Shown in pieces: positions 1-64,000 of a stretch of DNA of 64,000 bases; position 1 is the stretch's first letter, and each line of letters opens with the position of its first letter. The notes beneath the pieces were generated by a model that saw only the letters and a list, made by a program, of their open reading frames with translations, made no database searches and was not told where the DNA came from. Both the position numbers and the translations under genes were made by a program. Location: the sequence record DRR723986_4199; one strand, written 5' to 3'.

Positions 1-841
1 CATGTTCCTGATGTGGCTGGGCGAGCAGATTACCGAGCGAGGCTTAGGGAATGGTATTTCGATCCTGATTTTCGCGGGAATTGCGGCGGGCTTGCCTGGG
101 GCGATTGGTGGGTTGTTTGAGCTGGTTAGAACCGGTGCAATGAACTCTCTCGTTGCTCTGATGATTGTGGTTCTTGCCGTGGCGGTGACTTATTTGGTGG
201 TGTTTGTAGAGCGCGGTCAGCGCAAGATCACTGTCAACTACGCAAAGAGACAAGTCGGCAACAAGATTTATCAGGGACAGACTTCACATTTGCCATTGAA
301 GTTGAACATGGCCGGTGTGATTCCTCCGATTTTCGCGTCAAGCATCATTTTGCTGCCCGCGACTTTGACAAGTTGGTTCGGGTCCGGTGACGGTGCTGTG
401 GTGGGTTTCTTGAAAGAGGTTTCACAGACTCTCTCTCCCGGACACCCCCTGTACATGTTGCTCTACGCAGCTGCGATTGTATTCTTCTGTTTCTTTTACA
501 CTGCATTGGTGTTTAACAGCAGAGAGACAGCAGACAACTTGAAAAAAAGTGGTGCATTTTTGCCTGGAATTCGCCCCGGTGAGCAGACATCCCGTTACAT
601 CGATAAGGTGTTGACTCGTCTTACTCTGATCGGTGCGGCATACATCACCTTGGTGTGTTTGTTGCCGGAGTTCCTGGTTTTGGGATTGAGTGTTCCGTTC
701 TATTTTGGCGGTACATCTCTGTTGATTATTGTAGTGGTTGCGATGGATTTCATGGCTCAGGTTCAGGCCTACGTGATGTCCCAGCAATACGACAGCCTGT
801 TGAAGAAATCAAGCTTCAAGGGTTCTGGATTAACGAGGTAG
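1..841 (+). CDS. secY: Preprotein translocase subunit SecY (5' end outside window)
   Basis: Motifs [52 protein letters not shown]; followed by infA. Confidence 0.99.
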
Positions 842-844
842 TGA

Positions 845-1063
845 TTGTCTAAAGACGACGTTATCCAAATGCAGGGAGAGGTAGTTGAAAACCTCCCTAA
901 CGCCACTTTTCGAGTGAAATTGGAAAATGGTCACGTGGTGCTTGGTCACATATCAGGCAAGATGCGGATGAACTACATTCGTATTCTTCCTGGTGACAAG
1001 GTGACGGTTGAGTTGACGCCGTACGACTTGTCCAGAGCACGAATTGTTTTTCGAGCCAAATGA
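845..1063 (+). CDS. infA: Translation initiation factor IF-1
   Basis: [12 protein letters not shown]...[22 protein letters not shown] start, with in-frame TGA immediately upstream. Confidence 0.98.
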
Positions 1064-1087
1064 ATTGGTTCTTTTTGGAGTTTCGCC

Positions 1088-1201
1088 ATGAAAGTTCAGG
1101 CATCTGTAAAAAAGATTTGTAGAAAATGCAAAGTGATCAAGCGCAAGGGCGTTGTTCGCGTGATTTGTTCTGAGCCGCGCCACAAGCAGCGTCAAGGTTA
1201 A
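1088..1201 (+). CDS. rpmJ: 50S ribosomal protein L36 (Zn-ribbon type); not in the ORF track
   Basis: Manual translation [43 protein letters not shown] upstream. Confidence 0.98.
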
Positions 1202-1216
1202 TAAAAGGGGATTTAA

Positions 1217-1582
1217 ATGGCTCGTATTGCCGGCATTAACATTCCAAGCCACCAGCATACCGTTATCGGTCTGACTGCTATTTTCGGCATTGGTCGTTCC
1301 ACCGCCAAGAAGATTTGTGCAGTGACCTCAATTCCTGAGTCCAAAAAGGTTAAAGACCTCGACGACGCAGATTTGGAAAAGCTGCGTGACGAAGTGGGCA
1401 AGTACCTGACTGAAGGTGATCTGCGCCGTGAAGTAACCATGAACATCAAGCGCTTGATGGATTTGGGTTGCTATCGTGGTTTTCGTCACCGCAAGGGTCT
1501 GCCTGTACGTGGTCAGCGTACTCGCACAAACTCTCGCACTCGCAAGGGTCCGAAGCGTGCTGGTATCGCACTGAAGAAATAA
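1217..1582 (+). CDS. rpsM: 30S ribosomal protein S13
   Basis: [10 protein letters not shown]...[22 protein letters not shown]. Confidence 0.99.
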
Positions 1583-1609
1583 TCAGGTAATCATAGGAAG
1601 GTTAGCCAA

Positions 1610-2005
1610 ATGGCCAAAGGAACAGCGAATAACCGCGCACGCAAAAAAGTCAAAAAGAATATTTCTGACGGTATTGCGCACGTGCACGCCTCATTCAACA
1701 ACACCATCATCACGATCACAGATCGTCAAGGCAATGCCTTGGCTTGGTCTACATCGGGTGCTCAGGGCTTCAAGGGTTCACGCAAGTCGACTCCTTTTGC
1801 TGCTCAGGTGGCTGCTGAAGTGGCAGGCAAGGCCGCGCAAGAATGCGGTATCAAGACAGTTGAAGTGCTCATCAAAGGACCAGGCCCAGGCCGTGAGTCC
1901 AGCGTACGTGCTTTGAATGCATTGGGTATCAAAGTGACCAGTATTTCTGACATCACTCCGATCCCACACAACGGATGTCGTCCTCCCAAGCGTCGTCGCA
2001 TCTAA
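1610..2005 (+). CDS. rpsK: 30S ribosomal protein S11
   Basis: [31 protein letters not shown]. Confidence 0.99.
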
Positions 2006-2081
2006 TTTTTTTAAGACCATTGTTCGCCAGATCGTTTGGCGGACTGAAGCGAGTCAAATCGCGTAATGAAAGAGGTTTCAA

Positions 2082-2705
2082 GTGGCTAGATATACAGGTC
2101 CAAAGTGTAAGTTGTCACGTCGTGAAGGCACAGATTTAAGTCTGAAAAGCGCACGCCGTAGTCTCGATTCCAAGTGCAAGCTGGATTCAAAGCCAGGTCA
2201 GCATGGTCGCACCTCTGGTGCTCGTACCTCTGACTACGGTCAACAATTGCGTGAAAAGCAAAAAGTGAAGCGTATGTATGGTGTGCTGGAAAAGCAGTTC
2301 CGTCGCTACTTCGCTGAAGCGTCACGCCGCAAAGGCAACACCGGTGAAACCTTGTTGCAATTGTTGGAATCCCGTCTGGACAACGTGGTTTATCGCATGG
2401 GTTTCGGTTCCACTCGCGCCGAAGCACGTCAGCTGGTAAGCCACAAGGCGATTTTGGTGAATGGCAAGGCCGTTAACATTCCTTCCTACTCCGTGAAGTT
2501 GAATGACGTGATTTCCATTCGCGAAAAGTCGAAGACTCAGGCGCGTATTGTTGAGTCTGTAACTTTGGCAGAACAGATGGGTTTCCCGCTGTGGGTAAAT
2601 GTCGACGCGAAGAAAATGGAAGGTTCTTTCAAGAGCATTCCTGAGCGCGCTGACCTTTCTCAAGAGATCAACGAAAGTTTGATCGTTGAATTGTACTCAC
2701 GTTAA
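2082..2705 (+). CDS. rpsD: 30S ribosomal protein S4
   Basis: [36 protein letters not shown] start with GAGG SD. Confidence 0.99.
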
Positions 2706-2777
2706 TTTGATTAACTGATCCAAGGGATCCCCAGCCTTATCGGTGTAACGAGCCGAGGGTATTGAAAAGGATTTTGA

Positions 2778-3758
2778 ATGTTTAATGCTAGCTTGCTGAA
2801 GCCACGTATTGTTGAGGTCGAGACAGTCGCCCCCAACAGTGCAAAAGTAGTCATGGAGCCCTTTGAGCGTGGTTATGGCCACACTCTGGGTAACGCTCTG
2901 CGTCGCGTGTTGTTGTCATCCATGATTGGTTATGCACCCACTGAGGTGTCGATCGCCGGTGTTGTGCATGAATACTCGACACTGGATGGAGTGCAGGAAG
3001 ACGTTGTAGACCTGTTGTTGAACCTGAAAGGAATCGTCTTTAAGTTGGAGTCACGCGATGTGGTGACTGTGACTCTGAAGCGCGAGGTTGAAGGTGTAGT
3101 GACGGCGGGCGACATTGAGCTTCCCCATGATGTGGAGATTATCAATCCGGATCATGTGATCGCCCACTTGTCTCAAGGCGGCAAGTTGGACATGCAAATC
3201 AAGGTTGAGAAAGGACGTGGTTATGTTCCAGGTTCAGTTCGTCGTTTCCCTGACGAGCCGAGCAAGGCGATTGGCCGCATCGTACTGGATGCATCATTCA
3301 GCCCGGTTAAACGAGTTTCTTACGCCGTGGAAAGTGCGCGTGTAGAACAGCGTACAGACTTGGACCGTTTGGTGATGTCGATTGAAACCAATGGTGTGTT
3401 GTCACCTGAGGAGTCGATTCGTCTGGCCGCACGTATTCTGGTTGAGCAACTTTCTGTGTTTGCTGCACTGGAGAATACGGCTGAACCTGAAGTTTCTCAG
3501 CGTGCTCCACAGGTTGATCCAATCCTGTTGCGTCCGGTAGATGATCTGGAACTGACGGTGCGCTCAGCGAACTGTTTGAAAGCCGAAAACATTTATTACA
3601 TCGGCGATCTGATTCAGCGCACGGAAAACGAGTTGTTGAAGACTCCGAACCTGGGTCGCAAGTCGTTGAACGAAATCAAGGAGGTGTTGGCCGCACGCGG
3701 TTTGACACTCGGTATGAAATTGGAAAACTGGCCACCCGCCGGTCTCGATAAGCCCTGA
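2778..3758 (+). CDS. rpoA: RNA polymerase alpha subunit
   Basis: [42 protein letters not shown]. Confidence 0.99.
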
Positions 3759-3791
3759 GCTTAGCGTTTGTTAGATTGAAGGATATTTAAA

Positions 3792-4190
3792 ATGCGTCAC
3801 CGTCATGGATTGCGTAAACTAAATCGCACCAGCAGCCACCGCCTCGCAATGTTTAGAAACATGACCAACGCTTTGTTGCGTCACGAAGTGATCAAAACAA
3901 CGCTGCCAAAGGCCAAGGAACTGCGCAAGATTGCAGAACCCATTATCACCATGGGCAAGTCCCCCACACTGGCCAACAAGCGCCTGGCATTTAGCCGCTT
4001 GCGTGACCGTGAAATGGTTGTGAAGTTGTTTGACGAGATCGGTCCTCGTTACGCGGCTCGACCAGGTGGTTACATGCGCGTTTTGAAGTTTGGTTTCCGC
4101 AAAGGCGACAATGCACCAATGGCTTTGGTAGAGTTGGTGGATCGTCCCGAAACTGCTGAGATTGTAGAAATCGCTGAAGAGCAGGCCTAA
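3792..4190 (+). CDS. rplQ: 50S ribosomal protein L17
   Basis: [24 protein letters not shown]. Confidence 0.99.
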
Positions 4191-4273
4191 AACCATTCGG
4201 CATTGCTTTTTGTCGTGGCTGTGTTGCCACTTCAAGTGATGCTGAATTTGAGTGCCGCGGAATCAGTTTTAAG

Positions 4274-4308
4274 AAAGCCGTGTTAGCTTATGCTAGCGCG
4301 GCTTTTTT
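4274..4308 (+). terminator. Intrinsic terminator of the alpha operon
   Basis: AAAGCCGTGTTAGC-TTAT-GCTAGCGCGGCTTT stem (with G-U pairs) followed by T-run. Confidence 0.85.
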
Positions 4309-4360
4309 ATTGTCGTTGACGGGTTTGTTTTGTGTCGAAAATTGCTGGGGATTTTAGTAA

Positions 4361-5290
4361 GTGGCTGGCTCTACCGTTTTGAACTTGAATGATGTACGCA
4401 AAAGCTACGGTGGACGCGCGATACTGACGGGTTTGAACTTTTCGCTGAATGCGGGCGAGTGTGTTGCTTTACTGGGACCGAACGGTGCTGGAAAGTCCAC
4501 TACGATTGCTTTGGCTTTGGGCTTGGCTCAAGCGGACACAGGCCTGGTGGAACTGCTTGGGAATAGACTTCCCGACGCAGGGCACATTGCCAGGCAGGAT
4601 GTGGGCGTTGTGCCCCAATACGACGCTTTGGACCCCGATTTCACGGTATTCGAGAACTTGATGGTGTTTGGTCGCTATTTCGGTCTGCACGGCAAACCAT
4701 TGCGTGAGCGTGCAGAATTACTGCTCAGTTTCTCTCAGTTGGTCAATCGCAGAAATGATTCAGTAGCCACGCTGTCTGGCGGTATGCGTAGACGTTTGAT
4801 GCTGGCTCGTGCCTTAATCAATCAGCCAAAAGTATTGTTTCTTGATGAGCCAACTACGGGTCTGGACCCGCAAGCGAAACATGTGATTTGGGATCGATTG
4901 GTGGACCTGAAGCGTCAAGGGATGGCGATGTTGTTGACGACCCACTACATGGATGAGGCACAGCGCTTGGCGGACCGGGTGGCCGTACTGGATCATGGAA
5001 ATATTGTGGCCTGTGACAAACCCCTCACGTTGATTCGCAAGGTAGTTGGCCACGCAGTACTGGAATTGTGGGGGACTGGCGCAGCACGTTGCGTGTCGCA
5101 GCATGTCAGTTCAAAGGGTGAGCCGATTGAGCAGCGAGGCGAGACTTTTTATTTCAGGAATGAAAAAGCCGACGAGATGTTGGAGGCATTGAAACGTTCG
5201 CCACAATCTGATGTGGATTATATTTATCGCCCGGGAAATCTGGAGGATGTGTTTTTCAGTTTGACTGGCAGGGCTTTGCGCGATGATTAA
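4361..5290 (+). CDS. nodI: ABC transporter ATP-binding protein, NodI-like
   Basis: Walker A GPNGAGKS, LSGGM signature, [35 protein letters not shown]-terminus. Confidence 0.85.
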   Translation: MAGSTVLNLNDVRKSYGGRAILTGLNFSLNAGECVALLGPNGAGKSTTIALALGLAQADTGLVELLGNRLPDAGHIARQDVGVVPQYDALDPDFTVFENLMVFGRYFGLHGKPLRERAELLLSFSQLVNRRNDSVATLSGGMRRRLMLARALINQPKVLFLDEPTTGLDPQAKHVIWDRLVDLKRQGMAMLLTTHYMDEAQRLADRVAVLDHGNIVACDKPLTLIRKVVGHAVLELWGTGAARCVSQHVSSKGEPIEQRGETFYFRNEKADEMLEALKRSPQSDVDYIYRPGNLEDVFFSLTGRALRDD

Positions 5291-6050
5291 TTTTCATGCG
5301 GTATTTCAGGTGTGGCGGCGAAACTTCTTGGTGTGGCGCAAGCTGGCGCTCCCATCGTTGCTTGGCAATGTGGTTGACCCGGTTATGGCACTGATGGCTT
5401 TTGGCCTGGGGCTTGGATCAATGTTGCCCAATGTGGGAGGTATGCCGTACCTGAACTACCTGGCCGTGGGGGCTGTATGCATTAGCGCTATGAATGCGCC
5501 CACTTTTGAAGCCTTGTACTCTGCTTTTTCACGCATGCACACTCAGAAAACATGGCAGGTGATCATGAACACGCCGGTTCGCCTGCGCGAGGTGGTGTTG
5601 GGTGAATGTAGTTGGGCTGCCAGCAAAGGTTTAATCAGTACGGGGGCGATGTTGTTGATCGTCGCACTCTTGGGTATTGGTGATGCGCAATTCTGGGTTT
5701 TGTCCTGGCTTGTGCTGATTCTTGCTTGTTTGATGTTTGCCGGGTTTGGGCTGTGCATCAATGCCAGGGCGCCCAGCTACGATTTCTTTATGTTTTATTT
5801 CACTTTGGTGGTAACACCCATGACATTCCTGTCGGGTGCATTTTTCCCCAGAGAGCAGTTGCCTGAGTGGTTGGAGGTGGTGGCTGACTACATGCCACTT
5901 TCGGTGGTGGTCGATGCACTCAGGGGAATTTATGCTCGTGATTTCAGCATGTTGCCGGCACTTTTGGCGCAAATGGCTGTCTACGCCACAGTGGGTATAG
6001 GGTTGGCGATATTTTTGACCGAACGCAGGTTTAGACGGAAAGGCGCATGA
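5283..6050 (+). CDS. nodJ: ABC-2 permease, NodJ-like
   Basis: VWRRNFLVWRKLA, FEALYSAFSRMH, PSYDFFMFYFTL; overlaps nodI stop. Confidence 0.85.
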   Translation: MINFHAVFQVWRRNFLVWRKLALPSLLGNVVDPVMALMAFGLGLGSMLPNVGGMPYLNYLAVGAVCISAMNAPTFEALYSAFSRMHTQKTWQVIMNTPVRLREVVLGECSWAASKGLISTGAMLLIVALLGIGDAQFWVLSWLVLILACLMFAGFGLCINARAPSYDFFMFYFTLVVTPMTFLSGAFFPREQLPEWLEVVADYMPLSVVVDALRGIYARDFSMLPALLAQMAVYATVGIGLAIFLTERRFRRKGA

Positions 6051-6391
6051 AGAATAATGCGGAACGATGTTGGGTGGCTTACTCCACGGTCGACTCACAT
6101 GTGCATGCCACGGCGTTGGCACATCGTTTGGTGGATGAGCAGTTGGTGGCCTGTGTGAATATTGTGGGCCCGGTGGAGTCGGTGTATCGCTGGCAGGGAA
6201 AGGTCGAGCAGGCCAAGGAATGGATGTTGATGATGAAGTGTTCCGAATCGCAATGTGCGGAATTGAAACGTGCACTGACCAATCTGCACGGTTATGAGGT
6301 ACCTGAGTTGATTCTGTTGCCTATAACCGATGGGCACATGCCGTACCTGAACTGGATTGCCGAGAGTGGCAAGGAGTTTGGGCATGATTGA
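6047..6391 (+). CDS. cutA: Divalent-cation tolerance protein CutA
   Basis: LVACVNI, SVYRWQGKVE, HGYEVPELI, YLNWI. Confidence 0.95.
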   Translation: MKNNAERCWVAYSTVDSHVHATALAHRLVDEQLVACVNIVGPVESVYRWQGKVEQAKEWMLMMKCSESQCAELKRALTNLHGYEVPELILLPITDGHMPYLNWIAESGKEFGHD

Positions 6392-8285
6392 GCGAAACGT
6401 GCGCTGGATGTTGTCTGCGTTGTTGTTGCTAACAAATTTGTGGATGGGGTTGAGCCACGCCCGTGCCAATGATTTTTTACCGCCCGAAGAAGCGTTTCAG
6501 TTTACTTTGAGTGTGCAAGATCCCGCCTGTGTTGAGGATTGCCTGATCGATGTGCGCGCCAAGGTGGCGCCCGAGTATTACCTGTACCGTGAGCGTTTTG
6601 CGCTTGAGAACCCGATGAATTTGCCAGTGTTCGAATTTGTCCAGTTACCGCGGGGGGATCGTAAGTTTGATGAGTTCCTGAATCAGGAGATTGAGGCGCT
6701 GCGTGGCGAGATGGTGTTCCAAATTCGTTATGGTTTGGGTGATAACCCGGCGGATCTGGCCAAGGCGGTCATGATTTCTCAAGGGTGCGCGGACGCAGGT
6801 TTGTGTTACCCGCCGATGGCCACGCCGGTGGCATTCAAGGACAGTGGTTTGTTCGGTGGTGTGTTAGGTGGGGGAGTCAGCACGTTCTTCGGGAAGAAAC
6901 CGGATTCCTCTTCCACGAACAGCCGGCAATCCAGCGCTGGTTTGCCAGCAGATGAGGCGGGCGACCTGGCAAGCAGGTTGGCAGCCCAGTCATGGCTGGT
7001 TGTGCTGCCGGTGTTTTTTGGATTGGGTTTGCTGTTGGCTTTTACGCCTTGTACTTTGCCGATGTTGCCTATTGTCAGCAGTCTCGTAGTAGGGCAACAG
7101 GCTGGTGGTCAGGGGGCAGTGGGTAAGGCAAGACCAATGGCTTTGGCCCTGGTGTATGTACTCGGCATGGCCATGACCTACGCTTTGTTGGGCGTGCTGG
7201 CCGGACTGACAGGTCAAAGTCTGGTCATGGCGATGCAACAGCCTCCAGTGTTGTGGGCTTTTGGCGGTGTGCTGGCTTTGCTGGGGGTTGCTCTCTTGAT
7301 GGGTTATTCGCTGCAATTGCCGGCAAGCTTTCAGGGTTGGCTGCAAGAGAAAACCGGTCGTCTGAAAGGTGGGCAATTCATTCCTGTGTTGGTCATGGGC
7401 GTGTTGTCGGCTCTGTTGTTGGGTCCGTGTGTGGCGCCGCCCTTGGCTGGCGCCTTGTTGTATATCGGACAAACTGGTGACGCAGTTTTGGGTGGCGCAG
7501 CTTTGTTTTTGCTGGCCTTGGGCATGGGCTTACCGCTGGTGCTGTTTGCCGCAGGCGCAGGTGCAGCCTTGCCAAAAGCCGGTGCCTGGATGAGTTGGGT
7601 GTCGGCCGCATTCGGTTTTGTGTTGTTGGCTGTGGCGGTGTGGACAATTACGCCAGTGACGCCGGTGTGGCTCATTATGGCGATGTGGGCTTTGCTGGCG
7701 TGTATGACTGCAGCGGCCTTGTTTCATGGCGCAAGTAGCATGGCGACCATGGGCTCACGAGGCAAGGTGATCAGCAAGACATTTGGTTTGTTGTTTACGC
7801 TCTTGGCTTTGATTTACCTGATGGGCCTTTTTTCCGGCTCAGGCAGCCTGCTTCAGCCATTGGCTGGCTTGAATGGGCAGCCAATGGGTGCCAACGGAGT
7901 GTCTCAACAACTTGCGACAGGCAAGCCTGCGTTCGAGAAGGTGCGCAGTGAGGAGGTTGTGAGTTTGATTGACTCGAGCCAGCAGCCTGTCATGCTCGAC
8001 TTTTACGCAGACTGGTGTGTGAGTTGCAAAGAGTTTGAGCTGTTCACATTGACTGATGACGCGGTTAAAAAGAAGCTGGAAGGTATTCGTTTGGTGCAGG
8101 TAGATGTGACTGACAACACCGCGGGTGATCAGGCTTTGCTAAAACAATTCAGCCTGTTTGGACCACCGGCAATTTTGTTTTTTCCGGCTGGGCAAACAGA
8201 GTCTATTCATCAGGTGATCGGTTTTCAGAATGCAAAGCGTTTTGAGCAGACCTTGAGCCAGATCCGTCCCAGCCTTGGTTTGTAA
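6384..8285 (+). CDS. dsbD: Thiol:disulfide interchange protein DsbD
   Basis: QGCADAGLCYPP, FTPCTLPM, GPCVAPPL, thioredoxin WCVSC; ATG at 6384 behind AAGGAG. Confidence 0.96.
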   Translation: MIERNVRWMLSALLLLTNLWMGLSHARANDFLPPEEAFQFTLSVQDPACVEDCLIDVRAKVAPEYYLYRERFALENPMNLPVFEFVQLPRGDRKFDEFLNQEIEALRGEMVFQIRYGLGDNPADLAKAVMISQGCADAGLCYPPMATPVAFKDSGLFGGVLGGGVSTFFGKKPDSSSTNSRQSSAGLPADEAGDLASRLAAQSWLVVLPVFFGLGLLLAFTPCTLPMLPIVSSLVVGQQAGGQGAVGKARPMALALVYVLGMAMTYALLGVLAGLTGQSLVMAMQQPPVLWAFGGVLALLGVALLMGYSLQLPASFQGWLQEKTGRLKGGQFIPVLVMGVLSALLLGPCVAPPLAGALLYIGQTGDAVLGGAALFLLALGMGLPLVLFAAGAGAALPKAGAWMSWVSAAFGFVLLAVAVWTITPVTPVWLIMAMWALLACMTAAALFHGASSMATMGSRGKVISKTFGLLFTLLALIYLMGLFSGSGSLLQPLAGLNGQPMGANGVSQQLATGKPAFEKVRSEEVVSLIDSSQQPVMLDFYADWCVSCKEFELFTLTDDAVKKKLEGIRLVQVDVTDNTAGDQALLKQFSLFGPPAILFFPAGQTESIHQVIGFQNAKRFEQTLSQIRPSLGL

Positions 8286-8298
8286 GCCGGAACACGAT

Positions 8299-9342
8299 TC
8301 AGGGTTTGCCGAGGTGATTACGGCCTTTGATCCAGAAGATCAATCCGATTGAAACGATGCTGGACAGGCCCATGAGACCCAGGCTGATCCAGAACCCATT
8401 CGGATTATTCAAGAAAGGTATTTCTTCGAAGTTCATGCCAAAAATGCCGCTGATGAGCGTGAGCGGCATGAACAAGGCGGTCAGCATGGTCAAAACTGTC
8501 ACGATTTCATTGGTTTTGTGGGCCGTGGCGGAGAAGTGAAGTTGCACCGCAGTTTCTGTATTTGCACCCAAGCGGCGCGTGAGACTGACGACTCGTTCCA
8601 GGTGTTCAAGCGTGTCGCGTGCGTTCACTTGCAGGGCGGCGGCCATGCGGCCTTCACGTTCTTGGTCGTCTTGCCAGTCAGTGAGCGCATCGCGCTGGTC
8701 TTGAGCGACTGATTCCAGTCGATTCATTTCATTGCGAGCGGCGAGCAAGGCATTCCAGTCTTGAAAGCGTTTACGCGGATTGAGCAAATCACGTTGCCAG
8801 CGATCCAGTTGTTCGGAAATTTCGACCCGGGTTTCCATGAAGCGGTCCACCAAATTGCTGACCAGCTGGATCATGAGTTCATCTGTACCTGCTGGGGCAC
8901 GTTTGAACTTCAGGAAATTCTCAATTTCATTGAGCGATTTTTCAGGCGTACTGTCCACGAACTTGCGGGCCATTGCGAATGTGCGGCTGTCTTTGGGGCG
9001 GAAGGTGACCAGCAGTTTTGGAGTGATGACAAAGAACACCGGGCGTGTCTTGATGCTGAGTCGGTTGTTTTCGTCAAACAGAGGTTTGCTGGACAGAGAC
9101 CGGATAATCAGAATGTTGTAACCATCACCAATGTCGAAGTGACTGGGATGAAAGGTGTTGGCAAGGTCCTCCAGGTGCAGTTCGTCCAATTTGAAGCCAA
9201 GCAGGGATTCAACCGCCGGCAGCCAGGACAGCTCTTCATCGAGTTGTGTGTCGAGCCACAGAAACCCGTTCTCGGGCAGTTGGCTGGGCGCATCACTTAA
9301 CTTCTTGATCTTGTCTTGAGTCAGATGCGTCCAGATTCCCAT
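8299..9342 (-). CDS. CorA-family Mg2+/Co2+ transporter
   Basis: Two C-terminal TM helices with GIFGMNF signature. Confidence 0.92.
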   Translation of the reverse strand: MGIWTHLTQDKIKKLSDAPSQLPENGFLWLDTQLDEELSWLPAVESLLGFKLDELHLEDLANTFHPSHFDIGDGYNILIIRSLSSKPLFDENNRLSIKTRPVFFVITPKLLVTFRPKDSRTFAMARKFVDSTPEKSLNEIENFLKFKRAPAGTDELMIQLVSNLVDRFMETRVEISEQLDRWQRDLLNPRKRFQDWNALLAARNEMNRLESVAQDQRDALTDWQDDQEREGRMAAALQVNARDTLEHLERVVSLTRRLGANTETAVQLHFSATAHKTNEIVTVLTMLTALFMPLTLISGIFGMNFEEIPFLNNPNGFWISLGLMGLSSIVSIGLIFWIKGRNHLGKP

Positions 9343-9347
9343 TCGAA

Positions 9348-11008
<1,661 letters not shown>

Positions 11009-11175
11009 ATTTTAGATGCAAGACAGCCGCTTGAGTGGTTATAATCTAGGGTTTGTGAAAACTTTGCCGCGGTTGCGCCTTTGTTTGACGTGCTTGTGCT
11101 CTGATTGGGCCGGAGTTGACAGGGTTTTTTGGATCGCCGCACTATTTTTTGATGCACTTTTTGATGGGTTTGACC

Positions 11176-11829
11176 ATGCTGAACAAGCTGACGACGCTTA
11201 AACTGAGTTCTCTGTTTGCCGCTTTGATGTTTTCAATGTCTGTGGCCCAGGCTGCCGGCCCCGTTGAAGTGTTCAAGCCCGACTTGGCCAAAGGCAAGGA
11301 AATCATGCAGCAGTGTGTGGCTTGCCACGGTGCCGATGGTAACGCCTCTGCCTCTATTTACCCCAAAATTGCGGGTCAGCATGCGGAATACCTGTACAAG
11401 CAGCTGGTAAATTTCAAGCCAGGCAAGGATGGTGAAAAGCCGCTACGCGATAATGCGATCATGGCAGGCTTCGCGGCTGCTTTGTCTGATGAAGACATGA
11501 AGAACGTCTCCGCTTACCTGGCTGCCCAGAAGCAGACCTTGGGTTCTGCCAAGAACAAAGACACTTTGGCCTTGGGTGAAAAGATTTACCGTGGCGGTAT
11601 TGCAGACAAGAAGATTCCGGCCTGTGCAGGTTGCCACAGCCCGAATGGCGCAGGCATTCCGGCCCAATACCCACGTTTGGGCGGCCAGCACGCCCAGTAC
11701 ACAGAAAGCCAGTTGATTGCATTCCGTGACGGCGTGCGCAACAACAGTGAACAAATGACGGTGATTGCAAACAAGATGTCGGACAAGGAAATGAAAGCGG
11801 TGTCCGATTACATCGCAGGTTTGCGTTGA
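11176..11829 (+). CDS. Di-heme cytochrome c4
   Basis: Signal peptide; two CxxCH motifs (CVACH, CAGCH); YPKIAGQ/YPRLGGQ; start uncertain. Confidence 0.93.
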   Translation: MLNKLTTLKLSSLFAALMFSMSVAQAAGPVEVFKPDLAKGKEIMQQCVACHGADGNASASIYPKIAGQHAEYLYKQLVNFKPGKDGEKPLRDNAIMAGFAAALSDEDMKNVSAYLAAQKQTLGSAKNKDTLALGEKIYRGGIADKKIPACAGCHSPNGAGIPAQYPRLGGQHAQYTESQLIAFRDGVRNNSEQMTVIANKMSDKEMKAVSDYIAGLR

Positions 11830-11851
11830 ACATTTGACGCAATTGCCGGTC

Positions 11852-11883
11852 AAAAAGGGGCTAGAGAATAGCCCCTTTTTTTT
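11852..11883 (+). terminator. Intrinsic terminator after cytochrome c4
   Basis: AAAAAGGGGCTA-GAGAA-TAGCCCCTTTTTTTT. Confidence 0.88.
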
Positions 11884-11934
11884 CGACATGGGCAAAAGTC
11901 AGAAAAGTACACAGAGTTAACAGCGGGGAAGCGT

Positions 11935-14112
11935 GTGAGTAGTTCAGGGGACATCGCGAACAGTTTGAACCCACAAAGAATGGGCAGACAGTCATTTTGG
12001 GTCAGTTTGATGGAGTTGCTGGGCTCCATGCGTTTTGCAATCAGCCTGCTGACGCTGATTTGTATCGCCTCCGCGATTGGTACGGTGGTTGGTCAGGCTG
12101 ATCCCTGGGTGAACTACGTGAACCAGTTTGGGCCTTTCTGGGCGTCTTTTTTTGAGCCCATGGGTTTGTTCCGAATTTACAACGCGCCATGGTTTATCGC
12201 TGTGATGGCGTTTTTGGTGGTGTCTACTTCCCTCTGTGTGTACCGCAATACGCCGAAGATGATCAAGGAAATGCGGGTGTATCGCGAGAACATTCGCGAG
12301 AACAGCCTGAGGGCATTTGCCCACCGGTGGGAGGGTCATTTCCGCGAAAGACCTGATGCACTCCCGGGCATCATCACCGAGTGGCTGGAGCACAAAGGTT
12401 TCAAAGTGAAGCAGTCGGTGCGTGAGAACGGCACCATGGTGGCCGCCAAGGCCGGCAGTGCAAATCGTTTTGGCTACATTGCGGCACATTTGTCGATTAT
12501 TGTCATTTGCATCGGTGGGCTATTGGACAGTGGCGTACCTTTGCAGATTGCAGTGTGGGCAACTGGCAAAACGCCTGTGACTGGCGCTGAAATCACCGCG
12601 GGGATACCGGAAAAAGCGCGCCTGGCTGAATCGAACCCAAGTTACCGAGCCAATTTGCTCTTGCCAGAGGGTGAAACCAGCCGAGTGGCTGTGTTGAACA
12701 CCGATGATGGTTTGCTGGTGCAAGACCTGCCGTTTGAGCTGACCCTGAAAGAATTCCGGATTGATTTTTACAGCACGGGCATGCCCAAACTGTTTGCCAG
12801 CGATGTTGAGGTTTTTGACCCAGACACTCAGGAGCGGTTCGAGGCCACCATTGAGGTGAATAAACCTTTGATCTACAAGGGTGTGACGGTGTATCAGTCC
12901 AGCTTTGATGATGGTGGCACCAAAGTTCAGCTCAAAGGCATTCCGCTGACGGGTGAGCGTGATTATCGCTTTGACCTCGATGGAGTGGTGGGCGGTGGCC
13001 GAGATCTCAGCCAGTTGCAAGGTGATCTGAGACAGGATTTGAAAGTGGAGTTTACTGCGTTCAAATCAATTAATGTTGAGGCATTGCCGGTGGACAATTC
13101 GGAGCAGGTCAGTGTGGATGATCTGGCTTTGGGCAATGCCGACGCGCTGTCGCCTTTCGAGACCAACCTGGCCAGCGTCTTGGGTCCGGGTGTGAAAGAA
13201 GATGCCAAGACCAAATTCACAAATATTGGCCCCAGCATTACTTACAAGCTGCGTGACCAGGCGGGGCAGGCCAGGGAGTTTCACAATTACATGTTGCCGA
13301 TAAACCTGGACGGCGGACGTTATTATCTGGCGGGTGTTCGTGAAACCCCTGCGGATGGTTTCAAGTATTTGCGAATCCCAGTGGATGACAATGGTCAGCT
13401 GGAGGGTTTTATGCGGTTTCGCGCTGCAGTTCAAAATGACGAAATACGAAAGCTTGCTGCCCAGCGATTTGCGCAGCAGGCCTTTGGCGATCGCCCGGAT
13501 TCAGCCCAATTGGTGGCCAGTGTGGCTGACAGCGCTCAGCGTGCGCTCGAGCGGTTTGCAGGTGTGAATGGCGATCTGTCTGGTTTGCCTGCGATTGCCC
13601 AGTTCATCGAAAGCACCGTGCCAGAGGGCGAGCGCGAGAAAGCCAGTGACGTGATTATTCGTTTGTTACAAGGTGCGATGTGGGAGGTTTATCAACTTTC
13701 ACGCACCACCGCCAACTTGCCTGCGGCGGTGCCTGATGAGGTGCATGGACGGTTTGTACAGGATTCGCAAATTGCCCTGTCTGATTTGTCGTTGTATGGC
13801 GCGCCAGTAATGTTTCAGCTTGACCAGTTCGACGAGGTGAAGGCCAGTGTGTTTCAGTTGGCCAAAGCCCCGGGGCAATGGATCGTCTATCTGGGTTGTT
13901 TGTTTTTGTGCATCGGGGTATTTTCGATGTTCTACATCCGTGAGCGCAGGGCATTTTTCTGGGTCACGCAGGATGAGGACGGTTCTAAAGTGATGATGGG
14001 CATGTCCACCACTCGAAAGACCATGGATTTTGAAAAAGAGTACGAGCAGTTTGTAAATGAATTGAACAGCAGGGCTGCGCCTAAAGCAGCCTCGGCAGGA
14101 GATGCGGTATGA
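11935..14112 (+). CDS. resB: Cytochrome c biogenesis protein ResB/Ccs1 (System II)
   Basis: LGSMRFAISLL, GYIAAHLS, PKLFAS, VNKPL, PGQWIVYLG. Confidence 0.93.
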   Translation: MSSSGDIANSLNPQRMGRQSFWVSLMELLGSMRFAISLLTLICIASAIGTVVGQADPWVNYVNQFGPFWASFFEPMGLFRIYNAPWFIAVMAFLVVSTSLCVYRNTPKMIKEMRVYRENIRENSLRAFAHRWEGHFRERPDALPGIITEWLEHKGFKVKQSVRENGTMVAAKAGSANRFGYIAAHLSIIVICIGGLLDSGVPLQIAVWATGKTPVTGAEITAGIPEKARLAESNPSYRANLLLPEGETSRVAVLNTDDGLLVQDLPFELTLKEFRIDFYSTGMPKLFASDVEVFDPDTQERFEATIEVNKPLIYKGVTVYQSSFDDGGTKVQLKGIPLTGERDYRFDLDGVVGGGRDLSQLQGDLRQDLKVEFTAFKSINVEALPVDNSEQVSVDDLALGNADALSPFETNLASVLGPGVKEDAKTKFTNIGPSITYKLRDQAGQAREFHNYMLPINLDGGRYYLAGVRETPADGFKYLRIPVDDNGQLEGFMRFRAAVQNDEIRKLAAQRFAQQAFGDRPDSAQLVASVADSAQRALERFAGVNGDLSGLPAIAQFIESTVPEGEREKASDVIIRLLQGAMWEVYQLSRTTANLPAAVPDEVHGRFVQDSQIALSDLSLYGAPVMFQLDQFDEVKASVFQLAKAPGQWIVYLGCLFLCIGVFSMFYIRERRAFFWVTQDEDGSKVMMGMSTTRKTMDFEKEYEQFVNELNSRAAPKAASAGDAV

Positions 14113-15449
14113 GTTCGACCTGGATCAATCAAACCCCAGCGGGCGATAAGCCAGGCTTGCCCACGAAAAAGGCGGGTTGGTTTTCAAAATCATTTCACTG
14201 GAGCGACTTTGCGTTTGCCGCTTTGTTGGTGGCTGCTGCGGGTTATGCCTCGCAGCAATACCACAGCTTCATGGATATTTACGAGATCACCATTTTGTGG
14301 AGTTGTGTGCCAGTGACTGCCTACATGGCTTATCGCTGGGGATCACTGAAATGGTTGATTTTGACCGTAGCGGGCTTGAGCTTGCTGGCGATTTCAAGTT
14401 ATGGCGGTGATTTGGCAGCCGCTGAGCAGAAGTTTTTCCTGAAGTATCTGCTTTCAAGTCAATCCGCCATCTTGTGGATGGGTGTGATGTTTGTGGTAGC
14501 CACTGTGTCCTACTGGATTGGTTTGGTGGGACGTTCACCCACAGCGGGTTTTGTAGGCACGGCGTTGACTTGGGGCGCGGTGGTGATGGGTTTTGCCGGC
14601 ATGTTCATTCGCTGGTATGAGAGTTATCTGATTGGACCGGACGTGGGCCATATCCCGGTGTCAAACCTGTATGAAGTGTTTGTGCTGTTTGCCCTGATTA
14701 CGGCGATCTACTACCTGTTTTACGAGCAGGTGTATAAAACCCGGCAGTTGGGTGCTTTTGTCATGTTGGTGGTGGTGGCCGCGGTGGGCTTTCTCGCCTG
14801 GTACGGCGTGGAGCGCCAGGCCTATGCAATCCAGCCCTTGGTGCCTGCCCTGCAAAGCTGGTGGATGAAAATTCACGTACCAGCCAATTTCATTGGTTAT
14901 GGCACTTTCTCGATCGCGGCGATGGTGGCGTTCGCTTACCTGTTGAAGGTGTATGCCCATGCGCCCAGTATCAAGGCATTAATTCCCACAGGTATTTTGG
15001 GTGTGTTGATGTTCCTGGAGCCCATGGTATTTCGCACCGAAGGGATATCGATTTACTGGGCACTGTACCTGGGCATTGGTTGCGCCGTGGTGGGTGCGAT
15101 TTTGCTGGCGCGCAAGCGCATTGCAGATGCCCTGCCCCCGCTGGAAGTACTTGACGACGTAATGTACAAGTCGATTGCCGTGGGTTTTGCATTTTTCACA
15201 GTGGCCACCATTTTGGGCGCATTGTGGGCTGCGGAGGCCTGGGGCGCATATTGGCAATGGGACCCGAAGGAAACCTGGGCGCTGGTGGTTTGGTTGAACT
15301 ATGCTGCCTGGCTACACATGCGTCTGGTGAAAGGCCTGCGTGGCGTGGTCGCTTCCTATTGGGCTCTGGTGGGCTTGCTGGTGACCGGATTTGCTTTCCT
15401 GGGCGTGAACATGTTCTTGTCCGGTTTGCATTCCTATGGCGAGTTGTAA
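14109..15449 (+). CDS. resC: Cytochrome c synthase ResC/CcsA (System II)
   Basis: WWD domain WAAEAWGAYWQWDPKETWA; HIPVSNLYE; GLHSY. Confidence 0.96.
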   Translation: MSSTWINQTPAGDKPGLPTKKAGWFSKSFHWSDFAFAALLVAAAGYASQQYHSFMDIYEITILWSCVPVTAYMAYRWGSLKWLILTVAGLSLLAISSYGGDLAAAEQKFFLKYLLSSQSAILWMGVMFVVATVSYWIGLVGRSPTAGFVGTALTWGAVVMGFAGMFIRWYESYLIGPDVGHIPVSNLYEVFVLFALITAIYYLFYEQVYKTRQLGAFVMLVVVAAVGFLAWYGVERQAYAIQPLVPALQSWWMKIHVPANFIGYGTFSIAAMVAFAYLLKVYAHAPSIKALIPTGILGVLMFLEPMVFRTEGISIYWALYLGIGCAVVGAILLARKRIADALPPLEVLDDVMYKSIAVGFAFFTVATILGALWAAEAWGAYWQWDPKETWALVVWLNYAAWLHMRLVKGLRGVVASYWALVGLLVTGFAFLGVNMFLSGLHSYGEL

Positions 15450-15478
15450 TCAGGTCGGCGATTGGCGCAGCGAGCAAT

Positions 15479-15514
15479 AAAAAAGCCCCGGTTCGTTGGA
15501 ATCGGGGCTTTTTT
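15479..15514. terminator. Bidirectional terminator between resC and lysA
   Basis: AAAAAAGCCCCGGTTC-GTTG-GAATCGGGGCTTTTTT. Confidence 0.88.
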
Positions 15515-15533
15515 CATACGTGGATGTAATTAA

Positions 15534-16841
15534 TTAAACGTCGAGTTCCGGGCGAAGCTGGTCTTCGATGGTTTCGCGCCGGCGAATCAAGGTAACTTTG
15601 CCGTTTTCCAAAAGTACCTCGGCTGCACGGCCGCGGCTGTTGTAATTCGAGGCCATGGTTTGGCCGTACGCACCCGCCGATAAAATGGCGAGGTAGTCGC
15701 CCTGTTCTATCGCCAGTGTGCGGTTTTTTGCCAGCCAATCTCCCGACTCGCACACGGGCCCCACAACGTCATAATCCTGCACAGCGGCATGGGGGTTGTT
15801 TTGTACAGCCACCACACCATGGAATGCTTTGTACATTGCCGGGCGCATCAGGTCATTCATGGCGGCGTCTACAATCGCGAAGTGTTTGCCTTCATTCTCT
15901 TTCAGGAATTCAACCTGGGTGAGCAAAACCCCTGCATTGCCTACAATGGAGCGTCCCGGCTCGAATGACAGGGTGGGCATACCGCGACCCTTGGCTTGAG
16001 CCCAGCTTTGAACTTTGCTGATTAATTTGGGCAGTACTTCGGCTGGCGTCGGTGGGGTTTCGTCCAGATATCGAATACCAATACCGCCGCCCAGATCGAG
16101 GTGATTGATTTCAATGCCCTCGGCTGCCAATTGGTCTAGCAACGCCAATACCCGGTCAAGCGCATCGAAATAGGGGCTTGCATCCGTGAGTTGAGAGCCA
16201 ATGTGGCAATCAATGCCATGCACATTCAGCCATGGGTGAGAATTGGCAAATTGATAAACCCGTTTGGCCGCGTTCATCGACACGCCAAATTTGTTTTCTT
16301 TGAGGCCCGTGGAAATGTAAGGGTGGGTTTTTGCATCGACATCGGGATTCACGCGCAGCGACACATTGGCTTTCCGTTGCAATTTTTCGGCAACCAGGGC
16401 CACGCGCTCCATTTCGGCCTCAGATTCAACGTTGAAGCAGCCCACGCCTTGACCCAGTGCGTATTCAATTTCCTGCATGGATTTGCCCACGCCCGCGAAT
16501 ACAGCCTTTTCAGGTGCGCCACCGGCCGCAATGACACGGGCCAGTTCTCCGGCGGAGACGATGTCGAACCCTGCACCCTCTTGGGCCAGCAACTTCAGAA
16601 TGTGAATGTTGGAGTTAGCTTTGACCGCGTAGCAGATGGTGACTTGCGCCAGACCCTGACAGGCACTGGCATATGCATGGTAAGCCGCTTTGATCGACGA
16701 GGCGGAATACACATACAGGGGGGTTCCGAATTCTTGTGCCAAACCGGACAGTTCGGTGTTCTCAAATTGAAGTTCACCACTGGCTGCATCGAACTGCAAG
16801 TAAGGGTTGAGATCGCTTGGATTCACTGAGTTGTTTTGCAC
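15534..16841 (-). CDS. lysA: Diaminopimelate decarboxylase
   Basis: YAVKANS (PLP Lys), HIGSQ, DLGGG, EPGR, GPVCESGD. Confidence 0.98.
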   Translation of the reverse strand: MQNNSVNPSDLNPYLQFDAASGELQFENTELSGLAQEFGTPLYVYSASSIKAAYHAYASACQGLAQVTICYAVKANSNIHILKLLAQEGAGFDIVSAGELARVIAAGGAPEKAVFAGVGKSMQEIEYALGQGVGCFNVESEAEMERVALVAEKLQRKANVSLRVNPDVDAKTHPYISTGLKENKFGVSMNAAKRVYQFANSHPWLNVHGIDCHIGSQLTDASPYFDALDRVLALLDQLAAEGIEINHLDLGGGIGIRYLDETPPTPAEVLPKLISKVQSWAQAKGRGMPTLSFEPGRSIVGNAGVLLTQVEFLKENEGKHFAIVDAAMNDLMRPAMYKAFHGVVAVQNNPHAAVQDYDVVGPVCESGDWLAKNRTLAIEQGDYLAILSAGAYGQTMASNYNSRGRAAEVLLENGKVTLIRRRETIEDQLRPELDV

Positions 16842-16868
16842 GGTAAAATTTGCTCGAAAATTGTAGGT

Positions 16869-17027
16869 TTAGCGGTTTTGCTGTTGTTCAGGTTTGTCGT
16901 AGCCAGCAGGCTTGGGCAGGGGGGCTGGTGGCTCGGGTAAATAAAGTGGCCCGCGTTGACCGCAAGCACTCAGGCCCAGGGCAAACAAGGTGACAATGGC
17001 CAATATTCTTAGAGGTGATTTTTTCAT
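16869..17027 (-). CDS. lptM: Small outer-membrane lipoprotein LptM/YifL
   Basis: MKKSPLRILAIVTLFALGLSACGQRGPLYLP: lipobox plus CGxxGPLYLP motif; typical position between cyaY and lysA. Confidence 0.9.
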   Translation of the reverse strand: MKKSPLRILAIVTLFALGLSACGQRGPLYLPEPPAPLPKPAGYDKPEQQQNR

Positions 17028-17352
17028 GACAGACACGGAATTCCAGGCGGTGGTGGATGCCACTTTGGTTCAAGTAGAAGAGTATATTGAATCCTTGGTC
17101 GATACGCTGGACCTTGATGCAGATTCAATGCGCTCGGGCAATGTATTAACCCTTGATTTTGAAGACAAAGGCAAGATGATTTTGAACAGCCAAGTGGCCA
17201 ACCACGAGTTGTGGCTTGCTGCAAAATCGGGTGGTTTTCATTACCAATACGCCAATGGTGAATGGTTAGACACCCGCAGTAAAACTCCGTTCAGAACTCA
17301 TTTTGTTGAGCTGTTAAGCGGCCAATTGGGGCAACACTGCCCCAAGTTTTAG
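17026..17352 (+). CDS. cyaY: Iron donor protein CyaY (frataxin)
   Basis: MTDTEF, GNVLTLDF, ELWLAAKSGGFHY; GAGGTG SD upstream. Confidence 0.95.
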   Translation: MTDTEFQAVVDATLVQVEEYIESLVDTLDLDADSMRSGNVLTLDFEDKGKMILNSQVANHELWLAAKSGGFHYQYANGEWLDTRSKTPFRTHFVELLSGQLGQHCPKF

Positions 17353-17357
17353 GCCAT

Positions 17358-19835
17358 TTAATTATTGCCAAACAATCGTTCAATGTCATCCCGCGGCTGT
17401 TCACGTGGTCGCACAGGTGCTGCGTGACTGGTGCCATCACCCGCCGTGGGATTGTCACTGATGGGTGCTTCACCACTACCCTCGAGCATCCCTCCCAAGC
17501 CTTTCAGGAAGTTAAACAGACTCGGAATGTCGTCACCGCCACCGTTCACATCAATGCGGGCTACACCGTTGCCGGGTGTGTATTCGGAGTAATAATAATT
17601 TCCGTCGATGTATTCAATGCCAGGAGGAACAACCTGGGGCCTCTCTGGCAAATCAGCCAGCGCTACTTTCATGTAGTCAATCCAGATTGGCAATGCCAGA
17701 CCACCACCGGTTTCGCGGGCGCCCAGATTGCGAGGCTGATCATAGCCGACCCAAGCCACGGCTGAAATGTCGGTGTTGTAGCCGGCAAACCAGGCGTCAT
17801 GGCTGTCGTTGGTCGTACCCGTTTTACCCACAATATCTCCACGATTAAGCACTTTGGCCCGGGTGGCAGTGCCGCGCTCAACCACTTCGCGCAGAAGGCG
17901 GGTGGTCAGGAATGCATTGCGGGCGTCAATCACACGATTGGCTTCTTCACCCGCCACAGCGGGGCGCGCGCGCGCCACAATTCGACCGGTGCCATCGGTG
18001 ATTTTTTCAATTAAATAGGGTTTTATCCGGTAGCCAGAATTGGCAAATACGGCAAATGCGCTCGCCATTTGTAGTGGGTTTGTAGTGACAGCACCCAAGG
18101 CCATGGTGAGGTAAGGGGGCACATTGGCAGCAGGAAATCCGAATTGCGTGGCCCACCGCTGGCCGTATTGCGGGGTAATTTCTTGCAGCACACGAATGGA
18201 CACCATGTTTTTCGATTTGGCCAGGCCTTCCTTCAGCAGCATGGGGCCATCGTACTTGCCATCGTAGTTTTTCGGGCTCCAGTCCTTGCCACCCGGGGTG
18301 TCGGCAGGCACAAAAATGGGCTCATCGGCCACCAGTGTGGTGGGTGTGATTCCCTTTTCAAGTGCAGCAGAATACACAAACGGCTTGAACGCTGAACCCG
18401 GTTGGCGAGTAGCCTGGGTGACATGGTTGAATTTGTTGCGGGAGAATTCAAACCCGCCGGACAGGGCGCGGATTGCACCGTCTTTGGTGCTGATGGCAAT
18501 GAATGCAGCTTCCACTTCAGGCAATTGTGTCAGCATGGGTGGCTGGTCTTTGCGTTTCAGAATGCGAACCACCGCACCGCGTTTCAGTCGTTTATTGGCT
18601 GGGGCACGTTCATTTAACCAGCTTTCTGCAGGCTTCAGGCTTGCCCCAGTGAGTTTCAGGGGTTCACCAGCGCCTTGCGACACTACCACTTCAGTGGGGC
18701 TGGCTGACAACACCACTGCGCTCTGCAAAAAGCCGTAGTCGGTGTAGTCACTGATGTTGTCACCGATGACTTCTTCAGCTTCTTTGGGATCGTTGGGCAG
18801 TTCGATGTAGCCTTCAGGACCACGGAAAAATTGACGCAGTTCGTAATCCATCACGCTGTTGCGCAAGGCGCGCTGGGCAGCGCGCTGTTCTTTGGCGATC
18901 AAGGTTGTAGTAACGGTGATACCCGAGGTGTAGGCCTCTTCGCCATACATTTCAACCACAGCCTGGCGTGCCATTTCTGCTGCATAGTCGGCATTGATTG
19001 TCAGTCCGGTGGTGGCCTCGATGTCATCGCCGTTGGCTTTGCGATTGCGGTACACCAACTCGGTGTTCAAGGCTTCCTCAAACTGTGCATCATCCAGATA
19101 CTCGAGGTCGTTCATGCGCCGCAGCACATATTCCTGGCGTACGCGTGCACGGCTTGGATTGACGATCGGATTGTAGGCAGAGGGTGCTTTCGGCAAACCA
19201 GCCAACATGGCTGCCTCTGCCGCATTGATGTCGCGCAGAGGTTTGCCGAAATAAACCTGCGAGGCAGATTGAAACCCGTAGGCGCGTTGACCCAGATAAA
19301 TCTGGTTGATGTACAACTCCAGAATTTCATCTTTACTCAGATTGTCTTCAATTTTGTAGGCCAGCAGCACTTCATACAGTTTGCGGGTCCAGGTTTTGTC
19401 TCGAGTTAGAAAGAAATTGCGGGCAACCTGCATGGTAATCGTGCTGGCGCCCTGTGTGCGCCCACCCGAGGTGACGTTGGTCACCAAGGCCCTCGCAACG
19501 CCCATGAAGTCAATGCCGCCATGTTCGTAGAACCGGTCGTCCTCAGCCGCCAGGATCGCTTGTTGCATGACCAAGGGTACTTCAGTGATGTCGACTGGCC
19601 GGCGACGTTCCTCGCCAAATTCACCAATCAGTACGCCATCTGAGGTCAACACGCGCAAAGGTACCTTGGGCCGGTAGTCAGTCAAGGTGTCGAGGTCGGG
19701 CAACTTCGGGAAAATGAGTGCCAGGGCAACACCCACAAGCAGTGCGCCAGACACGCCAAGGCCGATGAGTACGGTGAGCGCAGTCGCGATAAAGCCATCG
19801 GAGTGATGCTTGAGGCGGATTTTGTTTGAATTCAC
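17358..19835 (-). CDS. mrcA: Penicillin-binding protein 1A
   Basis: Transglycosylase EDDRFYEH, GASTITMQ; transpeptidase SAFK, SKN, KTG; divergent from pil cluster. Confidence 0.96.
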   Translation of the reverse strand: MNSNKIRLKHHSDGFIATALTVLIGLGVSGALLVGVALALIFPKLPDLDTLTDYRPKVPLRVLTSDGVLIGEFGEERRRPVDITEVPLVMQQAILAAEDDRFYEHGGIDFMGVARALVTNVTSGGRTQGASTITMQVARNFFLTRDKTWTRKLYEVLLAYKIEDNLSKDEILELYINQIYLGQRAYGFQSASQVYFGKPLRDINAAEAAMLAGLPKAPSAYNPIVNPSRARVRQEYVLRRMNDLEYLDDAQFEEALNTELVYRNRKANGDDIEATTGLTINADYAAEMARQAVVEMYGEEAYTSGITVTTTLIAKEQRAAQRALRNSVMDYELRQFFRGPEGYIELPNDPKEAEEVIGDNISDYTDYGFLQSAVVLSASPTEVVVSQGAGEPLKLTGASLKPAESWLNERAPANKRLKRGAVVRILKRKDQPPMLTQLPEVEAAFIAISTKDGAIRALSGGFEFSRNKFNHVTQATRQPGSAFKPFVYSAALEKGITPTTLVADEPIFVPADTPGGKDWSPKNYDGKYDGPMLLKEGLAKSKNMVSIRVLQEITPQYGQRWATQFGFPAANVPPYLTMALGAVTTNPLQMASAFAVFANSGYRIKPYLIEKITDGTGRIVARARPAVAGEEANRVIDARNAFLTTRLLREVVERGTATRAKVLNRGDIVGKTGTTNDSHDAWFAGYNTDISAVAWVGYDQPRNLGARETGGGLALPIWIDYMKVALADLPERPQVVPPGIEYIDGNYYYSEYTPGNGVARIDVNGGGDDIPSLFNFLKGLGGMLEGSGEAPISDNPTAGDGTSHAAPVRPREQPRDDIERLFGNN

Positions 19836-20014
19836 AGGTCGGAACAGGATTGGTGTTGGTGGCTACATTGTATCTGCCAACGCACGGGAATTTCCGATCG
19901 TTGACTCTAGTGTTGAATTCGTACTCTCCCCCTTGTGGTTGTCCCCTCCAATGAGGGTTAGCTGGCCCCGCCGAATTCTCTACCCTGAAGCTCTACCTTG
20001 CTCAGGGTTTATCC

Positions 20015-20983
20015 ATGAAATTACTTCGAAATTGGATTTTCAGTTTGCACGCAGGCGCCGCCCATGCATTGTCGATCTCCTTCAGTGGGGCGAGGTGGCG
20101 TTGGGTTTACGGTGAAATTGAACGTCAGAGCCGACTGTCGTTCAAGTCGATTCGTGCATCGGGTGGGGGCAATTTCGAGGTTGCTCCTCAGGGGGATGCC
20201 TTGTTGGATGCGCAATCACTTGGAAAAGCGATGGTCGATGCAATCGGGGCTCTCCCTGCCGCCTTCGTCAAGCCCCAGTTCGTGGTGGTCTCCGTGCCGT
20301 CCAAACATGCTTACCTGGGCGAGATTGGGGTTGCCAAGGATGAGCGCGAGAATTTGATTCGTTTCCAGATTCAGGAGTTGATGGAGGCCGCTGCAGGGGA
20401 ATCGGAGCGAGAAGCGGCTTTCGATTGGCAGGTGAAGGCAGAGCTGTCCGACGGCAGTGTGAGTCTGGCTGTTGCGGGCATCGATCAAAAACAGGTCGAT
20501 GAAATCCTCCGTGCATGCCAGTCCTGTGGCGTGACCTGTCTGGGTATTACGCTGGACACAGTGGCTGCCATGAACGGCTATTGGCAGATGGCCCCTGCTG
20601 CGTGGAAGTCGGCAGATGTTCGATTTCTCTTACACGGTGAATTGTCTCGCCACCATGTGCGATTGGCCGTTTTTTCCCAGGGTGTGTTGTTCAATGAAAG
20701 CTGGGAGCACAGCGAAGATGGTTTCTCGGTGGTGCAGGCCGTGTCTGCGCTGGAGCGCCTGGTGTCAACCTGGACAAGGGATGGGGCTCCAGAGGAGGTG
20801 GCCTCGGTTCGCCTGATTCTTGGGGGCGAACTGATGTACGCCAAAGGGTGTGAGTCTACAGTCAAGCGCAGTCAGACCCTGTCGCCCCGTTTAATTGACA
20901 TTTCTCCCCGAAAAGAGCTGCAGGGCCGTTGGCATGACGATGTGGTGCCATTTGGCGCCTTGGAGGCCATGCCATGCGAGTGA
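20015..20983 (+). CDS. Highly diverged PilM-like type IV pilus alignment protein
   Basis: Position between mrcA and pilN; size fits; canonical N-terminal GxDIG motif not recognisable. Confidence 0.6.
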   Translation: MKLLRNWIFSLHAGAAHALSISFSGARWRWVYGEIERQSRLSFKSIRASGGGNFEVAPQGDALLDAQSLGKAMVDAIGALPAAFVKPQFVVVSVPSKHAYLGEIGVAKDERENLIRFQIQELMEAAAGESEREAAFDWQVKAELSDGSVSLAVAGIDQKQVDEILRACQSCGVTCLGITLDTVAAMNGYWQMAPAAWKSADVRFLLHGELSRHHVRLAVFSQGVLFNESWEHSEDGFSVVQAVSALERLVSTWTRDGAPEEVASVRLILGGELMYAKGCESTVKRSQTLSPRLIDISPRKELQGRWHDDVVPFGALEAMPCE

Positions 20984-21552
20984 TTTTATTCAACCTTTAC
21001 CCCTACCGGGCCCTGCGGGAGACGCGCAGGAGACGTCGCTTGATTGCAGAGTTGACAGTAGGTGTCGTGATTGGTTTGGCGGCTTGTTATGCGATTGGAA
21101 GCGAATTCGCCGAGCGAGCGGCAAGACAGGAAGTTTTTCTTGGACATTTGAGCGCCATGGAGTCAGAAATGGCTACGCGTGTGGCGGAGGTTCAAGCCAT
21201 GAAGGACAAGGTTGCGGTGCTGAATCGTCAGGTAAGCGCTCTAGAGGCGGTGGAAAAAGAATCCATTCTGGCAAGCCGCTGGGTTTCATACCTGGATGGC
21301 ACGGTGCCTTCCAATGTGTCGATGACACGTTTGTTTGTCAGCAAAGACGTGTTGATCATCAATGGGTTCACTGATGCGGTGTCTAGCTTGGCGCAGTGGG
21401 TCGATCAAATGGAGGCTGGCAATAGTTTGTTCGAGTCGGTCGATCTCGTCTCTGTGACTGAGCCGAAGAAGACGGTGAAGGGGGTGATCGACAACCGCCA
21501 CTTGTTTGAGATCAAAGCCATTTTAAGGGGTGCTCAGCATGCGTCTGGATGA
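20974..21552 (+). CDS. pilN: PilN-like protein
   Basis: FNLYPYR (diverged INLLP motif), basic stretch, TM helix, coiled coil. Confidence 0.8.
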   Translation: MRVILFNLYPYRALRETRRRRRLIAELTVGVVIGLAACYAIGSEFAERAARQEVFLGHLSAMESEMATRVAEVQAMKDKVAVLNRQVSALEAVEKESILASRWVSYLDGTVPSNVSMTRLFVSKDVLIINGFTDAVSSLAQWVDQMEAGNSLFESVDLVSVTEPKKTVKGVIDNRHLFEIKAILRGAQHASG

Positions 21553-22153
21553 GATGAGTTTTCGGGACTTGGTCGATGAGTTGCCTTTGCTTCCTTTCTC
21601 CAAAAGGCTGTTGTTGATTGCTGTGCTCTGGCTGGTGTTTCTGGTGCTGGGTTATGTGCTGTTCTGGAAAGACAGTTTGACCATCAGCACGCAACTTGAA
21701 ACCAATATTCAGGAGTCGTTGGGGCGACTGGATGCGCAATCTCAGCTCCTGCTGGATCGGCCTGTCATTGAGGCTGAGCTGGCCGAGCTTGAGGCGCAGC
21801 TGCCTTTGTTGAAGATGGCCCTGCCGTCCGAGCGAGAACTGGCCTCACTGCTGGCGCGGATTAATGACGTCATTCTGGATCATGAGTTGAAGCTGTCTGA
21901 ATTTACGCCCAAAGAGCCACTGAACCGTGAGGTGATGCGAGTAGTGCCCGTGACTGTCAGTGTGCGCGGTGATGGCGATGCAATATCACGTCTGCCCAAT
22001 CACATCGCTGCGCTGAGCCGCCAGGTCAGTTTGAAGGAGTTTGACATGGCTTATCTGCCCGATGAAGGGGGCTGGCAAATGACCGGCGAGCTCAATGCCT
22101 TTGCACAATTGCCTACGAATACACCGCCAGTTGAGGAGGTCAAGAATCCATGA
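21530..22153 (+). CDS. pilO: PilO-like protein
   Basis: N-terminal TM, coiled coil, LPSERELASLL, VPVTVSVRG, IAALSRQV; start may be 21539. Confidence 0.85.
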   Translation: MLSMRLDEMSFRDLVDELPLLPFSKRLLLIAVLWLVFLVLGYVLFWKDSLTISTQLETNIQESLGRLDAQSQLLLDRPVIEAELAELEAQLPLLKMALPSERELASLLARINDVILDHELKLSEFTPKEPLNREVMRVVPVTVSVRGDGDAISRLPNHIAALSRQVSLKEFDMAYLPDEGGWQMTGELNAFAQLPTNTPPVEEVKNP

Positions 22154-22668
22154 TGGACTTTCTGTTTGGAATACTTCTGGTTCCCTTTTTCCCACAGTTG
22201 GACGATCCCCAAGAGAATTACGCAGCAACCATGGACAGGTTGGAGCAACGCCTGAATGCGGGTCAGAGGCAAGTTGGCAGTGTAGCTGAGCCCAAGGATT
22301 CAGGTGATGTTCAGCTTGACAGTGCCTTGAGCGTTCGCGCCATGGATTTGCCGCCGATTACTGGTCGTTTGTTTCAGTGGTCGGGCACCCAGTCGGGTCA
22401 TGAGGCCAATCGACAGGCGGCCGTCAATTTGTCGCTGCAATCGTTACGTCTGACGGGTTTGATTGAATCGGCTGGTCAACAGGTCGCCATTTTGAATGAC
22501 GGTCAGGTAGACCATGTTGTCGGGGTTGGCAGCTACGTATTGGACACATACAGAGTAACCTCGTTTGGACCCGGTCAAGTTGTACTGTCGCCGCTAGACC
22601 CCAGGGCTGGAGGCAAGCGCCTTGAGCTGAGCTTCATGCCCGTGAATTCACTCGAGGTTAGCCAATGA
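22150..22668 (+). CDS. PilP-like protein lacking a lipobox
   Basis: Position between pilO and pilQ; SLQSLRLTGLI...VGVGSYV resembles the PilP beta domain; no Cys in the protein. Confidence 0.6.
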   Translation: MMDFLFGILLVPFFPQLDDPQENYAATMDRLEQRLNAGQRQVGSVAEPKDSGDVQLDSALSVRAMDLPPITGRLFQWSGTQSGHEANRQAAVNLSLQSLRLTGLIESAGQQVAILNDGQVDHVVGVGSYVLDTYRVTSFGPGQVVLSPLDPRAGGKRLELSFMPVNSLEVSQ

Positions 22669-24746
22669 ACACTCAACCAATTGTTACCGGGTTACTGCGA
22701 ACGCGGTTTAAAGCAGTGGCTCTGATTGCGTGTTTGCTGATGCATGTGCAAGTTCACGCCGTGGCTGTGGTGGATGCCAAGTTGGAAGAGAGGGCTGACC
22801 AGACTCGAATTCTCCTGTTCTTCGATCAGGCTTTGGATGGCAAATTGGGCCTGTTTCGGATGACGAACCCTGCAAGACAGGTACTTGATTTTCCGGTGGA
22901 GTTGGGCAACAGCACATTGCCCGTGATTTTCCCCACCGACAGCAGAATCAAAAAGGCTCAGCTGATCGCTGCGGGAGGCAAGACCCGCTTGGTGTTGGAG
23001 TTGGCGCAAAATTACGAAGTACGGTTAAATCAGAAAGATCGCCTTATTGATTTGACATTCTCCGGGCCAAAACCCTTTCAGCCCGATGGTGGGCAGGCTG
23101 CTGTGTTGTCTGAGCACAGTGAGCTCAAAGACACTGTTGCACAGTTGATGGGCAAGCCTGCCCTGATTGCAGAAGGGCCGGTCATGAAAACCTGGAATCT
23201 GAGCAAGACGGGCGGAAAATGGGTACTTCGGCTGGAGTTTGATCGGCCCGATCTGATCGCGGATGCGGTGCTGATGAACGACCAGTTGAAAGTCAGGTTT
23301 GCACATGCACGCATGGCGGACGGGGTTCCATTAAAGCTACCAATCACTGCGGACGTTCCAGTTGCCCAAGTTGAGTTGAAGCCGGGCGATTTGGCACTCA
23401 CCGTTCAAATGAAGTTGAATGGTGCTACCCACTTGGTACGCCAACGTGGAGAGGTGGTGGAGGTAGAGCTCAACCCGACGAGAAAGGCCACTGAGCAAAC
23501 AAAGGCGATTGAACTGAAGTCTGGAACTTCTGAGCAAAGTGTGGTGGCCCGATACACCGGCCGACCGATTACTTTGGATTTCAAAGATGCAGACATACGA
23601 ACTGTGATGCAGGTGTTTGCAGACTTCACAAAAATGAATCTGGTGTTAAGCGACTCGGTTCAGGGCAAGGTGTCGGTGTTTCTTAAAGATGTGCCATGGG
23701 ACCAGGCGCTGGATATTGTGATGCGCTCCAAAGGGTTGGTGTCAAGTCAGTCGGGCAATGTACTGTTGGTTTCCACGCCCACCGATGTCACCAACGACCA
23801 GTTTCAAACCGCCAATCGGCGTGCTCAGGACGAAATGGAACCTTTGGTGTCCAAGGTGTTTCAGGTGAGCTATCAAAAAACAGCCGACCTGGTGACGTTG
23901 ATCAAATCAGAGGATTCCAAACTCTTGTCAGCGCGAGGCACCCTGATTTCAGATGAGCGCACCAGCCAGATCTTCATTCAAGACACACCCAGCAGGCTTG
24001 AGCGAATCAGCATGATTGTCAACGGCCTGGACAAGCCTGTGAAGCAGGTCATGATCGAGGCACGTGTTGTACTGGCGGATACCACTGTATCCAAGGATTT
24101 GGGGGTCAGGCTAAGGGCTTTGTCAGCACGGGCAGATCCGGGTTTTGATGATGTCGGCGATCAGTTTGGCAGCGGCAATTTTGTGAACACCGGCGTTGAA
24201 AATGCGACCAATCTTGGCTACACGCTGTTCAATGCGAATTCAACGCGATTGATTAATTTGCAACTTCGGGCCCTTGAAATTGAAAACAAGGTGCGCACCG
24301 TGTCCAATCCACGCGTGATTACATCCAACAAGGAACCCGCCCTGATTGAGCAAGGTACGGAGATTCCCTATCAAATCGCCACCAGCAGTGGGGCGACAGC
24401 CACCGAATTCAAAGAGGCCAATCTGAAGCTTGCTGTCACACCTCAAATTTCGCCGGACGGCACAATTTTACTGGATGTAGATGTAGCGAAGGACTCGATC
24501 GGAATCGAAACGTCCAACGGGCCCGCCATTGATACCCGACGAGTAAAAACCAAAGTTTTGGTGAGTGATGGGGGCACTGTGGTGTTGGGCGGTATTTTTG
24601 AAGAGGACGACAATGTGTTGAATGACAAAACACCATTTTTAGGGGATGTGCCGGGATTGGGCGTGTTGTTCCGCGGCAAAAATGAGTCCAAGCGCAGGGC
24701 CGAATTGTTAATCTTTTTGACGCCGGTTGTGCTCACAAGCCAATAG
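22665..24746 (+). CDS. pilQ: Type IV pilus secretin PilQ
   Basis: AMIN-like N-terminus, YTGRPITLDF, VPWDQALD, QVMIEARVV, GTEIPY, ELLIFLTP. Confidence 0.95.
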   Translation: MNTQPIVTGLLRTRFKAVALIACLLMHVQVHAVAVVDAKLEERADQTRILLFFDQALDGKLGLFRMTNPARQVLDFPVELGNSTLPVIFPTDSRIKKAQLIAAGGKTRLVLELAQNYEVRLNQKDRLIDLTFSGPKPFQPDGGQAAVLSEHSELKDTVAQLMGKPALIAEGPVMKTWNLSKTGGKWVLRLEFDRPDLIADAVLMNDQLKVRFAHARMADGVPLKLPITADVPVAQVELKPGDLALTVQMKLNGATHLVRQRGEVVEVELNPTRKATEQTKAIELKSGTSEQSVVARYTGRPITLDFKDADIRTVMQVFADFTKMNLVLSDSVQGKVSVFLKDVPWDQALDIVMRSKGLVSSQSGNVLLVSTPTDVTNDQFQTANRRAQDEMEPLVSKVFQVSYQKTADLVTLIKSEDSKLLSARGTLISDERTSQIFIQDTPSRLERISMIVNGLDKPVKQVMIEARVVLADTTVSKDLGVRLRALSARADPGFDDVGDQFGSGNFVNTGVENATNLGYTLFNANSTRLINLQLRALEIENKVRTVSNPRVITSNKEPALIEQGTEIPYQIATSSGATATEFKEANLKLAVTPQISPDGTILLDVDVAKDSIGIETSNGPAIDTRRVKTKVLVSDGGTVVLGGIFEEDDNVLNDKTPFLGDVPGLGVLFRGKNESKRRAELLIFLTPVVLTSQ

Positions 24747-24795
24747 CACAAGCTTTACCGTACAATGATTTGATTGTTCACAAAGATTTAACGAA

Positions 24796-25353
24796 GTGTC
24801 TAATCAATGCATTGTGCTGGTGGGCATGATGGGTGCCGGCAAAAGCACAGTCGGCAAGGCCTTGGCCAAGCATCTGTCCTGGGAATTCACTGACACCGAT
24901 CACCTGATCGAGCATCAAACAGGTGTCAGCATTCCCGTTATCTTCGAGATTGAAGGTGAGGCCGGTTTTCGTCGACGTGAATCGACTGCGCTGGCCAGCT
25001 TTGTTGGCCGGGAACGGCAGGTCATAGCCACCGGCGGGGGTATAGTGCTGGCGCCGGAGAATCGTGAAATCCTCAGACGAATAGGTGCCGTGGTGTACCT
25101 GAGTGCTTCAGCAGCTGAGCTTTATCAGCGAACCCGTCTGGACAAAAATCGTCCTTTGCTGCAAGGCCCCAACCCTCGAAAAAAAATTGAAGAATTGTTG
25201 GCACAACGACTTCCGCTTTACAAAGAGTGCGCCGATGTTGTGATTGAAACCGGGCGGCAACCGGTTTACCAAATTGTGAACAAAATCAGCCATGCTTTAA
25301 AATTGGGTCAGAAGGCACCCGACACTGAACAGAAGGCCACCGGAACAGAATGA
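24796..25353 (+). CDS. aroK: Shikimate kinase
   Basis: [24 protein letters not shown]. Confidence 0.97.
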
Positions 25354-26444
25354 GTCAATACACCCTTGAAGTTGATTTGGGCGAACGCAGTTACCCGATT
25401 CACATCGGCGCGGGTTTGCTAGACAATGCCGACCTTTTCCAGCCGCACGTGAGCGGTAAAACCGTGATGATTTGCACCAACACCACGGTGGGGCCATTGT
25501 ATGCAGATCGTTTGAGAGCCACTTTGCAAAGCGCTGGAGCGAAACTGGTGCACTTGGTCAGCTTGCCTGACGGCGAGGAATACAAAGACTGGCCCACGCT
25601 GCAGCGCGTGTTTGATGCATTGCTTCAAAACCATTGTGACCGAAAAACCGTGTTGGTGGCCTTGGGCGGTGGCGTGATTGGGGACATGGGTGGTTTTGCG
25701 GCCTCGGCTTTCATGCGCGGAATTCCGTTCATTCAGGTGCCCACCACTTTGTTGAGCCAGGTAGACAGCTCGGTGGGTGGAAAAACGGGCATCAATCACC
25801 CTTTGGGCAAAAACATGATTGGGGCGTTTTACCAGCCTCAGATGGTGTTGACCGATATTTCTACCCTGAATACCTTGCCGGATCGAGAGTTGAGCTGCGG
25901 CTTGGCTGAAATCATCAAGCATGGTGCGATCGCAGACACCGAGTACCTGGACATGGTCGAGGGCAACATGCCTGCTTTGTTGAACCGAGATCCGGGGTTG
26001 CTGGCGCTTGTGGTGAAGCGTTCTTGCGAGATCAAGGCCGATGTGGTGTCGAAAGATGAACGTGAAGGCGGTATACGCGCCATTCTGAATTTCGGCCACA
26101 CCTTTGGGCATGCGATTGAAGCCGGTATGGGTTATGGTCAGTGGTACCACGGCGAAGCTGTGGGTTGTGGCATGGTGATTGCGGCCGATTTGTGTCGCCG
26201 AATGGGGCGTTTAAGTGCAGAGGAATCTGCGCGGCTGAAAAAGATTGTGATTGATGCCCGTTTGCCGGCCATTCCGCCACGCTTGGGTGTCGACAAGTTC
26301 ATGGCGCTGATGGCGCATGACAAAAAAGCAGACTCTGGCTCGATTAAATATGTGCTCTTGAATGGTCTGGGTGGGGCCTCGACCTCGCCCGCCGATGAGG
26401 CCCTAGTGCGGCAAACCTTACAGGAAATGGGGGCAGGGGACTGA
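25350..26444 (+). CDS. aroB: 3-dehydroquinate synthase
   Basis: [33 protein letters not shown]. Confidence 0.98.
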
Positions 26445-26446
26445 CC

Positions 26447-27580
26447 GTGCGCAACTTCGAACTCAGTTTGGCCCCTTATGCAGTCAGCTCCGCGAATACA
26501 CGCGGACGATTGCACCCTGAAAAAAGCCCGGAAGGCCGAACCGAGTTTGAGCGTGACCGCGACCGCATTATTCACAGTGCGGCGTTTCGTCGCCTTGAGT
26601 ACAAAACCCAGGTTTTTGTAAACACCGAAGGTGATTTGTACCGTACACGCCTCACGCACAGCCTTGAAGTGGCGCAAATTGCGCGTAGCATTTCCCGCAA
26701 TTTGGGCTTGAATGAGGAGTTGACTGAGGCTGTGGCGCTCGCCCACGACTTGGGGCACACGCCTTTTGGCCATGCTGGGCAAGACGCGCTGAATGAATGC
26801 ATGGCACCACATGGCGGCTTTGAGCACAATTTACAAAGCCTGCGGGTGGTTGATGAGCTGGAGGAAAAGTACGCGGCGTTCAATGGCTTGAACTTGTGTT
26901 TCGAAACACGCGAAAGTATTTTGAAACACTGTTCGAAGCCCAATGCAGAGAAGCTGGGTGATGTGGCGGACCGGTTCTTGAGCAATCGCCGCCCGGTACT
27001 CGAGGCGCAAGTGACCAATCTGGCCGATGAAATTGCCTACAACAATCACGACATTGATGATGGTTTGCGTTCAGGCCTGATTACTCTGGAACAAGCGGCT
27101 GAGGTGTCACTGTTCAAAATGCATCTGGACCGTGTCAAGGCCCGACATCCGAACATCGAAGGGCGCAGGCTGATTCATGAAACAGTTCGGGGCATTATCA
27201 ATGCTTTGGTTCAAGACCTTTTGCATGAATCGGAACGCCGAATTCAAACCATGAAACCCACCTGTGTGGCTGATGTGCAGCTGGCCGACAAGTTGATTGG
27301 CTTTAGTCCGGAAATGGCTGAGTTGAATCACGAGTTGAAGGTGTTTTTGCGCAAGTCCCTGTATCAGCATTATCAGGTGTTGCGGGCCACACTCAAAGCA
27401 AGACGGGTCGTGGAAGAGTTGTTCCACATTTTCATGGGGGATCCGCGTTTGTTGCCCCCCCAGTTTTATCGTCGTTCGGAAGCCGACATTCCCCGAGCTA
27501 TCGCAGACTACATTGCGGGCATGACGGATCGCTATGCCATGAAAGAGCACCAGCGCCTCACCGTGCCCGGCGTTCAATAA
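26447..27580 (+). CDS. dgt: Deoxyguanosinetriphosphate triphosphohydrolase (HD family)
   Basis: [38 protein letters not shown]. Confidence 0.96.
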
Positions 27581-27589
27581 TTCTTCCTC

Positions 27590-28294
27590 ATGGCCCGGCA
27601 GCCCCGTCTTTTCATTCCTGATTGCCCCATGGTTCTGGAGTTGCAGGGCATTGCCGGTCAAGAGGTATTTAAAACGCGTGAGGCGTTTTCCTTGTTTCAC
27701 AGTCAACTGCCATTGAGTGCAGTCGAGGAAACCGTGGCTATTCACGCTTACTGCATGGTGCCCGCTGGTTCCTTACTGATGATTAGTGCTTCAGAAGCCA
27801 GCTGCGCCGGTCGTTTTGTACAAAACCTGAACCGGCATTTTTCGCCCGCCGTGCGTCAGGTGCAAGCAGTGCATTCCAGTGCACTGTGGGAACCTCGGTT
27901 TAAATCCACCGTGGTTCAACCCGGTTTGCACAGCCTCAAGGCCTGCCTGTTTGTTGAGCAGTTGGCAGCGCGCGCCGCGGGTGCACCGGATCTTGCCACT
28001 TACCCCTGGAGCAGTTTTGCTGCACATGCTGGTGTGGTCAATGAGGCTTGGTTGAGTGATCTGCCTGTGTATTGGCAGTTGGGTAATACGCCGTTTGAGC
28101 GTCAAAGCCGCTACAGGCAGTTCAGTGAACAGGGCCTGGGTGAGCACGACAGCCATGGTTTGTCACAGTGCTTGCAAAAAGGATGGCTTTGGAGCGATGA
28201 TGCTTTTTGCGCGCAAATTCAAGAGCTTGCGAACCGGCCGGTTCGCCCTCGACCGCGCGGGCGACCCGTCAAAACAATCAAAAGCACAATTTAA
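27590..28294 (+). CDS. Y1/REP-associated tyrosine transposase (RAYT)-like protein, predicted catalytically inactive
   Basis: MARQPR start, IHAYC, LWEPRFKS, YPWSS, YWQLGNTPFER, RGRP end match the family; HUH reads GSL and catalytic YIxLNP reads FVEQLA. Confidence 0.85.
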   Translation: MARQPRLFIPDCPMVLELQGIAGQEVFKTREAFSLFHSQLPLSAVEETVAIHAYCMVPAGSLLMISASEASCAGRFVQNLNRHFSPAVRQVQAVHSSALWEPRFKSTVVQPGLHSLKACLFVEQLAARAAGAPDLATYPWSSFAAHAGVVNEAWLSDLPVYWQLGNTPFERQSRYRQFSEQGLGEHDSHGLSQCLQKGWLWSDDAFCAQIQELANRPVRPRPRGRPVKTIKSTI

Positions 28295-28313
28295 GTGCGT
28301 TCTTTTTTTGGTG

Positions 28314-28369
28314 TGTCCCTAATTAATAAGCCCTGATTTCGATGGGGTGTATTAAATAGGGTCAGACCC
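28314..28369. repeat. Imperfect inverted repeat plus GGGTCAGACCC palindrome (REP-like)
   Basis: TGTCCCTAATTAATA (28314-28328) vs TATTAAATAGGGTCA (28350-28364), 13/15 complementary; GGGTC-A-GACCC at 28359-28369. Confidence 0.75.
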
Positions 28370-28381
28370 CTTTTATTTTCC

Positions 28382-28410
28382 TTGAGAATGTTGCCGCACT
28401 GCAGTAAAGT
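28382..28410 (+). promoter_or_regulatory. Putative sigma70 promoter of gltBD
   Basis: TTGAGA-N17-TAAAGT about 30 nt upstream of the gltB ATG. Confidence 0.6.
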
Positions 28411-28440
28411 GACCCACGTACCGAAATCAGGGGCTTTTCC

Positions 28441-31400
28441 ATGCAACAAGACATCCGAAAGATTGCCGAAGAAAAAGGCATGTACTCCGCCAGCAATGAA
28501 CACGACGCCTGTGGCGTTGGCTTTGTGGCGCACATTAAAGGCAAGCGCACTCACGAAATTATCGAAGGTGGCTTGAAGATTCTGGAAAACCTGGACCACC
28601 GCGGTGCTGTGGGCGCCGACCCTTTGATGGGCGACGGTGCCGGTATCCTGATCCAGATTCCCGATGCCTTCTTCCGTGAAGAAATGGCCAAGCAGGGCGT
28701 GACTTTGCCACCCGCGGGCGAATACGGTGTGGGCATGTTGTTTTTGCCCAAAGAGACTGCTTCACGCATTGCCTGTGAACAGGAAATTGAACGTGCCATC
28801 AAAGCCGAGGGTCAAGTGCTGCTGGGCTGGCGTGATGTGCCAGTGAATGCTGACATGCCGATGAGCCCCACTGTGCGCGCCAAAGAGCCCGTGATTCGCC
28901 AGGTGTTTGTGGGCCGTGGACGCGACATCATGGTGACCGATGCGCTGGAACGCAAACTGTACGTAATTCGCAAACGTGCTGTACACGCCATCAAGAACCT
29001 GAATCTGGCACACGGCACCGAGTACTTCAGCCCTTCGATGAGCGCCCGTACCATTGTGTACAAGGGCTTGTTGTTGGCCAACCAGGTGGGCGAGTATTAC
29101 CTTGATCTAAAGGACTCACGCTGCGTTTCTGCCCTCGCACTGGTTCACCAGCGCTTCTCCACCAACACATTCCCCGAGTGGCCTTTGGCTCACCCGTACC
29201 GCATGTTGGCGCACAACGGTGAAATCAACACCGTGAAAGGCAACTTCAACTGGATGCGTGCACGTGAAGGTGTGATGAAGAGCGCCGTGTTGGGTGACGA
29301 TCTGCAAAAGCTGTACCCCTTGATTTTTGAAGGTCAATCCGACACAGCCTGTTTCGACAACTGTCTGGAACTGCTGGTGATGGCAGGCTATCCAATTGCC
29401 CAGGCCATGATGATGATGGTGCCCGAGGCTTGGGAGCAGCACACCTTGATGGACGACAATCGTCGCGCCTTCTACGAATACCATGCCGCCATGATGGAAC
29501 CTTGGGACGGCCCTGCCGCCATGGCCTTCACCGATGGCAAGCAGATTGGTGCCACGCTGGACCGCAACGGCTTGCGCCCAGCACGTTACATCGTGACCGA
29601 AGATGACCTGGTTGTGATGGCTTCGGAATCGGGCACATTGCCAATTCCAGAAAGCAAGATTGTCAAGAAGTGGCGCCTGCAGCCCGGCAAAATGTTCCTG
29701 ATCGACATGGAAGCTGGCCGCATCATCAACGACGACGAGTTGAAGAACCAGCTCAGCGCCGCCAAGCCCTACAAGCAGTGGATCGACACCATCCGCGTCA
29801 AGCTGGATGAAGTGGAAGGCCAGCCTGAGCCAATCGAGCCGAACGAAACTTTGCTGGATCGCCAGCAGGCTTTTGGCTATACCCAGGAAGACTTGAAATT
29901 CCTGATGGCCCCCATGCTGCAAAACGGCGAAGAGGCCACCGGCTCTATGGGCAATGACAGCCCATTGGCAGTCATGTCCAACAAGCTCAAACCCCTGTAC
30001 AACTACTTCAAGCAGTTGTTCGCGCAGGTGACCAACCCACCGATCGACCCGATCCGTGAGAACCTGGTGATGAGTTTGAACAGCTTTATCGGCCCCAAGC
30101 CAAACCTGCTGGATTTGAACAACATCAATCCGCCGATGCGCCTTGAAGTGTCGCAGCCCGTGCTGACCTCCAAAGACATGGCGAAGATTCGCAACATTGA
30201 AGCCTTCACCGGCGGCAAATTCACCAGTCACGAACTGAACATTTGTTACCCAGTGGCCTGGGGCAAGGAAGGCATTGAGGCGCGAATCGCTTCCCTGTGT
30301 GCCGAAGCCCGCGATGCCGTGAAACAGGGTGTGAACATCCTGATCATCACCGACCGCATGATGAGCCGCGACAATGTGGCCATTCCGGCGTTGTTGGCTG
30401 TGTCCGCCATTCACCAGCATCTGGTGAAAGTGGGTCTGCGCACCTCCACAGGTTTGGTGGTTGAAACCGGCTCTGCCCGTGAAGTGCACCACTTCGCCTT
30501 GTTGGCGGGTTACGGTGCCGAAGCTGTACACCCATACCTGGCCATGGAAACCATTGCTGACATGAGCAAAGGCCTGCCGGGCGACCTGAGCCCCGAAAAG
30601 GCCGTGTACAACTACATCAAGGCAGTGGGCAAGGGCCTGATGAAAGTGATGTCCAAGATGGGCATTTCAACCTACATGAGCTACACCGGCGCGCAAATTT
30701 TCGAAGCCGTGGGTTTGAACCAGGCTTTCGTGGATGCCTATTTCTCTGGCACACCCACCAAGGTGGAAGGCATCGGCGTGTTTGAGGTGGCTGAGGAAGC
30801 CATTCGTATTCACCAGGCTGCATTCAGCCCTGACCCTGTGCTGGCTGGCGCCCTGGATGCCGGTGGTGAATACGCCTGGCGTACCCGTGGTGAAGAGCAC
30901 ATGTGGACCCCCGATGCAATTGCAAAACTGCAGCACTCCACACGCAGCGGCACCTATAACACCTACAAGGAATATGCGCAGATCATCAACGACCAAAGCA
31001 AGCGTCACATGACTTTGCGCGGTTTGTTTGAGTTCAAGATCGACCCAAGCAAGGCCATTCCGATCGAGGAAGTAGAGCCTGCCGAAGAGATCGTCAAGCG
31101 CTTCGCAACCGGTGCGATGTCGCTGGGCTCGATTTCGACTGAGGCGCACTCCACCTTGGCTGTGGCCATGAACCGCATTGGCGGCAAGAGCAACACTGGT
31201 GAAGGCGGCGAAGACGAAAAGCGATACAGCGCCGAGCTGCGCGCTGGCTTGGACAAGTTTGGTCCTGGCACAGGCCCGATTGGCGAAGGTGCCACGCTGA
31301 AAAGCGAATTGGGCGATGTGGTGGTTGCAGACTTCCCCTTGAAGAAAGGTGATTCACTGCGCTCACGCATCAAGCAGGTGGCTTCTGGCCGTTTTGGTGT

Positions 31401-33165
31401 TACCGCTGAATATCTCACATCTGCCGATCAAATCCAGATCAAGATGGCCCAAGGTGCCAAGCCTGGTGAAGGTGGTCAGTTGCCCGGTGGCAAGGTGTCC
31501 GAGTACATCGGCAAGCTGCGTTATTCCGTGCCTGGTGTGGGCTTGATTTCTCCACCCCCGCACCACGACATTTACTCCATTGAAGATTTGGCCCAACTGA
31601 TTCACGACCTGAAAAACGTGAACCCACAGGCGTCTGTGTCGGTGAAGCTCGTGTCTGAAGTGGGTGTGGGTACGATTGCAGCGGGTGTGTCGAAAGCCAA
31701 AGCAGATCACCTGGTGATCGCGGGTCAAGACGGCGGTACTGGTGCATCTCCCGTCTCATCCATAAAGCACGCCGGTACCAATTGGGAACTGGGCTTGGCT
31801 GAAACACAGCAAACACTGGTGCTGAACGGCCTGCGTGGTCGCATTCGCGTACAGGTTGATGGCCAAATGAAAACCGGCCGCGACGTGGTGATCGGTGCCA
31901 TGTTGGGCGCTGATGAATTTGGCTTTGCCACCGCACCGCTGGTGGTTGAAGGTTGCATCATGATGCGCAAGTGCCACTTGAACACCTGCCCCGTGGGCGT
32001 GGCAACACAGAACCCCGAACTTCGCAAGAAGTTCACCGGCAAGCCAGAGCATGTGGTGAACTACTTCTTCTTCGTGGCCAATGAAGTGCGCGAAATCATG
32101 GCCCAGTTGGGCATTCGCAAGTTTGACGACCTGATTGGTCGTGCGAATCTGCTTGACATGAAGAAAGGCATTTCTCACTGGAAGGCTAAGGGTCTGGACT
32201 TCAGCCGTTTGCTGTGGGTGCCCGAAGGCACCGACGAGCCTTTGCTGCACAACGGCAGTCAGGACCACGGCTTGGACAAAGCGCTGGACCAGAAACTGAT
32301 CCAGTTGGCCAAGCCTGCGCTGGAAAAAGGCGAGCGCGTCTCTTTCATCACGCCGATCAAAAACGTGAACCGCACAGCCGGCGCCATGTTGTCGGGCGAA
32401 GTGGCCAAGAAGTACGGCCACGCTGGTTTGCCAGATGACACCATTCACATTCAGTTCACAGGTACTGCGGGTCAATCCTTCGGCGCCTTCCTGGCTCACG
32501 GCGTAACTGCTGATTTGGTGGGTGAAGGCAACGACTACGTGGGCAAGGGCTTGAGTGGTGGTCGCATCATCGTGCGCCCCACCAATGATTTCCGCGGTTT
32601 GTCAGAAGAAAACATGATTGTGGGCAACACCGTGTTGTACGGTGCAATTGCCGGTGAGGCATTCCTGAGCGGCGTGGCTGGCGAGCGATTTGCCGTGCGC
32701 AACTCGGGTGCAGCGGCGGTGATTGAGGGCACTGGCGACCATGGTTGTGAATACATGACTGGCGGAACCGTTGTGGTGCTGGGTGAAACTGGTCGCAACT
32801 TCGCTGCTGGCATGAGTGGTGGCTTGGCCTATGTGTACGACATCGACGGCTTGTTCGCCAAGCGTTGCAACATGGCGCAGGTAGAACTGGAAGAAGTGGT
32901 GCCTGCCACCGAGCAGGAAGCACTGGGCAACCGTGAAGTTTGGCACAGCCCTGCACGTGGTGCAGACCGTCAGCCTGATGAAGTGATTTTGAAAGGTTTG
33001 ATCGAACGTCACGCCCGTTACACCGGCAGTGAACGCGCCAAGGAAATTCTGGAAAACTGGGGCACTGAACGCAAGAAGTTCATCAAAGTGTTCCCGACAG
33101 AATACCGTCGCGCCTTGAAAGAACTGTACGTGGCAGCGCAGGCCAAACCTGCTGTGGCCGCTTGA
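28441..33165 (+). CDS. gltB: Glutamate synthase large subunit
   Basis: EHDACGVGF (Ntn Cys), [34 protein letters not shown]. Confidence 0.99.
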
Positions 33166-33194
33166 GAACCAACCTGTTAGTGAGGATTTGAAAA

Positions 33195-34682
33195 ATGGGA
33201 AAGGTCACAGGTTTTATGGAGTTTGAGCGTTTGAAGGAAGCCAGTGAGGCTCCGGAAAAGCGCGTCAAGCACTACAAAGAATTTGTAATTACACTGAACG
33301 ACGACGAAGCCAAAATTCAGGGTGCACGTTGTATGGACTGCGGTATTCCGTTTTGTAACAACGGTTGTCCGGTCAATAACATCATCCCCGACTTCAACGA
33401 CCTGGTGTACAAGCAAGACTGGAAGGCTGCGTTGCAAACACTGCACAGCACCAACAACTTCCCCGAGTTCACGGGCCGCATTTGCCCGGCACCTTGCGAA
33501 GCCGCCTGCACCTTGGGTATTCATGAAGACCCCGTTGGCATCAAGAGCATTGAACACGCCATCATCGACAAGGGTTGGGAAAACAACTGGGTGGTGCCAC
33601 AGGTACCAGCCCAGAAAACCGGCAAGAAAGTGGCTGTGGTGGGTTCAGGCCCTGCAGGCATGGCTGCCGCACAGCAGCTGGCGCGTGTGGGGCACGATGT
33701 GACTGTGTTTGAGAAGAACGACCGCATTGGTGGTTTGCTGCGTTACGGCATTCCCGACTTCAAGATGGAAAAGTATCACATTGACCGCCGTGTTGAGCAA
33801 ATGCAAGCCGAAGGCGTGACCTTCAAGACAGGTGTGTTTGTGGGCGAAAAGCTGGCTGAGGGTGGCATCACCAATTTGGCCAAGGAAACCGTTACACCGA
33901 AAGAATTGATGGCTCAGTTTGACGCCGTTATTTTGACGGGTGGATCTGAAGTGCCACGCGACTTGCCAATTCCCGGTCGTCAGTTGAAAGGTGTTCATTT
34001 TGCGATGGAATTCTTGCCACTGCAAAACCGCGTGAATGCCGGCGACAAGTTGAAAGACCAGATCATGGCCACGAAGAAGAATGTGCTGGTGATTGGCGGC
34101 GGTGACACGGGCTCGGACTGTGTTGGCACATCCAACCGCCACGGTGCCAAGCAGGTCACTCAAATTGAATTGATGCCTCAGCCACCCGAAGAGGAAAACA
34201 AGCCTTTGGTGTGGCCTTATTGGCCCATGAAAATGCGCACTTCTTCTTCCCACGAAGAAGGTGTGCAGCGTGACTGGGCAGTGACCACCAAGGAATTCAT
34301 CGACGATGGCAAAGGCAATGTAAAAGCAGCCAAGTGCGCCAAAGTCGAATGGGTGAAAGACGAAGCCACCGGTCAGATGAAGATGCAAGAAATTGCAGGT
34401 TCCGAGTTCATGATCGAGGCTGATCTGGTGTTGTTCGCCATGGGCTTTACCAACCCCGCGAAGAGTATTCTGGACGCCTTTGGTGTTGAAAAAGACAACC
34501 GTGGCAACGCCAAAGCCGCCACGGATGGTGAAGGCTGCTACCGCACCAATGTGGACAAAGTATTCGCTGCGGGCGACATGCGCCGAGGCCAGTCGCTGGT
34601 GGTGTGGGCGATTCGAGAAGGCCGTCAGGCCGCACGTGAGGTGGATGAGTTCCTGATGGGCGCGACCGTATTGCCGCGTTAA
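33195..34682 (+). CDS. gltD: Glutamate synthase small subunit
   Basis: [37 protein letters not shown]. Confidence 0.99.
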
Positions 34683-34715
34683 TCGGAATTCACCAAGTCA
34701 TCAAATTGGTCGTAA

Positions 34716-34749
34716 AAAAAAGCCGCTGATTTCGATCAGCGGCTTTTTT
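34716..34749. terminator. Bidirectional terminator between gltD and mscS
   Basis: AAAAAAGCCGCTGAT-TTCG-ATCAGCGGCTTTTTT perfect stem, UUCG loop. Confidence 0.92.
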
Positions 34750-34811
34750 GTTGTGCCTCGGTAGGTGGTGTCGATGCAGTTCACAAACCTCGGCACGCCC
34801 ATGACCAACAA

Positions 34812-35708
34812 TCAGCTCGACGTGATCTGGGCTGGCAAGTCCGCCGTACTTCCTGTACTCGGGCACATGGTGACATGCGGGAATGGAATTTCAATACCCA
34901 CATTGTCAAATGCCGCTTTGATGCGCTTGTTGTACTCGCGTCGAATACCCCATTGTTCACCAGGAAGTGTTTTAAAACGCACCCGAATGATCACCGCAGA
35001 ATCGGCAAGTTCTTGCACGCCAAAGGTTGACATGGGTTCGGTAATCTTCGATCCCCAATCCTTGTCCTCGGCCAATTCGGTGCCTACTTTTTGCATCACC
35101 TGAATTGCAGCGTCGACATCTTCTTTGTAGGCGATACCCACATCAACCACCGCATAGGCAAAGTCCATGGTGGAGTTGGTGACGGAATCAATTTGACCGT
35201 TTGGCACAAAATGCACATTGCCGTGGGCGTCACGCAGCCGCACATACCGCAAAGTCACATTTTCGACTGTGCCGCTTTTGCCACCCACTTCAATGAAGTC
35301 GCCCGCGCGAATCTGGTTTTCAATCAGCAAAACAATTCCGGTGAAGTAGTCTTTCACCAAGCTTTGCGCACCAAAGCCAACCGCCAAACCAACCACACCG
35401 GCAGCAGCCAGTACTGGTGCAATGGAAATACCGATGGTACCCAGGGCGATCAGGGCGCCCAACAGCAAGATGACCACATTGGCCACATACTTGAGCACGC
35501 GTATCAGGGTTTCGATTCGTTTCTGATCATCGAGCGTTTTGCTGCGGCCTTGCATCCGGTTGCCAACCCGATCAATGGCAGCCTTCACCAGGCGCAATAC
35601 CACCAGGGCTACGATAATCACCAGGATGAATTTGGTGGCCTGAAGGCCCAGATCCAGCAATCTGGCTGGTTCGATGTACTTGAATAGGGTTTCGAGTTGT
35701 TCGTTCAT
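34812..35708 (-). CDS. MscS-family small-conductance mechanosensitive channel (YbiO-like)
   Basis: AGVVGLAVGFGAQSLVKD, GDFIEV, VPNG, IEIPFP. Confidence 0.94.
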   Translation of the reverse strand: MNEQLETLFKYIEPARLLDLGLQATKFILVIIVALVVLRLVKAAIDRVGNRMQGRSKTLDDQKRIETLIRVLKYVANVVILLLGALIALGTIGISIAPVLAAAGVVGLAVGFGAQSLVKDYFTGIVLLIENQIRAGDFIEVGGKSGTVENVTLRYVRLRDAHGNVHFVPNGQIDSVTNSTMDFAYAVVDVGIAYKEDVDAAIQVMQKVGTELAEDKDWGSKITEPMSTFGVQELADSAVIIRVRFKTLPGEQWGIRREYNKRIKAAFDNVGIEIPFPHVTMCPSTGSTADLPAQITSS

Positions 35709-35773
35709 AGTGCTCCCACTGCTTGAAAGAACTCCCTATTGTACATGACTGAAAAAACGACCCGGTTTCACAC

Positions 35774-35802
35774 TGGAACTTGCGTCTCGATGTGGCTACT
35801 CA
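35774..35802 (+). promoter_or_regulatory. ECF-sigma (hrp-box-like) promoter candidate
   Basis: TGGAACT-N15-CTACTCA, 30 nt upstream of ATG 35833. Confidence 0.45.
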
Positions 35803-35832
35803 ATAGTCCTGCAAACGTGCGGTAAAACTGTC

Positions 35833-36456
35833 ATGAGACCACCTTCACTTAATCTGAGCCTCGATGTGCCCGTGCCAAGCCTGGTGCGCACCAGCCATGG
35901 CCTGCCCGTGGATCCACAAGCCTTGAACAAAGAGCCGCCACGTATTGGGTCAGCCTTGGCTGAAATTTTGAACACACCCGATGCAGGCAAATTGTTGTTG
36001 GGTTTGAATGAACTGTTTGGCAGTGCCAGCGAGTATGCAATCGGAGGAAGTGTCGCCTTGGCGCTTCATCATCGATCGAACGCAGACTCAACCGCACGTA
36101 GACCCAATGATCTGGATGTGGTGGTGAGCCCCTCGGGCATGGACCGTTTGTCCGATCTTGATCACCTGGGCTTGAGTCAACTCGGGTTTAAATCCGAGCC
36201 TGGAAACACCGAAAGCCTGAGCTGGGCAGGGCAGGGGCGTGAGTCACTGGTGGTGGATGTAGTGCCCGCCAAAAACAGCATCGCTGGTCGGGGTTTTGAA
36301 CGCCGGCAGATGCACGGGGGAGTCAATGTCATTCCACTCCAGGCGCTGGTCGACAATTTGACTTACAGAGTACGAAGCGAGCCCGCCAATCAGCAGGCTC
36401 GGAGCGATCTTGCACGTGGCCTTGAATTGTTGGATGCAGCCAAAGGCGTTGCTTGA
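35833..36456 (+). CDS. Putative nucleotidyltransferase (Pol-beta superfamily motif) with Pro/Ser-rich N-terminal extension
   Basis: YAIGGSVALALH...RRPNDLDVVV and a later VDVV acidic strand fit the hG[GS]...DxD...D signature. Confidence 0.7.
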   Translation: MRPPSLNLSLDVPVPSLVRTSHGLPVDPQALNKEPPRIGSALAEILNTPDAGKLLLGLNELFGSASEYAIGGSVALALHHRSNADSTARRPNDLDVVVSPSGMDRLSDLDHLGLSQLGFKSEPGNTESLSWAGQGRESLVVDVVPAKNSIAGRGFERRQMHGGVNVIPLQALVDNLTYRVRSEPANQQARSDLARGLELLDAAKGVA

Positions 36457-39339
36457 TTACAAGCCATTGGCGCGTTGTGCCTTGTCAGACTCATCGTTGT
36501 AAAAGCGTGCCAAAAATTTTCCGGTGTGGCTGTTTGCATTTTTTGCAATGTCCATGGGTGTGCCTTCAGCAATCAGCATGCCGCCGTTGTCGCCACCTTC
36601 TGGGCCCATGTCCAATATCCAGTCAGCACACTTGATCACGTCCAGATTGTGCTCAATCACCAGTACAGTGTTGCCCTGCTCAACCAGTGGATTCAACACC
36701 TTCAGAAGCATGGCAATGTCATGGAAGTGAAGGCCGGTGGTGGGCTCGTCCAGTATGTACAAGGTTTTTCCGGTGTCGCGTTTCGACAGCTCAAGAGACA
36801 ACTTGACCCGTTGCGCTTCACCGCCCGACAGTGTCGTGGCCGACTGTCCGAGGCGAATGTAACCCAAACCCACATCAATCAGGGTTTGCAGTTTGCGTGC
36901 AATATTGGGTACGGCTGAGAAGACTTCCAGGGCCTGCTCTACGGTTAGCTCCAAGATTTCGGCTATGCTTTTTCCACGGTACAAAATTTCCAGTGTTTCC
37001 CGGTTGTAGCGTTTGCCATGGCATACATCGCAAGGCACATACAGGTCGGGTAAAAAGTGCATTTCTACCTTCACAACGCCATCGCCCTGGCAGGCTTCAC
37101 AGCGCCCACCTTTTACGTTAAACGAGAAGCGGCCCACATCGTAGCCGCGCTCACGTGCTGCAGGTACACCCGCAAACAATTCACGAATGGGTGTGAACAA
37201 CCCTGTGTAAGTGGCTGGGTTGCTTCGGGGTGTGCGGCCAATCGGGCTTTGGTCGACTGCAATGACTTTGTCGAAATGTTCAAGCCCGCTGATGTGGCTG
37301 TGTGGTGCGCCTTCCTTGTGCGCACGATTGAGTTGATGCGCAGCCTCGGCCAACAAAGTGTCGTTGATCAGGGTTGATTTGCCTGAACCTGAAACACCCG
37401 TCACACACACAAACAAACCCACCGGAATGCTTGCAGTGACATCTTTCAGGTTATTGCCGGTGGCATGGTGAATGGTCAGCATGCGCGTTGGGTCGGGTGT
37501 GCGTAGTGGGCTTAAGCGTTCAATTTTTCGCTTGCCATTCAGGTACTGGCCTGTCAGTGATTCCGGGCTGGCCAGAATTTCAGCAGGTGTGCCTTGTGCA
37601 ACCACTTGGCCACCGTGCTCGCCAGCGCCCGGACCCATGTCCACCACATAATCGGCGCAGCGAATGGCATCCTCGTCATGTTCAACCACCAGCACCGTGT
37701 TGCCCAAGTTCTTCAGGCGCAACAGGGTTTGTATCAGGCGGTCGTTGTCGCGCTGGTGCAAACCAATCGAGGGTTCATCCAGTACATACATCACACCGGT
37801 CAGGCCCGAGCCAATTTGGCTGGCCAGTCGAATGCGCTGGCTCTCGCCGCCGCTAAGCGTATCTGCACTGCGGTTCAGCGTTAAATAGTTCAACCCCACA
37901 TCATTCAAAAACTGCAATCGTGCCTTGATTTCGACCACAATTTTTTCTGCAATCTGGCCTTTTGCGCCCTGCATTTGCAGGGTTTCAAAATAGCTCAAGG
38001 CTTTGTGAATAGGCAGTTCAGTAACCTGGTGCAAGGCCTTGCGATGTTCGTGTTCACCGATGAACACGTGGCGCGCACCGGTTTTCAGGCGAGAACCCTG
38101 ACAGGCCTGGCAACTTCGCACCGCCATCAGTTTGCCGAGCTCATCGCGTACCGCAGAGGAATCGGTGTCGCGATGGCGGCGCGTGAGGTTCGGCAATATG
38201 CCTTCAAAGGCATGGGTTTTGGCCACTGGTTTGCTGCGTTCACTCAAATAGGTGAACGTAATTTGTTCGCTGCCAGAACCGTAGAGCACCACCTCCTGTA
38301 CATCTTCCGGCAACTCATTCCATGGCGATTCCGGGTCGAAGCCATAATGCGCCGCCAGGCTTTGAATCATCTGGTAGTACAGAGCGTTACGACGATCCCA
38401 TCCGCTGATTGCACCCGCCGCCAGCGATATATCAGGGTGGGCCACCACGCGCAACGGGTCGAAAAAGGTTTCATGGCCCAGGCCATCACACACCGGGCAG
38501 GCGCCTGCAGGGTTGTTGAACGAGAACAAACGTGGTTCCAGTTCGGTCAGGCTGTAGTCACACACCGGGCAGGCAAATTTGCTCGAGAACACAGTTTCAG
38601 TGTTGGTGTCCAGGTTCACCGCAACAGCCTTGCCGTCACTCAAGCGCAATGCGGTCTCGAAACTTTCCGCAAGGCGCTGGCGGGCATCCACGCGCACTTT
38701 CAGGCGATCAACCACCACGTCCAGATTGTGCTTGTGGTGTTTGTCCAGCGGCGGGAGTTTGTCCAGTTCCAGAATTTCCGGGGCGTCTTGCGGGCCCTTT
38801 TTCAGGCGAATGCGCACGAAGCCCTGCGCGCGCAGGTCGTTGAGCAAATCCACATGTTCGCCTTTGCGCTGGTTCAGCACCGGCGCCAAAATCATGATGC
38901 GCGCCTCCTCAGGCCAGGCCAGCACGGTGTCCACCATTTCTGAAACTGTTTGAACACTCAGTTCCATGTCATGTTCAGGGCAGCGGGGTGTGCCTGCACG
39001 GGCAAACAACAGCCGCAGATAATCGTGAATTTCAGTTACTGTGCCCACAGTGGAACGCGGGTTGTGGCTGGTGGCCTTCTGTTCGATTGAGATAGCCGGG
39101 GAGAGGCCCTCGATCAAGTCCACATCGGGCTTCTCCATGAGTTGAAGAAACTGGCGGGCGTAGGCGGACAAACTTTCCACATACCGGCGTTGGCCCTCGG
39201 CATACAAGGTGTCAAACGCCAGGCTGGATTTTCCAGAGCCCGACAGCCCAGTCAGCACCACAAGCGAGTCGCGGGGCAAGTCGAGCGAAATGTTTTTCAG
39301 GTTGTGGGTTCTAGCGCCACGAATGCGAATGGAGTTCAT
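36457..39339 (-). CDS. uvrA: Excinuclease ABC subunit A
   Basis: [10 protein letters not shown], two Walker A motifs ([16 protein letters not shown]), zinc fingers, LSGGE twice. Confidence 0.99.
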
Positions 39340-39441
39340 GCGGTACAGCAAATGGAATCAGCGGCCAACCTGATACTATAGACGGTTTCCCGGAATAAGA
39401 CATCTGCGAGGGTGGTTCAAGCCCTTGAATTTCAATCAAAC

Positions 39442-40719
39442 ATGAGCCGCAAGACCGTGAGTCACACCGCAGCCCCCGATGCTTTCAAAATGCTGCCCGC
39501 CGAGCGCAAGGCTGCCGGGTGGCTGGCCAGCATTTATGCATTGCGCATGTTTGGCATGTTCATGATTCTGCCGGTGTTTTCATTGCATGCCACCGGCATG
39601 CCCGGCGGCGATAATTTGAGCTTGGTGGGGCTGGCCATGGGAATTTACGGCCTTGCTCAGGCCTGTATGCAAATTCCCCTGGGCTGGGCTTCTGACAAGC
39701 TGGGCAGAAAACCAATTATCGTGGGTGGCCTGTTGCTGTTTGCAGTTGGCTGTTGGTTGGGCTATGTGGCTGAAACGGTTGAGCAGTTGGTGTGGGCTCG
39801 CGCCTTGCAGGGCGCAGGCGCCATCTCGGCAGCCCTGTCGGCTTTGCTGGCCGATGTTACCCGCGACGAGGTGCGCTCCAAGGGCATGGCCATGATCGGT
39901 GCATCGATTGGTGTTACTTTTGCCTTGTCGCTCGTGTTTTCACCGGTTTTATACAAGTTTTTCGGTTTGAGTGGGCTGTTTGCCATGACAGGTGTACTGA
40001 GTATTCTGGGCATTGGTGTAGTGATTTTCTTGCTGCCCACACCGAATTTGGTGGATCAGGAAGCCAAGCTCAAGGGCAGTTTTGCCGATGGCTGGGCCGT
40101 ACTGACCCAGCCCGACTTGTTGCGCTTGAACCTGGGTATTTTTACCCTGCATCTAACGCAAATGTCTCTTTTTGTGGTGGTGCCCAGCCTGCTGCTCAGT
40201 GGCCTTGAATTGCCGTTGGCTGAACATTGGAAAGTGTACTTGCCAGTGGTGCTGGGCTCGTTTGTGCTTATGGTGCCATTGATGGTGTGGGCCGAGAAAA
40301 AAGCGAAAACCAAGCAGGTCAAGTTGGGTTCAATCGGCCTGATGGGAGCGGTATTACTGGGCTTCGTATTGTTCTCCAACCAGGGTTGGGTGCTGGTTTT
40401 GCTGTTGCTGGCCTACTTTGTCGGTTTTAATTTGCTGGAGGCTACCCTTCCCTCGTGGGTGTCACGAGTGGCACCGCTCAGTCACCGGGGTTTGGCCCTG
40501 GGTGTATATAATACTTCTCAGGCATTGGGGCTTTTTGCAGGTGGCGCTTTGGGCGGGCTTGCGTTTCGCCACCTGGGCGCGCAAGGTGTGTTTGAGGGTG
40601 CGTTGTTGCTCGTGGTTGTGTGGTTATTGTTGGCAATGGGAATTAAAGCGCTGCCCCCACGCGCATCCGCAGTGGTCCCTGTTCGGACTCCTGCTGATGG
40701 CTCGGCAAGTCCTCTTTAG
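39442..40719 (+). CDS. MFS transporter (YajR-like)
   Basis: LRMFGMFMILPV, SDKLGRKP, GFNLLEA; typical uvrA-MFS-ssb order; start uncertain. Confidence 0.9.
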   Translation: MSRKTVSHTAAPDAFKMLPAERKAAGWLASIYALRMFGMFMILPVFSLHATGMPGGDNLSLVGLAMGIYGLAQACMQIPLGWASDKLGRKPIIVGGLLLFAVGCWLGYVAETVEQLVWARALQGAGAISAALSALLADVTRDEVRSKGMAMIGASIGVTFALSLVFSPVLYKFFGLSGLFAMTGVLSILGIGVVIFLLPTPNLVDQEAKLKGSFADGWAVLTQPDLLRLNLGIFTLHLTQMSLFVVVPSLLLSGLELPLAEHWKVYLPVVLGSFVLMVPLMVWAEKKAKTKQVKLGSIGLMGAVLLGFVLFSNQGWVLVLLLLAYFVGFNLLEATLPSWVSRVAPLSHRGLALGVYNTSQALGLFAGGALGGLAFRHLGAQGVFEGALLLVVVWLLLAMGIKALPPRASAVVPVRTPADGSASPL

Positions 40720-40811
40720 TTGCACCCGGCACCCAACTCGGCGCGGCGGTCACGGGTCCCGCTCAAATGCATTTCATTAGGTATTCAAGAATTTAAGGAG
40801 CAATTCATTCC

Positions 40812-41303
40812 ATGGCCTCAGTAAACAAAGTAATTCTGGTTGGTAATTTGGGCAAAGACCCCGACGTGCGTTACCTGCCCGATGGCGGTGCAGTGGTGAA
40901 CCTGGCCTTGGCCACATCCAGCAACTGGAAAGACAAAAACACAGGCGAGAAGCGTGAAGAGACTGAATGGCACCGGGTGGTGATTTATGGCCGCCTGGCG
41001 GAAATTGCAGGCGAGTACTGCAAGAAAGGCCGCTCGGTGTATATCGAAGGTCGTTTGAAAACACGCAAGTGGCAAGACCAGTCGGGCGTGGACAAATACA
41101 CCACGGAAATTATTGCGGATCAAATGCAATTGCTGGGTGGCCGTGAAAGTGGCGGCGGTGGTTCTTCCATGGGCGGCAGTGATGATTTTGACCAGTCACC
41201 TGCACCTAGCCGCAGCTCTGGCGGCATGCGCTCTTCAGCACCTTCGCCGCAGCGCTCTGCTCCACAAAGTGTGGCTGATCTGGATGACGACATCCCCTTT
41301 TGA
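40812..41303 (+). CDS. ssb: Single-stranded DNA-binding protein
   Basis: [24 protein letters not shown]-terminal DDDIPF. Confidence 0.99.
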
Positions 41304-41325
41304 ACGCCGCATTGCAGTAACTCCG

Positions 41326-41361
41326 AAAGCCTGTGTGCCTGTTACGGCCACAGGCTTTTTT
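41326..41361 (+). terminator. Intrinsic terminator after ssb
   Basis: AAAGCCTGTG(T)GCC-TGTTAC-GGCCACAGGCTTTTTT. Confidence 0.85.
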
Positions 41362-41432
41362 CATCGACCTGCTTGTTCTTCCCGAAAAGCCTCAGTATGC
41401 TAATCGCAATAAGCAATAGTGCAGGGGGTTGT

Positions 41433-41858
41433 ATGAAGTATCGGTTTGGTTTGCTGGGTATTTTTTTGGCAGCTTTCGCGACCATGTCGCACGCGGAAAC
41501 CCAATTGCCTCCGGAGCACCCGTTGGTGGGCTTGTGGCGAATCAACCTGCCTGAACAAGCCTGTTCCGAAATTTATGACATTCGTCCCGATGGAACCACG
41601 CAAATTCTCAGTGGCGGTCAGGTGGTTCAAACACGGTATGACATCAGTTTGCGGCCTGATTCACAGGGGTTCTACAAGTGGGTCGACACCGTAGTGCAGG
41701 TGAATGACCAGCCGGATTGCATGGGGCACAAAGTACCCAATGGCAACGTGGCCACCAATTACATCGTGATGCATGCCACCGGCTCCAAATTCATGATGTG
41801 CCAGAAGGCAGAGCTTGACACCTGTTTTGGGCCCTTTCTGAAAGAGTCGGGCATCTAG
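41433..41858 (+). CDS. Exported hypothetical protein
   Basis: Signal peptide MKYRFGLLGIFLAAFATMSHA; LVGLW beta-barrel-like start; 4 Cys; GGGGG SD. Confidence 0.75.
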   Translation: MKYRFGLLGIFLAAFATMSHAETQLPPEHPLVGLWRINLPEQACSEIYDIRPDGTTQILSGGQVVQTRYDISLRPDSQGFYKWVDTVVQVNDQPDCMGHKVPNGNVATNYIVMHATGSKFMMCQKAELDTCFGPFLKESGI

Positions 41859-41876
41859 CCTGGGTGTACCTGCTCT

Positions 41877-41978
41877 TCACGAGCTACCGAGCAGGTGCGA
41901 CAGCAAGGTTCGCAATTTGGCTGCACTGAGCGGCTTGTGAACCAAAGGGAAGCCGGATGCCATCGCCTTGCGAATTGC
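41877..41978 (-). pseudogene. C-terminal remnant resembling a hybrid histidine-kinase receiver tail
   Basis: Alternative frame reads AIRKAMASGFPLVHKPLSAAKLRTLLSHLLGSS*, with the receiver KP motif and final helix. Confidence 0.65.
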
Positions 41979-42366
41979 TGATTTCGGGGGGGATGTGATG
42001 TTCACCGTTGATGACTTTCCACAGGCCGTTCAACATGTCTTCAGCGCTGCCGGATTTCGAGACAAAGCCTTGGGCTCCACAGCGTATCCCCTCTGCAATC
42101 GCGCGTTGGTCCGCAGCGCCGGAAATCAGGGTAATTGGGCTGGTTGGGAATGCGCCCTTCAGTGCCAGCAGGCCTTCCAGACCTTGAAGACCTGGCAGCT
42201 GCATGTCCAGCAACACCAGGTCAAATTCGCTGATGTGGTTCGCAACTGCGACAGCCTCCTGCACAGTGCCACACTCGTGTATGTCAACGGTCTGGTCAAG
42301 TCTCAGCAAGATGTGGCGTAGCCCCTCGCGGAACAGTAAGTGATCATCAACAACCAGTAATTTCAT
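41884..42366 (-). pseudogene. NarL/LuxR-type response regulator truncated after the receiver domain (no HTH)
   Basis: MKLLVVDDHLLFREGL, LLDMQLPG, GAQGFVSK, GEHHIPPE, then unrelated sequence and stop at 160 aa. Confidence 0.75.
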
Positions 42367-42457
42367 GCTGTGGGTGCAGTTTTTTTTGATGTTGACAAAT
42401 TCAGGTACTGTACGCAACTGAAATCGTATCGTCTTTATGGACGAGACGCTGTCTTGA

Positions 42458-42489
42458 TGCACAATTGCACAATTGCACAATTGCACGAT
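42458..42489. repeat. Tandem repeat (TGCACAAT)x3 + TGCACGAT
   Basis: Read directly in the divergent intergenic region. Confidence 0.95.
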
Positions 42490-42511
42490 ATATGATCTCT
42501 CAGGATGTCCC

Positions 42512-43171
42512 ATGCCCCATGTCGCCTTGCTGGCTCAGCAAACCAGAGCAGTCCAGGTTCGCAATATTTTTTGCATCGGTCGAAATTACGCCGCACACAT
42601 TGCCGAGTTGGGCAATCGACCCGAGGAAGATCCGGTGGTGTTTATGAAACCCACATCGGCCCTGCACCCGCCGGGAACACCGATTGTGTTGCCGGCACAC
42701 TCAAGTGATGTGCATTACGAGGCCGAACTGGTTTTACTGGTGGGGCAGGGTGGAAAAAACATTGCCGAAGACAAGGCATTGAAGCACATCGCCGGCTATG
42801 GCCTAGGCCTTGATCTGACCGCACGCGATCTGCAGACCAAAGCCAAGCAGGGTGGCTTGCCTTGGGCTGTGGCCAAGGGTTTTGACTGTTCCGCTACAGT
42901 GACACAGTTTGTGCCCGCAGAGCACATTGAGCACCCGCACAGCATTGAGTTTCAAATGCATTTGAACGGACAAATTCGGCAGCACGGTGATGTCCGGAAA
43001 ATGCTGTTTCCAATTCCGTTTATCGTGCGTTACTTGAGTCAGGTGTTTACCCTGCAAGAGGGTGATCTTGTTTTCACAGGAACTCCCGAGGGCGTAGGGC
43101 CTCTAAAAGGCGGCGATCAAGTCCGTTTGATTCTTCCCGGCTTGATCGATACTGAATTCAAAGTGAGTTGA
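42512..43171 (+). CDS. Fumarylacetoacetate hydrolase family protein (YcgM/FAHD-like)
   Basis: CIGRNYAAH, FMKP, HYEAEL, DLTARD, TGTPEGVG. Confidence 0.95.
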   Translation: MPHVALLAQQTRAVQVRNIFCIGRNYAAHIAELGNRPEEDPVVFMKPTSALHPPGTPIVLPAHSSDVHYEAELVLLVGQGGKNIAEDKALKHIAGYGLGLDLTARDLQTKAKQGGLPWAVAKGFDCSATVTQFVPAEHIEHPHSIEFQMHLNGQIRQHGDVRKMLFPIPFIVRYLSQVFTLQEGDLVFTGTPEGVGPLKGGDQVRLILPGLIDTEFKVS

Positions 43172-43175
43172 TTCA

Positions 43176-43673
43176 ATGAAAAAATTTTGTATGAAACATG
43201 GCCTTGCAGTGTTGCTGTTGGCCTCTTCCAGTCTGATGGCAGCTTGCAGCGAAAAACCGGCGGAAGTCGTTCAGCAGGGCGATAACTTTGTCGAGGTTTG
43301 GAAAACACCCACCTGTGGATGTTGCTCGGAGTGGGTTGAGCACCTGAAGGAGAACGGCTTCACCGTGAAGGTGAACGATGTTCAGAATACCGACTCATTC
43401 CGCGCCGCTTTGGGTATGCCTCAGCAATACGGTAGTTGTCACAGCGCCAAAGTAGCAGGCTATGCGGTCGAAGGACACGTGCCTGCTGAAGACATCAAGA
43501 AATTGATTGCGGAAAAACCCGATGCGGTGGGTCTGTCAGTGCCAGCCATGCCCATGGGTTCTCCGGGCATGGAGCATCCCGATTTTCCGCACAAACGCGC
43601 CGAGTACAATGTATTGTTAATTGGTAAAAATGGTGATGTAAGCGCATACACCAAGTACGACGCAATTCACTAA
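43176..43673 (+). CDS. DUF411/CopG-like metal-binding periplasmic (lipo)protein
   Basis: KTPTCGCC, SCHSA, EGHVP, MPMGSPGME; LMAAC lipobox-like. Confidence 0.88.
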   Translation: MKKFCMKHGLAVLLLASSSLMAACSEKPAEVVQQGDNFVEVWKTPTCGCCSEWVEHLKENGFTVKVNDVQNTDSFRAALGMPQQYGSCHSAKVAGYAVEGHVPAEDIKKLIAEKPDAVGLSVPAMPMGSPGMEHPDFPHKRAEYNVLLIGKNGDVSAYTKYDAIH

Positions 43674-43793
43674 GTTTCTGTTTTTACTTCCCGTTTTCGG
43701 GTTTTGTAGTTCAATTCTGCAAATTTCGACCTGGTCTTGAAGCACGAGGCCGGGTCTGCGTTTGCCCTTTAACTTGATCAAGCTGATGTGTCG

Positions 43794-46733
43794 ATGAGTA
43801 CTTTGCCTCTGCTAAGCCTTGTACTGCTTCCTTTTGCCGGAAGCTTGATTGCCGCATTCATGCCGGCCAATGCGCGCAATGCCGAATCCACACTTGCAGG
43901 CGCTATTGCGTTGCTGTGCGCCGTGCAGGTAGCTAGCTTGTATCCTGAAGTGGCGGCCGGGACTGTTTTGAGGGAGGAATACACGTGGATTCCCTCGCTG
44001 GGTTTAAGTTTTGTGGTTCGCATGGATGGCTTTGCCTGGATGTTTTCCATGCTGGTGTCGGGTATTGGTGCCTTGGTGGTGCTGTATGCCCGTTACTACA
44101 TGTCTCCCTCTGATCCTGTGCCACGTTTCTTTTCCTTCTTGCTTGCCTTCATGGGCGCAATGAGTGGGGTAGTGCTGTCTGGCAACCTGATTCAGTTGGC
44201 TGTATTTTGGGAGCTGACCAGCCTGTTTTCATTTTTACTGATCGGGTACTGGTATCACCGCAAAGATGCAAGACGCGGTGCACGCATGGCCTTGACCGTA
44301 ACAGGCGCTGGTGGTCTGTGCTTGTTCGCTGGCTTGCTGATACTAGGTCACATCGCCGGTAGTTACGACATGGACGTGGTGTTGGCCGCGAAGGACAACA
44401 TTCAATCGCATGCCTTGTACACACCTATGTTGTTGCTGGTCCTATTGGGGGCTTTCACAAAAAGCGCCCAGTTTCCTTTTCATTTCTGGTTGCCGCATGC
44501 CATGGCTGCCCCCACACCAGTATCCGCGTATTTACACTCGGCCACCATGGTGAAAGCGGGTGTGTTTTTACTTGCGCGTTTTTGGCCGGTTTTGGCGGGT
44601 ACGGATGAATGGTTTTGGCTGGTTACCTGCGCGGGGCTGGCCACTTTGCTACTGGGTGGTTTTGCCGCAATTTTTCAAAACGATCTCAAAGGTCTGCTGG
44701 CCTACTCAACCATTTCGCATTTGGGTTTGATCGTCACGCTGCTTGGCATGAATAGTCAACTGGCCGCAGTTGCGGCGGTGTTCCACATTATCAACCACGC
44801 CACTTTTAAGGCATCGCTGTTTATGGCGGTGGGAATTATTGATCACGAAACAGGCACTCGCGACATTCGAAGGTTGAGTGGTTTGCGCCGTGCCATGCCG
44901 ATTACTGCAACGCTCACGATGGTGGCGTCGGCCGCCATGGCTGGTGTACCGCTGTTAAACGGATTCATTTCCAAGGAGATGTTTTTCACCGAAGCGGTGT
45001 TTGTAAGCTCGGTGCCGTGGTTCTCAACCGCTTTGCCTTATGTTGCAACGCTGGCGGGTATTTTTAGCGTGGTGTATTCATTGCGCTTTACCGTGGATGT
45101 GTTTTTTGGCCCGGACCGTTGCACCATGTTACCCAAACCGGCACATGAACCACCCCACTGGATGCGCGTGCCTGTTGAGCTGCTGGTGTTGATTTGTTTA
45201 GCGGTGGGTGTGTTACCGCATTTGGTGATACAGGCCATTTTGGTGACAGCGGCTACGCCTGTGGTGGCTGGAGACCTTCCTCAATTTGACTTGGCAATTT
45301 GGCATGGTTTTAATTTGCCGCTGCTGATGAGCTTCGTTGCGTTGTTTGGCGGAATTTTGTTGTACTTGTGGATGCGCCGGGGTATGAATACCGGTGGTGT
45401 CAAGGTGGCACCGGTCATTGGGATTTTAAGTGGCAAGAAGTTGTTTCGCAGCGTCTTGGCTTTGTTTGTGGTTGGTGCGCGCGCTGGCATGCGTTTTGTA
45501 AGCACGCGACGCCTTCAGCCGCAGTTGCTACTGGTGATGTTATTCACCGTGGTCGCGGCTGGTGCACCACTTTACGGAGTGGCTCTGTCTGATTGGCTGA
45601 ACGTGGCAAGTCGGGAACAGTTGCCGTTTTCCCCGATGTTTGCTTTGTTGTGGGCGGTTGGTTGTGGGGCTGCAATTGCCGCTGCCTGGCAGGCCAAGTA
45701 TCACCGCTTGACCGCGCTGGCTTTGATGAGCGTGGCGGGATTAACCACTGTCGTCACATTCGCCTGGTTTTCAGCCCCCGATCTTGCGTTAACGCAGCTA
45801 TCAGTTGAAGCGGTCACCACTGTGTTGATTTTGCTGGGCCTGCGTTGGTTACCCAATCGCCGTGAGGAGGTGCAAACTCGTCAGCCGTTGCTCATTAAAG
45901 TTAAAGCAAGGGCAAGACGCTCGCGTGATTTCTTGTTGGCTTCCACCGCTGGGGTTGGCTTGGCCTTGTTGTCTTATGCCGCGATGAGTCGAAGTTTTCC
46001 GCAAAGCATTTCTCCATTTTTTCTGGAAAGAGCCTTGCCCGAGGGCGGGGGTACCAACGTGGTCAACGTCATGCTGGTTGATTTTCGAGGGTTCGACACT
46101 CTGGCCGAAATCACCGTGCTCGGTGTGGTCGCGCTAACGGTCTACGCTTTGCTTCGCCGTTTCCGCCCCGCGGCTGAGAGCGTGGACATTCCAACGCAGC
46201 AGCGCGCCATTCCTGTGGACATTGCGACCGATCTCATTTCGAGTGATCAAGACATTGACACAGCGAAGGGATACTTGCTGGTGCCTGCGGTGCTGGTGCG
46301 AGCTGTGTTGCCAATTGCAGCAGTCATTGCCGTCTATCTTTTCATGCGGGGTCACAACGAACCTGGCGGTGGTTTTGTTGCTGGCTTGGTGTTGTCCACG
46401 GCGTTCATTTTGCAATACATCATTTCGGGCACCCGTTGGGTAGAAACTCACCTGCCTTTGCGCCCGCCCCTGTGGATCGCCAGCGGTTTACTAGTAGCCA
46501 CAGGAACTGGTTTGGGCGCGTTGATGTTTGGCTATCCATTTTTGACGACCCACACCGCGCATTTGAATATTCCGCTGATTGGCGAATTGCATGTGGCCAG
46601 CGCCTTGTTCTATGACATTGGGGTATTCACTTTGGTGGTGGGTTCAACCTTGTTGATATTGACTGCCTTGGGTCACCAATCTTTGCGTGGTCATCGACGC
46701 GCAGTCATTCATGACGACAAAGGGGATGCATGA
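43794..46733 (+). CDS. mrpA: Mrp/Pha cation:H+ antiporter fused subunit A/B
   Basis: KSAQFPFHFWLP.AMAAPTPVSAYLHSATMVKAG; DFRGFDT; MrpB motif GHNEPGGGF; start 43788 or 43794. Confidence 0.96.
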   Translation: MSTLPLLSLVLLPFAGSLIAAFMPANARNAESTLAGAIALLCAVQVASLYPEVAAGTVLREEYTWIPSLGLSFVVRMDGFAWMFSMLVSGIGALVVLYARYYMSPSDPVPRFFSFLLAFMGAMSGVVLSGNLIQLAVFWELTSLFSFLLIGYWYHRKDARRGARMALTVTGAGGLCLFAGLLILGHIAGSYDMDVVLAAKDNIQSHALYTPMLLLVLLGAFTKSAQFPFHFWLPHAMAAPTPVSAYLHSATMVKAGVFLLARFWPVLAGTDEWFWLVTCAGLATLLLGGFAAIFQNDLKGLLAYSTISHLGLIVTLLGMNSQLAAVAAVFHIINHATFKASLFMAVGIIDHETGTRDIRRLSGLRRAMPITATLTMVASAAMAGVPLLNGFISKEMFFTEAVFVSSVPWFSTALPYVATLAGIFSVVYSLRFTVDVFFGPDRCTMLPKPAHEPPHWMRVPVELLVLICLAVGVLPHLVIQAILVTAATPVVAGDLPQFDLAIWHGFNLPLLMSFVALFGGILLYLWMRRGMNTGGVKVAPVIGILSGKKLFRSVLALFVVGARAGMRFVSTRRLQPQLLLVMLFTVVAAGAPLYGVALSDWLNVASREQLPFSPMFALLWAVGCGAAIAAAWQAKYHRLTALALMSVAGLTTVVTFAWFSAPDLALTQLSVEAVTTVLILLGLRWLPNRREEVQTRQPLLIKVKARARRSRDFLLASTAGVGLALLSYAAMSRSFPQSISPFFLERALPEGGGTNVVNVMLVDFRGFDTLAEITVLGVVALTVYALLRRFRPAAESVDIPTQQRAIPVDIATDLISSDQDIDTAKGYLLVPAVLVRAVLPIAAVIAVYLFMRGHNEPGGGFVAGLVLSTAFILQYIISGTRWVETHLPLRPPLWIASGLLVATGTGLGALMFGYPFLTTHTAHLNIPLIGELHVASALFYDIGVFTLVVGSTLLILTALGHQSLRGHRRAVIHDDKGDA

Positions 46734-47077
46734 TGGAGCTGGTACTTTCGGTTGCGATTGGAATTTTAACCGCTTGCGGTGTGTGGCTGATTTTACGCCC
46801 GCGCACCTACCAGGTCATCATCGGTTTCTGCTTACTGGGCTATGGAGTCAACCTGTTTATCTTCAGCATGGGACGCTTGGCGGTAGACAGCGAGCCAATT
46901 CTGGTTCCGGAGCTAGAGACCAGTTTGATGAACTATACAGACCCCATGCCGCAGGCTTTGGTACTGACAGCGATTGTCATTGGTTTTGCCATGACAGCAC
47001 TGTTTCTGGTTGTATTGCTGGCGCAGCGGGGCTTCTTTGGTAATGACCATGTGGATGGCAAAGGAGACGCTGAATGA
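46730..47077 (+). CDS. mrpC: Mrp antiporter subunit C
   Basis: DPMPQALVLTAIVIGFA. Confidence 0.96.
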   Translation: MMELVLSVAIGILTACGVWLILRPRTYQVIIGFCLLGYGVNLFIFSMGRLAVDSEPILVPELETSLMNYTDPMPQALVLTAIVIGFAMTALFLVVLLAQRGFFGNDHVDGKGDAE

Positions 47078-48771
47078 TGCGTCTGCTTGAGGGCTTGATG
47101 CCGCATCTCATAATCGCCCCAATTCTTTTCCCGCTGTTAATGGCCTGCGCCATGTTGCTGTTGGGCGAGCGACGGTATCGCTTAAAAATTAGCCTGGGTT
47201 TGTTTGCTGGTCTGGTCAATCTTGGAGTTGCCTTGGCCCTGTTGGTGTGGGTCAAGGAAAGTGGAAGTGCAGGGTCCATTGGTATTTACCTGCCATCCAA
47301 CTGGGATGTGCCTTTCGGTATCGTCTTGGTACTTGATCAATTGTCGGCACTTATGCTGACACTGGCCGCCTTGGTGGGTTTTGCGGCTTACGTTTTTTCA
47401 ATGGCACGTTGGCACAAGGCGGGGTCTCATTTTCATCCCCTGTTTTTAGTTCAGCTCATGGGAATTAACGGTGCGTTCCTCACCGGTGACTTGTTTAACC
47501 TATTCGTGTTTTTTGAGGTTATGCTGGCAGCGTCTTATGGTTTGCTGTTGCATGGGTCGGGCCGCCTGAGGGTGCGTGCAGGTTTGCATTACATCGCAAT
47601 CAACCTCACGGCATCATCGTTGTTTCTGGTCGGGGCTGCCATGATTTATGGCATCACAGGCACGCTCAACATGGCCGATTTGGCAGCCAAGATTCCATTC
47701 ATTTCTCAAGCGGATCGCCCCTTGTTCCATGCAGGTTGTGCAGTACTGGGCGTGGCGTTTTTGGCCAAAGCGGCGATGTGGCCGCTCAACTTTTGGTTGG
47801 TGCCTGCTTATTCGTCAGCCAGCGCGCCAGCCGCCGCAGTGTTTTCCATGTTGACCAAGGTGGGTGTGTACGTGTTGTTGCGTCTAAGCACCTTGTTGTT
47901 TTCGGAAGAGTCGCAGGGCTCTGCAGGCTTTGGCAGTGATTGGCTTGTGTGGGGCGGTCTTTTGACCATGGCATGCGGATCATTGGGCGTGTTGACTGCC
48001 ACCAGCCCGGCACGGGCGGCAGCTTTTTCCATTACAGTGTCCTCGGGTATTCTGATTTGCGTGGTTGGCTTAGGTATCCCTGATGTAACCGCGAGTGCCT
48101 TGTACTATCTTTTGGGTTCAACCTTCGCTGTGGCGGCCCTGTTTTTATTGACTGAATTGATGGACCGCGTGCGTGATATGGAAGCTGCGCAGCGTCGACA
48201 AGACGAAGAAGAGGACGTCAGTCTGCCTTTCGGTTTTGCCGAGTCGCGCCTTAATCCGGACGTCAACCTTGATGACAATGAAGAGGCCTTAATTGGCAAG
48301 CCAACTCCGGGGTCGATTGCTTTACTAGGCCTTACCTTCATTGTGTGCACTTTGTTGGTGGCTGGCCTGCCGCCTTTGTCCGGTTTTTTGGGCAAGTTTG
48401 CGGTTGTGTCGGCCTTGCTTCCAATTGCCGACACCGATTTCACCACGACGCCTGGTATGTGGACGCTCATGGTGATGTTGTTTGTCTCAGGTCTGTTTGC
48501 TTTGGTGGCATTAACACGGATCGGTATTCGGTTTTTCTGGATGACCAGCGAGCGTCCAGCCCCATTGCTGCGTACCATCGAGTATCTGCCAGTGGCATTA
48601 TTGATTGTTTTTTCGGTGCTGTTGACTGTTCGGGCCGAAGTGGTCATGAAGTTTGCGAAGCAAACGTCGCAGGCGCTTCATTCTCCGCAGGGCTATATCC
48701 AGGCCGTGTTGTCGGCCAAGCCTCAGTGGTCACCCACCAATGCCTATCGTCTTGATCAGGAGGCGCCATGA
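47074..48771 (+). CDS. mrpD: Mrp antiporter subunit D
   Basis: TGDLFNLFVFFEV, LTKVG, GLPPLSGF. Confidence 0.96.
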   Translation: MMRLLEGLMPHLIIAPILFPLLMACAMLLLGERRYRLKISLGLFAGLVNLGVALALLVWVKESGSAGSIGIYLPSNWDVPFGIVLVLDQLSALMLTLAALVGFAAYVFSMARWHKAGSHFHPLFLVQLMGINGAFLTGDLFNLFVFFEVMLAASYGLLLHGSGRLRVRAGLHYIAINLTASSLFLVGAAMIYGITGTLNMADLAAKIPFISQADRPLFHAGCAVLGVAFLAKAAMWPLNFWLVPAYSSASAPAAAVFSMLTKVGVYVLLRLSTLLFSEESQGSAGFGSDWLVWGGLLTMACGSLGVLTATSPARAAAFSITVSSGILICVVGLGIPDVTASALYYLLGSTFAVAALFLLTELMDRVRDMEAAQRRQDEEEDVSLPFGFAESRLNPDVNLDDNEEALIGKPTPGSIALLGLTFIVCTLLVAGLPPLSGFLGKFAVVSALLPIADTDFTTTPGMWTLMVMLFVSGLFALVALTRIGIRFFWMTSERPAPLLRTIEYLPVALLIVFSVLLTVRAEVVMKFAKQTSQALHSPQGYIQAVLSAKPQWSPTNAYRLDQEAP

Positions 48772-49259
48772 TCCGCAAGTTATTGCCCGACCCTTTGCTA
48801 ACTCTGGGCTTGATCGCCTTGTGGCTTGTTTTGAATCGGTCTTATGGTTTGGGCCACTGGTTGTTTGCGGTGGTGTTGGGTGTGCTAGTCCCTGTGCTTG
48901 TTCAACCCCTAAGGCCTGTGCCGGTGTTTTTCAAAAGACCCGGCTTGGCGTTCGTTTTGTTTTGGCGCGTGGGGCTGGATGTGGTGGTTTGGAATTGGCG
49001 TATTCTCCGAGGAACTTTGGCCACCGGCGACAAGGTGCCCAAGGGCGACTTTGTGGTTGTTCCACTCGACTTGCGTGATCCCAATGGTTTGGCTGTGCTG
49101 GCGGCAATTCTGTGCGTAATTCCGGGCACAATTTGGTCTGAGTTGGCCTTGGATCGCAGTGCTCTGTTGGTGCATGTGTTCGACATGAAAAATGCAGAGG
49201 AGGAAATCCAAACCATCAAGAACCGCTACGAAAAACCTCTCATGGAGATTTTTCAATGA
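48768..49259 (+). CDS. mrpE: Mrp antiporter subunit E
   Basis: IPGT, LLVHVFD, IKNRYEKPLMEIF. Confidence 0.93.
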   Translation: MIRKLLPDPLLTLGLIALWLVLNRSYGLGHWLFAVVLGVLVPVLVQPLRPVPVFFKRPGLAFVLFWRVGLDVVVWNWRILRGTLATGDKVPKGDFVVVPLDLRDPNGLAVLAAILCVIPGTIWSELALDRSALLVHVFDMKNAEEEIQTIKNRYEKPLMEIFQ

Positions 49260-49534
49260 GTACGTTTTTGTTTGTATCCATCATAGTGACATTGGCTTTC
49301 TATTCTCTGGCCATGGGTTTGACTTTGTATCGCATGTTGGTGGGTCCGAGGGCTCAAGACAGGGTGTTAGCCATGGACTTGATGTACACCATTGGCATGT
49401 TGACCTTGATGGTGTTGGCAATTCGGTATCAAAGTGAAATGTACTTTGAAGCGGCCTTGTTGATTGCTTTGTTCGGGTTTGTTGGCTCCGCAGCCATGGC
49501 CAAGTTTTTGCTGCGTGGCGAGGTGATTGAATGA
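49256..49534 (+). CDS. mrpF: Mrp antiporter subunit F
   Basis: GPRAQDRVLAMD, AKFLLRGEVIE. Confidence 0.95.
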   Translation: MSTFLFVSIIVTLAFYSLAMGLTLYRMLVGPRAQDRVLAMDLMYTIGMLTLMVLAIRYQSEMYFEAALLIALFGFVGSAAMAKFLLRGEVIE

Positions 49535-49923
49535 TTATTGCGGCACCTTTGTGGATTGAAATCGTGGTCGGCGTACTGCTTGTGGTCTCGGGTGTGTTTA
49601 CGCTTTCCTCAGCAATCGGGATTTTGCGGTTTAAAAGCTTTTTTCAGCGCATGCACCCCACGGCACTGGCTTACAGCTTCTCGGCTTGGTTGGTTACCTT
49701 GGCCAGTATTGTGTATTTTTCTGCTGTGGATTTCTCGCTGACGTTGCACCCTTGGCTGATTGTGATTTTCCTGTCTATTACTGTGCCAGTAACCACAATT
49801 TTCTTGGCACGAACTGACTTATTTCGTAATCGAATTGCCAAAGCACCTGAGATTGAAGTACCGCCTCCCTTAAGCGAAATGGCATCGCCATTGCCCAGAA
49901 AAAAGCCAGCCCACCTCGACTAA
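49531..49923 (+). CDS. mrpG: Mrp antiporter subunit G
   Basis: GILRFKSFFQRMH, ITVPV. Confidence 0.93.
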   Translation: MIIAAPLWIEIVVGVLLVVSGVFTLSSAIGILRFKSFFQRMHPTALAYSFSAWLVTLASIVYFSAVDFSLTLHPWLIVIFLSITVPVTTIFLARTDLFRNRIAKAPEIEVPPPLSEMASPLPRKKPAHLD

Positions 49924-49938
49924 TGGCCAGAGAGGGCA

Positions 49939-50970
49939 CTAGCCCTGGCGGATTTCGCTGGGGCTTTTGCCAAACCATCGTTTGCATGCCCTGCTAAAGG
50001 CGGAGGCATCGGAAAACCCAAGGTCTAGTGCGATTGCGGTGAGTGTGTCGCCGGTATGTTTCAGGCGTCGCTGGGCCTCGTGTTGTCGAATGTCTTCCAC
50101 CATGGCCGCGAGGCTGGTACCTTCTTCCGCCAGTTTACGCTGAAGGTTGCGAGCGCTCATGTGCATGGTGGAAGCAGCCTGTTCTATGGTGGGCGCGCCG
50201 TGTTCCAATTGTTGCAATATCCAGGTACGTAATTGTCGGCTGACGCTATTCACAGGTTTAAGGCGTTCGATAGCCGCCTGGCTGGCCTGGTCGAGGTGTT
50301 CTGCAATCAAGGGGTTTGCGCCCTTCAGGCGGGTGTGTACGGTGGCCAACGCATACACGATACGCATGGTTTCGCAGCCAAATATCAAGGGAGCTGCAAA
50401 GCTTTTTTCAAAGAACTCTAGGTTGCCTGTTTGCGGTGCAGGGCGACTTAATTCAACCCGCAAAGGCACCAAACCCGGCTCTCCCAGGCCTTTGCCGGCG
50501 TTGGCCAACAAGCAAAGAAAACCGTCGGTGGATTGATGTGCGGGTTGAGCGCCTTCCCTCAGTTTGAGTTCAACAATGAATTCAGACTCGGTGGTTTGAA
50601 GCTCGATTGCACTGGCGTCTGTGACCAAATCAGCAAACCTTCGCATGCGACCAAACGCCTGCTCCAGGGTCTCGCTGGCCATGACGCTAAGCCCCACCGC
50701 GTGAAAGGTTGCTGGCGTGATGTGCCGAATGGCTTTGATGCCCAACGTTTCATCACCCGTGGCCTGAACGGCTTTTTGCCACAGCAGGGTGGTTTGTGGC
50801 ACGGGATAGCGTGCTTCCGGAGACTCCAGCAGGGCAATGTCAAGCCCGGCTTGCTCAAACAAGGGGGCCGGTTGACAGCCCTGCAGCTCCAGTTCGCGCG
50901 CCAATCCGCGCATCCAGCTGGCCAGCGCGGTCGGTGTGTTTGTGTTCGAATTGGACGCTTTGTTGTTCAT
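49939..50970 (-). CDS. AraC-family transcriptional regulator (OruR-like, long N-terminal domain)
   Basis: C-terminal HTH MSARNLQRKL...IALDLGFSDASAFSRACKRWFGKSP. Confidence 0.95.
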   Translation of the reverse strand: MNNKASNSNTNTPTALASWMRGLARELELQGCQPAPLFEQAGLDIALLESPEARYPVPQTTLLWQKAVQATGDETLGIKAIRHITPATFHAVGLSVMASETLEQAFGRMRRFADLVTDASAIELQTTESEFIVELKLREGAQPAHQSTDGFLCLLANAGKGLGEPGLVPLRVELSRPAPQTGNLEFFEKSFAAPLIFGCETMRIVYALATVHTRLKGANPLIAEHLDQASQAAIERLKPVNSVSRQLRTWILQQLEHGAPTIEQAASTMHMSARNLQRKLAEEGTSLAAMVEDIRQHEAQRRLKHTGDTLTAIALDLGFSDASAFSRACKRWFGKSPSEIRQG

Positions 50971-50982
50971 TGCTTCTTGATT

Positions 50983-51020
50983 TTGGCGCCGAAGGTCATG
51001 GGCTTGTCGTTCTGGAACAA
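50983..51020 (+). promoter_or_regulatory. Putative AraC operator (two half-sites, 21-bp period)
   Basis: TTGGCG-N5-GGTCA at 50983 and TTGTCG-N6-AACAA at 51004, between divergent araC and desaturase. Confidence 0.55.
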
Positions 51021-51084
51021 GCTTTACTTGTCAAACCCAAGCATACTTCAATCACCAAAAGCCAAAACGAAAAGAGGCAAGAGT

Positions 51085-52206
51085 ATGTCAAGTTTGAGTG
51101 AAAAACTGATGGGTCAGGCGGCAAAGGCCGATGGTGGCTCACGCATCAAGCAAAACAGCATCAATGCGCAGGATCAAAAACGCATTGCTGCCATTAAAAC
51201 TGCGGTGCTGGCCGAAGGTGATCGCATTCGCGCCAAATATCCAATTTTGAAGCATCAAGACCTGATCGGCATGGCCATTTTGCTGTTCTCGATTGCAGGT
51301 GCGGTGTTGACTGGTTGGGCTTATCTGGAAGGCGTGCTGGCCTGGTACGTGACCATTCCAGTGATTGCGATTTTCCTGAGCTTTACGCACGAGCTGGAAC
51401 ATGACCTGATTCACTACATGTATTTCCGCAAGAACAAGTTCATGCACAACCTCATGATGGCTCTGGTGTGGATTTGCCGCCCCAGCACCATCAATCCTTG
51501 GGCACGTCGCCACCTCCACTTGCATCATCACAAGCATTCCGGCACTGAAACCGATTTGGAAGAGCGCGCAATCACCAACGGTGAGCGCTTCACGCCCCTG
51601 CGTCTGTTGATGATGTTTGATCTGGAACTGAGTGTTGTGCTGCGGATGTTCAAGATTCCAAAGAACCGTCGCCTGAAAATGTTGATGATGGGTGCTGCCG
51701 GCAACTTCCCTGTGGCTTCCGTGTTCTACATTGGCTGGCATGCCTACGTGGCGTACTGGGCCATCGAGGCGGCTGCATGGGCTGTTGGGTACAGCGTGCC
51801 TTGGCCAGCGTTTGTTACTCCTGAGCTTGTGGCCACTGCCAATACAGTTGCAGTGCTGATTTTTGCCCCTAACCTGTTGCGCTCTTTCAGTATCAACTTC
51901 ATCAGTTCGAACATGCACTATTTCGGCGATATTGAAGACGGTAATTTCGTGCAGCAGTGCCAGGTACTCAACAGCAAGTGGTTCATCATTCCCCACCTGT
52001 TCTGTTTCAACTTCGGCTCCACACATGGCATTCACCACTTTGTAGTACGTGACCCGTTCTATATTCGCCAAATGACCGCCAAGCGTGCCCATGAGGTGAT
52101 GCGAGAAAACGGTGTTCGATTCAATGATCTGGGCACTTTCAAGCGAGCCAACCGTTGGTCCATGAACGAGCAAGGTCAAAAAGGGGCAGGATACCAGGCC
52201 GCCTAA
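51085..52206 (+). CDS. Membrane fatty-acid desaturase family protein
   Basis: Three His boxes HELEH, HLHHHKH, HGIHH; ATG 51085 behind AGAGG. Confidence 0.92.
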   Translation: MSSLSEKLMGQAAKADGGSRIKQNSINAQDQKRIAAIKTAVLAEGDRIRAKYPILKHQDLIGMAILLFSIAGAVLTGWAYLEGVLAWYVTIPVIAIFLSFTHELEHDLIHYMYFRKNKFMHNLMMALVWICRPSTINPWARRHLHLHHHKHSGTETDLEERAITNGERFTPLRLLMMFDLELSVVLRMFKIPKNRRLKMLMMGAAGNFPVASVFYIGWHAYVAYWAIEAAAWAVGYSVPWPAFVTPELVATANTVAVLIFAPNLLRSFSINFISSNMHYFGDIEDGNFVQQCQVLNSKWFIIPHLFCFNFGSTHGIHHFVVRDPFYIRQMTAKRAHEVMRENGVRFNDLGTFKRANRWSMNEQGQKGAGYQAA

Positions 52207-52307
52207 GAGCCTGTTGATCCAAAACCGCTCTTTGCTAGAGAGAGGGCGGCGTAGTTCTAGTGTCATTGGCTGAATTCTTCAATGGGGCAGCCTACTCCGT
52301 CGACACG

Positions 52308-52342
52308 AAGGGCGCTTTTCGAAAGGAAAGCGCTCTTTTTTT
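52308..52342 (+). terminator. Intrinsic terminator downstream of desaturase
   Basis: AAGGGCGCTTTTC-GAAA-GGAAAGCGCTCTTTTTTT. Confidence 0.88.
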
Positions 52343-52428
52343 GTCTTTGAAATTCAGGATGTTGGAGTTCTACAGCCTTCCATCTTATAATGGGGAGTTT
52401 TTCGTTTGTATTTGCAGGTGTAGCGGAA

Positions 52429-52719
52429 ATGCCAATTTATGCGTATCGCTGTGAAGCGTGTGGCTTCGAAAAAGACGTGTTGCAAAAACTGAGCGATGCC
52501 CCTTTGACCCAGTGTCCAAGTTGTGGGCAGGCCAGTTTTGCAAAGCAGGTGACTGCGGCAGGCTTTCAATTAAAAGGCTCGGGTTGGTATGTCACTGATT
52601 TCCGGGGCGGCAGTGGAGCGTCGTCGGTGACGGGCTCAACGGCGGCGTCCGGTGCCTCAGCGGCGTCGACCAGCGCACCCTCACCCTCAACCACTGCGCC
52701 GAGTGCCGATGCCAGCTAA
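52429..52719 (+). CDS. FmdB-family zinc-ribbon protein
   Basis: MPIYAYRCEACG...CPSCG...FQLKGSGWYVTDF; TATAAT at 52386. Confidence 0.93.
   Translation: MPIYAYRCEACGFEKDVLQKLSDAPLTQCPSCGQASFAKQVTAAGFQLKGSGWYVTDFRGGSGASSVTGSTAASGASAASTSAPSPSTTAPSADAS

Positions 52720-64000: not shown

Follow-up and report, generated by a model that had tools for sequence, protein, structure and literature searches.

A transposase-derived protein without its catalytic residues, retained beside repeats at the gltBD promoter in Limnobacter and possibly acting on it

The dgt-X-gltBD locus

The window (the whole stretch of 64,000 nucleotides analysed, from sequence record DRR723986_4199) carries a gene, here called X, between a dgt gene and the glutamate synthase genes gltB and gltD (Table 1). 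The original prediction, made from the letters of the window, described a full-length ORF of 234 aa starting 9 nt past dgt, and this is what is found; the peptide strings singled out at that time (MARQPR, IHAYC, LWEPRFKS, YPWSS, LGNTPF and RGRP) are every one present in the translation. The RGRP tail is taken by us to resemble an AT-hook. Direct reading reveals no obvious Shine-Dalgarno sequence before the ATG, so expression of X may be low. The spacer between X and gltB holds three copies of a short repeat (M1, M2 and M3), a predicted promoter and an 11-nt inverted repeat.

Table 1. Features of the dgt-X-gltBD region, in window coordinates
Feature	Position	Strand	Remarks
dgt (dGTP triphosphohydrolase-like), upstream neighbour of X	26447..27580	+	Stop 9 nt before the X ATG
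X, intact 234-aa TIRYT/RAYT-derived protein without HUH and catalytic Tyr	27590..28294	+	ATG start; from ORF listing
Codons of G60-S61-L62, aligned with the HUH metal-binding motif	27767..27775	+	From alignments
TTT codon of F121, aligned with the nucleophilic Tyr	27950..27952	+	From alignment
Codons of R223-G224-R225-P226 (C-terminal RGRP, near-invariant)	28256..28267	+	
M1, terminal-repeat copy GTCCCTAATTA	28315..28325	+	Conserved in Limnobacter
Left arm CCCTGATTTCG of a perfect 11-nt inverted repeat	28331..28341	+	Partner at 28422-28432, just before the gltB ATG
M2, inverted copy GACCCTATTTA	28353..28363	-	Pairs with M1 in the 28310-28368 hairpin
M3, direct copy GACCCCTTTTA	28365..28375	+	50 nt past M1, 7 nt before the -35 hexamer
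Predicted gltB promoter, sigma-70-like (TTGAGA, 17 nt, TAAAGT)	28382..28410	+	Consensus scan; block conserved among Limnobacter intergenic regions
gltB (28441-33165) and gltD (33195-34682), glutamate synthase large and small subunits	28441..34682	+	

Family membership and fold

X is hard to place from its own sequence. Pfam and NCBIfam scans of the X protein alone returned only sub-threshold noise (DUF2806, TIGR03899) with no match to PF01797 even at E <= 10, and a search of the whole nearest genome, G001, with PF01797 gave zero matches at E <= 1. (A phmmer search of the PDB with the single X sequence hit only an endoglucanase, a match rejected as chance.) Relatives and structure identify the family. 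PF01797 is matched by 48 of 117 aligned relatives of X, and relatives bearing it match X at E 1e-33 to 1e-38; a profile of the 117 sequences finds the E. coli TnpA-REP protein (PDB 4er8) at E 2.8e-6 and also ISDra2 TnpA. Used as a Foldseek query, the AlphaFold model of X (pLDDT 96.6, pTM 0.92) gave 22 matches at E <= 0.001, with 4er8_A at the top (E 6.5e-7) and IS608, ISDra2 and IS200 TnpA among the others. The core fold of an HUH nuclease is thus present in X as modelled.

Among the 117 relatives W140-S141-S142, LGNTPFER and RGRP are invariant or near-invariant (within RGRP, G224 never varies, and R225 and P226 reach at least 90% conservation), and the 234-aa length and C-terminal extension fit subclass 2.1. 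X is a member of the family variously called TIRYT, TnpA-Y1 subclass 2.1 or RAYT Group 1, recognisable as such solely by profile or fold. The RAYT/Y1 assignment of the original prediction is accordingly borne out by the profile match and the fold, though not by single-sequence searches. A Foldseek search of the PDB with the isolated C-terminal domain (residues 136-234, model pLDDT 75.7) found nothing at E <= 0.001 and identified no HTH or duplex-DNA-binding module.

Loss of the catalytic residues

Aligned with canonical relatives such as P0101, X reads MVPAGSLLMIS at the HUH position in place of LMPNHFHLLVS, and its Tyr helix reads LFVEQLAAR where the canonical sequence has RYIELNPVR, so that F121 replaces the catalytic Tyr of YRYIELNPVRA. 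The alignment confirms, at the very codons listed in Table 1, the early claim that both motifs are gone from X. The His pair is found at the HUH position in none of 24 Limnobacter sequences (0/24), and position 121 in the Limnobacter orthologues is F, Y or W. Because the His pair is missing and the Tyr position varies in this way, catalysis by X has almost certainly been lost.

Could X nevertheless still work as a nuclease or transposase by means of non-canonical residues, maintaining a repeat family overlooked by a fixed search pattern? Three of the orthologues (L009, L021 and L022) do have Tyr at position 121, and our pattern searches covered one form of the motif. The two sets of residue changes just described argue the other way, as do the constraint on the protein and the distribution of the repeats, which are taken up below.

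Selection on X in Limnobacter

Of 25 genomes of the genus, 23 carry X as a single, intact copy, and all 23 copies found are intact even though synonymous divergence among them is often above 1. Median dN/dS values within Limnobacter are 0.078-0.121 for X, as against 0.006-0.055 for dgt and 0.009-0.031 for gltB. Values near 0.1 imply selection on the X protein, and we conclude from them that X is kept by purifying selection despite its lost catalytic residues. The sole relaxed region is the strand around the lost HUH motif (residues 49-70), where dN/dS is 0.32 compared with 0.10-0.15 elsewhere in X; that no other part of the protein is under so little constraint speaks against a still-active enzyme.

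The original prediction had X maintained without stops or frameshifts. This stands: frameshifted copies and a dN/dS near 1 were not found, and the only absences are in two same-genus genomes. In these two, which have no X beside gltB, the entire region upstream of gltB has been replaced and the repeat motif has gone with it. In G008, a genome of the same genus rated 100% complete, gltB has different surroundings, and both X and the motif are missing there; expression of gltB therefore does not strictly require X.

Is X simply a functionless relic in decay, whose reading frame survives by chance or for the sake of signals in its DNA that dgt or gltB needs? Its non-synonymous evolution is 2-5 times faster than that of its neighbours, and the two genomes without it would fit such a history. 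The 23/23 intact copies at high synonymous divergence, the dN/dS of about 0.1, the long invariant peptide blocks (among them YPWSS, GNTPF and RGRP) and the confidently predicted fold (pLDDT 96.6) run counter to it, and together they already largely refute this idea, which we regard as scarcely credible.

Linkage to gltB across Betaproteobacteria

X lies directly upstream of gltB, on the same strand, in 80/80 of the best named loci, which span Limnobacter, Oxalobacteraceae, Burkholderia sensu lato, Ralstonia and Parvibium. In an order-wide sample 43 of 123 X-family copies adjoin gltB-gltD on the upstream side. The dgt side behaves differently: the order dgt-X-gltB holds in 21/21 Limnobacter loci having both flanks, but across the order dgt adjacency varies, the upstream neighbour changing while X and gltB stay together. 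Of the original view that X is fixed between dgt and gltB, the gltB half therefore survives and the dgt half does not. A FastTree phylogeny, which gives local support only, has one branch (support 98) that splits 73 unlinked copies from 62 rows containing all 55 linked copies, with the X of the window on the linked side.

The two classes also differ in their active sites. HUH and/or Tyr are missing from 23 of 44 gltB-linked copies (21/44 keep both), against only 6 of 78 unlinked ones (72/78 keep both), and at least six changes between the intact and lost states are seen among the gltB-linked rows of the tree. To judge from the sequences, catalysis is dispensable at the gltB locus. The Limnobacter X is not a novelty: losses have arisen independently several times in this orthologue group, which is old and syntenic, and this is one of them.

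These patterns bear on a further explanation, tentative but deserving of attention, namely that X is a non-catalytic binder of DNA or hairpins selected for a role unrelated to gltBD (at replication forks, in nucleoid organisation or in the protection of structured DNA). Its position at gltB would then be a frozen accident of insertion, and M1-M3 would be kept as a promoter, UP-element or terminator read by RNA polymerase or some other factor. Purifying selection on the whole X fold except the lost active site is in line with this explanation, as is a speculation of Quentin et al. 2018 (PMC6006769, in the part of that paper available to us) that in subclass 2.1 a serine motif by the Tyr may serve to target the replication fork. 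However, X and gltB remain adjacent order-wide while the upstream neighbour changes, which is hard to explain without a functional tie, and the concentration of catalytic loss in the gltB-linked class likewise tells against it.

Repeats and promoter between X and gltB

The original prediction described one hairpin at 28314-28436. The spacer instead divides into distinct elements: an imperfect hairpin spanning 28310-28368 (24-nt arms, 79% complementary), the perfect 11-nt inverted repeat, and the promoter in between. On direct reading M1, M2 and M3 each fit the consensus GGGGWSAS at 7/8 positions. The M1-to-M2 spacing is 40 nt in 22/22 Limnobacter intergenic regions, and a T-rich run follows the M1/M2 hairpin in this genus; across the order, M1-M3 pairs 48-50 nt apart recur. 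The pair ends just before the predicted -35. The repeat core is G[TA]CCCYAWTT, and the density of the motif G[TA]CCCYNWTT is 5.06 per kb in the spacers between X and gltB vs 0.12 per kb in the rest of the loci. Order-wide it is present in 36/43 gltB-linked loci.

The same repeat is found on the other side of the gene. Many loci have inverted copies 30-120 nt upstream of X, reading AATTGGGGTCAGAGTC, which includes the TIR consensus GGGGWSAS, and orthologues of X elsewhere carry terminal repeats on both sides. In the window the left terminal repeat is absent, since the 9 nt between dgt and X leave no room for it.

At the RNA level, a search of 27000-29000 against Rfam turned up no known leader or riboswitch (one sub-threshold snoRNA match is attributable to chance), and the predicted folding of 28295-28445 is modest (z = -2.0, with 6/200 shuffles folding as well). 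Pairing of 28331-28341 with 28422-28432 raised the idea of an anti-Shine-Dalgarno element. Complementarity of at least 7 nt is seen in only 11/22 Limnobacter loci, for which reason this pairing does not figure in the mechanism given below.

How far does the repeat extend beyond the locus? As a stand-in for the window's own genome we used G001, which shares 80% of sampled words with the window. In this genome and in G012 and G016 the exact 14-mer is confined to the locus and near-matches are not above control. A REP family in the window genome, another candidate, was ruled out, the repeat being unique to the locus in these genomes. Counts of CTGWCCCYAWTT range from 2 to 64 copies (median 12, with 6 or more in 10/17) in 17 genomes with intact X and from 1 to 4 in 16 genomes with dead X, a contrast to be read as that of one fixed pattern in related genomes, some of which possibly have unlinked intact paralogues. 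One genome, G093, has 51 repeat copies, mostly as inverted pairs. Five Limnobacter genomes have 1-4 copies, and controls 0-1; Limnobacter retains the locus copies only, and the dispersed repeat family is absent there. What was at first called an adjacent REP-like structure is, from its sequence and placement, the element's own terminal inverted repeat, multi-copy solely in relatives with intact enzyme.

The locus-only 14-mer in three genomes, the lack of excess near-matches and the missing left terminal repeat add to the case against a still-active X, which we consider very improbable. For a role of X outside gltBD the repeats cut both ways. In four loci (G179, G326, G196 and L042) X has been displaced, to another contig or 1.4-3.7 kb off, and the repeats are still at gltB; the repeats are thus selected in cis, independently of where X lies. 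In G284, of the same family, X is present and the motif is missing at gltB. Both observations favour a role elsewhere. On the opposite side, Limnobacter has no dispersed repeat copies that could serve X as genome-wide targets.

A proposed role at gltBD

We propose that X, which descends from a TIR-flanked transposase and has lost its catalytic residues, binds M1-M3 to modulate gltBD, a reading to which as a whole we assign a probability of about 0.5. The ancestor belonged with the tyrosine transposases (Y1, HUH) of the TIRYT / TnpA-Y1 subclass 2.1 / RAYT Group 1 kind and was bounded by TIRs. Early in the history of Betaproteobacteria it would have settled immediately ahead of gltB-gltD, to be inherited vertically from then on. 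The Limnobacter lineage has lost HUH and the nucleophilic Tyr, the left terminal repeat and the dispersed copies, and has retained the fold, the C-terminal extension with its RGRP tail, and the right-hand copies M1-M3 abutting the gltB -35. X would no longer cut DNA, yet would recognise its cognate repeat, binding M1-M3 either in duplex form or in the form of a hairpin extruded from M1 and M2; once bound, it could modulate transcription that starts at the gltBD promoter or that reads through from dgt-X.

What the sequences show is the ancestry of X, the loss of its catalytic residues, the purifying selection on it, its synteny, and the identity and position of the repeats. That the dead protein binds DNA and affects gltBD is suggested by position, conservation and the co-retention of X and its repeats, and from these we infer that regulation of gltBD is the best-supported reading of the role of X. 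Other accounts of the same facts exist: M1-M3 could bind another factor, or could act as an UP-like element or terminator, and co-conservation of X and the repeats could stem from common descent alone. The lack of X in G008, the motif-free gltB of G284, the fold search with the isolated C-terminal domain and the possibly low expression of X also weigh against the proposal; the persistence of the repeats at gltB where X has been displaced, and the joint loss of X and motif in two same-genus genomes, count in its favour.

A broader reading, more speculative and on balance doubtful, would extend the argument to the whole class. The benefit that these tamed tyrosine transposases have brought their hosts over hundreds of millions of years would be repeat binding at one locus and not cutting; X and its right-hand repeats would form a glutamate synthase control module throughout Betaproteobacteria; and the passage from transposase to pure transcription factor would have been completed independently at least six times, with Limnobacter and Burkholderia sensu lato among the lineages.

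What RAYTs and TIRYTs do for their hosts is an open question, and published work, in the parts available to us, treats the catalytic centre as universal. New here is an orthologue group, fixed in position, whose members have repeatedly lost catalysis, with the protein remaining under purifying selection. Dispersed repeats vanish together with catalysis, and the sole repeats retained are those at the gltBD promoter. The replicative and host-beneficial functions of such proteins are thereby separated, and gltBD expression becomes a concrete target on which dead and intact orthologues can be compared. Glutamate synthase is the entry point of nitrogen assimilation, and X may be an unrecognised regulator of this process in Betaproteobacteria.

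Comparison with known systems

A literature search for gltB-linked or catalytically dead RAYT/TIRYT proteins returned nothing relevant, though the supplements, which hold RAYT group lists, a TIRYT alignment and subclass 2.1 figures, may list members of this orthologue group. The nearest described elements are the TIRYTs or TIRtrons of Di Nocera, De Gregorio and Rocco 2013 (PMC3733652). According to the part of that paper available to us, these encode a RAYT-like Y1 protein of ~235 aa between terminal inverted repeats sharing GGGGWSAS; their repeat families are moderately abundant in some genomes, often as dimers, and every TIRYT aligned there retains HUH and the catalytic Tyr. X orthologues flanked by inverted copies of the AATTGGGGTCAGAGTC type are alike in this, and the inverted pairs of G093 match the dimer habit. 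X itself differs in having neither HUH nor Tyr and no left repeat, with a repeat family extinct in the window genome. A fixed position at gltB was not found in the same portion of that paper.

Subclass 2.1 (2.1.1) of Quentin et al. (PMC6006769) is equated there with RAYT Group 1 of Bertels; again in the text available, its members average ~238 aa, are prevalent in Betaproteobacteria and have a low copy number. Intact relatives of X share with it the NHVH-type HUH and YIELNP Tyr motifs, and X itself has the WSS after the Tyr helix and the C-terminal extension. Within the same text, sequences without the core motifs were set aside as probably non-functional and no REP-like sequences were found near subclass 2.1 genes. 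By contrast, purifying selection acts on the motif-less members described here, and conserved repeats flank them.

The best profile and structural match of X is E. coli TnpA-REP (YafM) with its REP hairpin (4er8; TM 0.70 on target, ~10% identity). At 165 aa this protein lacks the ~90-aa C-terminal extension and has HUH and Tyr, and its REPs are GTAG-tagged GC-rich hairpins, unlike the A/T-flanked GGGGWSAS repeat of X.

Finally, REPIN-RAYT systems (Bertels et al. 2017, PMC5581495; Bertels and Rainey, preprint 10.1101/2021.07.10.451892) are described, in what we had of these two sources, as single-copy, vertically inherited, transposase-derived genes thought to be kept for host benefit, with repeats that depend on the enzyme. 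X is likewise single-copy, vertically inherited and transposase-derived, but REPIN-RAYT systems keep their catalytic centre. The available part of the preprint reasons that RAYTs which brought the benefit by themselves would lose their capacity for duplicating REPINs, and the REPINs would become extinct; X of the Limnobacter and Burkholderia type looks like this predicted outcome.

Identity of X and loss of its catalytic residues

The transposase-derived gene between dgt and gltB (X) is, as originally predicted, an intact ORF that starts 9 nt after the dgt stop; it ends 146 nt before gltB, and all the peptide strings quoted in that prediction are present in its translation. X alone matched no Pfam or NCBIfam family. 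Limnobacter proteins share between 100% and about 50% identity with it, and betaproteobacterial proteins beyond Limnobacter 33-38%; many of the latter carry PF01797. A HMMER search of 1.84 billion representatives gave 1710 relatives at E <= 0.001, and a profile of 117 sequences matched E. coli TnpA-REP (PDB 4er8, E 2.8e-6), with ISDra2 TnpA next. The AlphaFold model of X has very high confidence (pLDDT 96.6, pTM 0.92), and Foldseek ranks 4er8_A first (E 6.5e-7), with IS608, ISDra2 and IS200 transposases behind it. The family assignment is therefore clear from the homologues rather than from the single protein: X is a derivative of the TIRYT / TnpA-Y1 subclass 2.1 / RAYT Group 1 class, the class features being compared with those in the available text of Quentin 2018.

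No recognisable Shine-Dalgarno sequence precedes the ATG of X in the window (27578-27592) or in Limnobacter loci L001-L022, where the dgt-X spacer varies from 5 to 20 nt; this suggests that X is translationally coupled to dgt or has low expression. The C-terminal RGRP of X is near-invariant among relatives; we take it to resemble an AT-hook, a motif that would be apt for the A/T-rich half of the repeat described below.

Features of the dgt-gltB region (positions in the window)
Feature	Sequence	Position	Strand	Remark
dgt-like gene		26447-27580		upstream neighbour of X
X		27590-28294	+	intact ORF, 234 aa
G60-S61-L62 of X		27767-27775		aligned with HUH of canonical relatives
F121 of X		27950-27952		aligned with nucleophilic Tyr of canonical relatives
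M1	GTCCCTAATTA	28315-28325	+	conserved block, X-gltB spacer
M2	GACCCTATTTA	28353-28363	minus	conserved block, X-gltB spacer
M3	GACCCCTTTTA	28365-28375	+	conserved block, X-gltB spacer
Predicted sigma-70-like promoter	TTGAGA, TAAAGT	28382-28387, 28405-28410		conserved block
gltB		28441-33165		next gene after X; gltD then follows

Alignment with canonical relatives placed the lost HUH and Tyr where the original prediction had put them. In most Limnobacter the former Tyr position is F; some have Y there and one has W. An aromatic residue there would fit a structural role rather than a nucleophile. Residual catalysis by X is unlikely and, since a PF01797 search of the nearest genome (G001) gave nothing at E <= 1, there is no intact paralogue to act in trans.

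Neutral decay of X is also unlikely. Whole-genome searches found a single copy, free of internal stops, in 23 of 25 same-genus genomes, and the dgt-X-gltB order occurs in all 21 Limnobacter loci having both flanks. The dN/dS check proposed with the original prediction came out in its favor: Nei-Gojobori medians by divergence bin (3, 2, 18 and 111 pairs, with L001, which does not differ from the window, and two truncated copies, L022 and L023, omitted) are 0.078-0.121 for X, and for its neighbors in the same bins 0.006-0.055 (dgt) and 0.009-0.031 (gltB). Residues 49-70, the strand pair that formerly carried the HUH, are alone relaxed (0.32); the remaining regions, C-terminal extension included, have 0.10-0.15. 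X has lost its catalytic residues and is nonetheless maintained by purifying selection. The predicted exaptation is supported in part, and has been considerably widened, to an order-wide gltB-linked group.

Linkage to gltB across the order

Scanning one genome per species gave at least 598 loci whose encoded relatives contain LGNTPFER[EQ]. X immediately precedes gltB, on the same strand, in all 80 of the best of these, a set biased to orthologues because it holds the nearest relatives of the query. These 80 loci include Limnobacter, Herminiimonas, Noviherbaspirillum, Janthinobacterium, Glaciimonas, Paraburkholderia, Burkholderia, Caballeronia, Trinickia, Pararobbsia, Ralstonia and Parvibium. 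dgt adjoins X in only some of them; the conserved partner of X across the whole order is gltB. The pilQ-aroK-aroB-dgt order (window 22665-27580) lies within 6 kb upstream of X in 38 of the 80; dgt and X of Paraburkholderia-type loci stand about 1.7 kb apart, with other DNA between them.

A less biased sample was the 301 genomes of the GTDB order corresponding to Betaproteobacteria, and in 169 of these (G050 included) the family was matched at E <= 1e-10. The 120 loci taken comprise most of the best 150 matches, G050 and some copies being left out and 164 weaker matches lying beyond. They hold 123 copies: 43 with gltB at most 1.5 kb downstream, 78 without and 2 too near a contig end. A single branch (local support 98) of the 135-row FastTree tree splits 73 unlinked copies from 62 rows, namely all 55 linked copies and 7 scored as unlinked; of the four inspected among these 7, three remain close to gltB, two of them upstream (by 3.7 kb and 1.4 kb) and one in inverted orientation about 5 kb off. 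Rows on the linked side cluster by taxonomic family; on the unlinked side families are mixed and identical multi-copy genes are present. X is fixed upstream of gltB and inherited vertically.

Four genomes (G239, G042, G226, G290) have 6-9 unlinked, catalytically intact family copies, some identical, and in one (G042:C3) three stand in tandem; this set looks like actively multiplying TIRYT elements.

Terminal repeats at the predicted gltB promoter

The X-gltB spacers of Limnobacter have in common conserved blocks that include M1, M2 and M3. In the order-wide linked loci the core G[TA]CCC[TC]NWTT occurs at 5.06 per kb in these spacers versus 0.12 per kb in the rest of the loci; 36 of 43 have it, 26 with at least two copies, and paired copies are usually direct and 48-50 nt apart. 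The strict motif is found in only 39 of the 80 named loci because a Burkholderia-type variant evades the pattern. Most core matches outside the spacer lie in opposite orientation 30-120 nt upstream of X, reading AATTGGGGTCAGAGTC, so that X is bracketed by inverted repeats. In X orthologues these contain GGGGWSAS, which the available text of Di Nocera et al. 2013 gives as the consensus of TIRYT terminal inverted repeats; read directly in the window, M1, M2 and M3 each fit it at 7 of 8 positions. The structure first described as REP-like is, judged by its sequence, the element's own terminal repeat. The left repeat has been lost in the window, the dgt-X gap being only 9 nt, and only right-hand repeats are left, abutting the gltB -35.

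Burkholderia-type spacers (L057 Paraburkholderia, L083 Burkholderia, L050 Caballeronia) are about 300 nt long, and a diverged inverted pair, GGCCCCAATAAAA ... TTTAATTGGGGTTCGA, replaces the strict motif; they also have TGCACC-containing stretches that we presume to resemble NtrC half-sites. In the window a perfect 11-nt inverted repeat, CCCTGATTTCG / CGAAATCAGGG (28331-28341 and 28422-28432), has its left arm within the M1/M2 hairpin loop and its right arm over a purine-rich stretch just before the gltB ATG. The arms are complementary over at least 7 nt in 11 of 22 Limnobacter loci, and in a dgt-X read-through transcript the repeat could occlude the ribosome-binding site of gltB.

In loci with X and gltB parted, the repeat pair remains immediately upstream of gltB, whether the parting is by a 3.7-kb insert (G179), a 1.4-kb gap (G326), placement on different contigs (G196, two direct copies 49 nt apart) or a distance of 2.7 kb (L042, motifs at -127, -88 and -77 from gltB). 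G284, which keeps X and has no motif at gltB, is a counter-example. In the two Limnobacter-genus genomes with no X beside gltB (G008, rated 100% complete, and G017, 65%) the entire upstream region is replaced and the motif is gone too; in G017 the DNA there encodes the C-terminal portion of a transposase or integrase of IS type (L125, G017:C170, 1-445). The strict motif was found upstream of gltB in none of six regions examined from five X-less genomes of other families. At one X-less locus (L119, G029) a single near-match, TTCCCTAATTGA, lies about 130 nt ahead of gltB and may be a relic of the repeat. We infer that X still recognises its own repeat and acts there; the simplest action would be to modulate gltBD transcription or read-through from dgt-X. 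The main alternative is that X binds DNA in a different non-catalytic capacity, with the repeats persisting solely because they serve as promoter sequence.

Catalysis and repeat families

Among 44 gltB-linked copies (window included) 21 keep HUH and Tyr, 4 HUH only, 5 Tyr only and 14 neither; for 78 unlinked copies the figures are 72, 0, 3 and 3. Replacements vary by lineage: QxQ/V and AxH/V in the Burkholderia type, GxL/F in Limnobacter, and RxL/W, ExH/A, RxF/F and others elsewhere. Parsimony on a quick unrooted tree of related, non-independent genomes gives at least six intact/lost changes among linked rows and no direction; loss is the natural one since the intact state matches the wider family. 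Catalysis is dispensable at the gltB locus.

CTGWCCCYAWTT was counted solely in genomes whose own locus has it. The 17 with an intact linked X (HUH and Tyr kept) have 2, 2, 2, 4, 4, 5, 6, 6, 12, 12, 12, 13, 13, 13, 19, 51 and 64 copies; the 16 with a dead one have 1 (seven genomes), 2 (one), 3 (four) or 4 (four), five Limnobacter genomes among them having 1-4. Backward-read controls gave 0-2. In three Limnobacter genomes the exact 14-mer spanning M2/M3 was found nowhere but at the locus. G093 has most of its copies in inverted pairs with a spacing of 35-48 nt, reminiscent of REPIN dimers. Repeat families track the intact enzyme, as seen with one fixed pattern in related genomes, of which those with dead X tend to be smaller and some with intact X have unlinked intact paralogues.

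Comparison with known systems

In the text searched we found no paper tying such genes to gltB and no description of catalytically dead, selected members; supplementary files may name members of the group. A dead X linked to gltB, with its proposed regulatory mechanism, is of real interest for research on transposase domestication and on how nitrogen assimilation is controlled. The available text of Di Nocera et al. 2013 describes both HUH and Tyr as conserved throughout the TIRYTs, whereas X in the window has neither. The available text of Quentin 2018 sets motif-less sequences aside as probably non-functional and reports no REP-like sequences near subclass 2.1 genes, whereas X orthologues are bracketed by repeats. 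Bertels 2017 and the Bertels and Rainey preprint, in their available text, hold that RAYTs persist via host benefit and that, were the RAYT by itself the source of that benefit, REPIN copying would be lost and REPINs would become extinct; the Limnobacter state appears to match this predicted end-point.
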